DNA of 64,000 bases from an uncultured Sandaracinus sp. Its GTDB lineage: Bacteria > Myxococcota_A > Polyangia > Polyangiales > Houyiibacteriaceae. Each line of letters opens with the position of its first letter. The stretch's first letter is position 1. The notes below the pieces were generated by a model. That model made no database searches. It saw only the letters and a program-made list of their open reading frames with translations, and had not been told where the DNA came from. The stretch spans positions 4,555-68,554 of the forward strand of contig CAYXAP010000026.1 in NCBI GenBank assembly GCA_964462035.1. Reading direction: 5' to 3'. Positions 1 through 64,000 of the stretch are shown one piece after another. A program made the translations under genes and the position numbers.

Positions 1-98
1 GCCTGCTCCACCGGGGGCGTCGTCCCGAACGCCCAATAGAGCGCTCCCGCGCTCAGCAAGAGCGCGAGGCCGATCAGGACGATGACGAGCCAACGCAC
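1..98 (-). CDS. Partial CDS (N-terminus; runs off the window), membrane-anchored or exported protein
   Basis: GTG at 98 reads VRWLVIVLIGLALLLSAGALYWAFGTTPPVEQ, a hydrophobic N-terminal helix; divergent from ald. Confidence 0.6.
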   Translation of the reverse strand, partial: MRWLVIVLIGLALLLSAGALYWAFGTTPPVEQ

Positions 99-291
99 GG
101 GAGGGCTCTAATCCAACGGAAGCGGGAGGCAATGCAAGGCCTTCGTCAGGCGACCGGCGCCAGCGACCAAACGAAGCGATGTCGTGAGAAAACGCGGTTG
201 TTCCGCCCGTCTCGGCGACTAGGCTCGCTCCACTCGATCCTCCCGAACCTGCCGAGGTGGCAAGGCCCGTGGGGGACGACCGGAGCGGCAC

Positions 292-1401
292 GTGAAGATC
301 GGCATCCCCACGGAGATCAAGGAGCGGGAGCACCGCATCGGCATCAACCCCGGCGGTGTGGTCGAGCTGACGGCCGCCGGCCACGAGGTCGTCATCCAGA
401 AGGACGCCGGTGTCGGGTCGGGCTTCTCGAACGAGGAGCTGCAGAAGGCTGGGGCGACCATCGTCCCGACCGCGGCCGACGCCTGGGCCGCCGACATGGT
501 GATGAAGGTGAAGGAGCCGCTGGCCAGCGAGGTCCAGTACTTCCGCCCGGGGCTCATCCTCTACACCTACCTCCACCTGGCGCCGCTCCCCGAGCTGACC
601 AAGCACCTGATGGAGACCAAGGTCCGCGCGATCGCCTACGAGACCATCGAAGGTCCGGATGGCTCGCTCCCCCTGCTCCGACCGATGAGCGAGGTTGCCG
701 GTCGCATGGCCGTGCAGGTGGGGGCTGCGTCGCTCGAGAAGGAGCGCGGCGGCAAGGGTATCCTCCTGGGCGGCGTCCCCGGCACCCGTCGCGGCCGCGT
801 CGCGATCCTCGGTGGCGGCATCGTCGGCGCCAACGCCGCGACCATCGCGGTCGGCATGGGCGCCCACGTGACCGTGCTCGACATCAACCACGCGCGCATG
901 GCGTACCTCGAGGACGTCTTCCGCGGCTCGATCGAGACCCTCTACTCGAACAAGCGGAACATCCAGCAGGCGATCGAGTGGGCCGACCTGGTGATCGGCG
1001 CCGTGCTCGTTCCGGGTGCCCGCGCCCCGAAGCTCATCGACAAGTCGATGCTCGCCGACATGTCGGACGGCTCGGCCATCGTCGACGTCGCCGTCGACCA
1101 GGGCGGCTGCATCGAGACCTGCCGGCCCACCACCCACGACGACCCGACCTTCGTGCTCGACGGCGTGGTCCACTACTGCGTCCCGAACATGCCGGGTGCG
1201 GTCGCGCAGACCAGCACCTTCGCGCTCACGAACGTGACCCTCGGCTACGCCAAGCAGATCGCCAACGACGGCGTCGAGGCGGCCGTGAAGGCCGACCCCT
1301 ACCTCGCCAAGGGCGTGAACTGCTGGGACGGCGCGTGCACCTACCAGGCCGTCGCCGAGGGCGTCGGCACCGAGTACACGCCGCTCGAGACGCTCGTCTG
1401 A
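292..1401 (+). CDS. ald: Alanine dehydrogenase (AlaDH/PNT family)
   Basis: [37 protein letters not shown] Rossmann motif, [23 protein letters not shown]. Confidence 0.97.
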
Positions 1402-1420
1402 GCGTGGGTTCCCGAACCGC

Positions 1421-2416
1421 TCAGTAGCGGGCGCCGATGGAGGCGGTGACGTCCCACTGGGAGTCCACTCCATCGGGCACGTCCGCGTCCGCGCTGCTGG
1501 GGTTCCGCAGATCGATGTGGAACGTCAGCCCGAGGTTCAGGTAGCGGTAGCGACCGTTGAGCCCGACCGCGAGCCGCGAGCGAAACGCTCGAAGCTCGTT
1601 GAACGAGCGGTTGTTCTCGAGGTCGCTGGCGTCGCCGGTGCAACCGAAGGGCGGCCGCTGCGTCGGCGTCGGCGACTCCGGTCGGTCCGTCGCCGGCATG
1701 CACGCGGCGTAGGCGTCGACGTCCGGCGTGAGGTCGATGACCTCGCTATCGGCCATCACCCAGAAGAACTGCGCGCCGACGATGGGCGTGAGCTCGAAGA
1801 CCGAGCCGAGCACGATCTTCTTGCTGACGATCAGGTCGAAGCTCGGCACCGTCATCTGTAGCTGACCCGAGCCCGCGAGCGTCCGGACGGTCCCACGCAG
1901 CGCGATGTCCGGCAGGAGGGCCTTCCAGCCTTCCCGGAACCCCTCGAGGATGGCGATCTTCAGGTCCGCACCGAAGACCCACATCGAGGTGTCATAGAAG
2001 CGGCCGCCTTCGACGCCGAGCTCGATCCCGAAGGGCAGCCCCTTGCGGAGGTGCAGCCGGGAGCTGGCCAGCGAGCCGTTCACGAAGCGGTTCTCGCCGC
2101 CGGTTCCGTCGCCGCGCGTCCCGAGCCGCCAATACTGGGCGTCGTCATCGATCGAGGCGATCGACGTCTCGAAGCCCAGATAGAAGCCCTTGGTCCCGGT
2201 CGTGGCCGCCCCCGTCGTGATGGGCGCAGCCACCGCGAAGCCCAGCTGCGAGCTGAAGCGGTGGAAGTTCTCGTTGTCCGGGGTGTAGATGCCCGGCGAG
2301 GTCTCGGTTCGGAACCGATGGATCTCCGGGTTCATCTCCTGCGCCTCGGCCGACGAACCGAACGCGACCCCGCCCACCGAGGCGATCAGCGCACCCATCC
2401 GCAGCCAGGGAGACAT
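1421..2416 (-). CDS. Exported protein, probable outer-membrane beta-barrel
   Basis: Signal peptide (AEA-Q), amphipathic beta-strands (HLRKGLPFGIELGVEG), C-terminal aromatic residue (IGARY); start 2416 supported by TAGCTT-N7-ATG. Confidence 0.7.
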   Translation of the reverse strand: MSPWLRMGALIASVGGVAFGSSAEAQEMNPEIHRFRTETSPGIYTPDNENFHRFSSQLGFAVAAPITTGAATTGTKGFYLGFETSIASIDDDAQYWRLGTRGDGTGGENRFVNGSLASSRLHLRKGLPFGIELGVEGGRFYDTSMWVFGADLKIAILEGFREGWKALLPDIALRGTVRTLAGSGQLQMTVPSFDLIVSKKIVLGSVFELTPIVGAQFFWVMADSEVIDLTPDVDAYAACMPATDRPESPTPTQRPPFGCTGDASDLENNRSFNELRAFRSRLAVGLNGRYRYLNLGLTFHIDLRNPSSADADVPDGVDSQWDVTASIGARY

Positions 2417-2676
2417 CCGGTGCAAGCTATCGGCGCCCGCCACACCCGGTCAAGAACCGGGGCCGTCCGCACGATAGGGTCGCAACCGACGCCGGAGGGT
2501 GTGGGGGGTGATGGGTGCCTCCGACGTCGGCGCGTCGCCGACCGGCTCGCGACGTCGAGTCCGGGATGGGAGGACTCCCGAGCGAGACTGCCGACCCCCG
2601 AACCATGAAGCCTCTGACCCCCGCCGTCTCCGTTCTGGCGCCGATTGGCTCGCCCACGGCGCGAGAAGGGGCATGG

Positions 2677-3939
2677 TCAGTCACAGAGGTTGTGACAGAC
2701 CTGCTGGGACGCGACGCCGATGAGGTGCTCGCCTCGGCGCGAACGCCCGACCGCGAAGAGCACGACGAGCGGACACGCGGTGCCGCCGTCCTCGTGGAGC
2801 AGGACGAACCAGAGCGGTCCCGTCGTGAGGCCCTCGAGCGCCCCGAGGACCTCGAGTGTCTCCATCGCGTCTTCCCGGGCTCGAGGGTCGGCGGCGAGCT
2901 CCTCGTCGTGTTCCTCGTCGGTTCCCGGCCGGTAGAAGAGATGTTGGCCCTCGACGTCCGTGTGGACCTCGTCGTTCAGGGAGTAGCCGACATAGCCGGG
3001 GTACGGGATCGCGGTCTGGTCGAGGTCCAGGATGTAGTCGCTGCGGAAGTTCCGTGCCCGGAGCGCTCGGAGCACGCCGGCCCCCGTGAGTGGACCGGCG
3101 CCCGGGTCGGCCGCCAGGAAGGGCTCGACGTCGTAGGTGCCTGCGCCGCGGTAGCACTGCCCGAGCGGCAGCTCGGCGAGCGCCCGCAGGTCCGCGCTCG
3201 CCTCCTGCCAGAGTGCGTCGTCGGCAGCGTCCGACTCGAAGCAGACGACCCCCTCGCGATGGCCGATGCGCTCGGTGAACGGGCTCTGTCGGAAGCCCGT
3301 CTCCGGATCCCAGTGGAGAAACCCCTCGGAGAACCGGGGCTTCGCCACCGGCGTGGACTTCGCAGCGGTGGGCGGCGGAGCCTCGGTCGCGCTCGCCTTT
3401 CCAGCCCCCCGTTCCCGATAGGCCCCGCCCGGTTCCTCGGTCGCCAGGAACTTCTGCATCGCCGCCAGCACGTCCTCCTGGTCCTCGGTCTCCACGTGCA
3501 GCGTCCAGCGCGAGCGGAGCTTGCCCCGCGCGCCGAGCGACACCCGCGGTCTGCCCAACAGACTCCGCCCTCGCACCGGTTCCCCCTGCGCCACGGCGTG
3601 GTGCACCCCCCACCGCCGCGCGACCGAGTTCTCCGTTCCCTCCTTCAGGATGACGAACGGCGGCTGCTTCATCGCGACCAGCCCCCGTGTGACGGGGAAG
3701 AGAACCACGGCACGATCGGTGATCAGCAGATCGCCGGCGAACCAGGTCATGGAAGCCGAGAGCGGCGCCCGACTCCCGACCGCTGCCCGAACGCCGCGGA
3801 GCTCGAGCAGGACTCGGGCGTCGCTCAGCTCCTCCCGCACCGCTCGATGGCGACGGTCGAGAGCGACGTGAATGGCCCCGTTGCTCGCCACGAGGAAAGC
3901 CAGACCGCCGGCGACCAGGGAGACGAGCTCGATCACCAT
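2677..3939 (-). CDS. Hypothetical two-domain protein with N-terminal membrane anchor
   Basis: 420-aa ORF with GC3-type codons; hydrophobic N-terminus, Pro/Ala linker (ATEAPPPTAAKSTP), acidic C-terminal domain. Confidence 0.6.
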   Translation of the reverse strand: MVIELVSLVAGGLAFLVASNGAIHVALDRRHRAVREELSDARVLLELRGVRAAVGSRAPLSASMTWFAGDLLITDRAVVLFPVTRGLVAMKQPPFVILKEGTENSVARRWGVHHAVAQGEPVRGRSLLGRPRVSLGARGKLRSRWTLHVETEDQEDVLAAMQKFLATEEPGGAYRERGAGKASATEAPPPTAAKSTPVAKPRFSEGFLHWDPETGFRQSPFTERIGHREGVVCFESDAADDALWQEASADLRALAELPLGQCYRGAGTYDVEPFLAADPGAGPLTGAGVLRALRARNFRSDYILDLDQTAIPYPGYVGYSLNDEVHTDVEGQHLFYRPGTDEEHDEELAADPRAREDAMETLEVLGALEGLTTGPLWFVLLHEDGGTACPLVVLFAVGRSRRGEHLIGVASQQVCHNLCD

Positions 3940-4103
3940 CCGAGACGCTTCTCCTGGTCCACGGCGCGGAGCCTAGCACTCGCTCAGGGCACCCGAGCAA
4001 CGGGACGGCCCGGGGCATCGCGTGTGCGTCCAGCCACACGCCGGTGCGTGGCGAGACCCACGGTGTGTGCTCGATGACGTGCAAAACACGGGCGTTCCCG
4101 CGT

Positions 4104-4119
4104 TGGCACGGGGGATGAA
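4104..4119 (+). promoter_or_regulatory. Putative sigma54 (-24/-12) promoter of the VIT-vWA operon
   Basis: TGGCACG-GGGG-ATGAA versus consensus TGGCACG-N4-TTGCW; perfect -24 box, weak -12 box; 23 nt before the ATG. Confidence 0.45.
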
Positions 4120-4142
4120 ACGGGCGGGGGCGAGGACCGCCG

Positions 4143-6674
4143 ATGAACCGAACCCGACTCGCCTTCGCCGCCACGCTCGCCCTCGCGATGCTGGCTCCCG
4201 CCCACTCCGACGCCGACGCCGACGGCGCCACGACGCCCAGCGCGGGCGCGCTTCGAGCCCTGAGCCCGGACCGGACGCCGCTCGGTCAGTGCCCGCTCGA
4301 GCACACCGACGTGACCATGGACGTGAGCGGGTCGACCGTCCACGCACGCGTCAGCCAACGCTTCAGCAACCCCTTCGACGAGCCCATCGAGGCGGTCTAC
4401 GTCTTCCCGCTCCCCGAGAACGCCGCGGTCAACGCGATGCAGATGCGCATCGGCGACCGGGTCGTGCAGTCCCAGATCATGCGCCGCGAGGCGGCGCGCG
4501 AGACCTACGAGGCCGCTCGCAATCAGGGCCAGACGGCCAGCCTCCTCGAGCAGGAGCGACCGAACATCTTCACGACCTCGGTCGCCAACATCCGACCGGG
4601 CCACCCGATCGAGGTCACCCTCGAGTACGTGGCGACGGTGCCCTACGAGAGCGGCACCTACGAGCTCGCCTTCCCGATGACCGTTGGCCCCCGCTTCATC
4701 CCTGGGCAGCCCACCGGCCAGAGCGGCACCGGCTACGAGCCCGACACCGACCGCGTCCCCGACGCCTCGCGCATCACGCCGCCGGTCGCGCCGACCGGTC
4801 GGAGCGGTCACGACATCGCGCTCCGCGTGAACCTCGACGCCGGCATCGCGATGGCCATGCCGAGCTCGCCGAGTCACGACCTGAGCACGCGCCGCCTCGA
4901 CGCCAACCGCGTGCGGGTCGACCTCGCGAGCCATGACTCGATCCCCAACAAGGACTTCGTGCTCCGCTGGGAGGTCGCGCCCGAGCGGGTCTCGAGCGGC
5001 GTGCTCGCCCACCGACCGGACGCGAGCGAGCCCGGCTACCTGAGCCTCGTGCTCCACCCGAACCCCGCGCCCCCGACGGACGAGATCACCCCGAAGGAGA
5101 TCGTCTTCGTCCTCGACACCTCGGGCTCGATGAGCGGCCAGCCCATGGAGCTCAGCAAGCGACTGATGCGCAACCTCATCAGCGACCTGCACCCGCGCGA
5201 CACCTTCGGCGTGCTCCGGTACGACAGCAGCACCAGCGCGCTCAGCCCGACGCCGCTCGCGAACACCCCCGCCAATCGTCAGCGGGCGCTGCAATTCGTC
5301 GAGGGCCTCAGCGGCTCGGGCGGCACCGACGCGCTGGCCGGCGTCCGCGCCGCCTTCGACTACCCGCGCGACACCGATCGGCTGCGCATCGTGGTCTTCC
5401 TCAGTGACGGCTACATCGGCAATGACCGCGAGATCCTCGCCGAGGTGCAACGGCGCATCGGCGACGCCCGCCTCTTCGGCTTCGGCGTCGGCTCGAGCGT
5501 GAACCGCTACCTCCTCGAGGAGATGGGGCGCGTCGGCCGGGGCACCACCGCCATCGTCACGCTCGACCAGGATCCGGTCGCGCAGGTCGACGATTTCTAC
5601 CACCGCCTGCAGAGCCCCTACCTCACCGACATCCGGGTCGACTGGGGCAACCTCCGCGTCCGCAGCACCTTCCCCGATCCCATCCCCGACCTCTTCGCCG
5701 GTCAGCCGCTCACCCTGCACGGCCGCTACCGCCGCGCGGGTACCGGGACCATCACGGTCCGCGGTCGGCTCGCCGGTCGCCCCTTCCGTCAGACCCTCGA
5801 GGTCACCCTCCCCGACGAGGAACCGGACCACGCCGCCATCGCCTCGCTCTGGGCGCGCGCCCGCGTCGCCGAGCTCGAGCGCCAGATGCACGACGGGCCC
5901 AACGAACGCCTCGAAGAAGAGCTGACTCAGGTCGCGCTCGACCACTCGCTCGTCACGCGGAAGACCTCCTTCGTCGCCGTGGAGCGTCGCGTGGTGACCG
6001 ACCCCGAAGGCGGCCCGCCCCGCCTCGTCGCCGTGCCCGCCGAGCTCCCCGACGGCGTCTCCGCCGACGGTGTCTTCGGCAGCAACCTCTCGCTCGCCCG
6101 CTTCCAGCCCGGTGACCCCGAGCTGCGCGTGGAAGCCCCCGCGGACGCGCTCAGCGTGACCGCCGACTTCCCCTTCGGCGACACCAAGGAGCTCCACTTC
6201 GAGCCGCGCCTCGGCAAGTGGACCACCCGCTTCCTGGTGCCGCGCGAGACGGCGGAGGGCAACTACCACATCCAGATCGTCATCACCCTCGCGGACGGGA
6301 CCCAGGAGCGCCTCAGCCAGGCATACACGGTCGACAGCTCCGCCCCCGACGTCGACGTCGAGCTGGTGGGCGATCCCTCGAGCGGCACCGTGCTCGTGGT
6401 CGCCAAGCAGCGCTTCACCGAGGCCGACCACGCCCTGCACGGCAACCGCCGCGTCGACATCCTCAGCGACGTCGCCCGGCTCCGCGTGACCCTGCCGAGC
6501 GGTGAGCGGCTGCAGCTCCGCATGGTCGAGCCCGGCCACTGGGAGGCCGAGCTCGCGGTCGAGGACGACGCCGACGCGGTGGAGCTGCGCGTGACGGCCT
6601 ACGACGTGGCCGGCAACCGCGGCACCCGCACCCATCGCTTCGACGTCACGACCCTCGAGGGACAGAGCCAGTGA
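4143..6674 (+). CDS. Secreted VIT + vWA domain protein (inter-alpha-trypsin inhibitor heavy-chain-like) with C-terminal beta-sandwich extension
   Basis: Signal peptide; VIT motifs (QRFSNP..EAVYVFPLP, AARETYEAA, LLEQERPNIF); MIDAS DTSGSM, GGTD, FLSDG, FGVGSSVNRYLL. Confidence 0.92.
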   Translation: MNRTRLAFAATLALAMLAPAHSDADADGATTPSAGALRALSPDRTPLGQCPLEHTDVTMDVSGSTVHARVSQRFSNPFDEPIEAVYVFPLPENAAVNAMQMRIGDRVVQSQIMRREAARETYEAARNQGQTASLLEQERPNIFTTSVANIRPGHPIEVTLEYVATVPYESGTYELAFPMTVGPRFIPGQPTGQSGTGYEPDTDRVPDASRITPPVAPTGRSGHDIALRVNLDAGIAMAMPSSPSHDLSTRRLDANRVRVDLASHDSIPNKDFVLRWEVAPERVSSGVLAHRPDASEPGYLSLVLHPNPAPPTDEITPKEIVFVLDTSGSMSGQPMELSKRLMRNLISDLHPRDTFGVLRYDSSTSALSPTPLANTPANRQRALQFVEGLSGSGGTDALAGVRAAFDYPRDTDRLRIVVFLSDGYIGNDREILAEVQRRIGDARLFGFGVGSSVNRYLLEEMGRVGRGTTAIVTLDQDPVAQVDDFYHRLQSPYLTDIRVDWGNLRVRSTFPDPIPDLFAGQPLTLHGRYRRAGTGTITVRGRLAGRPFRQTLEVTLPDEEPDHAAIASLWARARVAELERQMHDGPNERLEEELTQVALDHSLVTRKTSFVAVERRVVTDPEGGPPRLVAVPAELPDGVSADGVFGSNLSLARFQPGDPELRVEAPADALSVTADFPFGDTKELHFEPRLGKWTTRFLVPRETAEGNYHIQIVITLADGTQERLSQAYTVDSSAPDVDVELVGDPSSGTVLVVAKQRFTEADHALHGNRRVDILSDVARLRVTLPSGERLQLRMVEPGHWEAELAVEDDADAVELRVTAYDVAGNRGTRTHRFDVTTLEGQSQ

Positions 6675-8341
6675 GCCTGCTGCTCATCGCCGCCCAGGTG
6701 CTCGCCGTGCTCACCGGCACGGCGGACACCAAGGCTCTGCATGCCGACGAAGACGGGACCGTATGGGCAGGCACCACCGGTGGCCTGGTTCGCGCCGACG
6801 GCGAGTCGCGCCTCGTGTTCACGCCCGCGGACGGGCTCCCGGACGGAACGGTCCGCGCGCTCCTGCGCAAGGGCGACACGCTCTGGGTCGGCACCGACCG
6901 CGGCGTCGCCGAGTGCACCACGGACGGCGACACGCTCCGAGTCGACTCCGTCCACGGCGGCCGACTTCGCGTCGAAGCGTTGGCCATCCACGACGGGCGG
7001 CTCTGGGTCGGCGCCACGACGGGCCTCTTCGTTCGCGAGGGCGACGCGCTTCGACAGCTGCCACGCTTCGAGCGCGTCAGCGCCATCGCGAGCGCCGGCG
7101 ATTCGCTCTACGTGGCCAGCCCGGGCCACGGCGTCTACCAGCTGCGCGGCGAGCGACGGAGACGGCTCCGTGGGGACCGACTCGCGTGGGGTCTGGCGAT
7201 GGACGGCGACCAGCTCTGGGTGGCCACGAGCCGCGGGCTCGAGACCTATCGTGGTCGCCGCCGCTTGCCCTCGCCGGCCGTGCGCGCGTCGCGTCGCATC
7301 GCGGGTCGAGACCTTCGCGCGGTGCGCATCCACGAAGGCGCGCCCGTGGTCGGGAGCTTCGGCGGGGGCGCCTGGCGCTTCGATGGTCGCCGTTTCGTGG
7401 CGGCCAGCGGCGTCCCCACGGACGCCCGTGTGCAGACCCTTGCCATCGGACCGAGCGGCTGGCTCGCGGGCACGCCCGAGGGAGTCCGGGGCCGGCGCGC
7501 ACCCGCGAACGAAGCCACCCTCCCCGACAACGACCTGAGCGCGCTCGCTCGCACCGCCGAGGGCCTCTGGATCGGCACCTTCGACCATGGCCTGGTGCTC
7601 CGGGGCGACGACGGCTCGTTCCAGACCTTCGACGAAGCTGGGGGTCTTCTCGACGACCGAGTGAACCGACTCGCCGTCGACGCCGAAGGGGATCTCTGGG
7701 TGGCGACGGACCGAGGCGTCGTCGAGCGGCAGGGCGACGGCTTCGAGCTGCGCGGTCTCCTCGACCGTCACGTCTTCGCGCTCGGCTTCGTCGACGGCGC
7801 GATCCACGCGGGCGCTGGGGCGGAGGTCTTCGCTTTCGTGGACGGCGCGTTCCGGAGGGTGGACCAACCCGGCCAGCGCCCCCAGGACTTCGCCGAGCGC
7901 GGCGCGGGCGGCGTGCTGGTCGCGAGCGCCGAGGGGTTGGCGCGACGCACCGAGGGACGGTGGGCGCTGACCACCTCCGACGACGGGCTGAGCGACGACT
8001 GGGTCACCGCGGTCGCGGTGGCCTCGGACGCCGCCTATGTCGGCACCTATGCCAGTGGCGTCGCGCGGATGACCGAAGAGCGCGTCGAAATCCTTCGTGA
8101 AGACCTGTGGGTCAACGCCGGTGCCCTCGCCTGGCTCCCGGATCCGAGCGGTGACCACCGCCTCGCGGTCGGCACCCTCGACGACGGACTCTGGCTGCAC
8201 GACGCCTCGAGCGGCGATTGGGCCCGCCTCGGCACCGCCGAGGGGCTGCCCGACGACGACGTCACCGCGGTGCTGAGCAACGACGACGGAACGCTCTGGG
8301 TCGCGACCCGCGGTGGCCTCGCGCGCGTCGCTCTTCGCTAG
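6671..8341 (+). CDS. Secreted beta-propeller protein (two-component regulator propeller-type repeats, no kinase domain)
   Basis: Repeated LWVGT.GL / DGLPD..V.A blades; GTGA overlap with the upstream gene. Confidence 0.85.
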   Translation: MSLLLIAAQVLAVLTGTADTKALHADEDGTVWAGTTGGLVRADGESRLVFTPADGLPDGTVRALLRKGDTLWVGTDRGVAECTTDGDTLRVDSVHGGRLRVEALAIHDGRLWVGATTGLFVREGDALRQLPRFERVSAIASAGDSLYVASPGHGVYQLRGERRRRLRGDRLAWGLAMDGDQLWVATSRGLETYRGRRRLPSPAVRASRRIAGRDLRAVRIHEGAPVVGSFGGGAWRFDGRRFVAASGVPTDARVQTLAIGPSGWLAGTPEGVRGRRAPANEATLPDNDLSALARTAEGLWIGTFDHGLVLRGDDGSFQTFDEAGGLLDDRVNRLAVDAEGDLWVATDRGVVERQGDGFELRGLLDRHVFALGFVDGAIHAGAGAEVFAFVDGAFRRVDQPGQRPQDFAERGAGGVLVASAEGLARRTEGRWALTTSDDGLSDDWVTAVAVASDAAYVGTYASGVARMTEERVEILREDLWVNAGALAWLPDPSGDHRLAVGTLDDGLWLHDASSGDWARLGTAEGLPDDDVTAVLSNDDGTLWVATRGGLARVALR

Positions 8342-8382
8342 CGAGCAGACGCGCGAGCGCATGCCGCGCTATGCTCGCGCGC

Positions 8383-10005
8383 TTGGACGAGAAGCCGGAG
8401 CGACGACCGATCGGAGCCGCGCTGGCTCCATGGGGGACCACGCTGGTCGCGCTCGGCCTGGGCGCCGCGTTCGCGATGGATCGGGCGGCTCGCATCGACC
8501 GCGACCAGTGGCTCTGGGTGCTGGTCGGTTCGAGCCTCGCGGCCGGGCTCGGGTGCACCGGGCTGCTCCTCGTCACGCGATGGACGGTCCAGCGACGGCT
8601 CCTGCTCGCGATCCTGCCCGCCACCCTCCCCGCGCTCACTGGGATCGCGGTCATGCGCCCGCTGGTGAGGCGGATTCCCTTCGAGTTCTCGAGCGTCTCC
8701 AGCCACGCGACGATGGCGGTGGTGGGGTTCTCGGAGGCGGTGACGACGACCGCCCTCGGACTCCTCCTCTCGGCGGGCTTCTTCCTGGGGATCGCCACCG
8801 CCGCGGCCGCCATCGCTCACGAGATCCGCGCCTACGCCGCTGCGCTCGTCGCCACCGCGTTCGGGTGGGTCGCCGCCACGTCGGCGGTCTGGCACTCGGT
8901 GGTCGCGGGGACCCTGCATGAGCTGGGCACCACCGACGCCGCGCTGCGGGTCGGCGTCGTGACGCGAGCGGCCCCGACGGTGGAGGCCCTCCACATGGCC
9001 GGTCTCCTCGGGGGCGTGGCCCTTCTCGGGGCCGCGGCGGCCCTCGTCCTCCGCTCGGACTCCGACCGACGCTGGATCGGAGCGGTGCTGATGTCTGCGG
9101 TGGGCGTGGCGGCCTTCGTCGCCGTGCTTCCCGTGGCCCGCGACTCGGCGCTCGAGGACGTGCGCGGGTTGCTCCACCGACCCTGGAACGAGCCCGACTT
9201 CGAGCCGATCGAGCTCCCCGGCTACTCCTCCGAGGAGGCTCCGCTCGGTGTGCTCGGTCCGGGTGGCCTTCGCGGCCCGGGGGACACCCGGGCAGAAGCC
9301 GCGGCCGCGGCCCTCGCCAGCGCAGTGGAGGTGCGCGAGCGAGCGCGGAACCCCGACGCCGAGCTGCCGGGAGAAGAACCGGTGTCGGAGGAGCCAGCGC
9401 CGGAGGACGGGGATGAGTGCGAAGAGCCCGCGCCCCAGCCCACGGGCGTCATGGGAGTCCTCTTCGGGACGATCACGCCATGCGGCGAGAGCCGGTGGGA
9501 GATCGTCACGCTGGCCCTCGACGCACGGACCGACGTCGCGGAGCTGCGGTCGGCGATCGATCGACTGGCGGGCGCGGGACTGCAGACGCTCGAGCTCGTC
9601 GGGCCCGTGGAGCGCCCGCCGGAAGAGGCGCGGTCCATCCCCCTCGCCGCGGCCTTCTTCGACGCCCGCAGTTGGTCGGCCATCGTCCATCTGCGTCAGG
9701 CGTGCGAGCCGGAGGAGGGCTTGCCCTTCTTCACCGGCGAGGTGGGCGCGGAGCCGTTGGAGAGCCTGGTGCTCCGCGGCGAGCCCGAGAGCCTCGAGGA
9801 GGCCGGCCGAGCCTGGCAATCCGTTCGACGGGAGCGCCCCGTGACCTTCCTCGCGCTCACCGACGACGCCACGCCGCGCTCGCTGGCCCTCACGAGCATG
9901 TCGATTTCGGACCTCGTCGGGGGGGACACCTACCTCTTCCCTTCACCGGAGGTCGCGCCGGACCCACCCGCGCCGGCCGGCGGTGACGAGCCTCCGACCC
10001 CCTGA
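8383..10005 (+). CDS. Multi-pass membrane protein with degenerate ExbB/TolQ-like and ExbD/TolR-like segments
   Basis: About 7 hydrophobic helices; GFSEAVTTTALGL (ExbB-like) and VTLALDARTDVAELRSAIDRLAGAGLQTLELV (ExbD-like); start TTG 8383 (TATGCT-N7) or ATG 8371. Confidence 0.6.
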   Translation: MDEKPERRPIGAALAPWGTTLVALGLGAAFAMDRAARIDRDQWLWVLVGSSLAAGLGCTGLLLVTRWTVQRRLLLAILPATLPALTGIAVMRPLVRRIPFEFSSVSSHATMAVVGFSEAVTTTALGLLLSAGFFLGIATAAAAIAHEIRAYAAALVATAFGWVAATSAVWHSVVAGTLHELGTTDAALRVGVVTRAAPTVEALHMAGLLGGVALLGAAAALVLRSDSDRRWIGAVLMSAVGVAAFVAVLPVARDSALEDVRGLLHRPWNEPDFEPIELPGYSSEEAPLGVLGPGGLRGPGDTRAEAAAAALASAVEVRERARNPDAELPGEEPVSEEPAPEDGDECEEPAPQPTGVMGVLFGTITPCGESRWEIVTLALDARTDVAELRSAIDRLAGAGLQTLELVGPVERPPEEARSIPLAAAFFDARSWSAIVHLRQACEPEEGLPFFTGEVGAEPLESLVLRGEPESLEEAGRAWQSVRRERPVTFLALTDDATPRSLALTSMSISDLVGGDTYLFPSPEVAPDPPAPAGGDEPPTP

Positions 10006-10073
10006 GCGCCGATCCTGGGAGCGCCGCAGGACGCGACGCGACCGTCCCCTCGCGCGCATCGACCCTCGAGGGT

Positions 10074-11195
10074 TCAGCTCTTCCCCGAGCGGGCAGCTCG
10101 AAGACGGGCCTTCATGGACTTCAGCGGAGGCAGGTCCGCGGCGGTCGCGTAGCCCCGAGCCTGCGGCCCGGAGAGGAACCGAACATCCACGCCCGAGTCC
10201 AACTCGATCAGGACGTGGCCGGTGCTCCGCTCCCACTGGATGGGCACGTCGGTCACCAAAGCGCGGCCCTCGGCGCCGTAAGTCACGGCGGAGCCGATCG
10301 CCCAGAGCAGGTGCCACGGGTGAACCGAAGACGTGTCGCTTCGCCGTTCGAAGGTGGGGGTCGGCGACTGCGTGACCCCGAAGATCGCCGATGGCGGGCC
10401 ACAGTCTTCCGCATCGTTCGGCACCACCTCGAGCGAGCCGATCGTGTCTCGACTCGGCCGCGCGCCGAGCCAGGCTTCGACGGCCTCGGCGTCTGGGAAC
10501 GTGAGCGCACACCGGAACGCCGGCAGCGTGACCGTCGTCTTCGCCTGCTCGGCTGTCGGGCTCGAAGACTTCGCTGGGTTCCACGTCGCCGTCTTGGACG
10601 CCCCGATCCGATCGACGAGCGCAGCCGCCGCAGAACCCGCCACGCTCGAGGATGCGCCACGGGCGCCGTCCACCACTTCCGTGATCGCGTCGGCCATCGT
10701 GCCGGGCAGCTGGTACTCGTGCCGAAGCCACATGAGCTGGCGCAGGTACTGCATCGCGCCGCTGAACGACGAGGGCTCGAACCAAGACTCCTCGACGAAG
10801 AACCGAAGATCGGACTTCACCTTTCGCAACGTCCGTGCCGGCCGCTTCCGAGGCCCCTGCGCGATCCCCGTGCGAAACGCCTCGGAGAAGTCCTCTGGGC
10901 CGACGTCGAAGGCATGTTCGAACGCGTTCGACACATTCCGAGTCTTGCCCCACCAGAGCGCTTCGCTGGCGCCGTCGAGCCGGTCGATGGGGTCGCCGGC
11001 CAGCGGCAGCTGGTAGGCCGCCTCCAGCAGCACGATGGCAGCGATCAGCTCGGCATCGCCCTTCTCCTGCTTCGCCAGCCGGGTCGCGATCCACTCGGCA
11101 CCCTCCGCGTGGAACGCTCGAAACGTCTCGAACGCGGCCGCCTCGTCCCCCGAACCATAGGTCCGCCGATGCGGCCAACACGGCATCTCGCTCAT
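10074..11195 (-). CDS. Hypothetical protein
   Basis: Long ORF with protein-like composition; no family recognised; start uncertain. Confidence 0.55.
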   Translation of the reverse strand: MSEMPCWPHRRTYGSGDEAAAFETFRAFHAEGAEWIATRLAKQEKGDAELIAAIVLLEAAYQLPLAGDPIDRLDGASEALWWGKTRNVSNAFEHAFDVGPEDFSEAFRTGIAQGPRKRPARTLRKVKSDLRFFVEESWFEPSSFSGAMQYLRQLMWLRHEYQLPGTMADAITEVVDGARGASSSVAGSAAAALVDRIGASKTATWNPAKSSSPTAEQAKTTVTLPAFRCALTFPDAEAVEAWLGARPSRDTIGSLEVVPNDAEDCGPPSAIFGVTQSPTPTFERRSDTSSVHPWHLLWAIGSAVTYGAEGRALVTDVPIQWERSTGHVLIELDSGVDVRFLSGPQARGYATAADLPPLKSMKARLRAARSGKS

Positions 11196-11235
11196 GCGGG
11201 GGAGACTGCCCGCCCACGCCGGGCCGGGCAAGAGC

Positions 11236-12366
11236 TCAGGGGTTGGATCGGAAGTGCAGCTGGACGAGCTCGATGCGACCGTGCCGTCCACGGCCGCGAC
11301 CGGTGTCGATGGTGAAGCCCACCGGTCCGCGCAGCAGCTCCTGGACGAAGGTTCGGTCGGTCCCGAAGGTGTCGAGACCGGCGCCGGCGCTCGGCGGATC
11401 GAAGGTCGCCGTGAAGTGCGTGCCCACCCAGCGCCGCTCGTCGCGAATCGACAGGCTTCGGTAGCCGATGTGCCCGAAGAAGGTGATCGCAGAGTAGTCG
11501 AAGTGGTCGGGGCCGTCGGTCCAGATCTCGCCGTCGTCCATCACCGCGCGGAGCTCGTAGTGCACCCAGTCGACGTCGGCGTCGGTCATGTAGCGGCGAA
11601 GGTCGGCGACCCGAAAGAGGTCGGGCTCCACCACCCAGAACTCCATCTCCACGATGCCTTGCGAGCGCCCCACCGCATGCCCGCGGACCTGGAGTGGGCG
11701 CGGCCAGCTCGAGCGGTAGCTGATGGTGAGCTCGCCATAGAGCCCACCCTGCCCCACCGAGGGCGCAGGAAACCCTCGGACCGGCAGACCGGTGACCACG
11801 GGCGCCCGACCATCGTGCAGGGTCACGTTCACGGTCCATGGAGTCCGCACTCGCCGCAGACCGTCATCCGAGAGGGCGAGGAGCGGTCCCCGGTAGCGCA
11901 CGGTGGCCGTCCGTCCGGCGAGCCGGTCGGTCAGCGCGTCGATGGTGGTCATTCCCGGGCTCACGATGTGCGCGTTGAAGTCGTAGAAGCCCGAGAGGTG
12001 GATCGCGCCGTCCTCGAGGCGGCGACCTTCGGTGGCCGTCCCCACGAAGCGGAAGCTGCCGTTCTGCAGAAACGCCACGAGCCGCGTTCCGCGCGGGAAG
12101 CTCGCGTGTCCATCGCCGGGCGTCACCCGGATGACGCCACTCAGGTTGCCGCGCAGCGCGCGCTCGACGCGCAGGCGGTAGTGGGTCGCCTCGTGGGCAG
12201 GCACTCCTCCGACGGGTCCGAGGAAGGTCGCGATGACCACATCGGTCGAAGCGGCGATGACATCGTCATACGACGTGAGCATGGGCTCGGCCCGCGCCGA
12301 CGAGGGCCACGCCCCGAACAGTGCGAGGACCAGGCATGGGATCAGCTGTCGAAGGGATGAGGCCAC
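11236..12366 (-). CDS. Secreted hypothetical protein
   Basis: Signal peptide (LVLALFGAWPSSARA-E); start uncertain (12366 or 12402). Confidence 0.65.
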   Translation of the reverse strand: MASSLRQLIPCLVLALFGAWPSSARAEPMLTSYDDVIAASTDVVIATFLGPVGGVPAHEATHYRLRVERALRGNLSGVIRVTPGDGHASFPRGTRLVAFLQNGSFRFVGTATEGRRLEDGAIHLSGFYDFNAHIVSPGMTTIDALTDRLAGRTATVRYRGPLLALSDDGLRRVRTPWTVNVTLHDGRAPVVTGLPVRGFPAPSVGQGGLYGELTISYRSSWPRPLQVRGHAVGRSQGIVEMEFWVVEPDLFRVADLRRYMTDADVDWVHYELRAVMDDGEIWTDGPDHFDYSAITFFGHIGYRSLSIRDERRWVGTHFTATFDPPSAGAGLDTFGTDRTFVQELLRGPVGFTIDTGRGRGRHGRIELVQLHFRSNP

Positions 12367-12454
12367 ACCCCTCGTACGCTCCAGCCCGGCGATCGATCCC
12401 ATCGACAGGGGCTTTCGCTCGACGCAGGTGGCTCGCGCGGGCTAGGTCTCGCCC

Positions 12455-12985
12455 ATGCCCCGCGGGAAGAAGCTGCGCGCCAAGCCCCTCGAGACGCCGC
12501 TCCGGGTGGTGCTCGTCGAACCGGAGATCCCGCCGAACACCGGCTCGGTCGCCCGGACCTGCGCAGCCACGGGCAGCGCGCTCCACCTCGTGGGCAAGCT
12601 CGGCTTCCGCATCGACGAGCAGGCGGTACGCCGGGCGGGGCTCGACTACTGGCCGCTGGTCGACCTGCACCGGCACGACACCCTCGACGAGCTCGCGACC
12701 GAGCAGCCGAGCGCCCGCTGGCATCTGCTCGCGAGCGGCGCCCGGAGGAGCATCTTCGACGCCGACATCCAGCCGGGAGACGCGCTCATCTTCGGGAAGG
12801 AATCCGTCGGCCTCGATCCCGCCCTGCTCGACGCCCACCCCGACCGAGTCTTCGGGATCCCGACCATGGGGCCCGTGCGCAGCCTGAACCTCTCCAACGC
12901 CGTCGCCATCACGGTCTACGGCGCCCTGGCCAAGCTCGGCGCCCTGGACGAGACCTTCCTCGCCGACGACGCCGTCGGCCACTGA
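12455..12985 (+). CDS. trmL: tRNA (cytidine/uridine-34 2'-O)-methyltransferase, SPOUT family
   Basis: VLVEPEIPPNTG, RRAGLDYW, IFGKESVGL, IPTMGPVRSLNLSNAVA. Confidence 0.95.
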   Translation: MPRGKKLRAKPLETPLRVVLVEPEIPPNTGSVARTCAATGSALHLVGKLGFRIDEQAVRRAGLDYWPLVDLHRHDTLDELATEQPSARWHLLASGARRSIFDADIQPGDALIFGKESVGLDPALLDAHPDRVFGIPTMGPVRSLNLSNAVAITVYGALAKLGALDETFLADDAVGH

Positions 12986-12988
12986 CGC

Positions 12989-13957
12989 TCAAACGCCGAC
13001 GAGGTTCATGGACGCGCCGACCTTCTGGGCCATGGCGCGTGCGACCAAGCGTTGGGCGAGCGCCACGTCCTGGAGCGCGAGGCCGGTCGAGTCGAAGACC
13101 GTGAGCTGCTGACGGTCGGCTTTCAGCTGACCTGTGACCACCTGCCCGAGCGTTCCAGCCAGCGACTCCTCGCCGTAGGAGCCGTCGTGGAGGGGCACGT
13201 TGATCTCGCCGCTGTGGGTGGCCTGCTCACGCTCGTCGATGAAGACCTGCGCGTCGTTCAGGATCGCGACCTCGAGCTCCTGCTTGCCCTCGGCGTCGGC
13301 CCCCATGGCGTTGATGTGTGCGTGATCTGCGAGCCACTCGCGCTTCACCACGGGCTCGCGCGCCGGGGTCGTGGTCACCACGATGTCGGCACCGCTGGCC
13401 TCTTCGACGCTCACGGCCCGGCCACCGTGCTGGTCGGCCATCGCCTTCGCGCGCGCGTCCGCGAGATCGGAGAAGAGGGGCTCGAAACCGGCGCCGAAGA
13501 CCGCCCGGTGAGCGCTGAGCGCATAGAAGGACTGGACCCCCGATCCGACGAAGCCGACGGTCTTCGGGTCCTCGATCGCGAGCTCGCGCGAGGCCAACCC
13601 GGCCGCCGCTCCGGTGCGAAGCGCCGTCAGGAGGGTCGCGTCGAGGATCGCCAACGGAAACGCCGTCGCGGGGTCGCTGAGGATGTAGACGCCCATCACC
13701 GAGGGGAGGCCGTAGCGCTTCGGGTTCTCGGGGTGACTGTTGACCCACTTCACCCCCGCCGCGCCGCCCATGGCGGCCGGCATCGCGCGAAAGTCGCCCT
13801 GGTGCTCGGGCAGATCCAGGTAGACCTTCGGGGGCATCTTCGCGTTGCCGCTGGCCTGGGCGGCGAAGGCCTCGGCGACGGCGTCGACGGCGTCCCCCAT
13901 GTCCGCGATCTCTTCGATCTGGGCCCGGGTGAGGATCCAAGTGCGGCGTGCAGTCAT
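12989..13957 (-). CDS. Ornithine cyclodeaminase/mu-crystallin family protein, probable archaeal-type alanine dehydrogenase
   Basis: MPPKVYL, DFRAMPA, KWVNSHPENP, LRTGAA, HINAMGADAEGKQEL, FDSTGLALQD; start at MTARRTWILT. Confidence 0.9.
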   Translation of the reverse strand: MTARRTWILTRAQIEEIADMGDAVDAVAEAFAAQASGNAKMPPKVYLDLPEHQGDFRAMPAAMGGAAGVKWVNSHPENPKRYGLPSVMGVYILSDPATAFPLAILDATLLTALRTGAAAGLASRELAIEDPKTVGFVGSGVQSFYALSAHRAVFGAGFEPLFSDLADARAKAMADQHGGRAVSVEEASGADIVVTTTPAREPVVKREWLADHAHINAMGADAEGKQELEVAILNDAQVFIDEREQATHSGEINVPLHDGSYGEESLAGTLGQVVTGQLKADRQQLTVFDSTGLALQDVALAQRLVARAMAQKVGASMNLVGV

Positions 13958-14176
13958 GGCCAGCGGATAACACGGGTGGCCCCGCGAAGGCGATGGGGAG
14001 GGTCTCGGAGGGGGTTCGACCGTGTACGGACGGCCGGAGGGGCGTGAACGCTCGTTTACGCGGCGAGACCAGATCGCGACGCTTTGACCACCTCGGCCCG
14101 ACGTGTTTCGGTCAATTTGCCGAAATTCTGGCTGTTTTCCCCGGAATTCGGCCCTCGAGCGCCGCCCCTGGACTTC

Positions 14177-14192
14177 TGGCACGATGATCGCA
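14177..14192 (+). promoter_or_regulatory. Putative sigma54 promoter
   Basis: TGGCACG-ATGA-TCGCA, one mismatch to TGGCACG-N4-TTGCW; about 60 nt upstream of a gene with a GGAG RBS. Confidence 0.65.
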
Positions 14193-14253
14193 AGGCAAAT
14201 GAAGCGAGCCCTCCGGCCGTCCATGTCGGAGCCCGACTCAGGAGTCACTTTCG

Positions 14254-15597
14254 ATGCGAACCCGCGCCCTACTCTTCGCCCCCCTACTCAGCGTCATTCT
14301 CAGCGGTTGTCCCGTCTGGGGAGACGACGGCCCCGACGACGTCATGCCGTGCGTCGGCATCGGCTGCGCCTGCTTCGACGATTCGGACTGCCTCAGCAGC
14401 GAAGTCTGCGGGCCGGACGACTTCTGCATCCCCGACGACACCCCGTGTGCCGCGGACAGCGACTGCCGTAGCGGAGAGATCTGCGAAGCGGGCGCCTGCG
14501 TGCCCGAAGACGCCTGCGTTCGAGACACCGACTGCGGGTCGAGCGAGATCTGCGAAGGTGGCGCCTGCGTGCCGGTCGACGAGTGTCGACGCGACAGCGA
14601 GTGTGCCGCGGGCGAGCTCTGCGAAGCAGGCGCCTGCGTGCCCGAAGCGGGCTGCGTCCGAGACAGCGACTGCGCCTCCACCGAGATCTGTGAGGGCGGG
14701 CTCTGCGTGCCGGAGTCGGGCTGCTTGCGCGACACCGACTGCGCGACCGGCGAGCTCTGCGAAGCCGGCGCCTGCGTCCCCGAGGCGGACTGCCGCCGCG
14801 ACAGCGACTGCGGGACCGGCGAGCTCTGCGAGGCTGGGGTCTGCGTGCCGGACACCACCATCGAGAACTGCCGCACCCATGGCGACTGCGAGGTCGGCGA
14901 GTACTGCGACGGAGCGACCGACCTCTGCACTCCGAGCGGCACCTGCGCGGACGACTCCGAGTGCGCCACGGATTTCTACTGCGACTTCCGCGGCACCTGC
15001 GTCCCGGAGGCCCCCAACAGCTGCCGCACCACCGCGGACTGCACTGGTGACGAGCGCTGCATCGAGGGCTTCTGCCGGGCGCCGACCGACACCTGCCAGT
15101 TCGAGTACGAGTGTGGCCCTGGCGCCGCCTGCGTGAACGCCGGCTGCACCGAGATCTGCACCGGCGACGCGGACTGCCCCTCCGGCACCGCCTGCATCGG
15201 CAACTTCTGCCGGCCCACCACCGAGTGCACCTCGACCAGCGACTGCGGGTCCGGCGAGCACTGCGTCGACGCCCGCTGCCTCCCCGACTGTGAGGGTGGC
15301 GGTACCTGCAGCGGCGACGACTACTGCGGCGACGACGACTTCTGCCGCCCCGACTGGCGACGGGACCCGTTCTGCTCGGACGACGACGACTGCGCGGTCG
15401 GCAGCGTCTGCGTGGACGGCGCCTGCCGCACCCCGTGCCCGACCGGCACCGACGACGAGTGCCGGATGGCCGACGCCCTCCTGCCCGTCTGCGACACCGA
15501 CAACCTCTGCTACTCGACCACGGAGACCGCTCCGGAGTGCGAGACCGAGGACATGTGCGGCGCCGGCGAAAGCTGCGTGAACGCCATCTGCCGCTGA
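14254..15597 (+). CDS. Cysteine-rich repeat lipoprotein (CxxDxDC-type repeats)
   Basis: Lipobox ILSG-C; nearly the whole mature protein is C-xx-D-x-[DE]-C-xxxxx-C-xxxx-C repeats. Confidence 0.88.
   Translation: MRTRALLFAPLLSVILSGCPVWGDDGPDDVMPCVGIGCACFDDSDCLSSEVCGPDDFCIPDDTPCAADSDCRSGEICEAGACVPEDACVRDTDCGSSEICEGGACVPVDECRRDSECAAGELCEAGACVPEAGCVRDSDCASTEICEGGLCVPESGCLRDTDCATGELCEAGACVPEADCRRDSDCGTGELCEAGVCVPDTTIENCRTHGDCEVGEYCDGATDLCTPSGTCADDSECATDFYCDFRGTCVPEAPNSCRTTADCTGDERCIEGFCRAPTDTCQFEYECGPGAACVNAGCTEICTGDADCPSGTACIGNFCRPTTECTSTSDCGSGEHCVDARCLPDCEGGGTCSGDDYCGDDDFCRPDWRRDPFCSDDDDCAVGSVCVDGACRTPCPTGTDDECRMADALLPVCDTDNLCYSTTETAPECETEDMCGAGESCVNAICR
14446..14859 (+). repeat. Six tandem 69-bp (23-aa) coding repeats
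   Basis: Units such as CVRDTDCGSSEICEGGACVPVDE and CRRDSECAAGELCEAGACVPEAG. Confidence 0.85.
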
Positions 15598-15603
15598 CGC
15601 GCT

Positions 15604-15657
15604 AGCCACCCCGACCGAGCCCTCGGCCGCATCCCGCGGTCGGGGGCTTCGTCGTTC
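15604..15657 (+). terminator. Possible intrinsic terminator hairpin after the Cys-rich lipoprotein gene
   Basis: agccaccccgaccg...cggtcgggggct followed by tcgtcgtt (weak U tract). Confidence 0.4.
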
Positions 15658-15676
15658 CAGGCTTCAGTCTCGCCCA

Positions 15677-15899
15677 CTGTTCCCTGAACCAGATCGCACA
15701 AAGCCACCAAGAACACGAAGTTGCACGAAGAACGAAATGGGATTGGGGACCGTATGCGGAACGGCCTCCGTCGATCGCCGGGGTATCGCGAAGCGTCCGG
15801 GTGGACGACTCGCTGTCCGGCTGCATCGACCCACATCCAAGCCCTTTGTGGATCTTCGTGTTCCTTGGTGCCTTTGTGCGATCTCGTTCCAGGGCACAG
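15677..15899. repeat. Long-inverted-repeat element copy 1 (MITE/REPIN-like or structured RNA)
   Basis: Arms 15677-15730 (ctgttccctgaaccagatcgcacaaagccaccaagaacacgaagttgcacgaag) and 15844-15899 are ~55-bp imperfect reverse complements; homologous to 43888-44100. Confidence 0.85.
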
Positions 15900-15932
15900 C
15901 GGATCGAACGAAGGCTGGCGCGGGACGAGGGC

Positions 15933-17042
15933 TCAGCGGTCGGAGTCGACCGCCGCGAGCGTGCGATCCATGTCGTGCTCCGCGTGGAAGCCGAGGACCT
16001 CTTCGGCGCGACTGCCGTCGACCATGCAGAGGTAGCGGATGAAGTCGATCTCCGGCGCAGGGAACGACGTGAGCCGAAGCTTCCAGAGCCGCTCGAGGCC
16101 GGCCTTCGCCGCGAAGGCCGGGACCGCGCGGGGGCGGCGACCGAGCCGCGAGAGGACCTTCGAGAGCGGCATCTCGCCGGGGCCGCGGAGGTTGAAGATG
16201 CCGCGGACGCCGGGCTTCAGCGCCAGCGAGATGGCCTCCACCACGTCGCGTTCGTGAATGACCTGCACCATCGGGTCGAAGCCGAGGATGGTGATCGGGC
16301 GCTCGAGGCGGAGGTAGTTGCTGGGCGCGTTCTTCACGCCACCGAGGATGTGGCAGGGCCGGAGGATGACCGTCTCGGTCTGCGGGTGCTTCCAGAAGAA
16401 GCTCTGAGCGAGCATGTCGAGCTCGACCAGATCGCGCATGCCGCCGAAGCCTTGGGAGCCGAGGAGCGGCGCGTCCTCGGTGAGGAACTGGGGGTTGTCC
16501 GGCTGCGGGCCGTAGACGTTCGCGCTCGAGAGCACGACGAGCTTCGGGACGTCGAAGTCTTCGAGATACTCGAGCAGCTTCTGGAACGCCGCGACGTTCC
16601 ACCGATGGCGGTCGTGATCGCTCGCGCGCGGGTCGTGCATCACGCCGAGGTGGACGACCGCTCGGATCGGCTCGGCGCGGAAGACGTCGCGCGTCTTCTT
16701 CCGCCGGACGTCGATCGCGTGGTGGGTGATGTCCTTCGGTCGGTCGGGGAACGCGCGGCGGTCGACGCCGACGACTCGGGTCTCTCGATGCAGCCGACGG
16801 GCGAGCAGATGGCCGAGGCGGCCACAGATGCCGGTGACGAGGACGGCGCCCTCCTGGCTCGGCGGCTCGGATGACTCGGACGGGCGGTCCCCGGCCGCCG
16901 TCAGCCCGGCGACGGAAGGACTGCCGCGCCGCGCCTTCGGGCGGTCGGCGTCGAAGGTCGTCTCGGGAGCGCTCTCGCTCTCGTCGGCATAGCGAGCGGC
17001 GGGCCGCTCACTCTCGGAGCCGGGATCCCCCTCCCCGGCCAT
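15933..17042 (-). CDS. NAD-dependent epimerase/dehydratase (extended SDR)
   Basis: VLVTGICGRLG, SSANVYG, ILRPCHILG, GFDPMVQVIHERD; disordered N-terminal extension. Confidence 0.88.
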   Translation of the reverse strand: MAGEGDPGSESERPAARYADESESAPETTFDADRPKARRGSPSVAGLTAAGDRPSESSEPPSQEGAVLVTGICGRLGHLLARRLHRETRVVGVDRRAFPDRPKDITHHAIDVRRKKTRDVFRAEPIRAVVHLGVMHDPRASDHDRHRWNVAAFQKLLEYLEDFDVPKLVVLSSANVYGPQPDNPQFLTEDAPLLGSQGFGGMRDLVELDMLAQSFFWKHPQTETVILRPCHILGGVKNAPSNYLRLERPITILGFDPMVQVIHERDVVEAISLALKPGVRGIFNLRGPGEMPLSKVLSRLGRRPRAVPAFAAKAGLERLWKLRLTSFPAPEIDFIRYLCMVDGSRAEEVLGFHAEHDMDRTLAAVDSDR

Positions 17043-17045
17043 GGC

Positions 17046-18065
17046 TCACTCGCTTCCCGCCTCGGGGTCCGCGGGCGGCGGCGGGTCGACGGGCTCGCTG
17101 GGCTCTTCCTCGGTCCCGCTGGCGCCACCGACCGGCTGACCATCGCGGGTCTCGACCTCCACCTCCTGATGGGTGATCTCGATCGTCGTCTCGAAGATGG
17201 CGCCACCGGCGATGGTGAAGAGGTTCCGGCCACCGAAGGGCACGTCGAGGCGCGGGTCCATGTACTCCCACGTCATCGTGTAGGCGCCCGGCGCGGGACC
17301 GGCCTCGATCCCCGTGACCCGCATCGCGAGCCAGGGCGTGTTCGCGAACGCCTCGCGGAACCAGTCGTAGATCGCGCGTTGCCCGTCGAAGCGCATCGGC
17401 TGGTCGGTGGGCGTGCGCGTGAAGGGGTCGATGAGCGAGCCATCGGCCGCGAAGAGCTGCGTGATGTGGCCAGCGTCCTTGCGGTTGAAGTGCGCGGCGT
17501 AGCGGCGGATCAGCTCGTCGCCGGTGAACTCGTTCCGCTGCGCCGGCGCGTAGACCATCTTGACCTCGAGGCCGTTGCACCAGTTGGAGCGCTGGACGTA
17601 GACCTCGAGGAAGTCCCCGCGTCGACGCACGTCCCCCGGACGGTCGGGCTCGGGGTCGGTCGGGCACTCCCCTTCGTGGATGCGCGCCTCTTCGCTCATC
17701 GCCCACGCTTGGTCGTGCTCGGGGCCCGGCTTCGCGCGCTGGACGACCGTCTCCTCGCAGCTCTCGCCGAGGGTGTGGTCGTAGACCAGCAGCAGCCCCT
17801 CGTCGTCCGCGTAGATGTCGATGGTGCGCTCGAACCCTTCTTCGATGTAGCGGGGCTCACCTTCCGTGCAGGTCGCTTCGACGAAGGTCCAGTGGCTGCC
17901 ACCCAGATCCGGGCCCGCGGGGAGCGTCCCTTCCAGGTGACTGCGGTTGGAGCCCCCGACGTCCAGGTCGTCGGATTCGTCCGGGAGGGTTCGCTGGTTG
18001 TCCGACGGCCCGCACGCGAGAGCGACGGGCACGGCCAGAGCGAGGAGAGCGAAGGCGCGCACCAT
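17046..18065 (-). CDS. Lipoprotein with C-terminal SnoaL/NTF2-like domain
   Basis: Lipobox VALA-C; LIRRYAAHFNRKDAGHITQLFAADG..DP..FDGQRAI is a SnoaL-like pattern. Confidence 0.75.
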   Translation of the reverse strand: MVRAFALLALAVPVALACGPSDNQRTLPDESDDLDVGGSNRSHLEGTLPAGPDLGGSHWTFVEATCTEGEPRYIEEGFERTIDIYADDEGLLLVYDHTLGESCEETVVQRAKPGPEHDQAWAMSEEARIHEGECPTDPEPDRPGDVRRRGDFLEVYVQRSNWCNGLEVKMVYAPAQRNEFTGDELIRRYAAHFNRKDAGHITQLFAADGSLIDPFTRTPTDQPMRFDGQRAIYDWFREAFANTPWLAMRVTGIEAGPAPGAYTMTWEYMDPRLDVPFGGRNLFTIAGGAIFETTIEITHQEVEVETRDGQPVGGASGTEEEPSEPVDPPPPADPEAGSE

Positions 18066-18141
18066 GCCCCCGTTGGAGCGCATCGGGCCGTTCCCGTCAA
18101 GGCGCGAGCCCACGCGTGAGGGTCGCTCAGCCCTCGCCGAG

Positions 18142-19071
18142 CTAGCCGAAGATCGACTCACGCTCGCTCAACCCGCGAGCCACCAAGGACTCGATGCTGG
18201 TCTTCACCACCGACACCTTGTCCTGAATCACCGAGTCGTCGTCGTCTGCGTCGCCGTCGAAGCGTAGCGCCTCACCGAAATAGATGTGGTAGCGGGTGGG
18301 CAGAGGTGCGACGACGCCCAGCAGTAGCTGGGGGATGATCGGGAACGACGGGATCTTGAGCGCCTTCGCCAGCGGCTGGATGTCGGCGATCGAGGGGTAC
18401 TGCTCCTCGGCCCCCACGACGGCCACCGGCACGATCGGGGTTCGGGTCTCCAGGGCCAGGCGCATGAAGCCCAGGCCGAACTCGACCAGCCGGTAGCGCT
18501 GGTCGAAGGGCTTGGAGATTCCGCGCGAGCCCTCGGGGAAGACCAGGAGCGCCTCGTCGTTGCGGAGGAGACGCCGCGCGTTGTCCGGAGTGCCGACGAC
18601 CTGTCCCAGACGCGGGAAGAGCGTGGAGACGAAGGGGAGCTCGGCGGTCCACTTCTCCACCATGCTGCGAGGGAAACGTGGGGGGTCGCGGTCCAGCATC
18701 AACGAGGCGCCGATCATCGCCCCGTCGATCGGCAGCTGGCCCGAGTGGTTGGCGACGACCAAGACACGACCGTCCGGGACCTCGTCCACGCCGAAGACCT
18801 TCGTGCGGAAGTAGCGCCGGTGGAGCAGCGCAGTGGCGGCCAGCGCGTAGCGGCCCGCGACGGGATCGAAACCGAAGGGATCGTGACCCACCTCGTTGGT
18901 GTGCGTCTGGATCTTCTGGATCCGTCCGCTGATGTCGTCGCCGACGGCCTCTTCGACGAAGCGGACCAGGCGGTCCCCGAACGGGCTTCGCGTTGCGGGC
19001 GCCGGTCGCCCCGACGCCGTGTCGAAGGGCGCGCCGGAGAGCGGGATCGGTCGCTCGGAGTCGTTCGTCAC
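18142..19071 (-). CDS. Lysophospholipid/glycerol acyltransferase family protein
   Basis: [10 protein letters not shown] (HX4D-like), [23 protein letters not shown] start supported by TATGAT-N6. Confidence 0.9.
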
Positions 19072-19165
19072 GGTTCGATCATAGCCCACGGAGGGCGGCT
19101 GTTGGGCTGCGGCGGGCTTTGTCGAAAAGTTGCCCCCATCGCCCGTTTTCCGAACAGGTGAACCC

Positions 19166-20482
19166 ATGCGCCCCACCCGCGCGATCCACACCATCCTCTT
19201 CGCCCTCGGGGCGCTCCTGCCGCTCGTCCCGGGTGCCATCGCCACCGCCGACGACGAGGACGACCCGATCGCGGAGAGCGAGCCCCCGCACGACGATCTC
19301 GGTGACGAGGAAGAAGCGGAGGCGCCACGACGGCGGCGCGGTCGTCGCCATGACTACTCGCATTTCAGTGATGGTCCACGCCGCGTGCCGAACCCGCGGG
19401 GCGCCTCTCGGGCGCGCGCCGAGTCGCTCGGGCTCGGCACCCGCGACGCCGCGAGCCACGCCCTGCGACGCAGCCCCGACCCGCGCTGGCTGCGCGCGGC
19501 TGCGCACCACGGCCCTATGCCGGACCACCTGCACTGGCCCGTCGACCTGGGCCGCTTCGGTCGCGGCTTCGGCTACGTGCGGCGCACCCGACCCGATCTG
19601 CGCCACGACGGAGTCGACGTCGTCGCCGACGAAGGCTCGGTGATCCGCGCGGTGGCCCCAGGCATCGTCGCGTACTCGGACAACGGCATCCGGGGCTTCG
19701 GCAACGCGGTGGTGATCGTGCACCCGAACGGCTGGGTCTCGCTCTACGCCCACTGCTACCGGACGACCGTTCAACCGGGCTGGCGCGTGCGCGCCGGCGA
19801 GCGCATCGGCTTCGTGGGCAGCACCGGAATCAGCCGCGGCCCGCACCTGCACTTCGAGCTCCGTCGGAACGGTCGAGCGTTCGATCCCCTGCACGAGTTC
19901 GAGGGCCGCCCCTGGATCGCCGCCTATCGACGCTGGCGGGATCTGCGCTCGAGCGGCGAGTACGAGGAGCCGACCGCCCACATCCCGGAGAACACCCCGC
20001 CCGAGCGTGGGCTGGCCCGGCCGAGCCGCGAACGACGCGCCGCGTCCGAAGACGTCGGTCAGGTGGCCTTCCTCCGGAAGCTCATCGCGGAGGGCGCAGG
20101 CGAAGACGAGCTCGAAGAGGTGCCCGGCGATCACTTCAGCAACCTGCTCTGGCCCCTGCGAGGGAGCGCTCGCATCGTGCGCCGACCACGCGGCGTGAAC
20201 CTGAGCACCGACCCGGACACCCCGATCCGCGCCGTGGCCGATGGGCTCGTGATCTTCACCGGCGAGGGCCTGAACGGCGTCGGCAAGGCCGTCGGCGTCC
20301 TCCACCCGAACGGCTGGGTGACCCTCTACGGCAACGCCGAGAGCCTCCACGTGGAGGTGGGCCAGGCAGTGCGCCGCGGCGAGTGGATCGCTCGGGGTGG
20401 TGCGGCCGGCCCGGTGCACTTCCAGCTGCATCAGGGTGGCTCCGAGCTCGACCCACGGGACCTCTTCGTCCAAGTGCGGTGA
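19166..20482 (+). CDS. Secreted M23/LytM peptidase with a second, degenerate M23 domain
   Basis: Domain 1 has HDGVD, YAH and GPHLHFE; domain 2 has RGVNL, YGN and GPVHFQ; signal peptide. Confidence 0.88.
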   Translation: MRPTRAIHTILFALGALLPLVPGAIATADDEDDPIAESEPPHDDLGDEEEAEAPRRRRGRRHDYSHFSDGPRRVPNPRGASRARAESLGLGTRDAASHALRRSPDPRWLRAAAHHGPMPDHLHWPVDLGRFGRGFGYVRRTRPDLRHDGVDVVADEGSVIRAVAPGIVAYSDNGIRGFGNAVVIVHPNGWVSLYAHCYRTTVQPGWRVRAGERIGFVGSTGISRGPHLHFELRRNGRAFDPLHEFEGRPWIAAYRRWRDLRSSGEYEEPTAHIPENTPPERGLARPSRERRAASEDVGQVAFLRKLIAEGAGEDELEEVPGDHFSNLLWPLRGSARIVRRPRGVNLSTDPDTPIRAVADGLVIFTGEGLNGVGKAVGVLHPNGWVTLYGNAESLHVEVGQAVRRGEWIARGGAAGPVHFQLHQGGSELDPRDLFVQVR

Positions 20483-20551
20483 GCCCTCGCCCCTCACGGT
20501 CACGGGCCGTTAACCGGTGTAACCGAGTTCGTGTTACGACGTAGCGGCCTC

Positions 20552-21088
20552 ATGAAGCGTGCCTCCTTTCTTCTTCTTCTCCTCCCTGCCCTGGCCTGCG
20601 GAGACGACGCCCCTCTCGAACCGACCTACGAGAACGTGGCTGCGATCATCGAACGCAGCTGTGGCGGCTCGTCCATGAGCTGCCACGGCGGCATCCGCGG
20701 CAACGCGAACCTCAACTTCGGCATCGCCGAGGGCGAGGGCCGCCCGTACACCGAGCTGCTCGTGGGGGTCGAGTCCTGCGAGTACGACTTCATGCCCCGG
20801 ATCGACCCGGGCAACCCAGAGAACAGCTGGCTCATGGTGAAGCTCGGAGGTGCGCACGCGCCGGACGGCAAGCTGCTCTTCGAGCCCGACCCGGGCTGGG
20901 ACTCGGGCCTCGAGCCACGAACCGACGGCAGCCTTCCTCCTTCGACGTGCCCGCTCACGGACGAGGGCGAGCTCAGCTTCGGCTACTCGATGCCCCAGAA
21001 CGTCGGGGCCCCCGACCCGCTCCCGCAGCGCGAGCTGGACATGATCTACGAGTGGATCCTGATCGGCGCGCCCGGCCCCGGCGAGTAG
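20552..21088 (+). CDS. Lipoprotein, cytochrome c-like with CX6CH motif
   Basis: Lipobox ALA-C; PTYENVAAII..SCGGSSMSCH, IDPGNPENSWL..KL, MP, IYEWILIGA (planctomycete cytochrome c-like layout). Confidence 0.65.
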   Translation: MKRASFLLLLLPALACGDDAPLEPTYENVAAIIERSCGGSSMSCHGGIRGNANLNFGIAEGEGRPYTELLVGVESCEYDFMPRIDPGNPENSWLMVKLGGAHAPDGKLLFEPDPGWDSGLEPRTDGSLPPSTCPLTDEGELSFGYSMPQNVGAPDPLPQRELDMIYEWILIGAPGPGE

Positions 21089-21164
21089 CTCCGCCCCACC
21101 AACGTTGGTGAGGGGCCGATCCCTCGGTAGACTGTGCACCTGCTTGGGATGTGAGGTGCACGAC

Positions 21165-23651
21165 ATGGGTTGGATGGGACGCTGGGGACGCGTGACGCGA
21201 TTGGTGGCGACGGTGGGGCTCGTCCTCGCGGTCGGCTGCGATTGGTTCAAGCCGGACGAGCCGCCACGGGTGGATCCGGGGAACGGGGTGGGCGAGCCCT
21301 GCGACATGATGGAAGAGCTCTGTCGTGAGGGGCTGATCTGCGATCCGATGACCGCGCTCTGCACCGCCGATGGAACGGTCGCCGAGGGCGGGGACTGCGA
21401 GCTCAGCGCCCAGTGCGTGGATGGGTTCTACTGCGGCCCCGAGCGCATCTGCACCACCGCGGGCATGGGCGCCGAGGGCGACGACTGCCTGACCACGGCC
21501 GACTGCGAGAGCGGGCTGATCTGCGCCGCCGGCGCGTTCTGGACCGAGTGCACGACGCCGGGGACGGGCGACATCGGGGCCGCCTGCACGACCGATCTCG
21601 ACTGCGTCGCGGGGCTCACCTGCTTCATGGAGACCGGCGGAGTGGCGATGTGCACCGACGCGCTCCCGGCCACGCCCGGCACCGTGACGCCGCCCGTACT
21701 GCCCGCGTGGCCCGGCGCGACGTGCGCGACCGACGCCACGACCCCGACGGCCTATTTCGAGATCCCCCAGGGCGACGGGATGGACGGCGACTTCTACCGG
21801 CTGCCCTATCCGAACGACGTCCGGCGGACTCCCGAGGGCCTCGATCTCAGCGGCTTCCCGACGCCGGACACAGCGGTGACCGAGGACGTCATCGGCCGGC
21901 ACGTCGCCGCCATCGAGGCCGACCTGGACGGCTTCTCGACGAACCCCGTGGTCTTCTTCCGCTTCTCCGAGCCCTACGACTGGGGCTCGCTGGACGGCGC
22001 CATCCAGCTGGTCAACGTCGACCCCGACTCCCCCGGCTTCGGCCAACAGCTCGGGCTCGCGTGGCTGACCACCGGCGGGCAGATCAGCCGTCACATCTGC
22101 GCGAACTTCCTGGGCGTACGGACCGGCCACGGCTCGCCGCTCGAGCCGGGCACCACCTACGCGGTGATCCTGACGAACACGATCACCAACGAGGGTGGCA
22201 GCGCCTTCGAGCGAAGCGCCGACCTCAGCGCCATGCTCGCCGGATCCGCACCCAGCGACCCCAGCCTCGCCGAAGCATGGGCCGCGTATCGACCGCTCCG
22301 GGACTGGGCGGCAGATGCCGACACGACGGCCCCGGCCAGCATCCTCAACGCGGCGGTCTTCACGACACAGTCCGAGGCCCGCTACGACCTCCTTCGGGAC
22401 GCGGTCCACGCCGCCGACCTGCCGACGGCGAGCGATCTCGTCGAGTGCGCTGCTGGCGCGGCCTCGAGCTGCGACGACGGGACGATCGCGCGCAACTGCG
22501 AGGGCGCGGACGGCACCGTGGTCACCGAGATCCATGGGCGGATCGCGCTCCCGATCTTCCAGGAGGGCACCGCCCCCTACGAGACTCCCGAGCAGGGTGG
22601 ACGACTCGACCTGAACGCCCCGACCGTCACGCGAACCGAAGACGTCTGCTTCGCGCTGACGCTCCCCGCCGGCATGTCGATGCCCGCCGAGGGATGGCCC
22701 GTGCTCATCGCCGCGCACGGCACCGGCGGTTCCTTCCGTACCGCGCGCGGCAGCGGTCTCGCCGAGAGCGCCGCGAGCGTCGGCGCCGCCACCCTCGCGA
22801 TCGACCTCCCCTCGCACGGCGACCGGCGCGGCGACAGCGAGCAGACGCCGGACCGGCTCTTCTTCAACTTCATCAACCCCCAGGCGGCGCGCGGCAACGT
22901 GGCGCAGGGCACCGCGGATCTCTTCTCGCTCGTCCGCTTCGCGGTCGAGGGGAGCATCCCCGCCGGCGACTCGCCGACCGGCTCGGAGATCGTCTTCGAT
23001 CCGGGCGCGATCGTGCTCTACGCCCATTCGCAGGGCGCGACCCACGCGGACCAGGTGCTTCCCTGGGAGAGCGACCTGAGCGCAGCCGTGCTGAGCGGCA
23101 ACGGCGGCGACCTCACGCTCTCGCTGCTCAACAAGACCTCGCCGGTGAACATCAAGGCGGTCCTCCCCTACGCGCTGCTCGACATCGACGGCGGCGGAAA
23201 TCTCCCGGGCGGCGCCTTCCATCCGGCGCTCTCGCTCTTCCAGACTTGGTACGACGGGGTCGACCCGGTGAACTTCGGTCGGCGGCTCTACCTGAACCGG
23301 CCGACGGACGACACCGGCGCAGCCACCCTCCCGGCCCACGTCATGATGACGTTCGGCCCGGACGACACCTTCACCCCCGAGCCGGTCCAGCAGGCCTATG
23401 CGGTCGCCGCTCGTCTGCCGACGGTCGCGCCCCAGCAGGTGGCGCTGCCGCTCACCGCCGTGGACGCGCCGCTGAGCGACAACGTCGACATCGAGGGCAA
23501 CCTGGTCACGATGGGCGTGCGCACTCTGCTGCCGACCGCCGACGTCGATGGTCACTTCGTCGCGCGTCGCACCGACGCCGGCCAGCGCGTGACCGATGCG
23601 TTCCTGCAGGCCGCGCTCCAGAAGATGAGCCCGGCGATCACCGCGCCCTGA
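21165..23651 (+). CDS. Lipoprotein: Cys-rich repeats plus alpha/beta-hydrolase (lipase-like)
   Basis: Lipobox LAVG-C; GxxCxxxxDC repeats; PYPND and LDGFS (lipase N-terminal type); AAHGTGG, AIDLPSHGDR, nucleophile elbow AHSQG, late DGH. Confidence 0.85.
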   Translation: MGWMGRWGRVTRLVATVGLVLAVGCDWFKPDEPPRVDPGNGVGEPCDMMEELCREGLICDPMTALCTADGTVAEGGDCELSAQCVDGFYCGPERICTTAGMGAEGDDCLTTADCESGLICAAGAFWTECTTPGTGDIGAACTTDLDCVAGLTCFMETGGVAMCTDALPATPGTVTPPVLPAWPGATCATDATTPTAYFEIPQGDGMDGDFYRLPYPNDVRRTPEGLDLSGFPTPDTAVTEDVIGRHVAAIEADLDGFSTNPVVFFRFSEPYDWGSLDGAIQLVNVDPDSPGFGQQLGLAWLTTGGQISRHICANFLGVRTGHGSPLEPGTTYAVILTNTITNEGGSAFERSADLSAMLAGSAPSDPSLAEAWAAYRPLRDWAADADTTAPASILNAAVFTTQSEARYDLLRDAVHAADLPTASDLVECAAGAASSCDDGTIARNCEGADGTVVTEIHGRIALPIFQEGTAPYETPEQGGRLDLNAPTVTRTEDVCFALTLPAGMSMPAEGWPVLIAAHGTGGSFRTARGSGLAESAASVGAATLAIDLPSHGDRRGDSEQTPDRLFFNFINPQAARGNVAQGTADLFSLVRFAVEGSIPAGDSPTGSEIVFDPGAIVLYAHSQGATHADQVLPWESDLSAAVLSGNGGDLTLSLLNKTSPVNIKAVLPYALLDIDGGGNLPGGAFHPALSLFQTWYDGVDPVNFGRRLYLNRPTDDTGAATLPAHVMMTFGPDDTFTPEPVQQAYAVAARLPTVAPQQVALPLTAVDAPLSDNVDIEGNLVTMGVRTLLPTADVDGHFVARRTDAGQRVTDAFLQAALQKMSPAITAP

Positions 23652-23682
23652 CGCGGGGCCACCGAGCTCGGCGTGCGACGGC

Positions 23683-24318
23683 TCAGAAGTGAGCCGCCGC
23701 GCCGGCGTTCACGCTGAGCTGCGCCCAGCTGAGGTTCGAGCGGAGATCGCCAAGGGGGCCGAGGTCCGTCCTCGCGTAGACGCGGTGATAGCGAACACCG
23801 ACGTCGGCGAAGAGGCCGACGTTGCCGAAGCGAACGCCGAGGCCACCGAGCACGCCGGTGTTGAAGCCGTGATAGCTGTCGTCGCCGAAGCGCTGCTCGT
23901 CGGGAGCCAGACGGGTGTAGCCGAAGGGCACGATGCCGCGCAGGTAGAGGCCCGACTCACTCGATTCGACGAGCGGGACGCGCACGCCGATGAAGGGCGA
24001 GAGGTCGAAGGCGAAGTCGCGGTCGGAGTAGTCGGAGTCGCTGCTGCCGTAGCCGCGGAACTCGGCCATGAGACCGAAGCGGAAGATGTGACCGCTCGCG
24101 ATACGAAGACCGCCGCCGAGCGTGGGATCCAGATCGAGATCCCGCTCCTCCATCCGCTCACCATCGACCCGGAGCCGATACTGACCGGCGAAACCACCGA
24201 TGAAGTAGCCCTCGAGCGACGCGCGCTCACCGGGCTCGTCGGCTACGGCGGAGCTCGGGGCGACGAGGAGCGCGCCCAGAAGCGCGCCAAGCAAGAGAAC
24301 GATGCGTGTGTAGGTCAT
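23683..24318 (-). CDS. Small outer-membrane beta-barrel protein
   Basis: Signal peptide, about 8 amphipathic strands, terminal Phe (NAGAAAHF). Confidence 0.75.
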   Translation of the reverse strand: MTYTRIVLLLGALLGALLVAPSSAVADEPGERASLEGYFIGGFAGQYRLRVDGERMEERDLDLDPTLGGGLRIASGHIFRFGLMAEFRGYGSSDSDYSDRDFAFDLSPFIGVRVPLVESSESGLYLRGIVPFGYTRLAPDEQRFGDDSYHGFNTGVLGGLGVRFGNVGLFADVGVRYHRVYARTDLGPLGDLRSNLSWAQLSVNAGAAAHF

Positions 24319-24331
24319 GCTGCGTACGGTC

Positions 24332-24347
24332 AGCACGGCACGTGCCA
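24332..24347 (-). promoter_or_regulatory. Putative sigma54 promoter (near-leaderless)
   Basis: Minus strand TGGCACG-TGCC-GTGCT; predicted +1 near 24321, about 3 nt before the ATG. Confidence 0.55.
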
Positions 24348-24509
24348 GCTCGTCGCCCCCGCCATCGATCGCCTCCATCGAGGCATCCCGCCACCCCGCC
24401 GTGGCAGCCTGGAGCGCCGAGCGGCTCGATGACCGGCAGGTGGAGCGGATTTCCTCACCCTCGTTCTCCGCGCCTTGTGCATCGGCGCGGTCTGGTCGAG
24501 GCTGCCCGC

Positions 24510-25304
24510 ATGAGCGGATTCGATCTCGATCGCATCGGCGGGCGACGCGCCCTCGACAACCTGGTGGACGCGGTGCTGCGCGCCGGACAGGAGGCCCTGC
24601 AGATCCAGAACGCGGGCCTCGACGTCGACATCAAGGACGACGAGAGCCCCGTCACCCAAGCGGACCGCGCGGTCGAGGAGATGATCGGCGCGCATGTCCG
24701 CAAGGTCTGGCCCAACGCGGCGTTCCTCGGCGAGGAAACCGGCTCCTCCGATGGCGACGCGCTCCGCTTCGTGGTCGACCCCATCGACGGCACCCGCGCG
24801 TTCATGCGCGGGCTGGATACGTGGTCGGTGCTCGTCGGCCTCGAGTGGGAGAAGGAGCCCGTGGTGGGCATCGCGTTCCTGCCGGCGGCGGGTGACCTCT
24901 TCGTCGGAGTCATCGGCGGCGGGGCTTACGTGAACGGCCGCCCCTGCCGGCTCTCGTCGGTGGACCAGCTGGATCGCTCGCTGGTGGGCCACGGCGGTCT
25001 CGAACAGTTCACCGCGTCCGGCCTCGAGGGGCTGCTGCCCGCGATGGCGAAGGCGACCTTCACCCAGCGCGGGCTCGCGGACTTCGCCAACTACGCGGCG
25101 CTCCTGCGCGGACAGATGGACGCGGTCATCGATCCTGGCGTGAAGCCCTACGACATCGCGCCGGCCGCAGTGTTGATCCGCGAAGCTGGCGGCCGGCTCA
25201 CCGACCTGAAGGGCGAGCGCACCATCTACGGCGGCGCAGCGCTGGCCTCGAACGGCAAGCTCCACGACGCGCTCGTCGCGATGGTCGACAGCGCCGGGGC
25301 CTGA
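24510..25304 (+). CDS. hisN: Histidinol-phosphate phosphatase / inositol monophosphatase family
   Basis: KDDESPVTQADR, LGEE, DPIDGTRAF, KPYDIAP..IREAGG. Confidence 0.78.
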   Translation: MSGFDLDRIGGRRALDNLVDAVLRAGQEALQIQNAGLDVDIKDDESPVTQADRAVEEMIGAHVRKVWPNAAFLGEETGSSDGDALRFVVDPIDGTRAFMRGLDTWSVLVGLEWEKEPVVGIAFLPAAGDLFVGVIGGGAYVNGRPCRLSSVDQLDRSLVGHGGLEQFTASGLEGLLPAMAKATFTQRGLADFANYAALLRGQMDAVIDPGVKPYDIAPAAVLIREAGGRLTDLKGERTIYGGAALASNGKLHDALVAMVDSAGA

Positions 25305-25967
25305 GTGCAGAAGGTCGCGCTCGGACTCGGCGGCGTCCTGATCGCGGTGGCGCTCGGCCTCGGGATCCCGGCACTCTTGGAGCACGCCCGAGAGCGAGCC
25401 GCGTGGGCGGCAGAACGCGCCGAGCAGGGCACGGCCGAGTACGACCCCGCGGAGAGCGACCGGCGCTACCGAGCGAGTCGGGATGCGTGGCAGCAGAGCG
25501 GTCCCGTGGGCCACCTCTTCGGCGTGGGGATGCTGCTCTTCGTGCTCGGGGCAGTGCGTCGAAGCGACTCCGAGAACCGACGGCCGAACGCCGACTCCGA
25601 CAACCGACCGCCGAACGCCGACTCCGACCACCGAGAGCCGAACGCCGACTCCGCCCCCGGGCCCCTTCGCATCGCCACAGCCTTTGCCATCGACACCGCG
25701 CTCGGCGCCGCCATCCTCGCGCTCCACTGGCTCGACGCGGGCGAGTCGGCCGCCATCCGCGCACTCACCAGCGCCGCACCGTGGCTGGCCGCCCTCCCCT
25801 TCGCGCCGCTCGTCGCGGGGACCAGCGTGGGCCTGCGCCTCTGCGGCCTACGAGCCGACGGAGGCGCACGCGCTCTCGTCGCCGTCGCGTTGTGGCCGCT
25901 CGCGCTGACCGGACTCCACGTGCGCGTCGCCGGCCTGACCCTCACGCGTCGACGGACGCGCCCCTAG
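25305..25967 (+). CDS. Membrane protein with RDD-like C-terminus and internal tandem repeat
   Basis: Abuts the hisN stop; hydrophobic helices; RIATAFAID...SVGLRLCGLR resembles the RDD family. Confidence 0.55.
   Translation: MQKVALGLGGVLIAVALGLGIPALLEHARERAAWAAERAEQGTAEYDPAESDRRYRASRDAWQQSGPVGHLFGVGMLLFVLGAVRRSDSENRRPNADSDNRPPNADSDHREPNADSAPGPLRIATAFAIDTALGAAILALHWLDAGESAAIRALTSAAPWLAALPFAPLVAGTSVGLRLCGLRADGGARALVAVALWPLALTGLHVRVAGLTLTRRRTRP
25566..25652 (+). repeat. About 3.2 copies of a 27-bp in-frame tandem repeat built from ccgaNNN subunits
   Basis: gactccgagaaccgacggccgaacgcc / gactccgacaaccgaccgccgaacgcc / gactccgaccaccgagagccgaacgcc / gactcc. Confidence 0.9.
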
Positions 25968-25996
25968 GACGCGCCCGTCGTCGACACCGCCCCGCC

Positions 25997-27145
25997 TCAG
26001 CGGCGACCGCGGGCTCGCGTCAGCCGTGGGCGGACGGTCCGCGACGGCAGCGCGGAGAGCTCCGCCGCCATCGCCTCGTCGCTGGGCCAGGGGCGACCCA
26101 TCCCATAGCTCCGCCGGATGGCGTTCGGGTCGAAGCTCGGCCCGAGCTCGCCGGCCTCCGGGAAGTAGACCTCGACCACCGACTGCTGGCCCGCGAAGAG
26201 GCCTGCGTTCTGAACCGCGTGGGTGCGGATCTGACCCTGCGCGTTGGTCTGGAAGCGGAACTCGCGGACCACGGTGCCGTCGCGGCGGATCTGGCAGATC
26301 TGCTGGGTCTCACCGACGTGCTCCGTGGCGAGGACCACGCCCGAGCCCTCGACGCTCATGGGCACGTTCTCGACGTCCATGACCCAGCGGGTCCAGTAGA
26401 GGTCCTCGTCGTGGACCTCGCGGCCGTCGTGCACCCGGTTCTCCAGGTGCAGCTGCGGCTGCTGGTTGTTCATCACGCGACCGTTGGTGCGGTAGGCGGT
26501 CCAGCGGTCCGCGCCCTCTTCCTTGCAGCGGAAGGCGTAGTTGCCGCGAGTCAGCATCGACTCGGAATGCGAAGCCCAGAAGTAGACCTTGAAGCGACCG
26601 GGGCCGTCGTAGACCGGCATCTGCTCGACGTGCGCGAAGCCGAGGAAGTCGTCGCCGTCGATCTGATAGGTCGTCGTGTGCACCGGCCGGTTGCGCTCCA
26701 TGCCGATCCAGTCGGAGCCGGTGATCACGTTCAGCGTCGCGTCGTGGAGCACCTTGGTGATGTCGTTGCTCTGCTCGATGTAGCTGATGCGCACCCGGTG
26801 CTCGCCGTCGGTCTCGAGCGTTCGCTCGGTCTCGCAGCGGAGCCGCTCGATGCGACCGCCATGGAGGATCGACACCGGGCAGCGCGCTTCGGCGAGCACG
26901 CGCCGGCCCTTCATCCACTCGAACTTCACGATGTCGCGGCTGTGCACGTCCTCGCCAGCGAGGGTGATGGCGTAGCGGACCTGGTAGAGCCCCTTGGGGC
27001 GACGACCGGAGCGGTCGACGGTGGTAGCGAGCGAGATGTCGAGATCGGTGGCGTCGATGGCGACGTCGAGCTCCTGCGCGCTCGCTCCCGAGGAAGCGAA
27101 GGCGAAGAGGCCGATGGAGAGGACGAAGGCGAGGCGGGGGGACAT
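25997..27145 (-). CDS. Secreted hypothetical protein
   Basis: Signal peptide MSPRLAFVLSIGLFAFASSGASA-Q, GGAG RBS, GC3 bias. Confidence 0.75.
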   Translation of the reverse strand: MSPRLAFVLSIGLFAFASSGASAQELDVAIDATDLDISLATTVDRSGRRPKGLYQVRYAITLAGEDVHSRDIVKFEWMKGRRVLAEARCPVSILHGGRIERLRCETERTLETDGEHRVRISYIEQSNDITKVLHDATLNVITGSDWIGMERNRPVHTTTYQIDGDDFLGFAHVEQMPVYDGPGRFKVYFWASHSESMLTRGNYAFRCKEEGADRWTAYRTNGRVMNNQQPQLHLENRVHDGREVHDEDLYWTRWVMDVENVPMSVEGSGVVLATEHVGETQQICQIRRDGTVVREFRFQTNAQGQIRTHAVQNAGLFAGQQSVVEVYFPEAGELGPSFDPNAIRRSYGMGRPWPSDEAMAAELSALPSRTVRPRLTRARGRR

Positions 27146-27370
27146 GGGGGACTCCAGTGATGTGGGGTGAAACTCCCCCTCGCCTTCAGCAGACTCCGTA
27201 CCAACTCGTTCGGCCCGCAAAAACCGAGGCTTGCCACGAATCGCCGTTGTCCAGGGCTCAACAGCCGTTGGCGTGGCCGCAACGGCAGCGACGAGCGCGA
27301 GCCCCCTTCCGCTGAATCGTGACTCAGGGGCGTTGCGCCGGGCCCGGGAGCTAGCTACGGTCCCGGCCCC

Positions 27371-27640
27371 ATGGCTGCGCACGCCTCCACCGACGACGTT
27401 CACGCCGACCCCCAGCCCCCGCCCGGGCTCCCTGAAATTCAGGACGAAGCGGCCGATACCCCGATGTGGGTACCCGCGCTGGGCCTCGGACTCTTCGTCC
27501 TCGCGGCGTTGTACCTGGTCATCTCCGCGGCCTTCGAGGACGTCGACGCCGCCGAGGCCGCGATCGAAGCGCCCGCCCCCGTGGCGGCGCCCGCTGCTCC
27601 CGCAGCGCCGGCCGACCCCCACGGTCACGCCCCCCACTGA
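27371..27640 (+). CDS. Small single-pass membrane protein
   Basis: One TM segment (WVPALGLGLFVLAALYLVI) and an Ala/Pro tail ending HGHAPH. Confidence 0.65.
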   Translation: MAAHASTDDVHADPQPPPGLPEIQDEAADTPMWVPALGLGLFVLAALYLVISAAFEDVDAAEAAIEAPAPVAAPAAPAAPADPHGHAPH

Positions 27641-27715
27641 TAGTCACCCGTCGGGACTCCCGGGGACGAGCCCGGTAGCCCGCCGGATCGAGCCCCCTCA
27701 CAAGGAGAGTCCCCT

Positions 27716-30085
<2,370 letters not shown>

Positions 30086-30103
30086 CCAAAGGAGAACGGA
30101 ACA

Positions 30104-31270
<1,167 letters not shown>

Positions 31271-31289
31271 ACGCACCACCCCTCGAACG

Positions 31290-31323
31290 AGGCCCTCGCG
31301 CTGATCGGCGCGAGGGCCTTTTT
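31290..31323 (+). terminator. Rho-independent terminator
   Basis: aggccctcgcgc-tgatcg-gcgcgagggcct followed by a T run. Confidence 0.88.
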
Positions 31324-31425
31324 CGTGGGTGAGGCGAGACCGAGCGACCGGGACACAACGCCACGTCTGCCCGCTCGTGACCAGGGCGCCGAGTCCCCGG
31401 CACGTCCACTGCAACGGTCGTGCAC

Positions 31426-32196
31426 ATGATTCGAACGACGTCTCGCACGATCTCCGCACTCCTGCTCTTGCTCGGCTGTGGCACCGACTCGACCGCTCCC
31501 GCGGCGACCGCCACGAGCGGCGACACGACGGTGGTCGAACCCGACGGCACGACCACCGAGCTCGACCCCGAGCACCCGGAGCCCATCGACGAGCTCGCCG
31601 GAGCCCTCTCCGACGGGCACTCGCGGGTCGACCTCGGCGAGCCCTTCGCGCGCCCCGAGATCGGCGACGTCGCCGGAAGGCGCCTCGTGCTCGACGGCAC
31701 CGTGATCGAGACGTGGACCTTCGACGGTGACCCTCGGGCCCAGGCGTTCGCTGCGCGCTTCTCGACCGACGGCCGGCTCTTCGACGGCGAGACCCTCCCC
31801 TGGACCGAAACGACGCACGTGTGGACCTGGGGACCGATGGTCATGATGGTCATCGGCGACGAGCCGGGGACCCTCTCGGATCTGGACGCCATCGCGACCC
31901 GACAGACGAGTCACCCCGACGACGAGGCGCTCGTCCTCGGTGCGGCGGAGGTGGAGGCGCGGGTACGTGACGCCGCGCTCGACCGCTTCGAGCTCGGCGG
32001 CCAGCAGCCGCTGATCCTGGTCGAGAAGGAGCGCGTCGTCTTCGGCGACGCGTGCCTCGACATCGAGGGCGCCGCGGAGGTCTGCGCAGAGGTCGAGACC
32101 CCCGGCTGGCGACTGACCTTCGCGCACGGCGACGACCACCTCGTCGCGCACACCGACACCGCGGTCACGCGCATCTTCTGGCGCTCGGAGGGCTGA
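31426..32196 (+). CDS. Hypothetical lipoprotein
   Basis: Lipobox LLLG-C followed by a Thr/Ala linker. Confidence 0.7.
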   Translation: MIRTTSRTISALLLLLGCGTDSTAPAATATSGDTTVVEPDGTTTELDPEHPEPIDELAGALSDGHSRVDLGEPFARPEIGDVAGRRLVLDGTVIETWTFDGDPRAQAFAARFSTDGRLFDGETLPWTETTHVWTWGPMVMMVIGDEPGTLSDLDAIATRQTSHPDDEALVLGAAEVEARVRDAALDRFELGGQQPLILVEKERVVFGDACLDIEGAAEVCAEVETPGWRLTFAHGDDHLVAHTDTAVTRIFWRSEG

Positions 32197-32197
32197 C

Positions 32198-32641
32198 TCA
32201 GGGCTCGGCGGGCGCGTCGTCTTCGGCCGAGCCGGTGAGAGCGAGCAGGCGCACGCGCCATCCATCGGGCTCCTGGACCACCGGGACCTCGGCCCGCTCA
32301 CCACCGCGACCCTGGACCACCACGACGCCTTCCGCACCATCGACCCGGGCCTGCATCGAGTGCGGTTCGAAGCTCAGGCGGAAGCGCCCCATCGCGAGCA
32401 TCTCCCAAGGCTCGAGCCCGGCACGCCCGAGCGCCTCGGCACGGCCGACCCGCCCCTCGAGCTCCGCCTGCGTCTCCTGATCCAGCAGCGAGTAAGCGTC
32501 GGCTCGCCGGGCGTCGTCGTAGCGCGACTCCTCCATGGCCTCGAGGAACGCCGCCAGGGCCCCCTCGGGGGTCGAATCGGGGGCTTCCTCGGCACAGCCG
32601 AAGGCGATCGAGAGCAGGAACAATGGAGCCAGCAGGCGCAC
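32198..32641 (-). CDS. Hypothetical lipoprotein (possible NTF2-like fold)
   Basis: VRLLAPLFLLSIAFG-C; TPEGALAAFLEA..AYSLL..V.EPDGWRV pattern. Confidence 0.7.
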   Translation of the reverse strand: MRLLAPLFLLSIAFGCAEEAPDSTPEGALAAFLEAMEESRYDDARRADAYSLLDQETQAELEGRVGRAEALGRAGLEPWEMLAMGRFRLSFEPHSMQARVDGAEGVVVVQGRGGERAEVPVVQEPDGWRVRLLALTGSAEDDAPAEP

Positions 32642-32708
32642 TCCCTGGTGGTAGCGCCCCCGGCCCCGAACGCCAAACGGCGGTGTCTCCAGGCCGTGAT
32701 GACGCTCG

Positions 32709-32736
32709 TTGACCTGCCGGGGCCATCGCCTACTAT
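32709..32736 (+). promoter_or_regulatory. Sigma70-type promoter of the E1-alpha/lpdA/lipB operon
   Basis: TTGACC-16 nt-TACTAT, 11 nt before the ATG at 32748. Confidence 0.65.
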
Positions 32737-32747
32737 GCGCCCGCCCC

Positions 32748-33887
32748 ATGGCCCTCCCCCCCGACGACCCCACCCTCGGCCTCTTCCAGGTCCTCCGTGA
32801 GGATCTCAGCGAGCCCCTACCCGAGGGCGAGGACCCCCGCTCCCATCCCGAGCACGATCCGGCGCTCTCGGAAGACACGCTGCGCGCGATGTTCCGACAC
32901 ATGCTTCGGGTGCGACTCCTCGACGAGCGGATGATGATGCGGCAGCGACAGGGGCGGATCGGCTTCTTCGGCGCGATCACCGGCCAGGAAGCCACCCCGA
33001 TCGCCACCGCCTTCTGCCTCGAAGAGAGGGACTGGGTCTTCCCCGCCCTCCGCGAGAACGCGATCATGCTCGTCCGCGGCTTCCCGCTGAGCCAGTGGCT
33101 CGCGCAGGTCTACGGCAACTCCCTCGACGTGCTGAAGGGCCGCCAGATGCCCAGCCACATGTCCGGGCGCTCGGTCAACCAGGTCTCCTGGTCCTCCTGC
33201 CTCGGGCCGCAGCTCCCGCAGGCCGTCGGGGCCGCGATGGCGGCGAAGTACAAGAAGACCGGAGCCGTGACCGTGGGCTTCATCGGCGACGGCGCCACCA
33301 GCGAGCCGGACTTCCACTGCGCGATGAACTTCGCCGGGGTCAGCAAGGCCCCGTGCGTGATGATCTGCCAGAACAACCACTGGGCGATCAGCGTGCCGTC
33401 GAAGAAGCAGACGCGCTCGGCGACCTTCGCGGTCAAAGCGCATGCCTACGGCATTCCCGGCGTCCGCGTGGACGGCAACGACATCCTCGCGCTCAAGGCG
33501 GCCATCGGCGAGGCCGTGGACCGCGCGCGCAGCGGCGAAGGCCCGACCTTCATCGAGGCGGTGACCTACCGCATCGGGGCCCACAGCTCGAGCGACGACC
33601 CGACCGTCTACCGCAGCGACGAAGAGGTCGAGCTGTGGCGCCGCAAGGACCCGATCCAGCGCTTCGAGCGCTACATGCGCTTCGAGGGCCTGCTCGACGA
33701 CGCCGAGCGCGAGCGGCTGGAGAAGGAGCTCGTCGAAGAGATCCTCGCCGCGATCGAGGAGGTCGAGGGCGCACCGCCGCCCGCGCGCGAGACGCTCTTC
33801 GAGGACGTCTTCGAGGAGCGCCCGTGGCACCTCGTCGAGCAGCAGACCGAGCTCCTGGAGCACGACCCGGCGCCCAGCGCCCACTGA
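32748..33887 (+). CDS. 2-oxoacid (branched-chain or pyruvate) dehydrogenase E1 alpha subunit
   Basis: RQGRIGF, GRQMPSH, TPP motif GDGATSE..NN, VDGND, YRIGAHSSSDDP. Confidence 0.93.
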   Translation: MALPPDDPTLGLFQVLREDLSEPLPEGEDPRSHPEHDPALSEDTLRAMFRHMLRVRLLDERMMMRQRQGRIGFFGAITGQEATPIATAFCLEERDWVFPALRENAIMLVRGFPLSQWLAQVYGNSLDVLKGRQMPSHMSGRSVNQVSWSSCLGPQLPQAVGAAMAAKYKKTGAVTVGFIGDGATSEPDFHCAMNFAGVSKAPCVMICQNNHWAISVPSKKQTRSATFAVKAHAYGIPGVRVDGNDILALKAAIGEAVDRARSGEGPTFIEAVTYRIGAHSSSDDPTVYRSDEEVELWRRKDPIQRFERYMRFEGLLDDAERERLEKELVEEILAAIEEVEGAPPPARETLFEDVFEERPWHLVEQQTELLEHDPAPSAH

Positions 33888-33939
33888 ACCACCGAGGCGC
33901 CCCGGCGCCCGAAAGCAACGAGCGAGAGCGAGAAGAGAC

Positions 33940-35367
33940 ATGGCGAAAGAGAGCTACGAAGCGATCGTGATCGGCGCCGGCCCCGGCGGGTACGTCGCCG
34001 CCATCCGACTCGGCCAGCTGGGCATCAAGACTCTGTGCGTCGAGCGCGAGTACTGGGGCGGCGTGTGCCTCAACTGGGGCTGCATCCCCTCCAAGGCGCT
34101 CATCGCGGCGTCCGGCCTGGCACACAAGGTCCGGAACTCGTCCGAGATCGGCATCGAGGTCGAGGGCCTGAAGGTCAACGTCGAGCAGATGCAGAAGTGG
34201 AAGGACGGCATCGTCAAGAAGCTCACCAGCGGCGTGAAGAGCCTGGTGACCGGCAACGGCGCCGACGTCGCCTTCGGCAGCGCGAAGCTGGTCTCGAAGA
34301 ACGAGGTCGAGGTCACCGACCCCGAAGGCAAGAAGACGACCTACTCCGCCTCCAAGGGCATCATCGTCGCGACCGGCACGCAGATCATCAACATCCCCGG
34401 CTTCGAGCCCGACGGCGAGACGATCATCGACGCCCGCGCGGCGGTCTCGCTCCAGAAGGCGCCGGAGTCGATGCTCATCATCGGTGGCGGCATCATCGGG
34501 ATGGAGCTCGGCATGGTCTACCAGAAGCTCGGCACCAAGATCACGGTGGTCGAGCTCATGGATCAGCTCCTGCCCGGCACCGACAAGGACGTACTGCGCG
34601 TCGTCCAGAAGCACTTCACCAAGGGCGACAACCCGGCCGAGGTCCTCACCAAGTCGAAGGCGAAGTCCTGCACGGTGAAGGACGGCAAGGCCAAGGTCGT
34701 GGTCGAGACCGCCGACGGCTCGGAGAAGACCTTCGAGGTCGAGAAGGTCATGGTCTGCGTCGGCTTCAAGCCGAACTCCAAGGGCCTCGGCCTCGAGGAG
34801 GCGGGCGTGGAGCTCGACGACCGCGGCCACATCACGGTCGACGACAAGTTCCAGTCGAACGTGCCCGGCATCTACGCCATCGGCGACGTGACCGGCCACC
34901 CCTACCTCGCGCACAAGGCGAGCAAGGAAGGGGAGATCGCCGCCGAGGTGATCGCCGGCCACAAGGGCGCGCTCAACGACGTCGTCGCCATGCCGGCAGC
35001 CATCTTCACCGACCCGGAGATCGCGACCGTCGGTCTCACGGAGACCGAGGCGAAGAAGCAGGGCAAGAAGGTCAACATCGGCAAGTTCCCCTTCGCGGCG
35101 AGCGGCCGAGCGATGGCCGTGACCGAGACCGACGGCTTCATCAAGGTCCTGACGGACCCGGAGAACGACCACAAGGTCCTCGGCGTGACCATCGTCGGCC
35201 CGGAGGCGAGCGACCTCATCAGCGAGAGCGCATTGGCCATGGAGATGCACGCCTACGCGGAGGACGTCGCCCTGACCGTGCACCCGCACCCGACCCTCGG
35301 CGAGGGCGTGATGGAAGCGTTCAAGGCCGCGCTCGGCGAGGCCGTCCACATCATGAACAGGAAGTAG
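33940..35367 (+). CDS. lpdA: Dihydrolipoyl dehydrogenase (E3)
   Basis: GAGPGGY, GGVCLNWGCIPSK, LAHKA, HPHPTLGE. Confidence 0.97.
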   Translation: MAKESYEAIVIGAGPGGYVAAIRLGQLGIKTLCVEREYWGGVCLNWGCIPSKALIAASGLAHKVRNSSEIGIEVEGLKVNVEQMQKWKDGIVKKLTSGVKSLVTGNGADVAFGSAKLVSKNEVEVTDPEGKKTTYSASKGIIVATGTQIINIPGFEPDGETIIDARAAVSLQKAPESMLIIGGGIIGMELGMVYQKLGTKITVVELMDQLLPGTDKDVLRVVQKHFTKGDNPAEVLTKSKAKSCTVKDGKAKVVVETADGSEKTFEVEKVMVCVGFKPNSKGLGLEEAGVELDDRGHITVDDKFQSNVPGIYAIGDVTGHPYLAHKASKEGEIAAEVIAGHKGALNDVVAMPAAIFTDPEIATVGLTETEAKKQGKKVNIGKFPFAASGRAMAVTETDGFIKVLTDPENDHKVLGVTIVGPEASDLISESALAMEMHAYAEDVALTVHPHPTLGEGVMEAFKAALGEAVHIMNRK

Positions 35368-36068
35368 TGGCCGACCGCGTCCTCGATGTCTGGCGTGTCG
35401 GGCGCATCGACTACGACGACGCGCTCGAGCTCCAACGATCACTGGTCGCGGCTCGCACGGCCGGCGAGATCGAGGACACGCTGCTCCTCCTCGAGCACCC
35501 GCCGACGATCACCTTGGGGCGAGGCGCGAAGGAGGAGCACCTGCTTCTCGAGCGCGACGAGCTCGAGGCGCAGGGGGTCCACGTCCGAGACATCGGCCGT
35601 GGCGGGGACGTGACCTATCACGGGCCGGGCCAGCTCGTCGGCTACCCGATCATCGATCTGAAGCCCGACCGCCGCGACGTCCGCAAGTATGTCGCGAGCC
35701 TCGAAGAGACCATGATCCGGCTCGCCGCCGATCACGGGATTCGAGCAGAGCGACTCGACGGCTTCAACGGCACCTGGATCGAGCCCCATGGTTTCCGGCC
35801 ACGGAAGATCGGCGCGGTCGGTGTCCGCATCAGCCGTTGGGTCACGATGCACGGCTTCGCCTTCAACATCGATCCGAACATGGGCCACTTCGGCCTGATC
35901 GTGCCCTGCGGCATCCAGGGCAAGGGCGTCGCGAGCCTCGCGGGCGAGCTCGACGGAGCGCCCGAATGGCGAGCCGTCGAGACGGCGGCCGGCGAGCACT
36001 TCGCCGAAATTCAGGAATCGGTGATCCGGTGGTACGACGGAAGGCCCACGATTCCAACCGATTCGTGA
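35367..36068 (+). CDS. lipB: Lipoyl(octanoyl) transferase
   Basis: LLEHPPTITLG, RGGDVTYHGPGQLVGYPI, KIGAVG, HGFAFN, IVPCGI; GTG overlaps the lpdA TAG. Confidence 0.95.
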   Translation: MADRVLDVWRVGRIDYDDALELQRSLVAARTAGEIEDTLLLLEHPPTITLGRGAKEEHLLLERDELEAQGVHVRDIGRGGDVTYHGPGQLVGYPIIDLKPDRRDVRKYVASLEETMIRLAADHGIRAERLDGFNGTWIEPHGFRPRKIGAVGVRISRWVTMHGFAFNIDPNMGHFGLIVPCGIQGKGVASLAGELDGAPEWRAVETAAGEHFAEIQESVIRWYDGRPTIPTDS

Positions 36069-36133
36069 AAGCCGTTCGCTCCCCGTTCTGGGGCATGACC
36101 GCCGACTCGAACCCATGGCATCCTTGCGTCGCC

Positions 36134-36577
36134 ATGGGGGTACGACTGTCACTCGACGACGGGACGATCGAGATCCAGCGGATGAGTGACTATCTGCTGG
36201 TGGTCGAACGCGGTCGCCTCTCCAGCGTCAGCGACGTGAGCCGCTACGCCCGTGCCTGCGAGAAGGAGCGGGACGGGCACGACGTGGGCGCGATGGTCGT
36301 CGATGCGCGGGTCGATCCGACCCAGACGAACCCCGAGGCCCGAGAGGCGTTCTGGACCTGGCTGGGAAAGAAGCCCTTCGAGCGCGTGGCCCTCGTCTAC
36401 GACGACGAGATGTTGGCGACCGAGCTCAACATGTTGGCGCTCAGTCGCCGGATGGCCGTGCGAGCCTTCACCTCGCTCGGCGAAGCCAAGAGCTGGGCCA
36501 TCGAGCGGACGACCGGGCGCCCCTCGGCCCTCCCCCCGGCGCCGGAAGACGAGCTGACCGAGTCCGAGTCCGCCTGA
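36134..36577 (+). CDS. Hypothetical protein (STAS/SpoIIAA-like)
   Basis: MVVDAR..RVALV..VRAFTSLGEAKSW pattern. Confidence 0.6.
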   Translation: MGVRLSLDDGTIEIQRMSDYLLVVERGRLSSVSDVSRYARACEKERDGHDVGAMVVDARVDPTQTNPEAREAFWTWLGKKPFERVALVYDDEMLATELNMLALSRRMAVRAFTSLGEAKSWAIERTTGRPSALPPAPEDELTESESA

Positions 36578-36583
36578 CCTCGA

Positions 36584-37720
36584 TCAGCGGTGGAGGATGA
36601 ACTCCACCCGCCGGTTGCGGGCGTGGCACTCGCGCGAGTCCTCCGCGCAGCGGGTCTGGGTGTCGCCGAACGAGCGACTCTCGATCCGCTGCGGCGCGAC
36701 GCCGCACATGACCAGCTGCTCCGCCACGGACCCAGCACGCATCGCTCCGAGTCGGTGGTTGCCCGCGGCCGTCCCCTCTTCGTCGGCGTGGCCGATGACC
36801 CCGAGCCGCGCCTGGGGCGCGCTCGCCATCAGCGCGCAGACCTCCTCGATGGCGTCGCGATAGCGGGGCGAGACCCGGTCGGAGCCGGAGCGAAAGCCGA
36901 CGGTCTGGGGGAGCGACTCGCCAGGGTCCGGCTCCTGCACGATCGTCGCCGGCTCCGGCGCCGGCGCTTCGTCCGGGCAGCCGTCATCGTCCTGGAAGCC
37001 GTTGCGGGTCTCGGCGAGGTCCGGGCAGCCATCGGCCGCGTCCGGGTACCCGTCGCCATCGTTGTCGTCCTCCGGGCACCCATCCGCGTCCTCGAAACCG
37101 TCGGCGTCCTCGGCGCTCTCGGGGCAATCGTCGCGCTCGTCGTCGAGCCCATCGCCGTCGGTGTCGGCGGGCGCCGGCGCAGGGTCGGGCTCGTCGGACG
37201 CGACCATCCGGAGAGTCAGCGAGAGGCCCACCCGCAGGAAGCGAGCGTCGGCGCCGATGGGCTGGTCGTTCGGCTGGACGATGTGCGCGTAGCGGACGAA
37301 GGGGCCGAAGCCGACCATTCGGTGAGGAAAGAAGGTCCAGCCCGCGCCGACGTCGAAGGTCACCCGCGCGAGCCCACCGGTCAGCCCGAAGCCCGCGTTG
37401 GCATCGACGAAGGGCCCACCCACGAAGCCATCGTCGAGCTCGAAGAGGCCGCGGAGACCCAGAGTCACGGCGTGGAGGTTCCCTGGGTCCTGGTCGGCCA
37501 CCGGGAACCAGCTGGTGCCGTAGCCCAGCTGCAGGGAGAGCGGCCCCGCCAAGGTGAGCCCGACGCGCACGGCCCCACCCCCACCCCAGCGGAAGCGATC
37601 GTAGCGCTCGGTCAGCGCCCGGTCGGCGTGGCCCTCGACGTGAACCACCGGGAGCACCTGCGCCTGGGCGACCGAGCCGAGCGCGAGGGCTGCGACGAAC
37701 GCCATGGCAACGGCTCTCAT
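36584..37720 (-). CDS. OmpA-family protein: beta-barrel + thrombospondin type-3 repeats + OmpA-C (TraB-like architecture)
   Basis: Signal peptide; barrel strands; DTDGDGLDDERDDCP..DGFEDADGCP repeats; GHADEEG..NHRLGAMRA..RNRRVEF; ATGA overlap with the upstream gene. Confidence 0.9.
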   Translation of the reverse strand: MRAVAMAFVAALALGSVAQAQVLPVVHVEGHADRALTERYDRFRWGGGGAVRVGLTLAGPLSLQLGYGTSWFPVADQDPGNLHAVTLGLRGLFELDDGFVGGPFVDANAGFGLTGGLARVTFDVGAGWTFFPHRMVGFGPFVRYAHIVQPNDQPIGADARFLRVGLSLTLRMVASDEPDPAPAPADTDGDGLDDERDDCPESAEDADGFEDADGCPEDDNDGDGYPDAADGCPDLAETRNGFQDDDGCPDEAPAPEPATIVQEPDPGESLPQTVGFRSGSDRVSPRYRDAIEEVCALMASAPQARLGVIGHADEEGTAAGNHRLGAMRAGSVAEQLVMCGVAPQRIESRSFGDTQTRCAEDSRECHARNRRVEFILHR

Positions 37721-40700
37721 CGGGAGATGCTCAACGAGTAGCGGGCACAGCTGGGCCCGGCGTTGGTCCGCCAAACGCGAACGAGGGCCGTGTTCGGCCA
37801 CCCGGTCCGCCGGGTGGAGCAGCCGGTGCCGCTGCCCGAGCAGGTGTCCTCGAAGGTCCAATCGGTGCGGGCGCCGGCGGTGCCGCCGCTCCCGCACGGG
37901 CCATTCCCGCTGCTGCACGACGTGCGGACGTCGAAGCGGAACACCCCGCCCTCGTTCGTGGCGAAACGGATCCGCGGCCGTCCGCTGCCGTGGCGGCGGA
38001 AGGTCGCACTCTCCGGGAAGCGGATGAGGAACCACTCCTCCTGACCCGCGAGCGGCAGGCGGCGGAGGTCGCTGCCGGTGCTACTGCCCGCGCCCAGCGT
38101 CCCGAGGTCGATGCGTGTGCCGCACGAGAGGGCGGAGGCCCCCGCGCACTCTCCGCCGCAGACCAGCTGACCGCTCGGGCAGGAGAGCTGACAGCTTCCA
38201 CCGGTGCAGATCTCACCCGGCCCGCACCCCACGCCACACCCGCCGCAGTGGCTGCGGTCCGTGCTCAAGTCGCGACAGACCCCCGAGCAGTTGGTCAGCC
38301 CAGCGGTGCAGCTCACCGTGCACGAACCCCCGGTGCACACCTGACCCGCCGGGCACGAGCTCCCGCAGCTCCCGCAGTGCAGCCGATCCGTGCTCAGGTC
38401 CCGGCAGACCCCGCTGCAGTTCGTCAGCCCCGCCCCGCAGCTCACGGTGCAGCTCCCCGCCGAGCACACCTGGCCGGCGCCGCAGGTCGCCCCGCATGCG
38501 CCGCAGTTGAGCCGGTCGGTGCTCAGGTCGCGGCAGGTCCCGGAGCAGTCGGTGAGGCCCGAGCCGCAGCTGACCGTGCACACGCCGCCCGAGCACACCT
38601 CGCCCGCAGCGCACGTCACGCCACAACCGCCGCAGTGGAAGCGGTCGCTGCCCAGGTCGCGGCAGACGCCGCCGCAGTTCGTCAGCCCCGACGTGCAGCT
38701 CACCGCGCAGCTACCGGAAGCGCAGACCTGACCCGCGCCGCAGGTGGTGCCGCACGAGCCGCAGTTCAATCGATCGGTGTCGAGGTCCCGGCACACACCG
38801 CCGCAGCTGGTCGTGCCACCCGCGCAGCTCGGCGTGCAGCCACCGCCCGAGCACACCTCACCGGCGCCGCAAGCGTTGCCGCAGGTGCCGCAGTTGCCCC
38901 GGTCGGTGCCGAGGTCCCGACACACACCGCCACAGTCCGCCAGGCCGGCGCCGCAGCTCACGGTGCACACCCCACCGGAGCAGACCTCGCCGGCTGCGCA
39001 AGAGACCCCGCAGCCCCCGCAGTTCGCCCGGTCGGTGGCGAGGTCGCGACACACGCCACCGCAATCCGTGGTCCCCGTGGTGCACGACACGGTGCAGGCT
39101 CCGGCTGAGCACACCTCGCCGGCACCGCAGAGAGCGTCGCACGCCCCGCAGTGGAAGCGGTCGGTCCCGAGGTCCCGACACACACCGCCGCAGTTCGTCA
39201 GCCCCGTCCCGCACGACACCTCACACGTGCCGCCCGAGCACACCTCACCAGCACCGCAGCTGACGCCACATCCACCGCAGTTCGCCCGGTCGGTCCCGAG
39301 GTCCCGACACACGCCACCGCAGTTGCTCAGCCCGCCGCCGCAGCTCACCGAGCACACGCCGGAGCTGCAGACTTCTCCCGCCCCACAGATCGTGCCGCAG
39401 GCCCCGCAGTGGTTGAGGTCGCTGGTCAGATCACGGCACACGCCGCCGCAATCGGTCAGCCCACCGCCACAGCTCACCGTGCACGACCCACCGGCGCAGA
39501 TCTCGCCGGCGCCGCAGCCCACGCCACAGCCACCGCAGTTGAGCCGGTCGTTGTCGAGGTCCCGGCACACGCCACCGCAGTTGGTCAGCCCCGCGCCGCA
39601 ACTCACCTCGCAGGTGCCCCCCACGCAACGCGTCCCCGCGAGGCAGACCATCCCGCAGCCACCGCAGTTGAGCGCGTCGTTGTCGAGGTCTCGGCACACG
39701 CCACCGCAGTCGGTCAGCCCCGCGGAACACGTCGTCGCGCACGCCCCCCCCGCGCAGACCTGACCGGCACCGCAGGCGTTGCCGCAGGCGCCGCAGTGGA
39801 GCCGGTCGTTCTCGAGGTCCCGGCAGACGCCACTGCAGCTGCTGAGGCCCATCCCACACGACACCTCGCACGTTCCTCCCGAACACACCTCGCCCGCGGC
39901 GCAGACCACATCGCAAGCACCGCAGTGGAGCCGATCGGTCGCCACGTCGCGACAGACGCCCGAGCAGTTCGTCAGGGCCGCGCCGCAGCTCACCTCGCAG
40001 GCACCGGCGACGCAGACCTCACCGGCCGCGCACGCGACCCCACAGCCGCCGCAGTTCGCGATGTCGCTGGCGGTGTCGCGGCACGCGGCGCCGCACTCCA
40101 CCAGGCCGGGCCCACAGGAGACCGCACACGCGCCCGCCGAGCAGACCTCGAACGAGCCGCAGACGGCGTCGCAGCCGCCGCAGTTGGACCCGTCGACGGC
40201 GAGGTCGCGGCAGACGCCACCGCAGTCGGTCAGCCCGGAGCCGCAGCTCACCTCGCACACGCCGACGCTGCACACCTCGCCGGCGCCACATGTGTTGCCG
40301 CAGGTCCCGCAGTTGGTCCGGTCATTGCCGAGGTCGCGACAGACGCCGCTGCATTCGGTGAGCCCGGCGCCGCAGCTGAGCTGACAGGAACCCGCCGAGC
40401 ACACCTCGCCCGCAGCACAGCCCGCGTTGCAGGCACCGCAGTGCAGTCGGTCCGTCGCCAGGTCGCGGCAGACACCGTCGCACTCTGCCAGACCACCCCC
40501 GCAGCTCACTTCGCAAGCGCCGGCGGAGCACACCTCGCCCGCCGCGCACGAGAGCCCGCACCCACCGCAGTTCGCGAGGTCGGTCGCGGGGTCTCGGCAG
40601 ACCCCATCGCAGTTGGTCAGTGCACCGCCGCACGTGGTCTCGCAGCTCCCCGAGCTGCACACGGTGCCCGCGTCGCAGGTCGCGTCACACGCGCCGCAGT

Positions 40701-41277
40701 GCTCTCGGTCCGACGCGAGGTCGGCGCAGCGGCCACCGCACTCGACTTGACCGGCCGGGCACGAGACCACGCAGGCACCGCCCTCGCAGATCTCGCCGGC
40801 GGCGCAGGCCGTCTCGCACGCGCCGCAGTTCTCCCGGTCGATGGCGAGGTCGGCGCAGTAGGGAGTCCCGTCCGCGAGCTCGCAGCGCTCGAGCACGCCT
40901 CCACAGGTGAGACCACACGCGCCCTCGCTGCAGACCTCACCATCCTCGCAAGGCGCCGCACAGCTACCGCAGTGGGCGCGGTCGGTGAGCGGATCGACGC
41001 AGAGGCCGTCGCAGAGGATCTGACCGGCCGGACATGAGGTCAGGCAGGCACCGTCGGCGCAGATCTCGCCCGGAGCGCACGCGAGCCCGCAACCGCCGCA
41101 GTGGTCGACATCCACCCGCACGTCGGCGCAGGCGCCCTCACAGACCAGCTCTCCGGCCTCGCAGAGCACCGCCATGTCGACCTCCCCGCCGACCAGCGGT
41201 TGGGCATCGCACCCAAACACGAGCGCGGCGAACGAGCTGGCCATGAAGAGACCCCAACCGCCGCGCACCCCCGCCAT
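37717..41277 (-). CDS. Giant Cys-rich repeat lipoprotein (STIG1/MXAN_6577-like repeats) with C-terminal tip domain
   Basis: Lipobox LVFG-C; 23 repeats of CxxGLTxCxGVCRDLxxDxxxCGxCGxxCxxGEVCSxGxCxVS; ~150-aa non-repeat C-terminus. Confidence 0.92.
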   Translation of the reverse strand: MAGVRGGWGLFMASSFAALVFGCDAQPLVGGEVDMAVLCEAGELVCEGACADVRVDVDHCGGCGLACAPGEICADGACLTSCPAGQILCDGLCVDPLTDRAHCGSCAAPCEDGEVCSEGACGLTCGGVLERCELADGTPYCADLAIDRENCGACETACAAGEICEGGACVVSCPAGQVECGGRCADLASDREHCGACDATCDAGTVCSSGSCETTCGGALTNCDGVCRDPATDLANCGGCGLSCAAGEVCSAGACEVSCGGGLAECDGVCRDLATDRLHCGACNAGCAAGEVCSAGSCQLSCGAGLTECSGVCRDLGNDRTNCGTCGNTCGAGEVCSVGVCEVSCGSGLTDCGGVCRDLAVDGSNCGGCDAVCGSFEVCSAGACAVSCGPGLVECGAACRDTASDIANCGGCGVACAAGEVCVAGACEVSCGAALTNCSGVCRDVATDRLHCGACDVVCAAGEVCSGGTCEVSCGMGLSSCSGVCRDLENDRLHCGACGNACGAGQVCAGGACATTCSAGLTDCGGVCRDLDNDALNCGGCGMVCLAGTRCVGGTCEVSCGAGLTNCGGVCRDLDNDRLNCGGCGVGCGAGEICAGGSCTVSCGGGLTDCGGVCRDLTSDLNHCGACGTICGAGEVCSSGVCSVSCGGGLSNCGGVCRDLGTDRANCGGCGVSCGAGEVCSGGTCEVSCGTGLTNCGGVCRDLGTDRFHCGACDALCGAGEVCSAGACTVSCTTGTTDCGGVCRDLATDRANCGGCGVSCAAGEVCSGGVCTVSCGAGLADCGGVCRDLGTDRGNCGTCGNACGAGEVCSGGGCTPSCAGGTTSCGGVCRDLDTDRLNCGSCGTTCGAGQVCASGSCAVSCTSGLTNCGGVCRDLGSDRFHCGGCGVTCAAGEVCSGGVCTVSCGSGLTDCSGTCRDLSTDRLNCGACGATCGAGQVCSAGSCTVSCGAGLTNCSGVCRDLSTDRLHCGSCGSSCPAGQVCTGGSCTVSCTAGLTNCSGVCRDLSTDRSHCGGCGVGCGPGEICTGGSCQLSCPSGQLVCGGECAGASALSCGTRIDLGTLGAGSSTGSDLRRLPLAGQEEWFLIRFPESATFRRHGSGRPRIRFATNEGGVFRFDVRTSCSSGNGPCGSGGTAGARTDWTFEDTCSGSGTGCSTRRTGWPNTALVRVWRTNAGPSCARYSLSISR
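38182..41163 (-). repeat. 23 tandem ~129-bp (43-aa, 8-Cys) coding repeats
   Basis: Counted from the translation; repeat 3 carries a 5-aa insertion. Confidence 0.92.
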
Positions 41278-41426
41278 GGTTTCAGAAAGCCCGGACGCAC
41301 TGACGGTGTCAACGGTCGATCCGTGCCTAATTCACCGCATTTTCAAAGGAAATACCGTGTCTCTGAATCGTCACAACCGCACCACCCAAAAAGGTGAGGT
41401 CGATGTCTGGAGACCGCCGGCCCCGG

Positions 41427-42209
41427 TCAGCTCTCGAGGCTCTCGAGCAGCGCCCGGGCCTCGCTGGCGAAGATCTCGGCGAGGACGGCGTAGAGCCGGT
41501 GGCCCTCCGAGTCCGAGGCGTCCGCCGGGAAACCGAAGTAGGCGCGGGGCCCACCCGCTTCTTCGAAGCTGCCCTTCCCTTCCCGAATGGCGACCGAGAG
41601 CGAGCTCGGGTTGGGCTCGAGCCCCAGCGCCACCTCTCGCTTCACCAAGAAGGGTGTCGCGGCCATCACCAGGCTCGTCTCGTAACTCCCGGCATGACAG
41701 GCGCCCGATTTGAACTCGTCTCCGAGCTTCAGCGCGTGGGGTTTGCGGGTGACGTTCGGAAAAGCCGCGGGCATGCCGGCCTCGTTGGAGAGCCGCACCG
41801 CCTCGGCGATGGCCTCGAGGTTCCCCGGCTCGAGGTGCGCGTTGCACGCGACGACCGCCCGGAAGCCCGCACGCTTGGCGCCCAACATCACGTCGCGCAT
41901 CAGCGCGATCGCGGTCTCCTTGCGGATGGAGATGGTCCCCGAGAACTCGGCCGCGAACTCGGTCACGGCGTACGCGACCGGCGGGAGCACCACCGATGGG
42001 ATCCCCTCGCTGCGGAGCTGGGTGACGGCGGCCTTCGCGGCCGCCTTCGAGATGATCACGTCGGTCGACAGTGGCAGGTGCGGGCCGTGCGCCTCCGTAG
42101 CGCCGATCGGCAGGAGCGCGATGGCGCCCTCGCGGCGGAGCTCCTCCGCCTCCTCGTAGGTCAGCTCGGCCAGCTCCCGGGGGAAGGACGACCGCTTGGG
42201 CTCTTCCAT
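41427..42209 (-). CDS. Creatininase (creatinine amidohydrolase) family protein
   Basis: LLPIGATEAHGPHLPLSTD, NAH, HAGSYETS. Confidence 0.9.
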   Translation of the reverse strand: MEEPKRSSFPRELAELTYEEAEELRREGAIALLPIGATEAHGPHLPLSTDVIISKAAAKAAVTQLRSEGIPSVVLPPVAYAVTEFAAEFSGTISIRKETAIALMRDVMLGAKRAGFRAVVACNAHLEPGNLEAIAEAVRLSNEAGMPAAFPNVTRKPHALKLGDEFKSGACHAGSYETSLVMAATPFLVKREVALGLEPNPSSLSVAIREGKGSFEEAGGPRAYFGFPADASDSEGHRLYAVLAEIFASEARALLESLES

Positions 42210-42261
42210 GGCAGCAGCCTACCCCAGCCGAGGACGGGAGGTCACCGCCCTCGTCGACCCG

Positions 42262-43809
42262 TCAGATGAGCGCACGGCGCATGATCTTGCCCCGGTCGTT
42301 CCGTGGGAGCGCATCCACGAACGCCACCAGGCGGGGGAACTTGTAGCGAGTGAGTCGAGTCTTCGCGTGCTCCTGCAGCTCGCTGACCAGCTCGTCGGTG
42401 CCCTCGAAGCCATCGCGGAGCGCCACGAAGGCTTTGGGAACCACCAACCCGTCGCCGTCGTCGACGCCGACGACCGCGCACTCGCGGACCGCGTCGTGGG
42501 TGGCGAGGCAGTCCTCGATCTCGAGCGGGCTCACGAACTGCCCGCGAACCTTCAGCATGTCGTCGGCCCGGCCTTCGTAGAAGAAGTAGCCGTCGGCGTC
42601 CCGGCGGAAGAGGTCGGCGGTGATGCACCAGTCGCCTCGGAAGGTCGCCCGGCTCGCCTCCTGACGGCGCCAGTAGCAGAGCGCGGTCGAGTCCCCCTTC
42701 ACCCAGAGCCGACCGGTCTCGCCGACCGCGACGTCCTTGCCGGAGGCATCCACGATCCGCGCGTCGTAACCGGGCACCAGGCGACCGAGGGAACCGAGCT
42801 TCACGTCGCCCAGACGGTTGGTGATGTAGATGTGGAACATCTCCGCCGAGCCGATGCCGTCGAGGATCTCCGCCTTGGGCCAACGCTCCTTCCATCGCTC
42901 GTAGAGCTCGGCGGGGAGCGCCTCGCCGGCGCTCAGACAGATGCGCACCGAGCCGAGGTTCGCGTCGCGCTCGCTGTCGACCATCTGTCGGATCATCGCC
43001 GGAACGTTCGTCAGCACCGTGACCTGGTGCTTCTCGATGTGGTCGATCAGTCGGTCGGCGGTCGGCTTGTCCGGGAAGAGCACCGCCGTGCCTCCGACCG
43101 CGAAGGGGAACATCAGGTTGGTGCCGGTGCCGTAGCCGAAGAAGAGTCGCGAGACGCTCACGAAGACGTCGTCCTCGTTCAGCCCGAGCACGTGCTTCGC
43201 GTAGCACTCCGTGTTGAACGCGAAGTGCCGGTGGAAGTGGACCGCACCCTTGGGCTTGCCGGTGGTACCGCTCGTGAAGAGCCAGCCCGCGACGTCGTCA
43301 CGAGAGGTGTCGGCGTTGGCCGTCTCGTCGCTCGCGGCCTCGAGCGCGTCCTCCCAGCGGGTCCAGCCCTCGAGGGCCTCGTCGGCCCCAACCACGAAGC
43401 CGGCGCAGCGCGGGTGGTCGGCCATGAGCGGCGCGAGCCGGTCCATCGTGCTCGCGTCGGCGACGACCGCACGGCACTTGGTGTACTCGAGCAAATGCGC
43501 GAGGTCCTCGGCGGTGCCGAGGGGGTTGGCCATGCAGAAGGCGCCCCCCGCCTTGAGGATGCCGAACCAGCACTCCACGAAGGCCATCCCGTCGAAGAGG
43601 AGCATGAGCACTCGATCGTCGTGGCCGATGCCCGCGGCACGGAGCGCGTGCCCTGCGCGATTGGCCCGCTTCTGGACCTCGGCGTAGGTCCAGCTCTGGT
43701 CCCCCACGGCGACCGCCGTCCGATGGCCCCGGCCCTCTTCGACGCGCGCGTCGAGGTAGTAGTGGGCGAGGTTGAAACGCTCGGGGAAGCTCGGCGGATC
43801 GAAGCTCAT
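42262..43809 (-). CDS. Benzoate-CoA ligase family acyl-CoA synthetase
   Basis: FTSGTTGKPKG, LFFGYG, SAGEALP, DGIGSAEMFHIY, YEGRADDMLKV. Confidence 0.92.
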   Translation of the reverse strand: MSFDPPSFPERFNLAHYYLDARVEEGRGHRTAVAVGDQSWTYAEVQKRANRAGHALRAAGIGHDDRVLMLLFDGMAFVECWFGILKAGGAFCMANPLGTAEDLAHLLEYTKCRAVVADASTMDRLAPLMADHPRCAGFVVGADEALEGWTRWEDALEAASDETANADTSRDDVAGWLFTSGTTGKPKGAVHFHRHFAFNTECYAKHVLGLNEDDVFVSVSRLFFGYGTGTNLMFPFAVGGTAVLFPDKPTADRLIDHIEKHQVTVLTNVPAMIRQMVDSERDANLGSVRICLSAGEALPAELYERWKERWPKAEILDGIGSAEMFHIYITNRLGDVKLGSLGRLVPGYDARIVDASGKDVAVGETGRLWVKGDSTALCYWRRQEASRATFRGDWCITADLFRRDADGYFFYEGRADDMLKVRGQFVSPLEIEDCLATHDAVRECAVVGVDDGDGLVVPKAFVALRDGFEGTDELVSELQEHAKTRLTRYKFPRLVAFVDALPRNDRGKIMRRALI

Positions 43810-43887
43810 CCGGCGAGCCTACCCCGGCCGTGCGTCGCCCCTCACCGCGTCATCTCACGCCCCCAGCACTCAATCCGCCCCGCTGGA

Positions 43888-44100
43888 CCCTCGTTCTCGC
43901 ACAAAGTCACCGAGGACACGAAGGATGCACAAAGGGAGATGGGATCGAGTGCTGGGCGAGGGGTCGGTTGCAGCCGCGAGCGAATCGCCGGCGCGGCGTT
44001 CAGCGTTTCGTCCTGCGCACCGATTGACGTCGATCGGCCAACTACTCCAATCCCCTTTGTGCAACTCCGTGTCCTTGGTGGCTTTGTGCGAAAACAAGGG
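43888..44100. repeat. Long-inverted-repeat element copy 2 (inverted relative to copy 1)
   Basis: Left arm ccctcgttctcgcacaaagtcaccgaggacacgaaggatgcacaaaggga pairs with right arm tcccctttgtgcaactccgtgtccttggtggctttgtgcgaaaacaaggg. Confidence 0.85.
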
Positions 44101-44118
44101 CGCACTGGGCCCAATGGG

Positions 44119-45273
44119 TCACGAGCGGGGGGCGGGGAGCGCGGGATCGCCGAGGAAGTAGCCGATGGCGCTCCGCCCGATGCCGAGGGTGCCAGCGCCG
44201 GCGACCGAGGCGCTCACGATGCTCCCAGCCCCCGGCACGAACTTCACGATCTGCCGGGTCAGCGCCCGGAGGCCGATGCCAGCGCCGCCGACCAGGCCCA
44301 CGCTGGCGGCCCACTCGCCGACGGTCTTCCGGTCCCAGGCGCGACCGCTCAGGTAGGCGACGCTCGTCACCATCATCCCTTGCAGCGGCGCGATGACCGC
44401 CAGGTCGCTGAAGGGCACCGGCGCGAGGGCGACCGTGATCGACAACGTGGAGCAGCTCTGAACGAGCCCCTGAGCGATGCGGCGACGGGCCTTCGGCGCG
44501 TCGAGGGCGCGAGCGCTCTCGAGCTGAGCCTCTTCCGGCATCTCCTCGGCGAGCCGCTCGCGAAGCTCGTGGAGCCCGTAGGCCCCGAGCCCGAGCGCGC
44601 GCTCGCCGGCGTTGGGGGTCGCCACCGCCCGGACCGGGTCGGCGACCAGGTTGGCTTCGTCGAGCTGCCGCTGAAACGCGCGGCACGCGGCGCGGATGGC
44701 GTCCCGCTTGTGGACCGGGAACGGTGGCGCGGCCTCGACGGGGTCGAGCCGGTCGACCTGGGTCAGGATGGGGATCAATCGCGGCGCGGGGTCCCGGCGC
44801 CCGAGCACTCGGATCGCCGCCTCGAGCACCTGACCCGCGCCGCGTTCGACCTCCTCGGCCGTCGCCATGACCAGCACCACGTCCGGCGGCTCGCGGTCGA
44901 GCGCTCTCCGGGTCTGGGCGCTCAGGGGCTCGCCGTCGGCGTCGAGCTCCATCCAGGCCATGCGCTTGCCTCCCGCGTCCACCCAAGCCCACTGACCGGG
45001 CTCGAACTGCCGAGCGCCGCCGACCTCGAGAACCGCGGCCCCGAGGAGCGCGTTGAGGAGCTGGCTCCGGCCGGTACCCGAGTGGCCAATGGCCACGATG
45101 CGCCCGAGGCGCCGGCGGTAGACCAAGCGGGTCAGGCTGGCGATGTCGCGCTTGAGGCCCGCCATGAAGGGCACCTTGTCCAGCACCGCGAGGAGCTGGG
45201 ACCAGCCGTCCTGCTCCTCCGGATCCGGGGTGACTCTGGAGACGCTCTCGTGGGGGTCGGTCGAGCCGCTCAT
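44119..45273 (-). CDS. Divergent P-loop GTPase with C-terminal DUF697/YcjF-like hydrophobic domain
   Basis: G1 GHSGTGRS..LNAL, G3 DADG, G4 TQVD; PVPFSDLAVIAPLQGMMV. Confidence 0.78.
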   Translation of the reverse strand: MSGSTDPHESVSRVTPDPEEQDGWSQLLAVLDKVPFMAGLKRDIASLTRLVYRRRLGRIVAIGHSGTGRSQLLNALLGAAVLEVGGARQFEPGQWAWVDAGGKRMAWMELDADGEPLSAQTRRALDREPPDVVLVMATAEEVERGAGQVLEAAIRVLGRRDPAPRLIPILTQVDRLDPVEAAPPFPVHKRDAIRAACRAFQRQLDEANLVADPVRAVATPNAGERALGLGAYGLHELRERLAEEMPEEAQLESARALDAPKARRRIAQGLVQSCSTLSITVALAPVPFSDLAVIAPLQGMMVTSVAYLSGRAWDRKTVGEWAASVGLVGGAGIGLRALTRQIVKFVPGAGSIVSASVAGAGTLGIGRSAIGYFLGDPALPAPRS

Positions 45274-45438
45274 GGACCCCAGCATGCATCGGGTCTCCGC
45301 CCTCCGCGACCCCACGCGGCCGCGTTGTCCCACGACGGTGACATTCCAGCGGTACGGCGTCCGGGAGGATGACGGCCGCCTGCGTCGGGAGCGCGACGCG
45401 CTCGGTCGTTTGCTCTGCGCTCCCGACCGGGTGAGCTC

Positions 45439-46320
45439 TCAGCCGGGGAGCGTCGCCGCGAGGTGCCGGGCGTTGGCCTCGAGCTCACGCCAGACCGCCG
45501 CCACCGCCGGCACCCGCCGCAGGGTCCGCGGAGCCACCAGGTAGACATCCACCGGGGGTGACTTGGGCGCGTCGCCGGGCCAGACCTCGACCCCCGACAC
45601 GAACGCCACCATCGCTCGTGTCAGCAACGCGCAGCCGATGCCTGCCCGCACGGCCTCGATCTGAGCCATGTGGCTCGTCGTCCGCATCACCGGTTCCCGG
45701 CCGGTCAGCTTTCGAACGTACGCTCCGTCGACGGACTCGCCCGACGGTAGGTCGAGCGTCACGAAGGGGAGCTCGGCGGCGTTCGACACCTCCGCGAAGC
45801 GCTCCGGGCGACCCAGGATGGCGGTCGGGAGCTGCGCGACCCGCTTCTCCACGAGGTCGCCGTCGCGGGTACGAAAGAAGCGCACCGCGATGTCCGCCTC
45901 TCGTCGCGTGAGATCGGCCGGACGCTCCCCCAGAACGAGATCGACGTCGAGCTCCGGATGACGCTCGCGGAGCACCGGGAGCACGGTCGGCACCAGCACG
46001 TGCACCGCGAAGGACTCGGTGGTCGCGAGACGGATGCGGCCCGCCACCCCCTCCTGCTGGGCGCGGACGACGTCCCAGCAAGCGAGCGCCGCCGCCTCCA
46101 CGGCGGGGGCGCGCTCCGCGAGGGCGCGACCCAACGCGGTCGAGACGGGGCCCCGCGCCGTCCGATCGAAGAGGACGCCGCCGAGCGCCTCCTCGAGCGC
46201 GGCGATGCGGCGGCTCACGGTCGACTGCTTCACCCCGAGCGCACGGGCGGCACCGCTGAACGAGCGCTCGCGCGCCACCGCGATGAACACCCTCAGATCA
46301 TCCCAACGAGGCTCGGACAC
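45439..46320 (-). CDS. LysR family transcriptional regulator
   Basis: WDDLRVFIAVARERSFSGAARALGVKQSTVSRRIAALE; DLTRREADIAVR. Confidence 0.95.
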   Translation of the reverse strand: MSEPRWDDLRVFIAVARERSFSGAARALGVKQSTVSRRIAALEEALGGVLFDRTARGPVSTALGRALAERAPAVEAAALACWDVVRAQQEGVAGRIRLATTESFAVHVLVPTVLPVLRERHPELDVDLVLGERPADLTRREADIAVRFFRTRDGDLVEKRVAQLPTAILGRPERFAEVSNAAELPFVTLDLPSGESVDGAYVRKLTGREPVMRTTSHMAQIEAVRAGIGCALLTRAMVAFVSGVEVWPGDAPKSPPVDVYLVAPRTLRRVPAVAAVWRELEANARHLAATLPG

Positions 46321-46332
46321 GGAGCGACTGTG

Positions 46333-46350
46333 CCATGCATTCCTGCATGG
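46333..46350. promoter_or_regulatory. Palindromic operator between the divergent lysR and oxidoreductase genes
   Basis: CCATGCA-TTCC-TGCATGG. Confidence 0.6.
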
Positions 46351-46405
46351 GCGCCATGCTGATTATCGGATACCCATCCAGCGCTGGCGGGGGCATCTCT
46401 GGAGC

Positions 46406-47026
46406 ATGCAACGCATCCTCCTGGTGATTGGCCATCCCGACTCCGGCCGCTACACCCACGCCCTCGCCGAGCGCTACGCCACCGGGGCTCGCGCCGCGGG
46501 CGCCGACGTCGAAGTGCTCGACCTCGCTTCGCTCGCCTTCGATCCGAACCTCCGCACCGGCGACGAACCCCTGGAGCCGGACCTCGAGCGCGCGTCCCGA
46601 TCGATCCTCGCGGCCCACCACCTCGCCTTCTTCTTCCCGATGTGGTGGGCGGGGCCGCCCGCGCTCCTGAAGGGGTTCGTCGACCGCGTCTTCCTGCCCG
46701 ACTTCGCGTATCGCTACCCACCCGGCAGCTCGATCCCCGAAGGGCTCCTCCGTGGGCGCTCGGCCCGAGTCGTCGTCACCATGGACTCGCCCGGTTGGTA
46801 CTACCGACTGGCGCGTCGTCGGGCGCTCCACCATGCGTTCTCCGGCGGGACGCTGAAGTTCTGCGGCATCGGGCCAATCCGCGAAACGACGGTCACGTCG
46901 CTCCACGCCCTCGCGGAACCCAAGCGGCTCCGCTGGCTCGAACGGCTGGAGGTCCAGGGCCGACGCGACGCGCGCCGGCTCGCGCCGCGTGACAGCAGAC
47001 GCTTCCTCAACGCCCCCGCGGAGTGA
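46406..47026 (+). CDS. NAD(P)H dehydrogenase (quinone), flavodoxin-like fold
   Basis: ILLVIGHP, FPMWWAGPPALLKGFVDRVF, TMDSP; GGAG RBS. Confidence 0.9.
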   Translation: MQRILLVIGHPDSGRYTHALAERYATGARAAGADVEVLDLASLAFDPNLRTGDEPLEPDLERASRSILAAHHLAFFFPMWWAGPPALLKGFVDRVFLPDFAYRYPPGSSIPEGLLRGRSARVVVTMDSPGWYYRLARRRALHHAFSGGTLKFCGIGPIRETTVTSLHALAEPKRLRWLERLEVQGRRDARRLAPRDSRRFLNAPAE

Positions 47027-47357
47027 GCGCGGGCCAGCGGAGGGCATGCAGCAGCGCCATCGCGGGAAAGAGCAAGGACACGGCGCCGAAGGCGATCATC
47101 CCGTTCCCGAAGAGCACCCCGGTCGCCAGCACGAAGGTCAGCGCCATCCACCAGCCGCCGACTCGCGTGGTTTTGGGCGCGACGAGGAGCACGGCGCCGA
47201 CGAGCTGCACCACCCCGAACGCGATCGTTCCTCCGTCCGGCACGCCGACCGCACGGAAGATGCGCATCTCGTCCTCCATCCGCGCCAGCTTCACCATCCC
47301 GGTCGCGAACGAGAGCAGCGTGAGCAGCACGCGATTGACCCAGAGCGCGACCGTCAC
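47007..47357 (-). CDS. DoxX-like small membrane protein
   Basis: About four hydrophobic helices, FATGMVKL..FGVVQLVGAVLL..PKTTRVG; GTGA overlap with the upstream gene. Confidence 0.7.
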   Translation of the reverse strand: MTVALWVNRVLLTLLSFATGMVKLARMEDEMRIFRAVGVPDGGTIAFGVVQLVGAVLLVAPKTTRVGGWWMALTFVLATGVLFGNGMIAFGAVSLLFPAMALLHALRWPALTPRGR

Positions 47358-47710
47358 GCGAAGCGAACCTCGAGCCGGACGATGCGCCCACCTCGGACGG
47401 TGCAGACATCCACCCCGCGCACCGGCGCCTCGAAGTCGGGAGAGGTGCAAACCCACTCGCTCCGCACCACGTCGCCATCGACATCGATTCGGCTGACGGT
47501 GAGCTCGAGGTCGCGCGGTGTGTGCTCCCATCCACCGCGGAGGCAAGCCTCGATCGCGGCGCGGCCTTCGTGAGTCCGCTCGGCACCGCTGAAGGGCTCG
47601 ACGTAGACGGCGTCGTCGGCGAAGAGCGCGAAGAGCGCATCGGCTGCCGCCGGTCCGGCTTTCATCGCCTCGAAGTAGGACTGGACGACCTCGGTGGGGT
47701 TCTGACTCAT
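47354..47710 (-). CDS. SnoaL/NTF2-like protein
   Basis: EVVQSYFEAM..LFADDAVYVEPF..HEGRAAI; TACCGT-N7-ATG. Confidence 0.85.
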   Translation of the reverse strand: MSQNPTEVVQSYFEAMKAGPAAADALFALFADDAVYVEPFSGAERTHEGRAAIEACLRGGWEHTPRDLELTVSRIDVDGDVVRSEWVCTSPDFEAPVRGVDVCTVRGGRIVRLEVRFA

Positions 47711-47761
47711 GACGCCGACGGTAGGTGGCGACCCTGGCACCGACAATCCATCCTTCGATGG

Positions 47762-48169
47762 ATGCGACCCTCACCGGAGGCGCTCGAGGAGCTCCGCGCC
47801 GCGCTCGCTGCGATACGGGAGCAGCAAGGCGTCGACGTGCCTCGGGCGGCCATCGCTCGGCTCGGCTCGCTGCTCCCCGAGGGAGTCGGCATGACGGTGG
47901 ACTTCGACGCCGCCGCCCACCTCGGGCACCCGATGGTGGTGCTGCGGCCGGTCGACGGCCCCGCGGACGCGATCTTCGACGTGCTCACCCCTCGGGAACG
48001 CGAAGTGGCCGGGCTCGTGGCCGCAGGCCTCCGAAACAAGGACATCGCCTTGGCCCTCGGCATCCGCCTCGCGACGGTGAAGGACCACGTCCACCACATC
48101 CTCACCAAGACGGAGCTCGACGGACGGGCCGCAGTCGCGGCCGCGTGGGTGCGGCTCGAGGGCCGCTGA
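47762..48169 (+). CDS. LuxR-type HTH transcriptional regulator
   Basis: LTPREREVAGLVAAGLRNKDIALALGIRLATVKDHVHHILTK. Confidence 0.9.
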   Translation: MRPSPEALEELRAALAAIREQQGVDVPRAAIARLGSLLPEGVGMTVDFDAAAHLGHPMVVLRPVDGPADAIFDVLTPREREVAGLVAAGLRNKDIALALGIRLATVKDHVHHILTKTELDGRAAVAAAWVRLEGR

Positions 48170-48706
48170 CTACTTGGTGACGAAGGCGACCACGACCGCG
48201 GCCGCCAGCAGGAGCAGGATCACTCCGACGAAGACGAGTCCGCCGCTGGTGTTCACCTCGGTCGGCTCGGCGGGCGTCCCTTCGTCTTCGGCGACGTGCT
48301 CGCCCGCGGCCTTGGCGCGCTCACGCTTGCGACGCTCGATGCGGCGACGGCGACGCTCCGCACGACGCTCGGCGGGGGAGAGATCGTCGAGGTTCTTCTT
48401 CGCCGCGACCGGGGCCTCGTCGTCGTCCGAGTCGTCGTCGTCGTCGTCGTCCGAGTCGTCGTCCGAGTCGTCGTCCGAGTCGTCGTCGTCGTCCGAGTCG
48501 TCGTCGTCCGAGTCATCCTCGTCGTCCGAGTCGTCGTCGCTCGAGTCTTCGGCGCCTTCGGACTCTTCGGATTCCTCCTCCGAGGACTCTTCCTCTTCGG
48601 TTTCTTCCTCGTCCTCGGCCTTGGCGGCCTCGATCTCGGCCTTCTTCGCGTCGGGGTCGACACGCTTGACCTTGCGCTTGCTCTTCTTGCTCTTCCCCTT
48701 GGCCAT
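48170..48706 (-). CDS. Low-complexity basic/acidic protein with C-terminal TM anchor
   Basis: Lys-rich N-terminus, D/E/S tract, Arg-rich block, terminal hydrophobic helix. Confidence 0.7.
   Translation of the reverse strand: MAKGKSKKSKRKVKRVDPDAKKAEIEAAKAEDEEETEEEESSEEESEESEGAEDSSDDDSDDEDDSDDDDSDDDDDSDDDSDDDSDDDDDDDSDDDEAPVAAKKNLDDLSPAERRAERRRRRIERRKRERAKAAGEHVAEDEGTPAEPTEVNTSGGLVFVGVILLLLAAAVVVAFVTK
48418..48545 (-). repeat. Low-complexity (gac)n-tcg coding repeat encoding poly-DDDS
   Basis: Plus strand shows repeated gtcgtcgtccga units. Confidence 0.8.
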
Positions 48707-48865
48707 CGGCCGTCCCTAGCACGCGACCGCCCGAAAGGCACCCATTGGCCGGAGCGGAGGCGCGACGGGCGCGTCCCCGAATGCTCCAGGGCGACGCGGC
48801 CGCCCGGTCATCGGCGCGCGCGAAACGAAACCCCCGACTCCGTCCAGTGGCCAATGCTGGCATAC

Positions 48866-48896
48866 TATGACCAATATGGCAGACGCATTCGTCATA
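48866..48896. promoter_or_regulatory. AT-rich inverted repeat, candidate operator in a divergent promoter region
   Basis: tatgaccaat-N11-attcgtcata (9/10 match). Confidence 0.45.
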
Positions 48897-49013
48897 TTTG
48901 GGCCCGTTCATTCGCGACGGCTGACGATCTTCACGTGAAGATCCGGGCGCCTCGATACGCATCTTTTCGGCCGGCCAGAGGCTCGATGGCCTCCATTTCG
49001 TAGGGTGGGAACG

Positions 49014-49673
49014 ATGAAGATCGTCGTCCTCACGCTGATCATGCTGCTCATGGCAGGCTTCGCCGCGCTCCCGATCTACTTCCTGTGGGTCCTGCCCAGA
49101 CGCCGGTCGCAGGGCTGGCTCGAGTCGGCTGCCAAACTCGCCCTGCAGGTGGAGCCGCCGCCCTCGCCGCACCATCCGGTCTTCCTGGGCCGGATGTACG
49201 GGGTTCGCGATGGGTTCGAAGTCCACTGCCAGGTCCGATCGGTGGGTCACGGTGAGTCCCGCACTTTCTACACCAAGGTGATGGTGGAGCTGCCGCGCCC
49301 TCTCGAGGCGCACCTGTCCGTCCGGCCGGTCGGGCGACTCGGTCGGATGTGGAACACCGTGAGTGGCGAGAGCGACATCCAGCTCGGCGACCCGATCATC
49401 GATCCCGCCTACTCGATCGAGGGCCTCGACGACCGAGTGATGCTGCTCCTCGCCCAGTCGGAGGTGGCCGAGGCGCTCCGGCAGCATGCCCGGGCCCCGC
49501 TGGGGCTGCGGCTCAGCGACCATCGTGTGGGGTTCGAAGGCCGTGGCCTCCACCTCGACCCGTCGACGCTCGGTTCCGCGATCGCCCACGGGATCGACAT
49601 CGCCAATCGACTGCTCCGGGCCCAGGTCGAAGCGCAGCGCTCTCCGCGCTGGCAGGCGATGGCCTTCTCCTGA
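49014..49673 (+). CDS. Membrane-anchored hypothetical protein
   Basis: N-terminal TM segment; DIQLGDPIIDPAYSIEG motif; TAGGGT-N7-ATG. Confidence 0.7.
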   Translation: MKIVVLTLIMLLMAGFAALPIYFLWVLPRRRSQGWLESAAKLALQVEPPPSPHHPVFLGRMYGVRDGFEVHCQVRSVGHGESRTFYTKVMVELPRPLEAHLSVRPVGRLGRMWNTVSGESDIQLGDPIIDPAYSIEGLDDRVMLLLAQSEVAEALRQHARAPLGLRLSDHRVGFEGRGLHLDPSTLGSAIAHGIDIANRLLRAQVEAQRSPRWQAMAFS

Positions 49674-49734
49674 TTGCGGGGCGCCGGGAGCGGAAGCGCA
49701 CAGAACCGGAAGCTCGGCCGACGTACACAGGGGC

Positions 49735-50139
49735 ATGGCCAGAGCCATCGATCCCCCCTCCCTCGCCCCGCCCAAGGGCTACGCCAACGGCCTGCTCATG
49801 GAGCCGGGCCAGATCCTCTTCGTCGCCGGTCAGATCGGCTGGGACCGCGAGTCGAAGCTGGTCTCGGACCAGCTCACACCGCAGTTCGAGCAGGCCCTTC
49901 GCAACGTCGTCGACGTGGTCGAAGCCGCCGGCGGAACCCCCGAGCACATCGGTCGCTTCACCATCTTCGTGACCGACAAGAAGCGCTACCTGGCCGAGAC
50001 GAAGGCCATCGGCGGTGTCTACCGAACGCTGATGGGCAAGCACTACCCGGCGATGGCGCTCGTCGAGGTCGCCGACCTCCTCGAGGACGGGGCTCTGGTA
50101 GAGATCGAGGCCACCGCAGTGATCCCGAGGCCCGCATGA
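49735..50139 (+). CDS. RidA/YjgF family protein
   Basis: PKGYANG, LFVAGQIGWD, HYPAMALVEV..L..ALVEIEATA. Confidence 0.92.
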   Translation: MARAIDPPSLAPPKGYANGLLMEPGQILFVAGQIGWDRESKLVSDQLTPQFEQALRNVVDVVEAAGGTPEHIGRFTIFVTDKKRYLAETKAIGGVYRTLMGKHYPAMALVEVADLLEDGALVEIEATAVIPRPA

Positions 50140-50939
50140 CCGACGCACCCGACACCAAGTCCTTCCGCAGCTCGCTCGACGAGAGCGGCGTCCTGACCCT
50201 CACCCTCGACCGGCCCAAGCGCATCAACGCGCTCACCTTCGAGGTCTATGGGGAGCTCCGGGACACCTTCCGCGACCTGAAGGAGACGTACCCCGCCGTC
50301 CGCGCCATCGTCCTCAACGGCGAAGGGCCCCGCGGCTTCTGCTCGGGCGGCGACGTCAACGACATCATCGCCCAGCTCTTCGACCGCGACATGGCGGGCC
50401 TGCTCGAGTTCACGCGCATGACCGGCGCGCTGGTCCACGCCATCCGCACCACGCGACCGCCGGTCGTCGCGGCGCTCCACGGCGTCTGCTGCGGCGCGGG
50501 CGCGGTCATCGCCGCCGCCTGCGACGTGCGCTTCGCGGCGCCCGACACGCGCATGGCCTACCTCTTCCCGCAGGTCGGGCTCAGCGGCGCGGACATGGGC
50601 GCCGCCTATCTGTTGCCGCGCATCGTCGGCCTCGGCCGCGCGAGCGAGCTGCTCTACGGCGGCGAGTTCGTGAACGCCGAAGAGGCGCACCGCATCGGCC
50701 TGGTCAACCGCATCTGCGAGGACGTCCAGGCCGAGGCGCTCGCCTTCGCCACCAAGCTCGCCAAGGGCCCCGCGTTCGCTCACGCGATGACCAAGCGGAT
50801 GCTCGAGTACGAAGGCCACTGCGACTTCACGACCGGCATCGAGGCCGAAGCCCAGGCCCAGGCCATCTGCATGGAGCACCCGGACTTCCTGGAAGCGCAC
50901 GAAGCCTGGAAGGAGAAGCGGGAGCCCCGCTTCCGATGA
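50136..50939 (+). CDS. Enoyl-CoA hydratase/isomerase family protein
   Basis: LTLDRPKRINAL, FCSGGD, GLSGADMGAAYLLPRIVGLGRA; ATGA overlap. Confidence 0.92.
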   Translation: MTDAPDTKSFRSSLDESGVLTLTLDRPKRINALTFEVYGELRDTFRDLKETYPAVRAIVLNGEGPRGFCSGGDVNDIIAQLFDRDMAGLLEFTRMTGALVHAIRTTRPPVVAALHGVCCGAGAVIAAACDVRFAAPDTRMAYLFPQVGLSGADMGAAYLLPRIVGLGRASELLYGGEFVNAEEAHRIGLVNRICEDVQAEALAFATKLAKGPAFAHAMTKRMLEYEGHCDFTTGIEAEAQAQAICMEHPDFLEAHEAWKEKREPRFR

Positions 50940-52099
50940 GCGGCTATCCCGAGGCAGCGTTCCTGGGCCTCCCCGCGGACGTGCTCACCCACGGCTGGGA
51001 GGCGACCGGTGCCGAAGCGGAGGCGCTCGAGGCGATCGAGCACGACGCGCCGAATCCCGGCGCCGCGCTCCGGCTGATGGTCACCCACCTGGGCAACCAG
51101 GGCGTCCTGAAGCTCGTCACCGACGCGGCCCTGGGCGGACGCTTCGAGCAGACGAGCTTTCGCGCGATCGCGCTCGGTCGCGAACGCCTCGGGCGGGTGT
51201 CCCCGCTCGCCGACCTCGCGCTCACCATGCAGGGCCTCGGGTCGTTCCCGATCACCATCGCCGCTCGGAAGTACGATCAGCCCAACGCCGCGGAGCTGCT
51301 CGCGCCGATCGTCCATGGCGACAAGGTCGCTGCCTTCGCGCTCACCGAGCCGGAAGCCGGCACCGACCTGAGCCGCATCGAGAGCACCGCGAGGCGCGAC
51401 GGTGACGGCTACGTCCTCGACGGCGAGAAGGTCTACATCTCGAACGCGCCCATCGCCGACCGCTTCACCTACTTCGCGCGCACCGGCGACGACGGCCGGC
51501 TCTCCGCGTTCGTGGTCGACGCGACCGACGAGGGCGTCGAGGCGGAGCCCATGGACGTGCTCGGCGGCCACCCGATCGGGCGCCTCCGGCTGAAGGGCGT
51601 GCGCGTCGCGGATGAGCGACGGCTCGGCCCCGAAGGCAAGGGCATGGCGCTCGCGCTCGGCACGCTCGGCTCCTTTCGCCCCACGGTCGGCGCCGCCGCC
51701 GTCGGCTTCGCCCAACGCGCGCTCGACGAAGCCATCGCCCACACGAAGTCACGCGAGCAATTCGGCGGACCGCTCGCCAAGCTCCCACAGGTCCAGGCGC
51801 GCATCGGCCGCATGGCCTGCGCCATCGACGGCGCGCGGCTCCTGGTCCAGCGCGCGGCCCATGCGATCGACGCCGGCGAGGACCGCGAGGCCGTGGCGTT
51901 CAAGGGCAGCATGGCGAAGTACGTCGCCACCGAAGCCGCGCAGCAGGTCGTCGACTCGGCGGTGCAGCTCCACGGCGGCCTCGGCGTCGAGGAGCGATCC
52001 GTCGTCGCGCGCCTCTACCAGGACGTCCGCTCGCTCCGGATCTACGAGGGCACCAACGACGTGCACGAGATCCTCATCGCGCGGGAGCTGCTCCGCTGA
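50936..52099 (+). CDS. Acyl-CoA dehydrogenase
   Basis: MQGLGS, FALTEPEAGTD, GEKVYISN, QLHGGLG, RIYEGTNDV. Confidence 0.94.
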   Translation: MSGYPEAAFLGLPADVLTHGWEATGAEAEALEAIEHDAPNPGAALRLMVTHLGNQGVLKLVTDAALGGRFEQTSFRAIALGRERLGRVSPLADLALTMQGLGSFPITIAARKYDQPNAAELLAPIVHGDKVAAFALTEPEAGTDLSRIESTARRDGDGYVLDGEKVYISNAPIADRFTYFARTGDDGRLSAFVVDATDEGVEAEPMDVLGGHPIGRLRLKGVRVADERRLGPEGKGMALALGTLGSFRPTVGAAAVGFAQRALDEAIAHTKSREQFGGPLAKLPQVQARIGRMACAIDGARLLVQRAAHAIDAGEDREAVAFKGSMAKYVATEAAQQVVDSAVQLHGGLGVEERSVVARLYQDVRSLRIYEGTNDVHEILIARELLR

Positions 52100-53238
52100 G
52101 CGACTGGATCGCGGCGCTCGGTGAGCGTGGGCGGCCCTTCGCGGCGGCGGCGCGCGCGTTCGTCCAGTGGCGGGGCGGACCGAGGGACGCACGCGGCACG
52201 AGCGCCGTCGCATGGCTCGCCGAGACGCTCGACGACTTCGCCCACGACGAAGACGCGCCGCCCGACGACGACGCCCGCTTCCTCGAGCAGGCGGGCGCGT
52301 ATCTGGGGCTCCTGCTCATCGATCACCTCGGCGGCGAGTGCTCGAGCCACGACCAGCAGCACCACGTGCACCTCGGGCCCGAGCCTGCGCCCGGCACCTT
52401 CGATCCCTTCGCAGCCATCGACACCGCGCTCGACGCCAACGACCCGCACGACGCGCTCGTCGAGTCGCTCCGCGAGGCGGAGGCCGAGGCCCGCGGCAAG
52501 GGTCCCTCGAGCCGCTGCGTCGTCGCCTTCCGCCAGGCGCTCGCCAGCGCGCGCCCCGACCGTCGCGTCGAGCGCCGCCACGGCCTCGACCTCGCCCTCG
52601 ACGACGGCACCGAGATCGACCTCGAGCGGCTCCGCGCCGCCGAGGACGCCCACGTCGCGGCCGCGCGGCTGGTGTCGCTGCTGCCTGGCGGCGCGGCGGT
52701 GCACCTCGAGTGGACCGAAGCCGAGAGCCGCCTGTACCCGCGCCTCGTCGGCGAAGCCTTCGTCGCCGAGCTCGGCGAGCGCGGCGACGCGCTGCAGCTG
52801 AGGCCTCTCGTCGGCGACATCCACGTCGCGCTCCAGCTCCGCTATCCCGGCCGCTCCCGCTTCATCCGCCGCGACGAGGTCGACCGCTGGCTCGATGGTG
52901 GCCACGACCCCGCCGGCGCCGCGCTCGCGAACCTCCGCGACGCGGCCGAGCGCCTCGACGTCCGGAGCGTCGACGACCACGTCTTCAAGCTGACCACCGG
53001 CGACGCCCTCGACGCCGCCCGCCTGCTCCTCCCCAAGCTCGCCGACGAGCTCGAGGGCCGCCTCGGCCGCCCCTTCCTCGCCGCGGTGCCGCACCGCGAC
53101 GTGCTCCTCCTCGCCAAGGACGACTTCGCCGCCGAGCGCGCCCTGGCGCGCCACGCCAAGGAGCTCCACGACCGCGCGCCCCACCCCATCGCCGCCCACC
53201 TGCTCCAAGTCGACGGCACCCGGATCACCGAAGGCTGA
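52096..53238 (+). CDS. DUF1444/YtpQ-like protein, probable CTG start
   Basis: C-terminal LDAARLLLP..FLAAVPHRDVLL..PHPI motif; frame stays open and protein-like back to CTG 52096 (CTGA overlap, GGGAG 8 nt upstream); ORF track starts at 52366. Confidence 0.75.
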   Translation: MSDWIAALGERGRPFAAAARAFVQWRGGPRDARGTSAVAWLAETLDDFAHDEDAPPDDDARFLEQAGAYLGLLLIDHLGGECSSHDQQHHVHLGPEPAPGTFDPFAAIDTALDANDPHDALVESLREAEAEARGKGPSSRCVVAFRQALASARPDRRVERRHGLDLALDDGTEIDLERLRAAEDAHVAAARLVSLLPGGAAVHLEWTEAESRLYPRLVGEAFVAELGERGDALQLRPLVGDIHVALQLRYPGRSRFIRRDEVDRWLDGGHDPAGAALANLRDAAERLDVRSVDDHVFKLTTGDALDAARLLLPKLADELEGRLGRPFLAAVPHRDVLLLAKDDFAAERALARHAKELHDRAPHPIAAHLLQVDGTRITEG

Positions 53239-53249
53239 CGCGACGCACC

Positions 53250-53344
53250 GAGCGGCTACGCCGCGAGCCCTTCAGGTTTTTGGGGGAACGAGGAGCGATT
53301 CACTCGCGACGAGTGGGGGGATTTTCTCAAAATCCCCCCAAGAA
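53250..53344. repeat. Hairpin cluster / REP-like element between convergent genes, possible bidirectional terminator
   Basis: gcggc-tac-gccgc and a perfect 12-bp stem tggggggatttt-ctc-aaaatcccccca (53314-53340). Confidence 0.6.
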
Positions 53345-53345
53345 C

Positions 53346-54464
53346 TCAGTCGTCTTCGGTCGGGCGGGGGCGGACGCCGCTGCGGACGCCGAAGTCGAAG
53401 TCGCTCGGGTCCAGCGGTGCTTCGCCGCCGAAGACGTCGCCCTGCGCCTGCTCGGCGAAGGCTGCGAGCTCTTGCTCGAGGAGCTCGGCCACCGCGAACG
53501 GGCGCTCTTCCTTCGGCTTCTCTCGCTGGGCCTGCGCCAGGTGCAGACCGACGAGGAGCGAGACGTCGCGGGAGCCGACCTCGCGGTCGATGGCCTGAAT
53601 CTGTTCGTCGAGGGCGTCGACCAGGGCGTGGCCGCTGCCGAAGCGGGAATCCGGGAAGGGAACGAGGAGCTTGTCGAGCACCGCCGCGACCCCGCGGGGG
53701 ACGCTGGGGTTCACCTTTCGGATGTCGGGGACCACGCAGCGGGCGACCAGGCGCACGGTCTCCTGGTCGTCTTTGCCACGGAAGAGGCGCCGGCCGGCGA
53801 GCATCTCCCAGAGCACGATGCCCGCGGCGAAGAGATCGATGCGGTGATCGGGATCGCTCCGTCGGATCACCTCTGGTGCCAGGTAGCCGATCTTCCCGCC
53901 GACCTGGTTCTCGTCCCGTTGATGGGCGTGGACCTCGGCGTCCGCCAACCCGAAGTCGGTCAGCTTCACCTCGCCCTTCCGGCCGAGGAGGATGTTGTGA
54001 GGTGATACGTCGCGGTGGATGATCCCGAGGTGGTTGCCCTGCCCGTCCACGGCCGTGTGGACGTACGCGAGCGCCTTGGCGAGCTCGCGCGTGATGTGCA
54101 GGGCCGCCGGGATCGGGAAGCATGCGTTGCGCTTGTGGGCGCGCTCGACCAGCCCCTTGAGCGAGTCACCGTCGACCAGCTCCATGACCATGATGTAGGT
54201 CTTGCCGACGTTCCGGGCGTCGTAGACGCGGACGATGTTCCGGTGGCGGAGCAACATCCCGAGGCGTGCTTCGTCCTCGAACATGGCGCGGAAGAGGTCG
54301 TCGCCGATCTGCGGCAGCACGCGCTTGATCGCGACCTGATGACTGGTGCCGTCTTCGAAGATGGCCTCCGCGCGCCACACCTCCGCCATCCCGCCGACCG
54401 CGATGCGGCTGATCGGGCGGTAGCGCGTCGGGGCGCGCCGCAGCTGCGAGGAGATGCGGGCCAT
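53346..54464 (-). CDS. Hanks-type Ser/Thr protein kinase (cytoplasmic)
   Basis: GGMAEVW, VAIKR, IIHRDVSPHN, DFGLA, GKIGYLAPE; start 54464, or TTG 54500 overlapping the upstream stop. Confidence 0.95.
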   Translation of the reverse strand: MARISSQLRRAPTRYRPISRIAVGGMAEVWRAEAIFEDGTSHQVAIKRVLPQIGDDLFRAMFEDEARLGMLLRHRNIVRVYDARNVGKTYIMVMELVDGDSLKGLVERAHKRNACFPIPAALHITRELAKALAYVHTAVDGQGNHLGIIHRDVSPHNILLGRKGEVKLTDFGLADAEVHAHQRDENQVGGKIGYLAPEVIRRSDPDHRIDLFAAGIVLWEMLAGRRLFRGKDDQETVRLVARCVVPDIRKVNPSVPRGVAAVLDKLLVPFPDSRFGSGHALVDALDEQIQAIDREVGSRDVSLLVGLHLAQAQREKPKEERPFAVAELLEQELAAFAEQAQGDVFGGEAPLDPSDFDFGVRSGVRPRPTEDD

Positions 54465-54496
54465 CGGGGGCAGCATCGGCCACCGATGGGGGTCGG

Positions 54497-56266
54497 TCAA
54501 TGGTCGGCGAGGAGCGAGCGCACGAGTGCGTCGCTCTCACGGCGCAACGAGAGCAGGCGTGCCGGACCGGTCACGATTCGGTGGCCGAGCTCCAGCTCGC
54601 TCTCTCCCTGCTCCTCGAACGCTGCCGCGAGCGCCTCGCCCAGCGGAACCAGGGTGTCGATGACGTCGGTCTCGACCGGCAACCGTGGGTAGTCCCGGCG
54701 GAGCGCGTCGCCGAAGCGCTCCTGGTAGCTCTCGGCCGAGAGCACCGCGAGCGCGAAGGCGGCGGCTCGATCGCGATCGCCGAAGGCCGCGGCGGCCACC
54801 TCGGAGAGGTTCGGCTCGCCCTCGGGCGTGCGCGCCGGAAACGCCCGGGTGCGGCAGCTCGAGCGCGACGAGAAGTAGCAGTTGTCGACCAGCTCTCGGG
54901 TAGCCGCCACGTGCCGCCACGGCTTCTCGCCCCGGTCCTTGCGCACCGAGAGCAGCGCCCAACCGCCGTGGTCCATCGCCCGAGCGAGCGCGGGGCGCGG
55001 CCGGTGGCAGAGGGGCCGCAGCGTCACGAACGCCCGGGTGTCGAAGGGGCGGTAGGCGAGCGCTCGGATCCAGCCGTTGCCGCCTGGGTCCTGCTCCAGC
55101 GCTGCACGCACCACCTCGCGGGCCGCTTCCGGATCGTAGTGGCTCTGGCCGCGCTCGATCTTCTCCAGATCCGGCCGACGCAGCGCGAGCGCGAACGCCT
55201 GCATCCGCCCCAGCAACGTCTCCCGGTCCGGCCCGACCACCACGTCGTCGCGATTGGTCTGTACGCCCTCGCGATGGAAGGGGAAGAGCTCCGGCAGCGA
55301 GAGCCACCCTTCGGGAAAGCCCTCGCCCGCGGGCACGAAGAAGACCATCGGCGCCTTCGGCTGCAGGGGCGCGTGATCGACCGCGTTCGACTCGAGGGCC
55401 CGGAGCTTGTCGTCCGCGCTTCCGCGCAGCCGCGCGTGGGACACGGTGGCCCGCGCCCCCCCACCGGCGTGGACCGCCACCGTCACCGCCACCGAAGGCC
55501 GAACGCCGAAGACGTTCTCGTCGCGCTCGCCATCGCGAGCCACGAGCGAGCTGCCGCCCAGGTCGGTCACCTCGATCGCTCGAAAGCGCGACCAGAGGAA
55601 GCCGCGAACGCCCCGATGGACCGGACCGTCCAGGTAGGAGCCGTTGGTGATCAGCGCGAGCGCGCCGCTCCCGGCCCGCAGGACCACCTCCGCCGACCAG
55701 CGGAGGAAGCGCACGTAGGCGTCCGAGAGCACGCCGATCTTCCGCTCCTCGAGCGCGCTCCCGTCGACCTCTCGGCGAAAGTCCTGGAGCAGCTCGTCGG
55801 TCAGGGCTCGCTCGCTCGCCCCCTTCGCCCAGCCACCGACCCAGGGAGGGTTCCCCACCACCAGCACCGGCCCGTCGATCGAAGGGATCGACGCCAGCGT
55901 GTCCGCCACTTGGAGCTCGGCGCCGTCCAGCACCCGGCGCGCAGCATCGATGGCACCCGGGTCCCGGTCGATGCCGATCAGCCGGCCGGTCGCCCCGAGA
56001 GCCCGCGCAGAGGCCAGGAAGGCCCCGGTGCCGACCGCGGGGTCGACGATCGTCAGCGCCGGGTCGGTCAGACCCACGAGCCCGTGCTCCCGGAGGGCCG
56101 CGTCGCCCCGGCGGAGGACGTAGCGGCAGATCGCCGCGGGAGTGTGGACGATGCCGTGCTGGTCACGAGCCGCGCGCTCGATTTCGCCATCACGAACGCT
56201 CGCCGCCGTCGCGGCGCGCGCCTCGAGGTCCTCGTTCTGGTCGGAATCGCGGTCCGCCGATGGCAT
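54497..56266 (-). CDS. Type ISP-like N6-adenine DNA methyltransferase + target recognition domain, without nuclease or helicase
   Basis: GIVHTP, DPAVGTGAFL, GNPPW, LSDAYVRFLRW, ITNGSYLDG, DENVFG, GVQTNRD, YRPFD; TATGGT-N6-ATG. Confidence 0.85.
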   Translation of the reverse strand: MPSADRDSDQNEDLEARAATAASVRDGEIERAARDQHGIVHTPAAICRYVLRRGDAALREHGLVGLTDPALTIVDPAVGTGAFLASARALGATGRLIGIDRDPGAIDAARRVLDGAELQVADTLASIPSIDGPVLVVGNPPWVGGWAKGASERALTDELLQDFRREVDGSALEERKIGVLSDAYVRFLRWSAEVVLRAGSGALALITNGSYLDGPVHRGVRGFLWSRFRAIEVTDLGGSSLVARDGERDENVFGVRPSVAVTVAVHAGGGARATVSHARLRGSADDKLRALESNAVDHAPLQPKAPMVFFVPAGEGFPEGWLSLPELFPFHREGVQTNRDDVVVGPDRETLLGRMQAFALALRRPDLEKIERGQSHYDPEAAREVVRAALEQDPGGNGWIRALAYRPFDTRAFVTLRPLCHRPRPALARAMDHGGWALLSVRKDRGEKPWRHVAATRELVDNCYFSSRSSCRTRAFPARTPEGEPNLSEVAAAAFGDRDRAAAFALAVLSAESYQERFGDALRRDYPRLPVETDVIDTLVPLGEALAAAFEEQGESELELGHRIVTGPARLLSLRRESDALVRSLLADH

Positions 56267-56502
56267 CGCTGGACCATAGGCCATCGGCTCGGGGCGTGCG
56301 CTCCGAGATTCCCCTCGCCGTTCGTGGAGGGTCCTCGCGAGGGGGAATTCGGGCGGGGGCTCCCCGGGCCCTCACTTTGAGCGGTCTCACGCCCGCGTGG
56401 GGGGCCACGCGTCTCGTGCTGGCGGGGGTGGGAGGCTGTGTGATATGCGCCCCCGAGCCGTGAGGGTGAACCACCAGCGCGGATCGGGAGGCTGTAAAGA
56501 CT

Positions 56503-57432
56503 ATGCGGAAGAACCTTGCTCGATTGATTGCTCTCGGCTTCTTGGCCGCGAGCGCCACGGCTGGCGCTCAGTGGGACCCGGAGAGCGGTGACACCGGACA
56601 GTGGCAGCCGCCGCCGGAGGAGCAGCCCCCGCCCCAGCAGCAGCAGCCCCCGCCTCAGCAGCAGCAGCAGCCCCCGCCCCAGGAGACCCCGTGGGGTGGC
56701 CAGCAGCAGCCCCCGCCCCAGCAGCAGCAGTCCAGCTGGGGTCAGCAGCCGGAAGAGCCGCCCCCCGCGACCACGGAGCCGGCCGGCGACACCGATCACT
56801 CGAAGGTCTCCTTCGGCGTGAGCTTCATCGGCTTCGAGCGCTTCGCCCTCGAGCCGGTCGACATGCTCATGAACCCGGACGACGGCCCCTTCCAGCTCGG
56901 CATCACCACCGTCGGCGTTCGTCTCTGGATCAGCGAGATGCTCGGCCTGGACATCGGTCTCGGCCTCGGCATCAAGACCGACAGCTACTCGAACGACAAC
57001 CCCGCGGGCCCCTCGGTCCAGACGGGCCGTGACGGCGCCTTCGGGCTTCGGGTCCACGTCGGCCTGCCGGTCGCCCTCCAGACCTACGAGCACTTCAACA
57101 TCCTCCTCATCCCCGAGGTCGGCTTCACCTACGCCAGCACCACGTTCATCGTGGACCCGACGGACGTGAGCGCGGCCTCGGACGTCGACGTCAGCGCGAT
57201 CGCGCTCGACGTGGGCATCAAGGTCGGTGGCGAGCTCCACTTCGGCTTCTGGGGCGTGCCCAACCTCTCGCTGCAGGCCACCATCGGCCTCGGCCTCCGC
57301 TACGCCTCGCGCACCGCGGAGAACTCGCTCGACTTCGCCGCCGGCGGCTTCGGCGTGACCAGCTCGGGCATCTCGCTGCAGACCCTCGGTCAGCAGCTCG
57401 GCTCCTCGGTTCGGATCAACTACTACTTCTGA
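56503..57432 (+). CDS. Outer-membrane beta-barrel protein with Gln/Pro-rich N-terminal linker
   Basis: Signal peptide, QQQPPP repeats, amphipathic strands, C-terminal INYYF. Confidence 0.8.
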   Translation: MRKNLARLIALGFLAASATAGAQWDPESGDTGQWQPPPEEQPPPQQQQPPPQQQQQPPPQETPWGGQQQPPPQQQQSSWGQQPEEPPPATTEPAGDTDHSKVSFGVSFIGFERFALEPVDMLMNPDDGPFQLGITTVGVRLWISEMLGLDIGLGLGIKTDSYSNDNPAGPSVQTGRDGAFGLRVHVGLPVALQTYEHFNILLIPEVGFTYASTTFIVDPTDVSAASDVDVSAIALDVGIKVGGELHFGFWGVPNLSLQATIGLGLRYASRTAENSLDFAAGGFGVTSSGISLQTLGQQLGSSVRINYYF

Positions 57433-57447
57433 GCCGCGCTCGAGCGT

Positions 57448-57490
57448 CGCGAAGCGCCGGACCCGCGTGCGGGCCCGGCGTTTTCGCGTT
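57448..57490 (+). terminator. Rho-independent terminator
   Basis: gcgccggacccgc-gt-gcgggcccggcg followed by ttttcgcgtt. Confidence 0.75.
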
Positions 57491-57550
57491 CTGAGCCAGA
57501 CCTCGCGCCCTTGACAGTGGCGCCTCTCCCACGAATGAAGAGGGATCACC

Positions 57551-60363
<2,813 letters not shown>

Positions 60364-60367
<4 letters not shown>

Positions 60368-60981
60368 GCCGCTTCGACCTGCTCAAGAGCTGGATCCGCG
60401 TCGGCGCCGACCGCGCGAAGGAAGGCATCGACGCCGTCCGGCCCGTCGGGGCGCTGCGCCGCGTGGTCGGCGAGCTCCGCAAGCAGCGGCTCGTGGTCCC
60501 CGAGAGCGTGCTGAGCAACGCCATCGCCCACGCGCCGGGCGTGCTCGCCGCGAACGCCACCGCTCGCCGCGGGCAGATCCAGTTCGACGCCCGCTTCGCC
60601 GATGGCGAGCTCGCGTGCGCGCTCGAGTTCTTCGGAACCCGCTTCGCGCCACGCGGCGCCAAGGAGATCACCTTTCGGGTCCACCCCGCCGGCAGCGCTC
60701 GCGACGGCCGCGTGCGCGACCTGACCGGCGCCATCGCGGGCGTGATCGCGCGGGGGCTCTGGCCGATGGCGATTCCGCCCGGCAAGCCGCTGCACGGCGC
60801 CATCGTCGACCGTGAGGGCGACGACCTGGTGCGGGTCGACCTGCGCAGTGTGCCCGCGGTACGCGATGCGCTCGGCAACGGCCCGATGGCGCTCGTCCTC
60901 GAGGCGATCGAGCTCAAGCGCATCGACACGGTGGACGGAGAGATGCTCCTCCACCTCAAGCTCCCGGGGCTGAACCTCTGA
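60364..60981 (+). CDS. Hypothetical protein
   Basis: GTGA overlap with the radical SAM gene; GC3 bias. Confidence 0.7.
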
Positions 60982-60985
60982 CCGA

Positions 60986-61804
60986 CTACCAGCCGCGCTG
61001 GGTGATGACCGGCGCCGGCTCGGGCCGCGGCAGCTTCCGCGGATAGACGTAGACCGGGAAGACGAACCCCGCGAGGAAGCCGACCGCCGCGCCGGCGATC
61101 ACGTCCGAGACGTAGTGGCGCTCGCTGACCATGCGCAGCGCACCGGTCAGGCTGGCGAGCACCAGCGACGCGACGCACTCGACCCTTCCGAGCGGACTCA
61201 GCCCTCGGAGTCGCTGGTGCGCACAGACGAGCGACGCACCGGTGAACGACGCGCTGGTGTGGCCGCTGATGAACCCGCGGTAGCGGCTATCGCTGTCGCA
61301 CTCCGGCGCGTAGTCGGGGTCGCCACGGCACCCCTCATCGTAGGGGCGCGCCCGCCGGAAACCGATCTTGGTGGCCACCACGACCAACGTCTGTGCCGAG
61401 AAAGCGAGCGCGTCGGTGGTCAGCAGCCGATAGGCGTCGCGGGAAGGGCTCGGGCCATCCCGCCAGAGGACCGCGTCGAGCACCGGCGCCGCGAAGAGCG
61501 AGTAGAGGAAGACGTCGCTCGCGAGGTCGGCCCGCTCTCGTCCCTCGTGGGTGTCGCGCACCCAGGGCCCGAAGGCCTCGTCGACGGGACCGACACGCGT
61601 CCAACCGGAGCCGTCGACGTCGACGGCGGCCTCGATCGTCAGAGCCATCCCGAAGAGCGGCACCGAGAGCGCCCACGGCCACCAGTCGAGTTCGTCGTCG
61701 TCGCTCTCGAGCAGCGGCTCCCGCTCGGCCGGCTGCGCGGACGCCAGCGAGCCGCCGCAGAGCAGGCAGACCAGGGCGGTCCGCGCAATCAATCCGCGCG
61801 CCAT
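60986..61804 (-). CDS. PAP2 family phosphatase
   Basis: KxxxxRxRP (KIGFRRARP), FISGH, RMVSERHYVSDV. Confidence 0.9.
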   Translation of the reverse strand: MARGLIARTALVCLLCGGSLASAQPAEREPLLESDDDELDWWPWALSVPLFGMALTIEAAVDVDGSGWTRVGPVDEAFGPWVRDTHEGRERADLASDVFLYSLFAAPVLDAVLWRDGPSPSRDAYRLLTTDALAFSAQTLVVVATKIGFRRARPYDEGCRGDPDYAPECDSDSRYRGFISGHTSASFTGASLVCAHQRLRGLSPLGRVECVASLVLASLTGALRMVSERHYVSDVIAGAAVGFLAGFVFPVYVYPRKLPRPEPAPVITQRGW

Positions 61805-63471
61805 CGCCGCGAACGCTCGACCTCTTCTCGATAAGCGGCGACGGATCCCGTCCGCTCCGCCTCGCTCCACCCGAGGAGCTCGCCCATGCGACCCGCGACC
61901 ATCTCGGCCACCCCGAGCGCCTGGTCGAGGTCCCGGTAGAAGAGCTGCGTCCGGCGGATGAGCACGTCACTGACCGTGGCGGCCAGCTCCTTGGTCACGG
62001 CCCAGTCGATCTGCGCCACGATCTCCGGGCGCCCCTCGACGATCCGCGCCTGCGCGCTCTCGTCTTCGGCGGCGGCCCGCGCCAGCGGGAGCGCGCGCAT
62101 CCCGTAGGTGTTCGCGAGGTGGGCGCAGACGTCGTCGTCCAGCGTTCCGCGGGCAGCCTCGGAGACCATGCTCGCGACCTTCGAGTGGTCGTCGTCCGAG
62201 GGCCAGCCCTGACCCCCGGGCAGCGGCTCGCGCTCGGTGCGGGAGGCGCCGAGCTGCCCATGGCGCACGTGACCGGTCAGCCGGAGCAGGTCGACCGCGC
62301 GGTCCACCACTTCCGCGGACATCTTTCGGTAGGTGGTCAGCTTGCCCCCGGCGATGGTGAGCAACCCGTCGCGACCGACCAGAATCTCGTGCTCGCGGCT
62401 CACGTCCGACTCGGACACGCCGGCGCCCTCGGCCGGCGCCACCAACGGACGCAGCCCGGCCCAGGTGGCGATCACGTCGGCGCGCTCGAGCGGATAGTCG
62501 GGGAAGTAGTGGTTGGCGGCCTCGAGCAGGTAGTCGACGTCCGAGCCGGTCGCGGCCACGTCGGCGGGGTCGCCCTGGAAGTCCGTGTCGGTCGTGCCGA
62601 GGTAGGTGCGGTCGCCCCAGGGCAGCGCGAAGAGCACGCGCTCGTCGGCGGGATGGAAGCAGGTGACCGCGTGCGCGACCGGGAGCTTCTCGTGGGTCAC
62701 GACCGCGTGAATGCCCTTGGTCGGGCGCAGCACCGAACGCTTCGGCCGGCCCGGCACCGGGCTCAGCTCACGGACGCGGTCGCTCCACGGGCCGGTGGCG
62801 TTGATGACCACCTTGGCGCGGATCTCGCGGCGCTCGCTCTCGCCGAGGGTGTCCTCGACCTCCGCACCGCACACCCGCCCGTCGTCGCCCCGCAGGAAGC
62901 GGACGACCTTCGCGCCCGTCGCCACGGTCGCGCCGTTGGCGATCGCGTCGAGCGCGGTCTCGAGGGTCAGCCGCGCGTCGTCGGTCGAGCAGTCGTAGAA
63001 GAGCGGCGCGCCCTTCAGGCCGCGGGAGTCGAGCGTGGGCTCGACCTCGACGACCTCCTTCGGCTTGAGGTTCTTGTGGATCTTCGGGCTGCGGAAGAGG
63101 CTCAGGCCGTCGTAGAGCCACATGCCCGCGTTGATCACGAAGAGGTTGTGGCGGTCGCCCTCGTAGACCGGGAAGAGGAAGCCGAGTGGGTTTACGAGGT
63201 GCGGCGCGAGGTCCATGAGCACGCGCCGCTCGCTGACCGACTCGAAGACCATGCTGAACTCGTAGTGCTCGAGGTAGCGGAGCCCGCCGTGGACCAGCTT
63301 CGAGGAGCGTGAGCTCGTCCCGTAAGCCAGGTCCCGCATCTCGACGAGCGCGACGCTGAGCCCGCGACGAACGGCATCGCGCGCGACGCCCGAGCCGACG
63401 ATGCCGCCTCCGACGACGAGCACGTCGACCTCGCCCCCCAGCTGTTCCCACATCTCTCGTCGCGTCGGCAT
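61789..63471 (-). CDS. glpD: FAD-dependent glycerol-3-phosphate dehydrogenase
   Basis: GGGIVG, GTSSRSSKLVHGGLRYLE, DDARL, WAGLRPL, GGKLTTYR; AGGAGAGG RBS. Confidence 0.95.
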   Translation of the reverse strand: MPTRREMWEQLGGEVDVLVVGGGIVGSGVARDAVRRGLSVALVEMRDLAYGTSSRSSKLVHGGLRYLEHYEFSMVFESVSERRVLMDLAPHLVNPLGFLFPVYEGDRHNLFVINAGMWLYDGLSLFRSPKIHKNLKPKEVVEVEPTLDSRGLKGAPLFYDCSTDDARLTLETALDAIANGATVATGAKVVRFLRGDDGRVCGAEVEDTLGESERREIRAKVVINATGPWSDRVRELSPVPGRPKRSVLRPTKGIHAVVTHEKLPVAHAVTCFHPADERVLFALPWGDRTYLGTTDTDFQGDPADVAATGSDVDYLLEAANHYFPDYPLERADVIATWAGLRPLVAPAEGAGVSESDVSREHEILVGRDGLLTIAGGKLTTYRKMSAEVVDRAVDLLRLTGHVRHGQLGASRTEREPLPGGQGWPSDDDHSKVASMVSEAARGTLDDDVCAHLANTYGMRALPLARAAAEDESAQARIVEGRPEIVAQIDWAVTKELAATVSDVLIRRTQLFYRDLDQALGVAEMVAGRMGELLGWSEAERTGSVAAYREEVERSRRWRAD

Positions 63472-63667
63472 CGGTCCTCTCCTGGCGCCGTCCATCGGGA
63501 CGGTCGGTGGCCGCTCTCGGTGTAGCACGCGAGCGCGGAGCCTCTACCGGGCGACCCGAGGGTCACTCGGGCGGAGCGCCAACCGTGTTTCCCCAGCCCC
63601 CTCGAATCAGCCGCTGAGACGCCGTGTGCTCCGTCGAGCCATTCGAGACGGGCCCCGAGAAGAAGGG

Positions 63668-63756
63668 GAATCTCTCGCAAAGACGCTGAGGCGCAAAGGG
63701 AAGTCCGATGGGCCCGACGGGCCTCTTCGCGCCTCAGCGTCGTTGCGAGAGAATTC
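63668..63756. repeat. Short inverted-repeat element with periodic cgcaaag arms
   Basis: gaatctctcgcaaagacgctgaggcgcaaagg pairs with cctcttcgcgcctcagcgtcgttgcgagagaattc. Confidence 0.8.
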
Positions 63757-63784
63757 GTGTTCGGAGTCGCTGGGCGGCGCTGAC

Positions 63785-64000
63785 TCAGCGCCCGGCGTTC
63801 GCGTCGAGCAGGTCGGGCTTCTGCGCTTCCGGGTCGTCGGCGATCTGCTTGTCGATCTCGCGATCGACCGAGAGGTCCTGCGACACGGCCTCCGGTTCGG
63901 GTGCCTTGGTCTTCTCGAGGTGCGTCGCGCGCCGGCCCTTCTCGGTGAAGACGTCGACGTCGAGGATCGGATTGGGCAGGTCCACGCCCGCCTCGTCGAG
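63785..64000 (-). CDS. Partial CDS (C-terminus), unknown function
   Basis: Open frame entering from the window end with GC3-rich codons, stop at 63785. Confidence 0.6.
   Translation of the reverse strand, partial: LDEAGVDLPNPILDVDVFTEKGRRATHLEKTKAPEPEAVSQDLSVDREIDKQIADDPEAQKPDLLDANAGR

Follow-up and report, generated by a model that had tools for sequence, protein, structure and literature searches.

A cysteine-rich stalk lipoprotein and its predicted outer-membrane barrel partner: a subtype of a myxobacterial two-gene cassette

Overview

The window, a 64,000-nucleotide stretch from the genome of an uncultured Sandaracinus sp. (G000; 9.18 Mb, 69.6% G+C), contains a two-gene operon for a long, Cys-rich lipoprotein (P0001) and a predicted outer-membrane barrel protein with an OmpA-type C-terminal domain (P0002). 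This pair is one subtype of a wider and widespread two-gene cassette of myxobacteria, in which a barrel of one family is encoded beside a lipoprotein that carries a short hydrophobic tag. Among cassettes the stalk (Stig1, Big_5 or cadherin-like) and the tip (PPC-like, ice-binding or propeller-like) are exchanged, and the tag and the barrel stay constant. The conserved N-terminal tag, and a cassette that exchanges stalk and tip across the whole barrel family, are a general feature beyond the preliminary description of the locus. Partnerships between barrels and surface lipoproteins are of an already known kind. The cassette itself is apparently undescribed: a search of the open-access literature listed no paper on the barrel family, the tag or MXAN_6577, and mention in a table is possible.

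Architecture of the gene pair

Table 1. Features of the gene pair, in positions of the window.
Feature	Position	Strand	Basis
Stalk lipoprotein gene P0001, 1186 aa	37717..41277	(-)	ORF, translation, Pfam/NCBIfam
Lipoprotein signal peptide, lipobox Cys23	41209..41277	(-)	Sequence; lipobox in orthologues
N-terminal tag, residues 23-32 (C-D-A-Q-P-L-V-G-G-E), common to barrel-adjacent lipoproteins	41182..41211	(-)	Comparison across loci
23 tandem Stig1 (PF04885) / MXAN_6577-like (NF041328) repeats, 43 aa with 8 Cys	38185..41166	(-)	Pfam, NCBIfam, repeat alignment
C-terminal tip: partial repeat and ~140 aa, predicted PPC / collagen-binding-type beta-sandwich	37720..38184	(-)	Fold comparison
ATGA stop-start overlap	37717..37720	(-)	ATGA also in G001, G084 and G064; TTGA in G015
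Partner gene P0002, 378 aa: signal peptide, barrel, TSP3-like repeats, OmpA-C	36584..37720	(-)	ORF, Pfam/NCBIfam
Predicted 8-stranded outer-membrane beta-barrel, NspA/OmpA fold	37208..37660	(-)	Model, fold comparison, alignment
Acidic thrombospondin type 3-like repeats	36971..37165	(-)	Sequence; Pfam TSP_3 weak here, above cut-off in homologues
OmpA-C peptidoglycan-binding domain PF00691	36611..36895	(-)	Pfam

The main outlines given in the preliminary description hold: an N-terminally anchored lipoprotein with 23 Cys repeats of a type that differs from those of TraA, a distinct C-terminal tip of about 150 aa, an overlapping stop and start, and a partner with barrel, TSP3 and OmpA-C domains. 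P0001 has 194 Cys among its residues. Its signal peptide ends F-G-C23, and orthologues carry the lipoboxes L-A-A-C, L-V-A-C and L-T-A-C. The repeats span residues 38-1031. Twenty-one are exactly 43 aa long with 8 Cys; units 2 (48 aa, 9 Cys) and 3 (43 aa, 7 Cys) deviate, with a common 5-aa insertion. Pfam Stig1 matches 23 stretches (E 1e-98; 324 bits, cut-off 24), and the NCBIfam model NF041328 (MXAN_6577-like) reaches 868 bits, where 100 is the cut-off. The repeats are predicted to form a disulfide-stiffened stalk, which is followed by a C-terminal region of 155 aa. The TGA of P0001 (37719-37717) overlaps the ATG of P0002 (37720), an arrangement that suggests translational coupling. No sigma-70-like promoter was found, and terminator-like sites occur at chance level.

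In P0002, the OmpA-C domain is matched at E 2e-16. The TSP_3 match is weak (E 0.027, below cut-off), and homologues lie above the cut-off; we take these repeats to be calcium-binding, as in their family. The barrel model (pLDDT 92) has 8 glycine-rich strands in about 150 aa, and its fold matches are NspA (Z 17.6, rmsd 2.2 A over 144 residues), OprF (15.6) and OmpA (15.5). A PDB sequence search with the barrel profile gave no significant match. PF13505 is above cut-off in the barrel homologue L066, and the model of P0002 fits that OmpA-like type, with 8 antiparallel strands and a periplasmic OmpA-C. This small barrel is unlike that of TraB, a distinction that the preliminary description did not draw.

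The tip model (pLDDT 77) has its top fold matches among the clostridial collagen-binding domains of ColG and ColH (Z 9.7, 9.5 and 9.0; rmsd 2.6 A over 102 residues for the best). A PPC domain follows at Z 8.5, with an rmsd of 2.6-2.7 A across the collagen-binding and PPC matches; the periplasmic lysozyme inhibitor PliG, at Z 8.9, is tied with these. Identity to the fold matches is below 17%. The tip sequence has no match in Pfam (PF04151 included), NCBIfam or the PDB; Foldseek gave none at E 0.001, and the score against the Atlas PPC cluster is 0.89 only. A PPC/collagen-binding-type beta-sandwich is a prediction with modest scores, and implies no function. The tip is present in 14 of 41 relatives, and a barrel lies next door at 2 of the 20 tip loci inspected; it is a mobile module, found also on lipoproteins that have no barrel beside them.

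Conservation of the exact pair, which the preliminary description had marked for checking, is confirmed. A lipoprotein of 23-28 repeats with the same tip lies directly upstream of the barrel in five genomes of two families (G000, G001 and G015 in family f1; G084 and G064 in family f21), and in each of them stop and start overlap. In a quick tree, for which SH-aLRT is the sole support measure, these five barrels group as a single clade (SH-aLRT 99). The pair also occurs in 5 of 5 metagenome loci, which came from an alignment-based scan, a single-sequence scan having given none. One of these is near-identical to G084, and two have the same tip.

Comparison with TraAB

PMC3325183 and PMC6372800 define TraA by three features: a PA14-like variable domain, repeats of the TIGR04201 family and the MYXO-CTERM anchor. 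The pair resembles TraAB in its overlapping bicistronic operon, stalk gene first, and in the combination of a Cys-rich stalk with a barrel-TSP3-OmpA partner of the peptidoglycan-anchoring kind. Membership of TraAB is rejected, as four defining features, the TraB barrel and the three marks of TraA, are absent. The TraB model NF033763 scores P0002 at 83.2 bits against a cut-off of 700 and matches only at profile positions 313-497 (TSP3/OmpA); some 300 N-terminal TraB-model positions are unmatched, and P0002 has a barrel of about 150 aa there. In P0001, the model for the PA14-like domain (TIGR04566) finds nothing at E 0.1 and the repeats begin at residue 38; the distinct domain is the C-terminal, PPC-like tip, with no excess variability between two congeners. 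TIGR04201 has 11 matches in the genome and none in P0001, whose repeats are of the Stig1 family. MYXO-CTERM (TIGR03901) has 57 matches in the genome and none on the contig of the pair (C26), the anchor of P0001 being an N-terminal lipobox. A search for the TraA N-terminal domain in six genomes, G000 included, was blank, and the positive controls were likewise unmatched.

The wider cassette

The barrel by itself is matched in 31 of 41 relatives. Its profile has matches in 111 of 161 genomes of the host's order, a tally that includes the profile-building genomes and one unpublished genome, on which no other result depends, and in 28 of 201 genomes of a phylum sample; 12 of these 28 lie outside that order. 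A broader profile yields 1097 clusters at 50% identity. The 150 distinct barrel loci that were curated are mostly top-ranked, so that fractions among them are enriched; 60 come from the order-wide search, with 115 weaker matches left out. At 116 of the 150 the barrel has a lipoprotein next door whose lipid Cys is directly followed by a hydrophobic tag, counting four looser variants, one of them 1.9 kb away. Twelve other loci lie less than 600 bases from the locus end, and 22 have no tagged neighbour. A stricter, automated tag test is positive at 98 of 150 barrel loci and in 43 of 5000 random 1.3-kb intervals of G000; this null of 0.9% rules out a chance neighbourhood. Co-occurrence of this kind indicates genetic coupling, not contact.

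Several subtypes are distinguished. In the type-I subtype (n=74) the barrel comes first, followed by 1-3 Stig1 repeats (7 in one case) and a C-terminal domain of 210 aa; the second barrel copy of the source genome (G000:C23) belongs here. Type-I pairs are near single-copy and occur in most families of the order. A further 25 loci have Big_5 stalks with ice-binding-like tips, PF11999 being confirmed in 8 of the 9 scanned and the rest assigned by tag and by C-terminal likeness where the gene is complete. Ten have long stalks with propeller-like or other tails, five are of the present type (long Stig1 stalk with PPC-like tip) and two have Big_9/cadherin-like partners. The barrel gene may precede the lipoprotein gene or follow it, or the two may be divergent. 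One barrel clade (SH-aLRT 99) contains Stig1/propeller, cadherin and ice-binding partners. No natural fusion of barrel and lipoprotein was seen in 7 long matches and 2 long ORFs inspected; longer barrel homologues number 5 among the matches listed.

The tag reads C-x(1-7)-[PA][ILV]VG in most cassettes, for example C-x2-4-P[IL]VG, and C-G-x-Q-[LV]-V-E-F or -V-G-W in the ice-binding group. It recurs on partners other than Stig1 proteins, namely those with Big_5 and ice-binding PF11999 domains, with Big_9/cadherin domains and with other Cys repeats. Both cassette-family barrels of G000 lie beside tagged lipoproteins, and the tag is flagged in these two alone among 19 Stig1 ORFs (lipobox uncalled for 8); the 17 unpaired ORFs have no such barrel on their contigs and no flagged tag. 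A loose form of the tag occurs in 7 of 962 loosely called lipoproteins of this genome, 2 of the 7 beside a barrel. The preliminary description had cautioned that OmpA-TSP3 paralogues are common; eight others in G000 have no Cys-rich neighbour on the same strand, which answers that caveat. In five other genomes, nine of the best 150 matches listed, with 150 weaker ones beyond them, cover the tag positions; eight of these sit next to a barrel, and the ninth overlaps another repeat match. The top eight matches all cover the tag, and all are barrel-adjacent.

Among 221 aligned barrels, core glycines, a proline and R70 are conserved. So are family-specific positions of the presumed outer rim, whose orientation in the membrane is assigned from topology (loop-1 PQ..F, G60, T94-G95, R99, Q129, D138); by loop, the motifs are PQ..F in loop 1, TG then R in loop 3 and Q..D in loop 4. 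T94, at an outer turn, is kept in 114 of 115 paired barrels versus 12 of 22 unpaired ones, and the loop-1 Q in 89 of 115 versus 8 of 22; these counts are descriptive, kin genomes being non-independent. The core residues G107, P120 and G145 are kept in paired and unpaired barrels alike. A predicted complex of the barrel with the N-terminal 60 aa of the lipoprotein (ipSAE 0.02, mark 0.32) is counted neither for nor against binding.

Proposed mechanism and alternatives

We hold with moderate confidence that the barrel binds the tag and ties a surface stalk lipoprotein to the cell wall through the TSP3 linker and OmpA-C. Stalk length and adhesion-type tips point to a surface location. The lipoprotein would reach the outer face by a general route, and the outer rim of the barrel would hold the short hydrophobic tag beside the lipid anchor. 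Pulling forces would pass through the TSP3 linker and OmpA-C to peptidoglycan, and the stalk would be retained. The 23 disulfide-rich repeats would hold out the tip, which may bind foreign protein or polymer, or the surface of prey, and not its own copy. The relaxation of rim residues in unpaired barrels and the tag pairing at 116 of 150 loci count in favour of such a tether. A precedent comes from Myxococcus gliding, where the adhesin CglB is a surface lipoprotein held by non-exporting barrels of the GltA/B/H/K/C platform: CglB surfaces without GltA/B/H and requires GltA and GltB for cell association (PMC9946355). Against the tether stand the 22 loci without a tagged neighbour, 12 of which keep T94, and the occurrence of the same tip on barrel-free lipoproteins. 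Since barrels are also missing beside many long Stig1 lipoproteins, display of a stalk is not always barrel-dependent.

The preliminary description had left it open that the OmpA protein exports or tethers its partner. Tethering survives as the best reading; export looks less likely, since the 8-stranded barrel of OmpA is judged to lack an open channel for the RcsF linker (PMC7553776), CglB surfaces without its barrels, and TraA and TraB are reported to reach the outer membrane independently of each other (PMC12045341). The modelled barrel size also argues against a channel of the Slam/type XI kind. The main rival to the tether nonetheless makes the tag an export signal and the barrel necessary for surfacing, via its lumen or by co-assembly at BAM. 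One barrel per cargo and overlapping genes would suit a dedicated exporter, the strands are glycine-rich, and the lipoprotein export signal (LES) of Bacteroidetes is described in PMC5080379 as a motif at a fixed position directly behind the lipid Cys. With long Stig1 lipoproteins that lack tag and barrel common in the same genome, we consider this rival unlikely. Improbable, in turn, is a periplasm-facing lipoprotein seated on OmpA-C/TSP3 of its partner as an envelope-stiffening or sensing complex. RcsF, which binds the periplasmic C-terminal domain of OmpA (PMC7553776), would be its model, and the short type-I partners with 1-3 repeats and the likeness of the tip to periplasmic PliG would fit; stalks of up to 30 repeats, ice-binding and cadherin-like adhesion modules, partner-linked conservation at the presumed outer rim, and the failure to detect TSP3 in several paired barrels speak against it.

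Self-recognition of the TraAB type was the earlier proposal: tips would bind one another on kin, and the barrel and OmpA-C would pass the force for adhesion or outer-membrane exchange. The shared operon and stalk-barrel logic (PMC6372800, PMC12045341) favours it, as does the blank search for the TraA domain in G000, although its positive control was unmatched. Tip polymorphism, proposed as a check, gave a divided answer from between-species samples: tips are slightly more divergent than barrels between genera (45-63% against 53-65% identity), and no excess is seen between two congeneric species (91% for the tip; 88, 89 and 88% for barrel, OmpA-C and last repeats). Two separate metagenome loci have the same tip, and ice-binding tips on sister cassettes imply foreign ligands. 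With a different barrel family, a different repeat family and a different anchor, kin recognition and outer-membrane exchange are a shade less probable than the periplasmic complex. Least probable is mere co-regulation of envelope genes whose products make no contact, the tag serving for sorting or for folding of the first repeat. The type-I tag lies just two residues before the Cys of the first repeat, and direct binding of tag and barrel is a prediction; yet the tag is kept on unrelated stalks and with spacers of variable length, it follows the barrel whatever the gene order, and conservation at the barrel rim relaxes where no partner is present.

Relation to other known systems

Compared with CglB and the Glt proteins, the pair has a single dedicated barrel that brings along an OmpA-C anchor to the cell wall, no motor genes are seen beside it, and the partner lipoproteins have an N-terminal tag in common while their stalks and tips are swapped. 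RcsF-OmpA of E. coli likewise unites a lipoprotein with an 8-stranded barrel/OmpA-C protein; RcsF is a small sensor on the periplasmic domain, whereas P0001 is a very long repeat protein encoded beside its barrel. The tag resembles the LES as a short, position-dependent motif following the lipid Cys. The LES is acidic and general, and the tag is hydrophobic and tied to the adjacent barrel gene. The NF041328/Stig1 family, whose cut-off the P0001 repeat exceeds, has a name silent on barrel partner and tag, and 17 of 19 such ORFs in G000 are unpaired. Clostridial collagen-binding and PPC domains resemble the tip in fold (Z 8.5-9.7), but share less than 17% identity with it, and no peptidase is attached. 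Ig-stalked ice-binding proteins are credited with a cell-tethering adhesin role in PMC9957290; among the sister cassettes, Big_5 stalks bear true PF11999 tips, like the Ig-stalked DUF3494 ice adhesins.

Significance

PMC9946355 states as an open question by what means myxobacterial lipoproteins arrive at the surface and are kept there. The cassette is a minimal two-gene system in this respect: a candidate code of about 5 residues and a set of candidate positions in the barrel are directly accessible to mutation. For a range of large repeat proteins that lack annotation, and for ice-binding proteins, it is a likely anchoring route in a mostly uncultured order, and it could be put to use as a compact module for surface display. 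Such pairs are easily annotated as TraAB, an error that is corrected here. As a tentative generalization, a tag-coded display system, previously unrecognised, may operate in Myxococcota, in which a dedicated 8-stranded barrel reads the N-terminal code of its cognate lipoprotein, is needed for the display or retention of that lipoprotein, and links it to peptidoglycan. If so, cells could plug in any stalk and tip, be it ice-binding, cadherin-like, propeller or PPC-like, and the type-I pair would be a conserved, unstudied component of the envelope or of predation.

Copies and variants of the cassette

The source genome of the window (G000) holds a second cassette, of type-I. Its lipoprotein has three Stig1 repeats followed by a 210-aa C-terminal domain that bears no Pfam or NCBIfam name. 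Cassettes of this type are approximately single-copy in most families of the order. Two barrel homologues are built unusually: one has three barrels in tandem with TSP3-OmpA after them, and the other is a long protein with a C-terminal barrel and without OmpA-C. Barrels of family f16 that lack a partner (L152, L157, L163) lie divergent from tandem 660-aa lipoproteins with approximately 99 Cys, which do not carry the tag, the short hydrophobic motif directly after the lipid Cys. The same barrel-OmpA family adjoins ice-binding (PF11999) lipoproteins with a Big_5 stalk (L198, L199, L200, L202, L206, L210, L142, L143); the passages searched in one study of DUF3494 genomic context do not mention OmpA.

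Features in G000, in the window and among homologues
Feature	Location	Strand	Organization
Second cassette copy	G000:C23:108510-111292	+	barrel gene, then lipoprotein gene
Tip-domain loci without barrel	G000:C78:28008-29765; L023, L025, L029-L032, L035-L037, L039		
Cys-rich lipoprotein	window 14203-15597	+	72 Cys; 23-aa tandem repeats matching TIGR04201
Barrel homologues of unusual architecture	P0008; L063:909-3350		

Lipoproteins away from the barrel

The tip, the PPC/collagen-binding-like C-terminal domain of the window stalk lipoprotein, also stands alone as small lipoproteins of about 210–290 aa, and ends Cys-rich lipoproteins of about 790–980 aa with MopE-type motifs. At the tabulated loci, a barrel adjoins neither form. 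TIGR04201, matched by the 72-Cys lipoprotein, is the TraA-type repeat. Under loose calling across the whole genome, a C-G-D-D start follows the lipobox in 268 of the 962 G000 lipoproteins, and in its acidity this motif resembles the export signal of Bacteroidetes; it is absent from the barrel-paired lipoproteins of this genome.

Distribution and inheritance

A tagged lipoprotein followed by barrel-OmpA also occurs in L217, a locus labelled in its record as a Spirochaetales MAG, outside Myxococcota; either transfer or misbinning could account for this. Within type-III, the subtype with 23–28 Stig1 repeats, the G000 lipoprotein is nearer to that of G084, from another family (63% in the tip, 72% in the first repeats), than to that of G015, from its own (48% and 43%, respectively). 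These sequence comparisons hint at a transfer, or at hidden paralogy, of the type-III lipoprotein.
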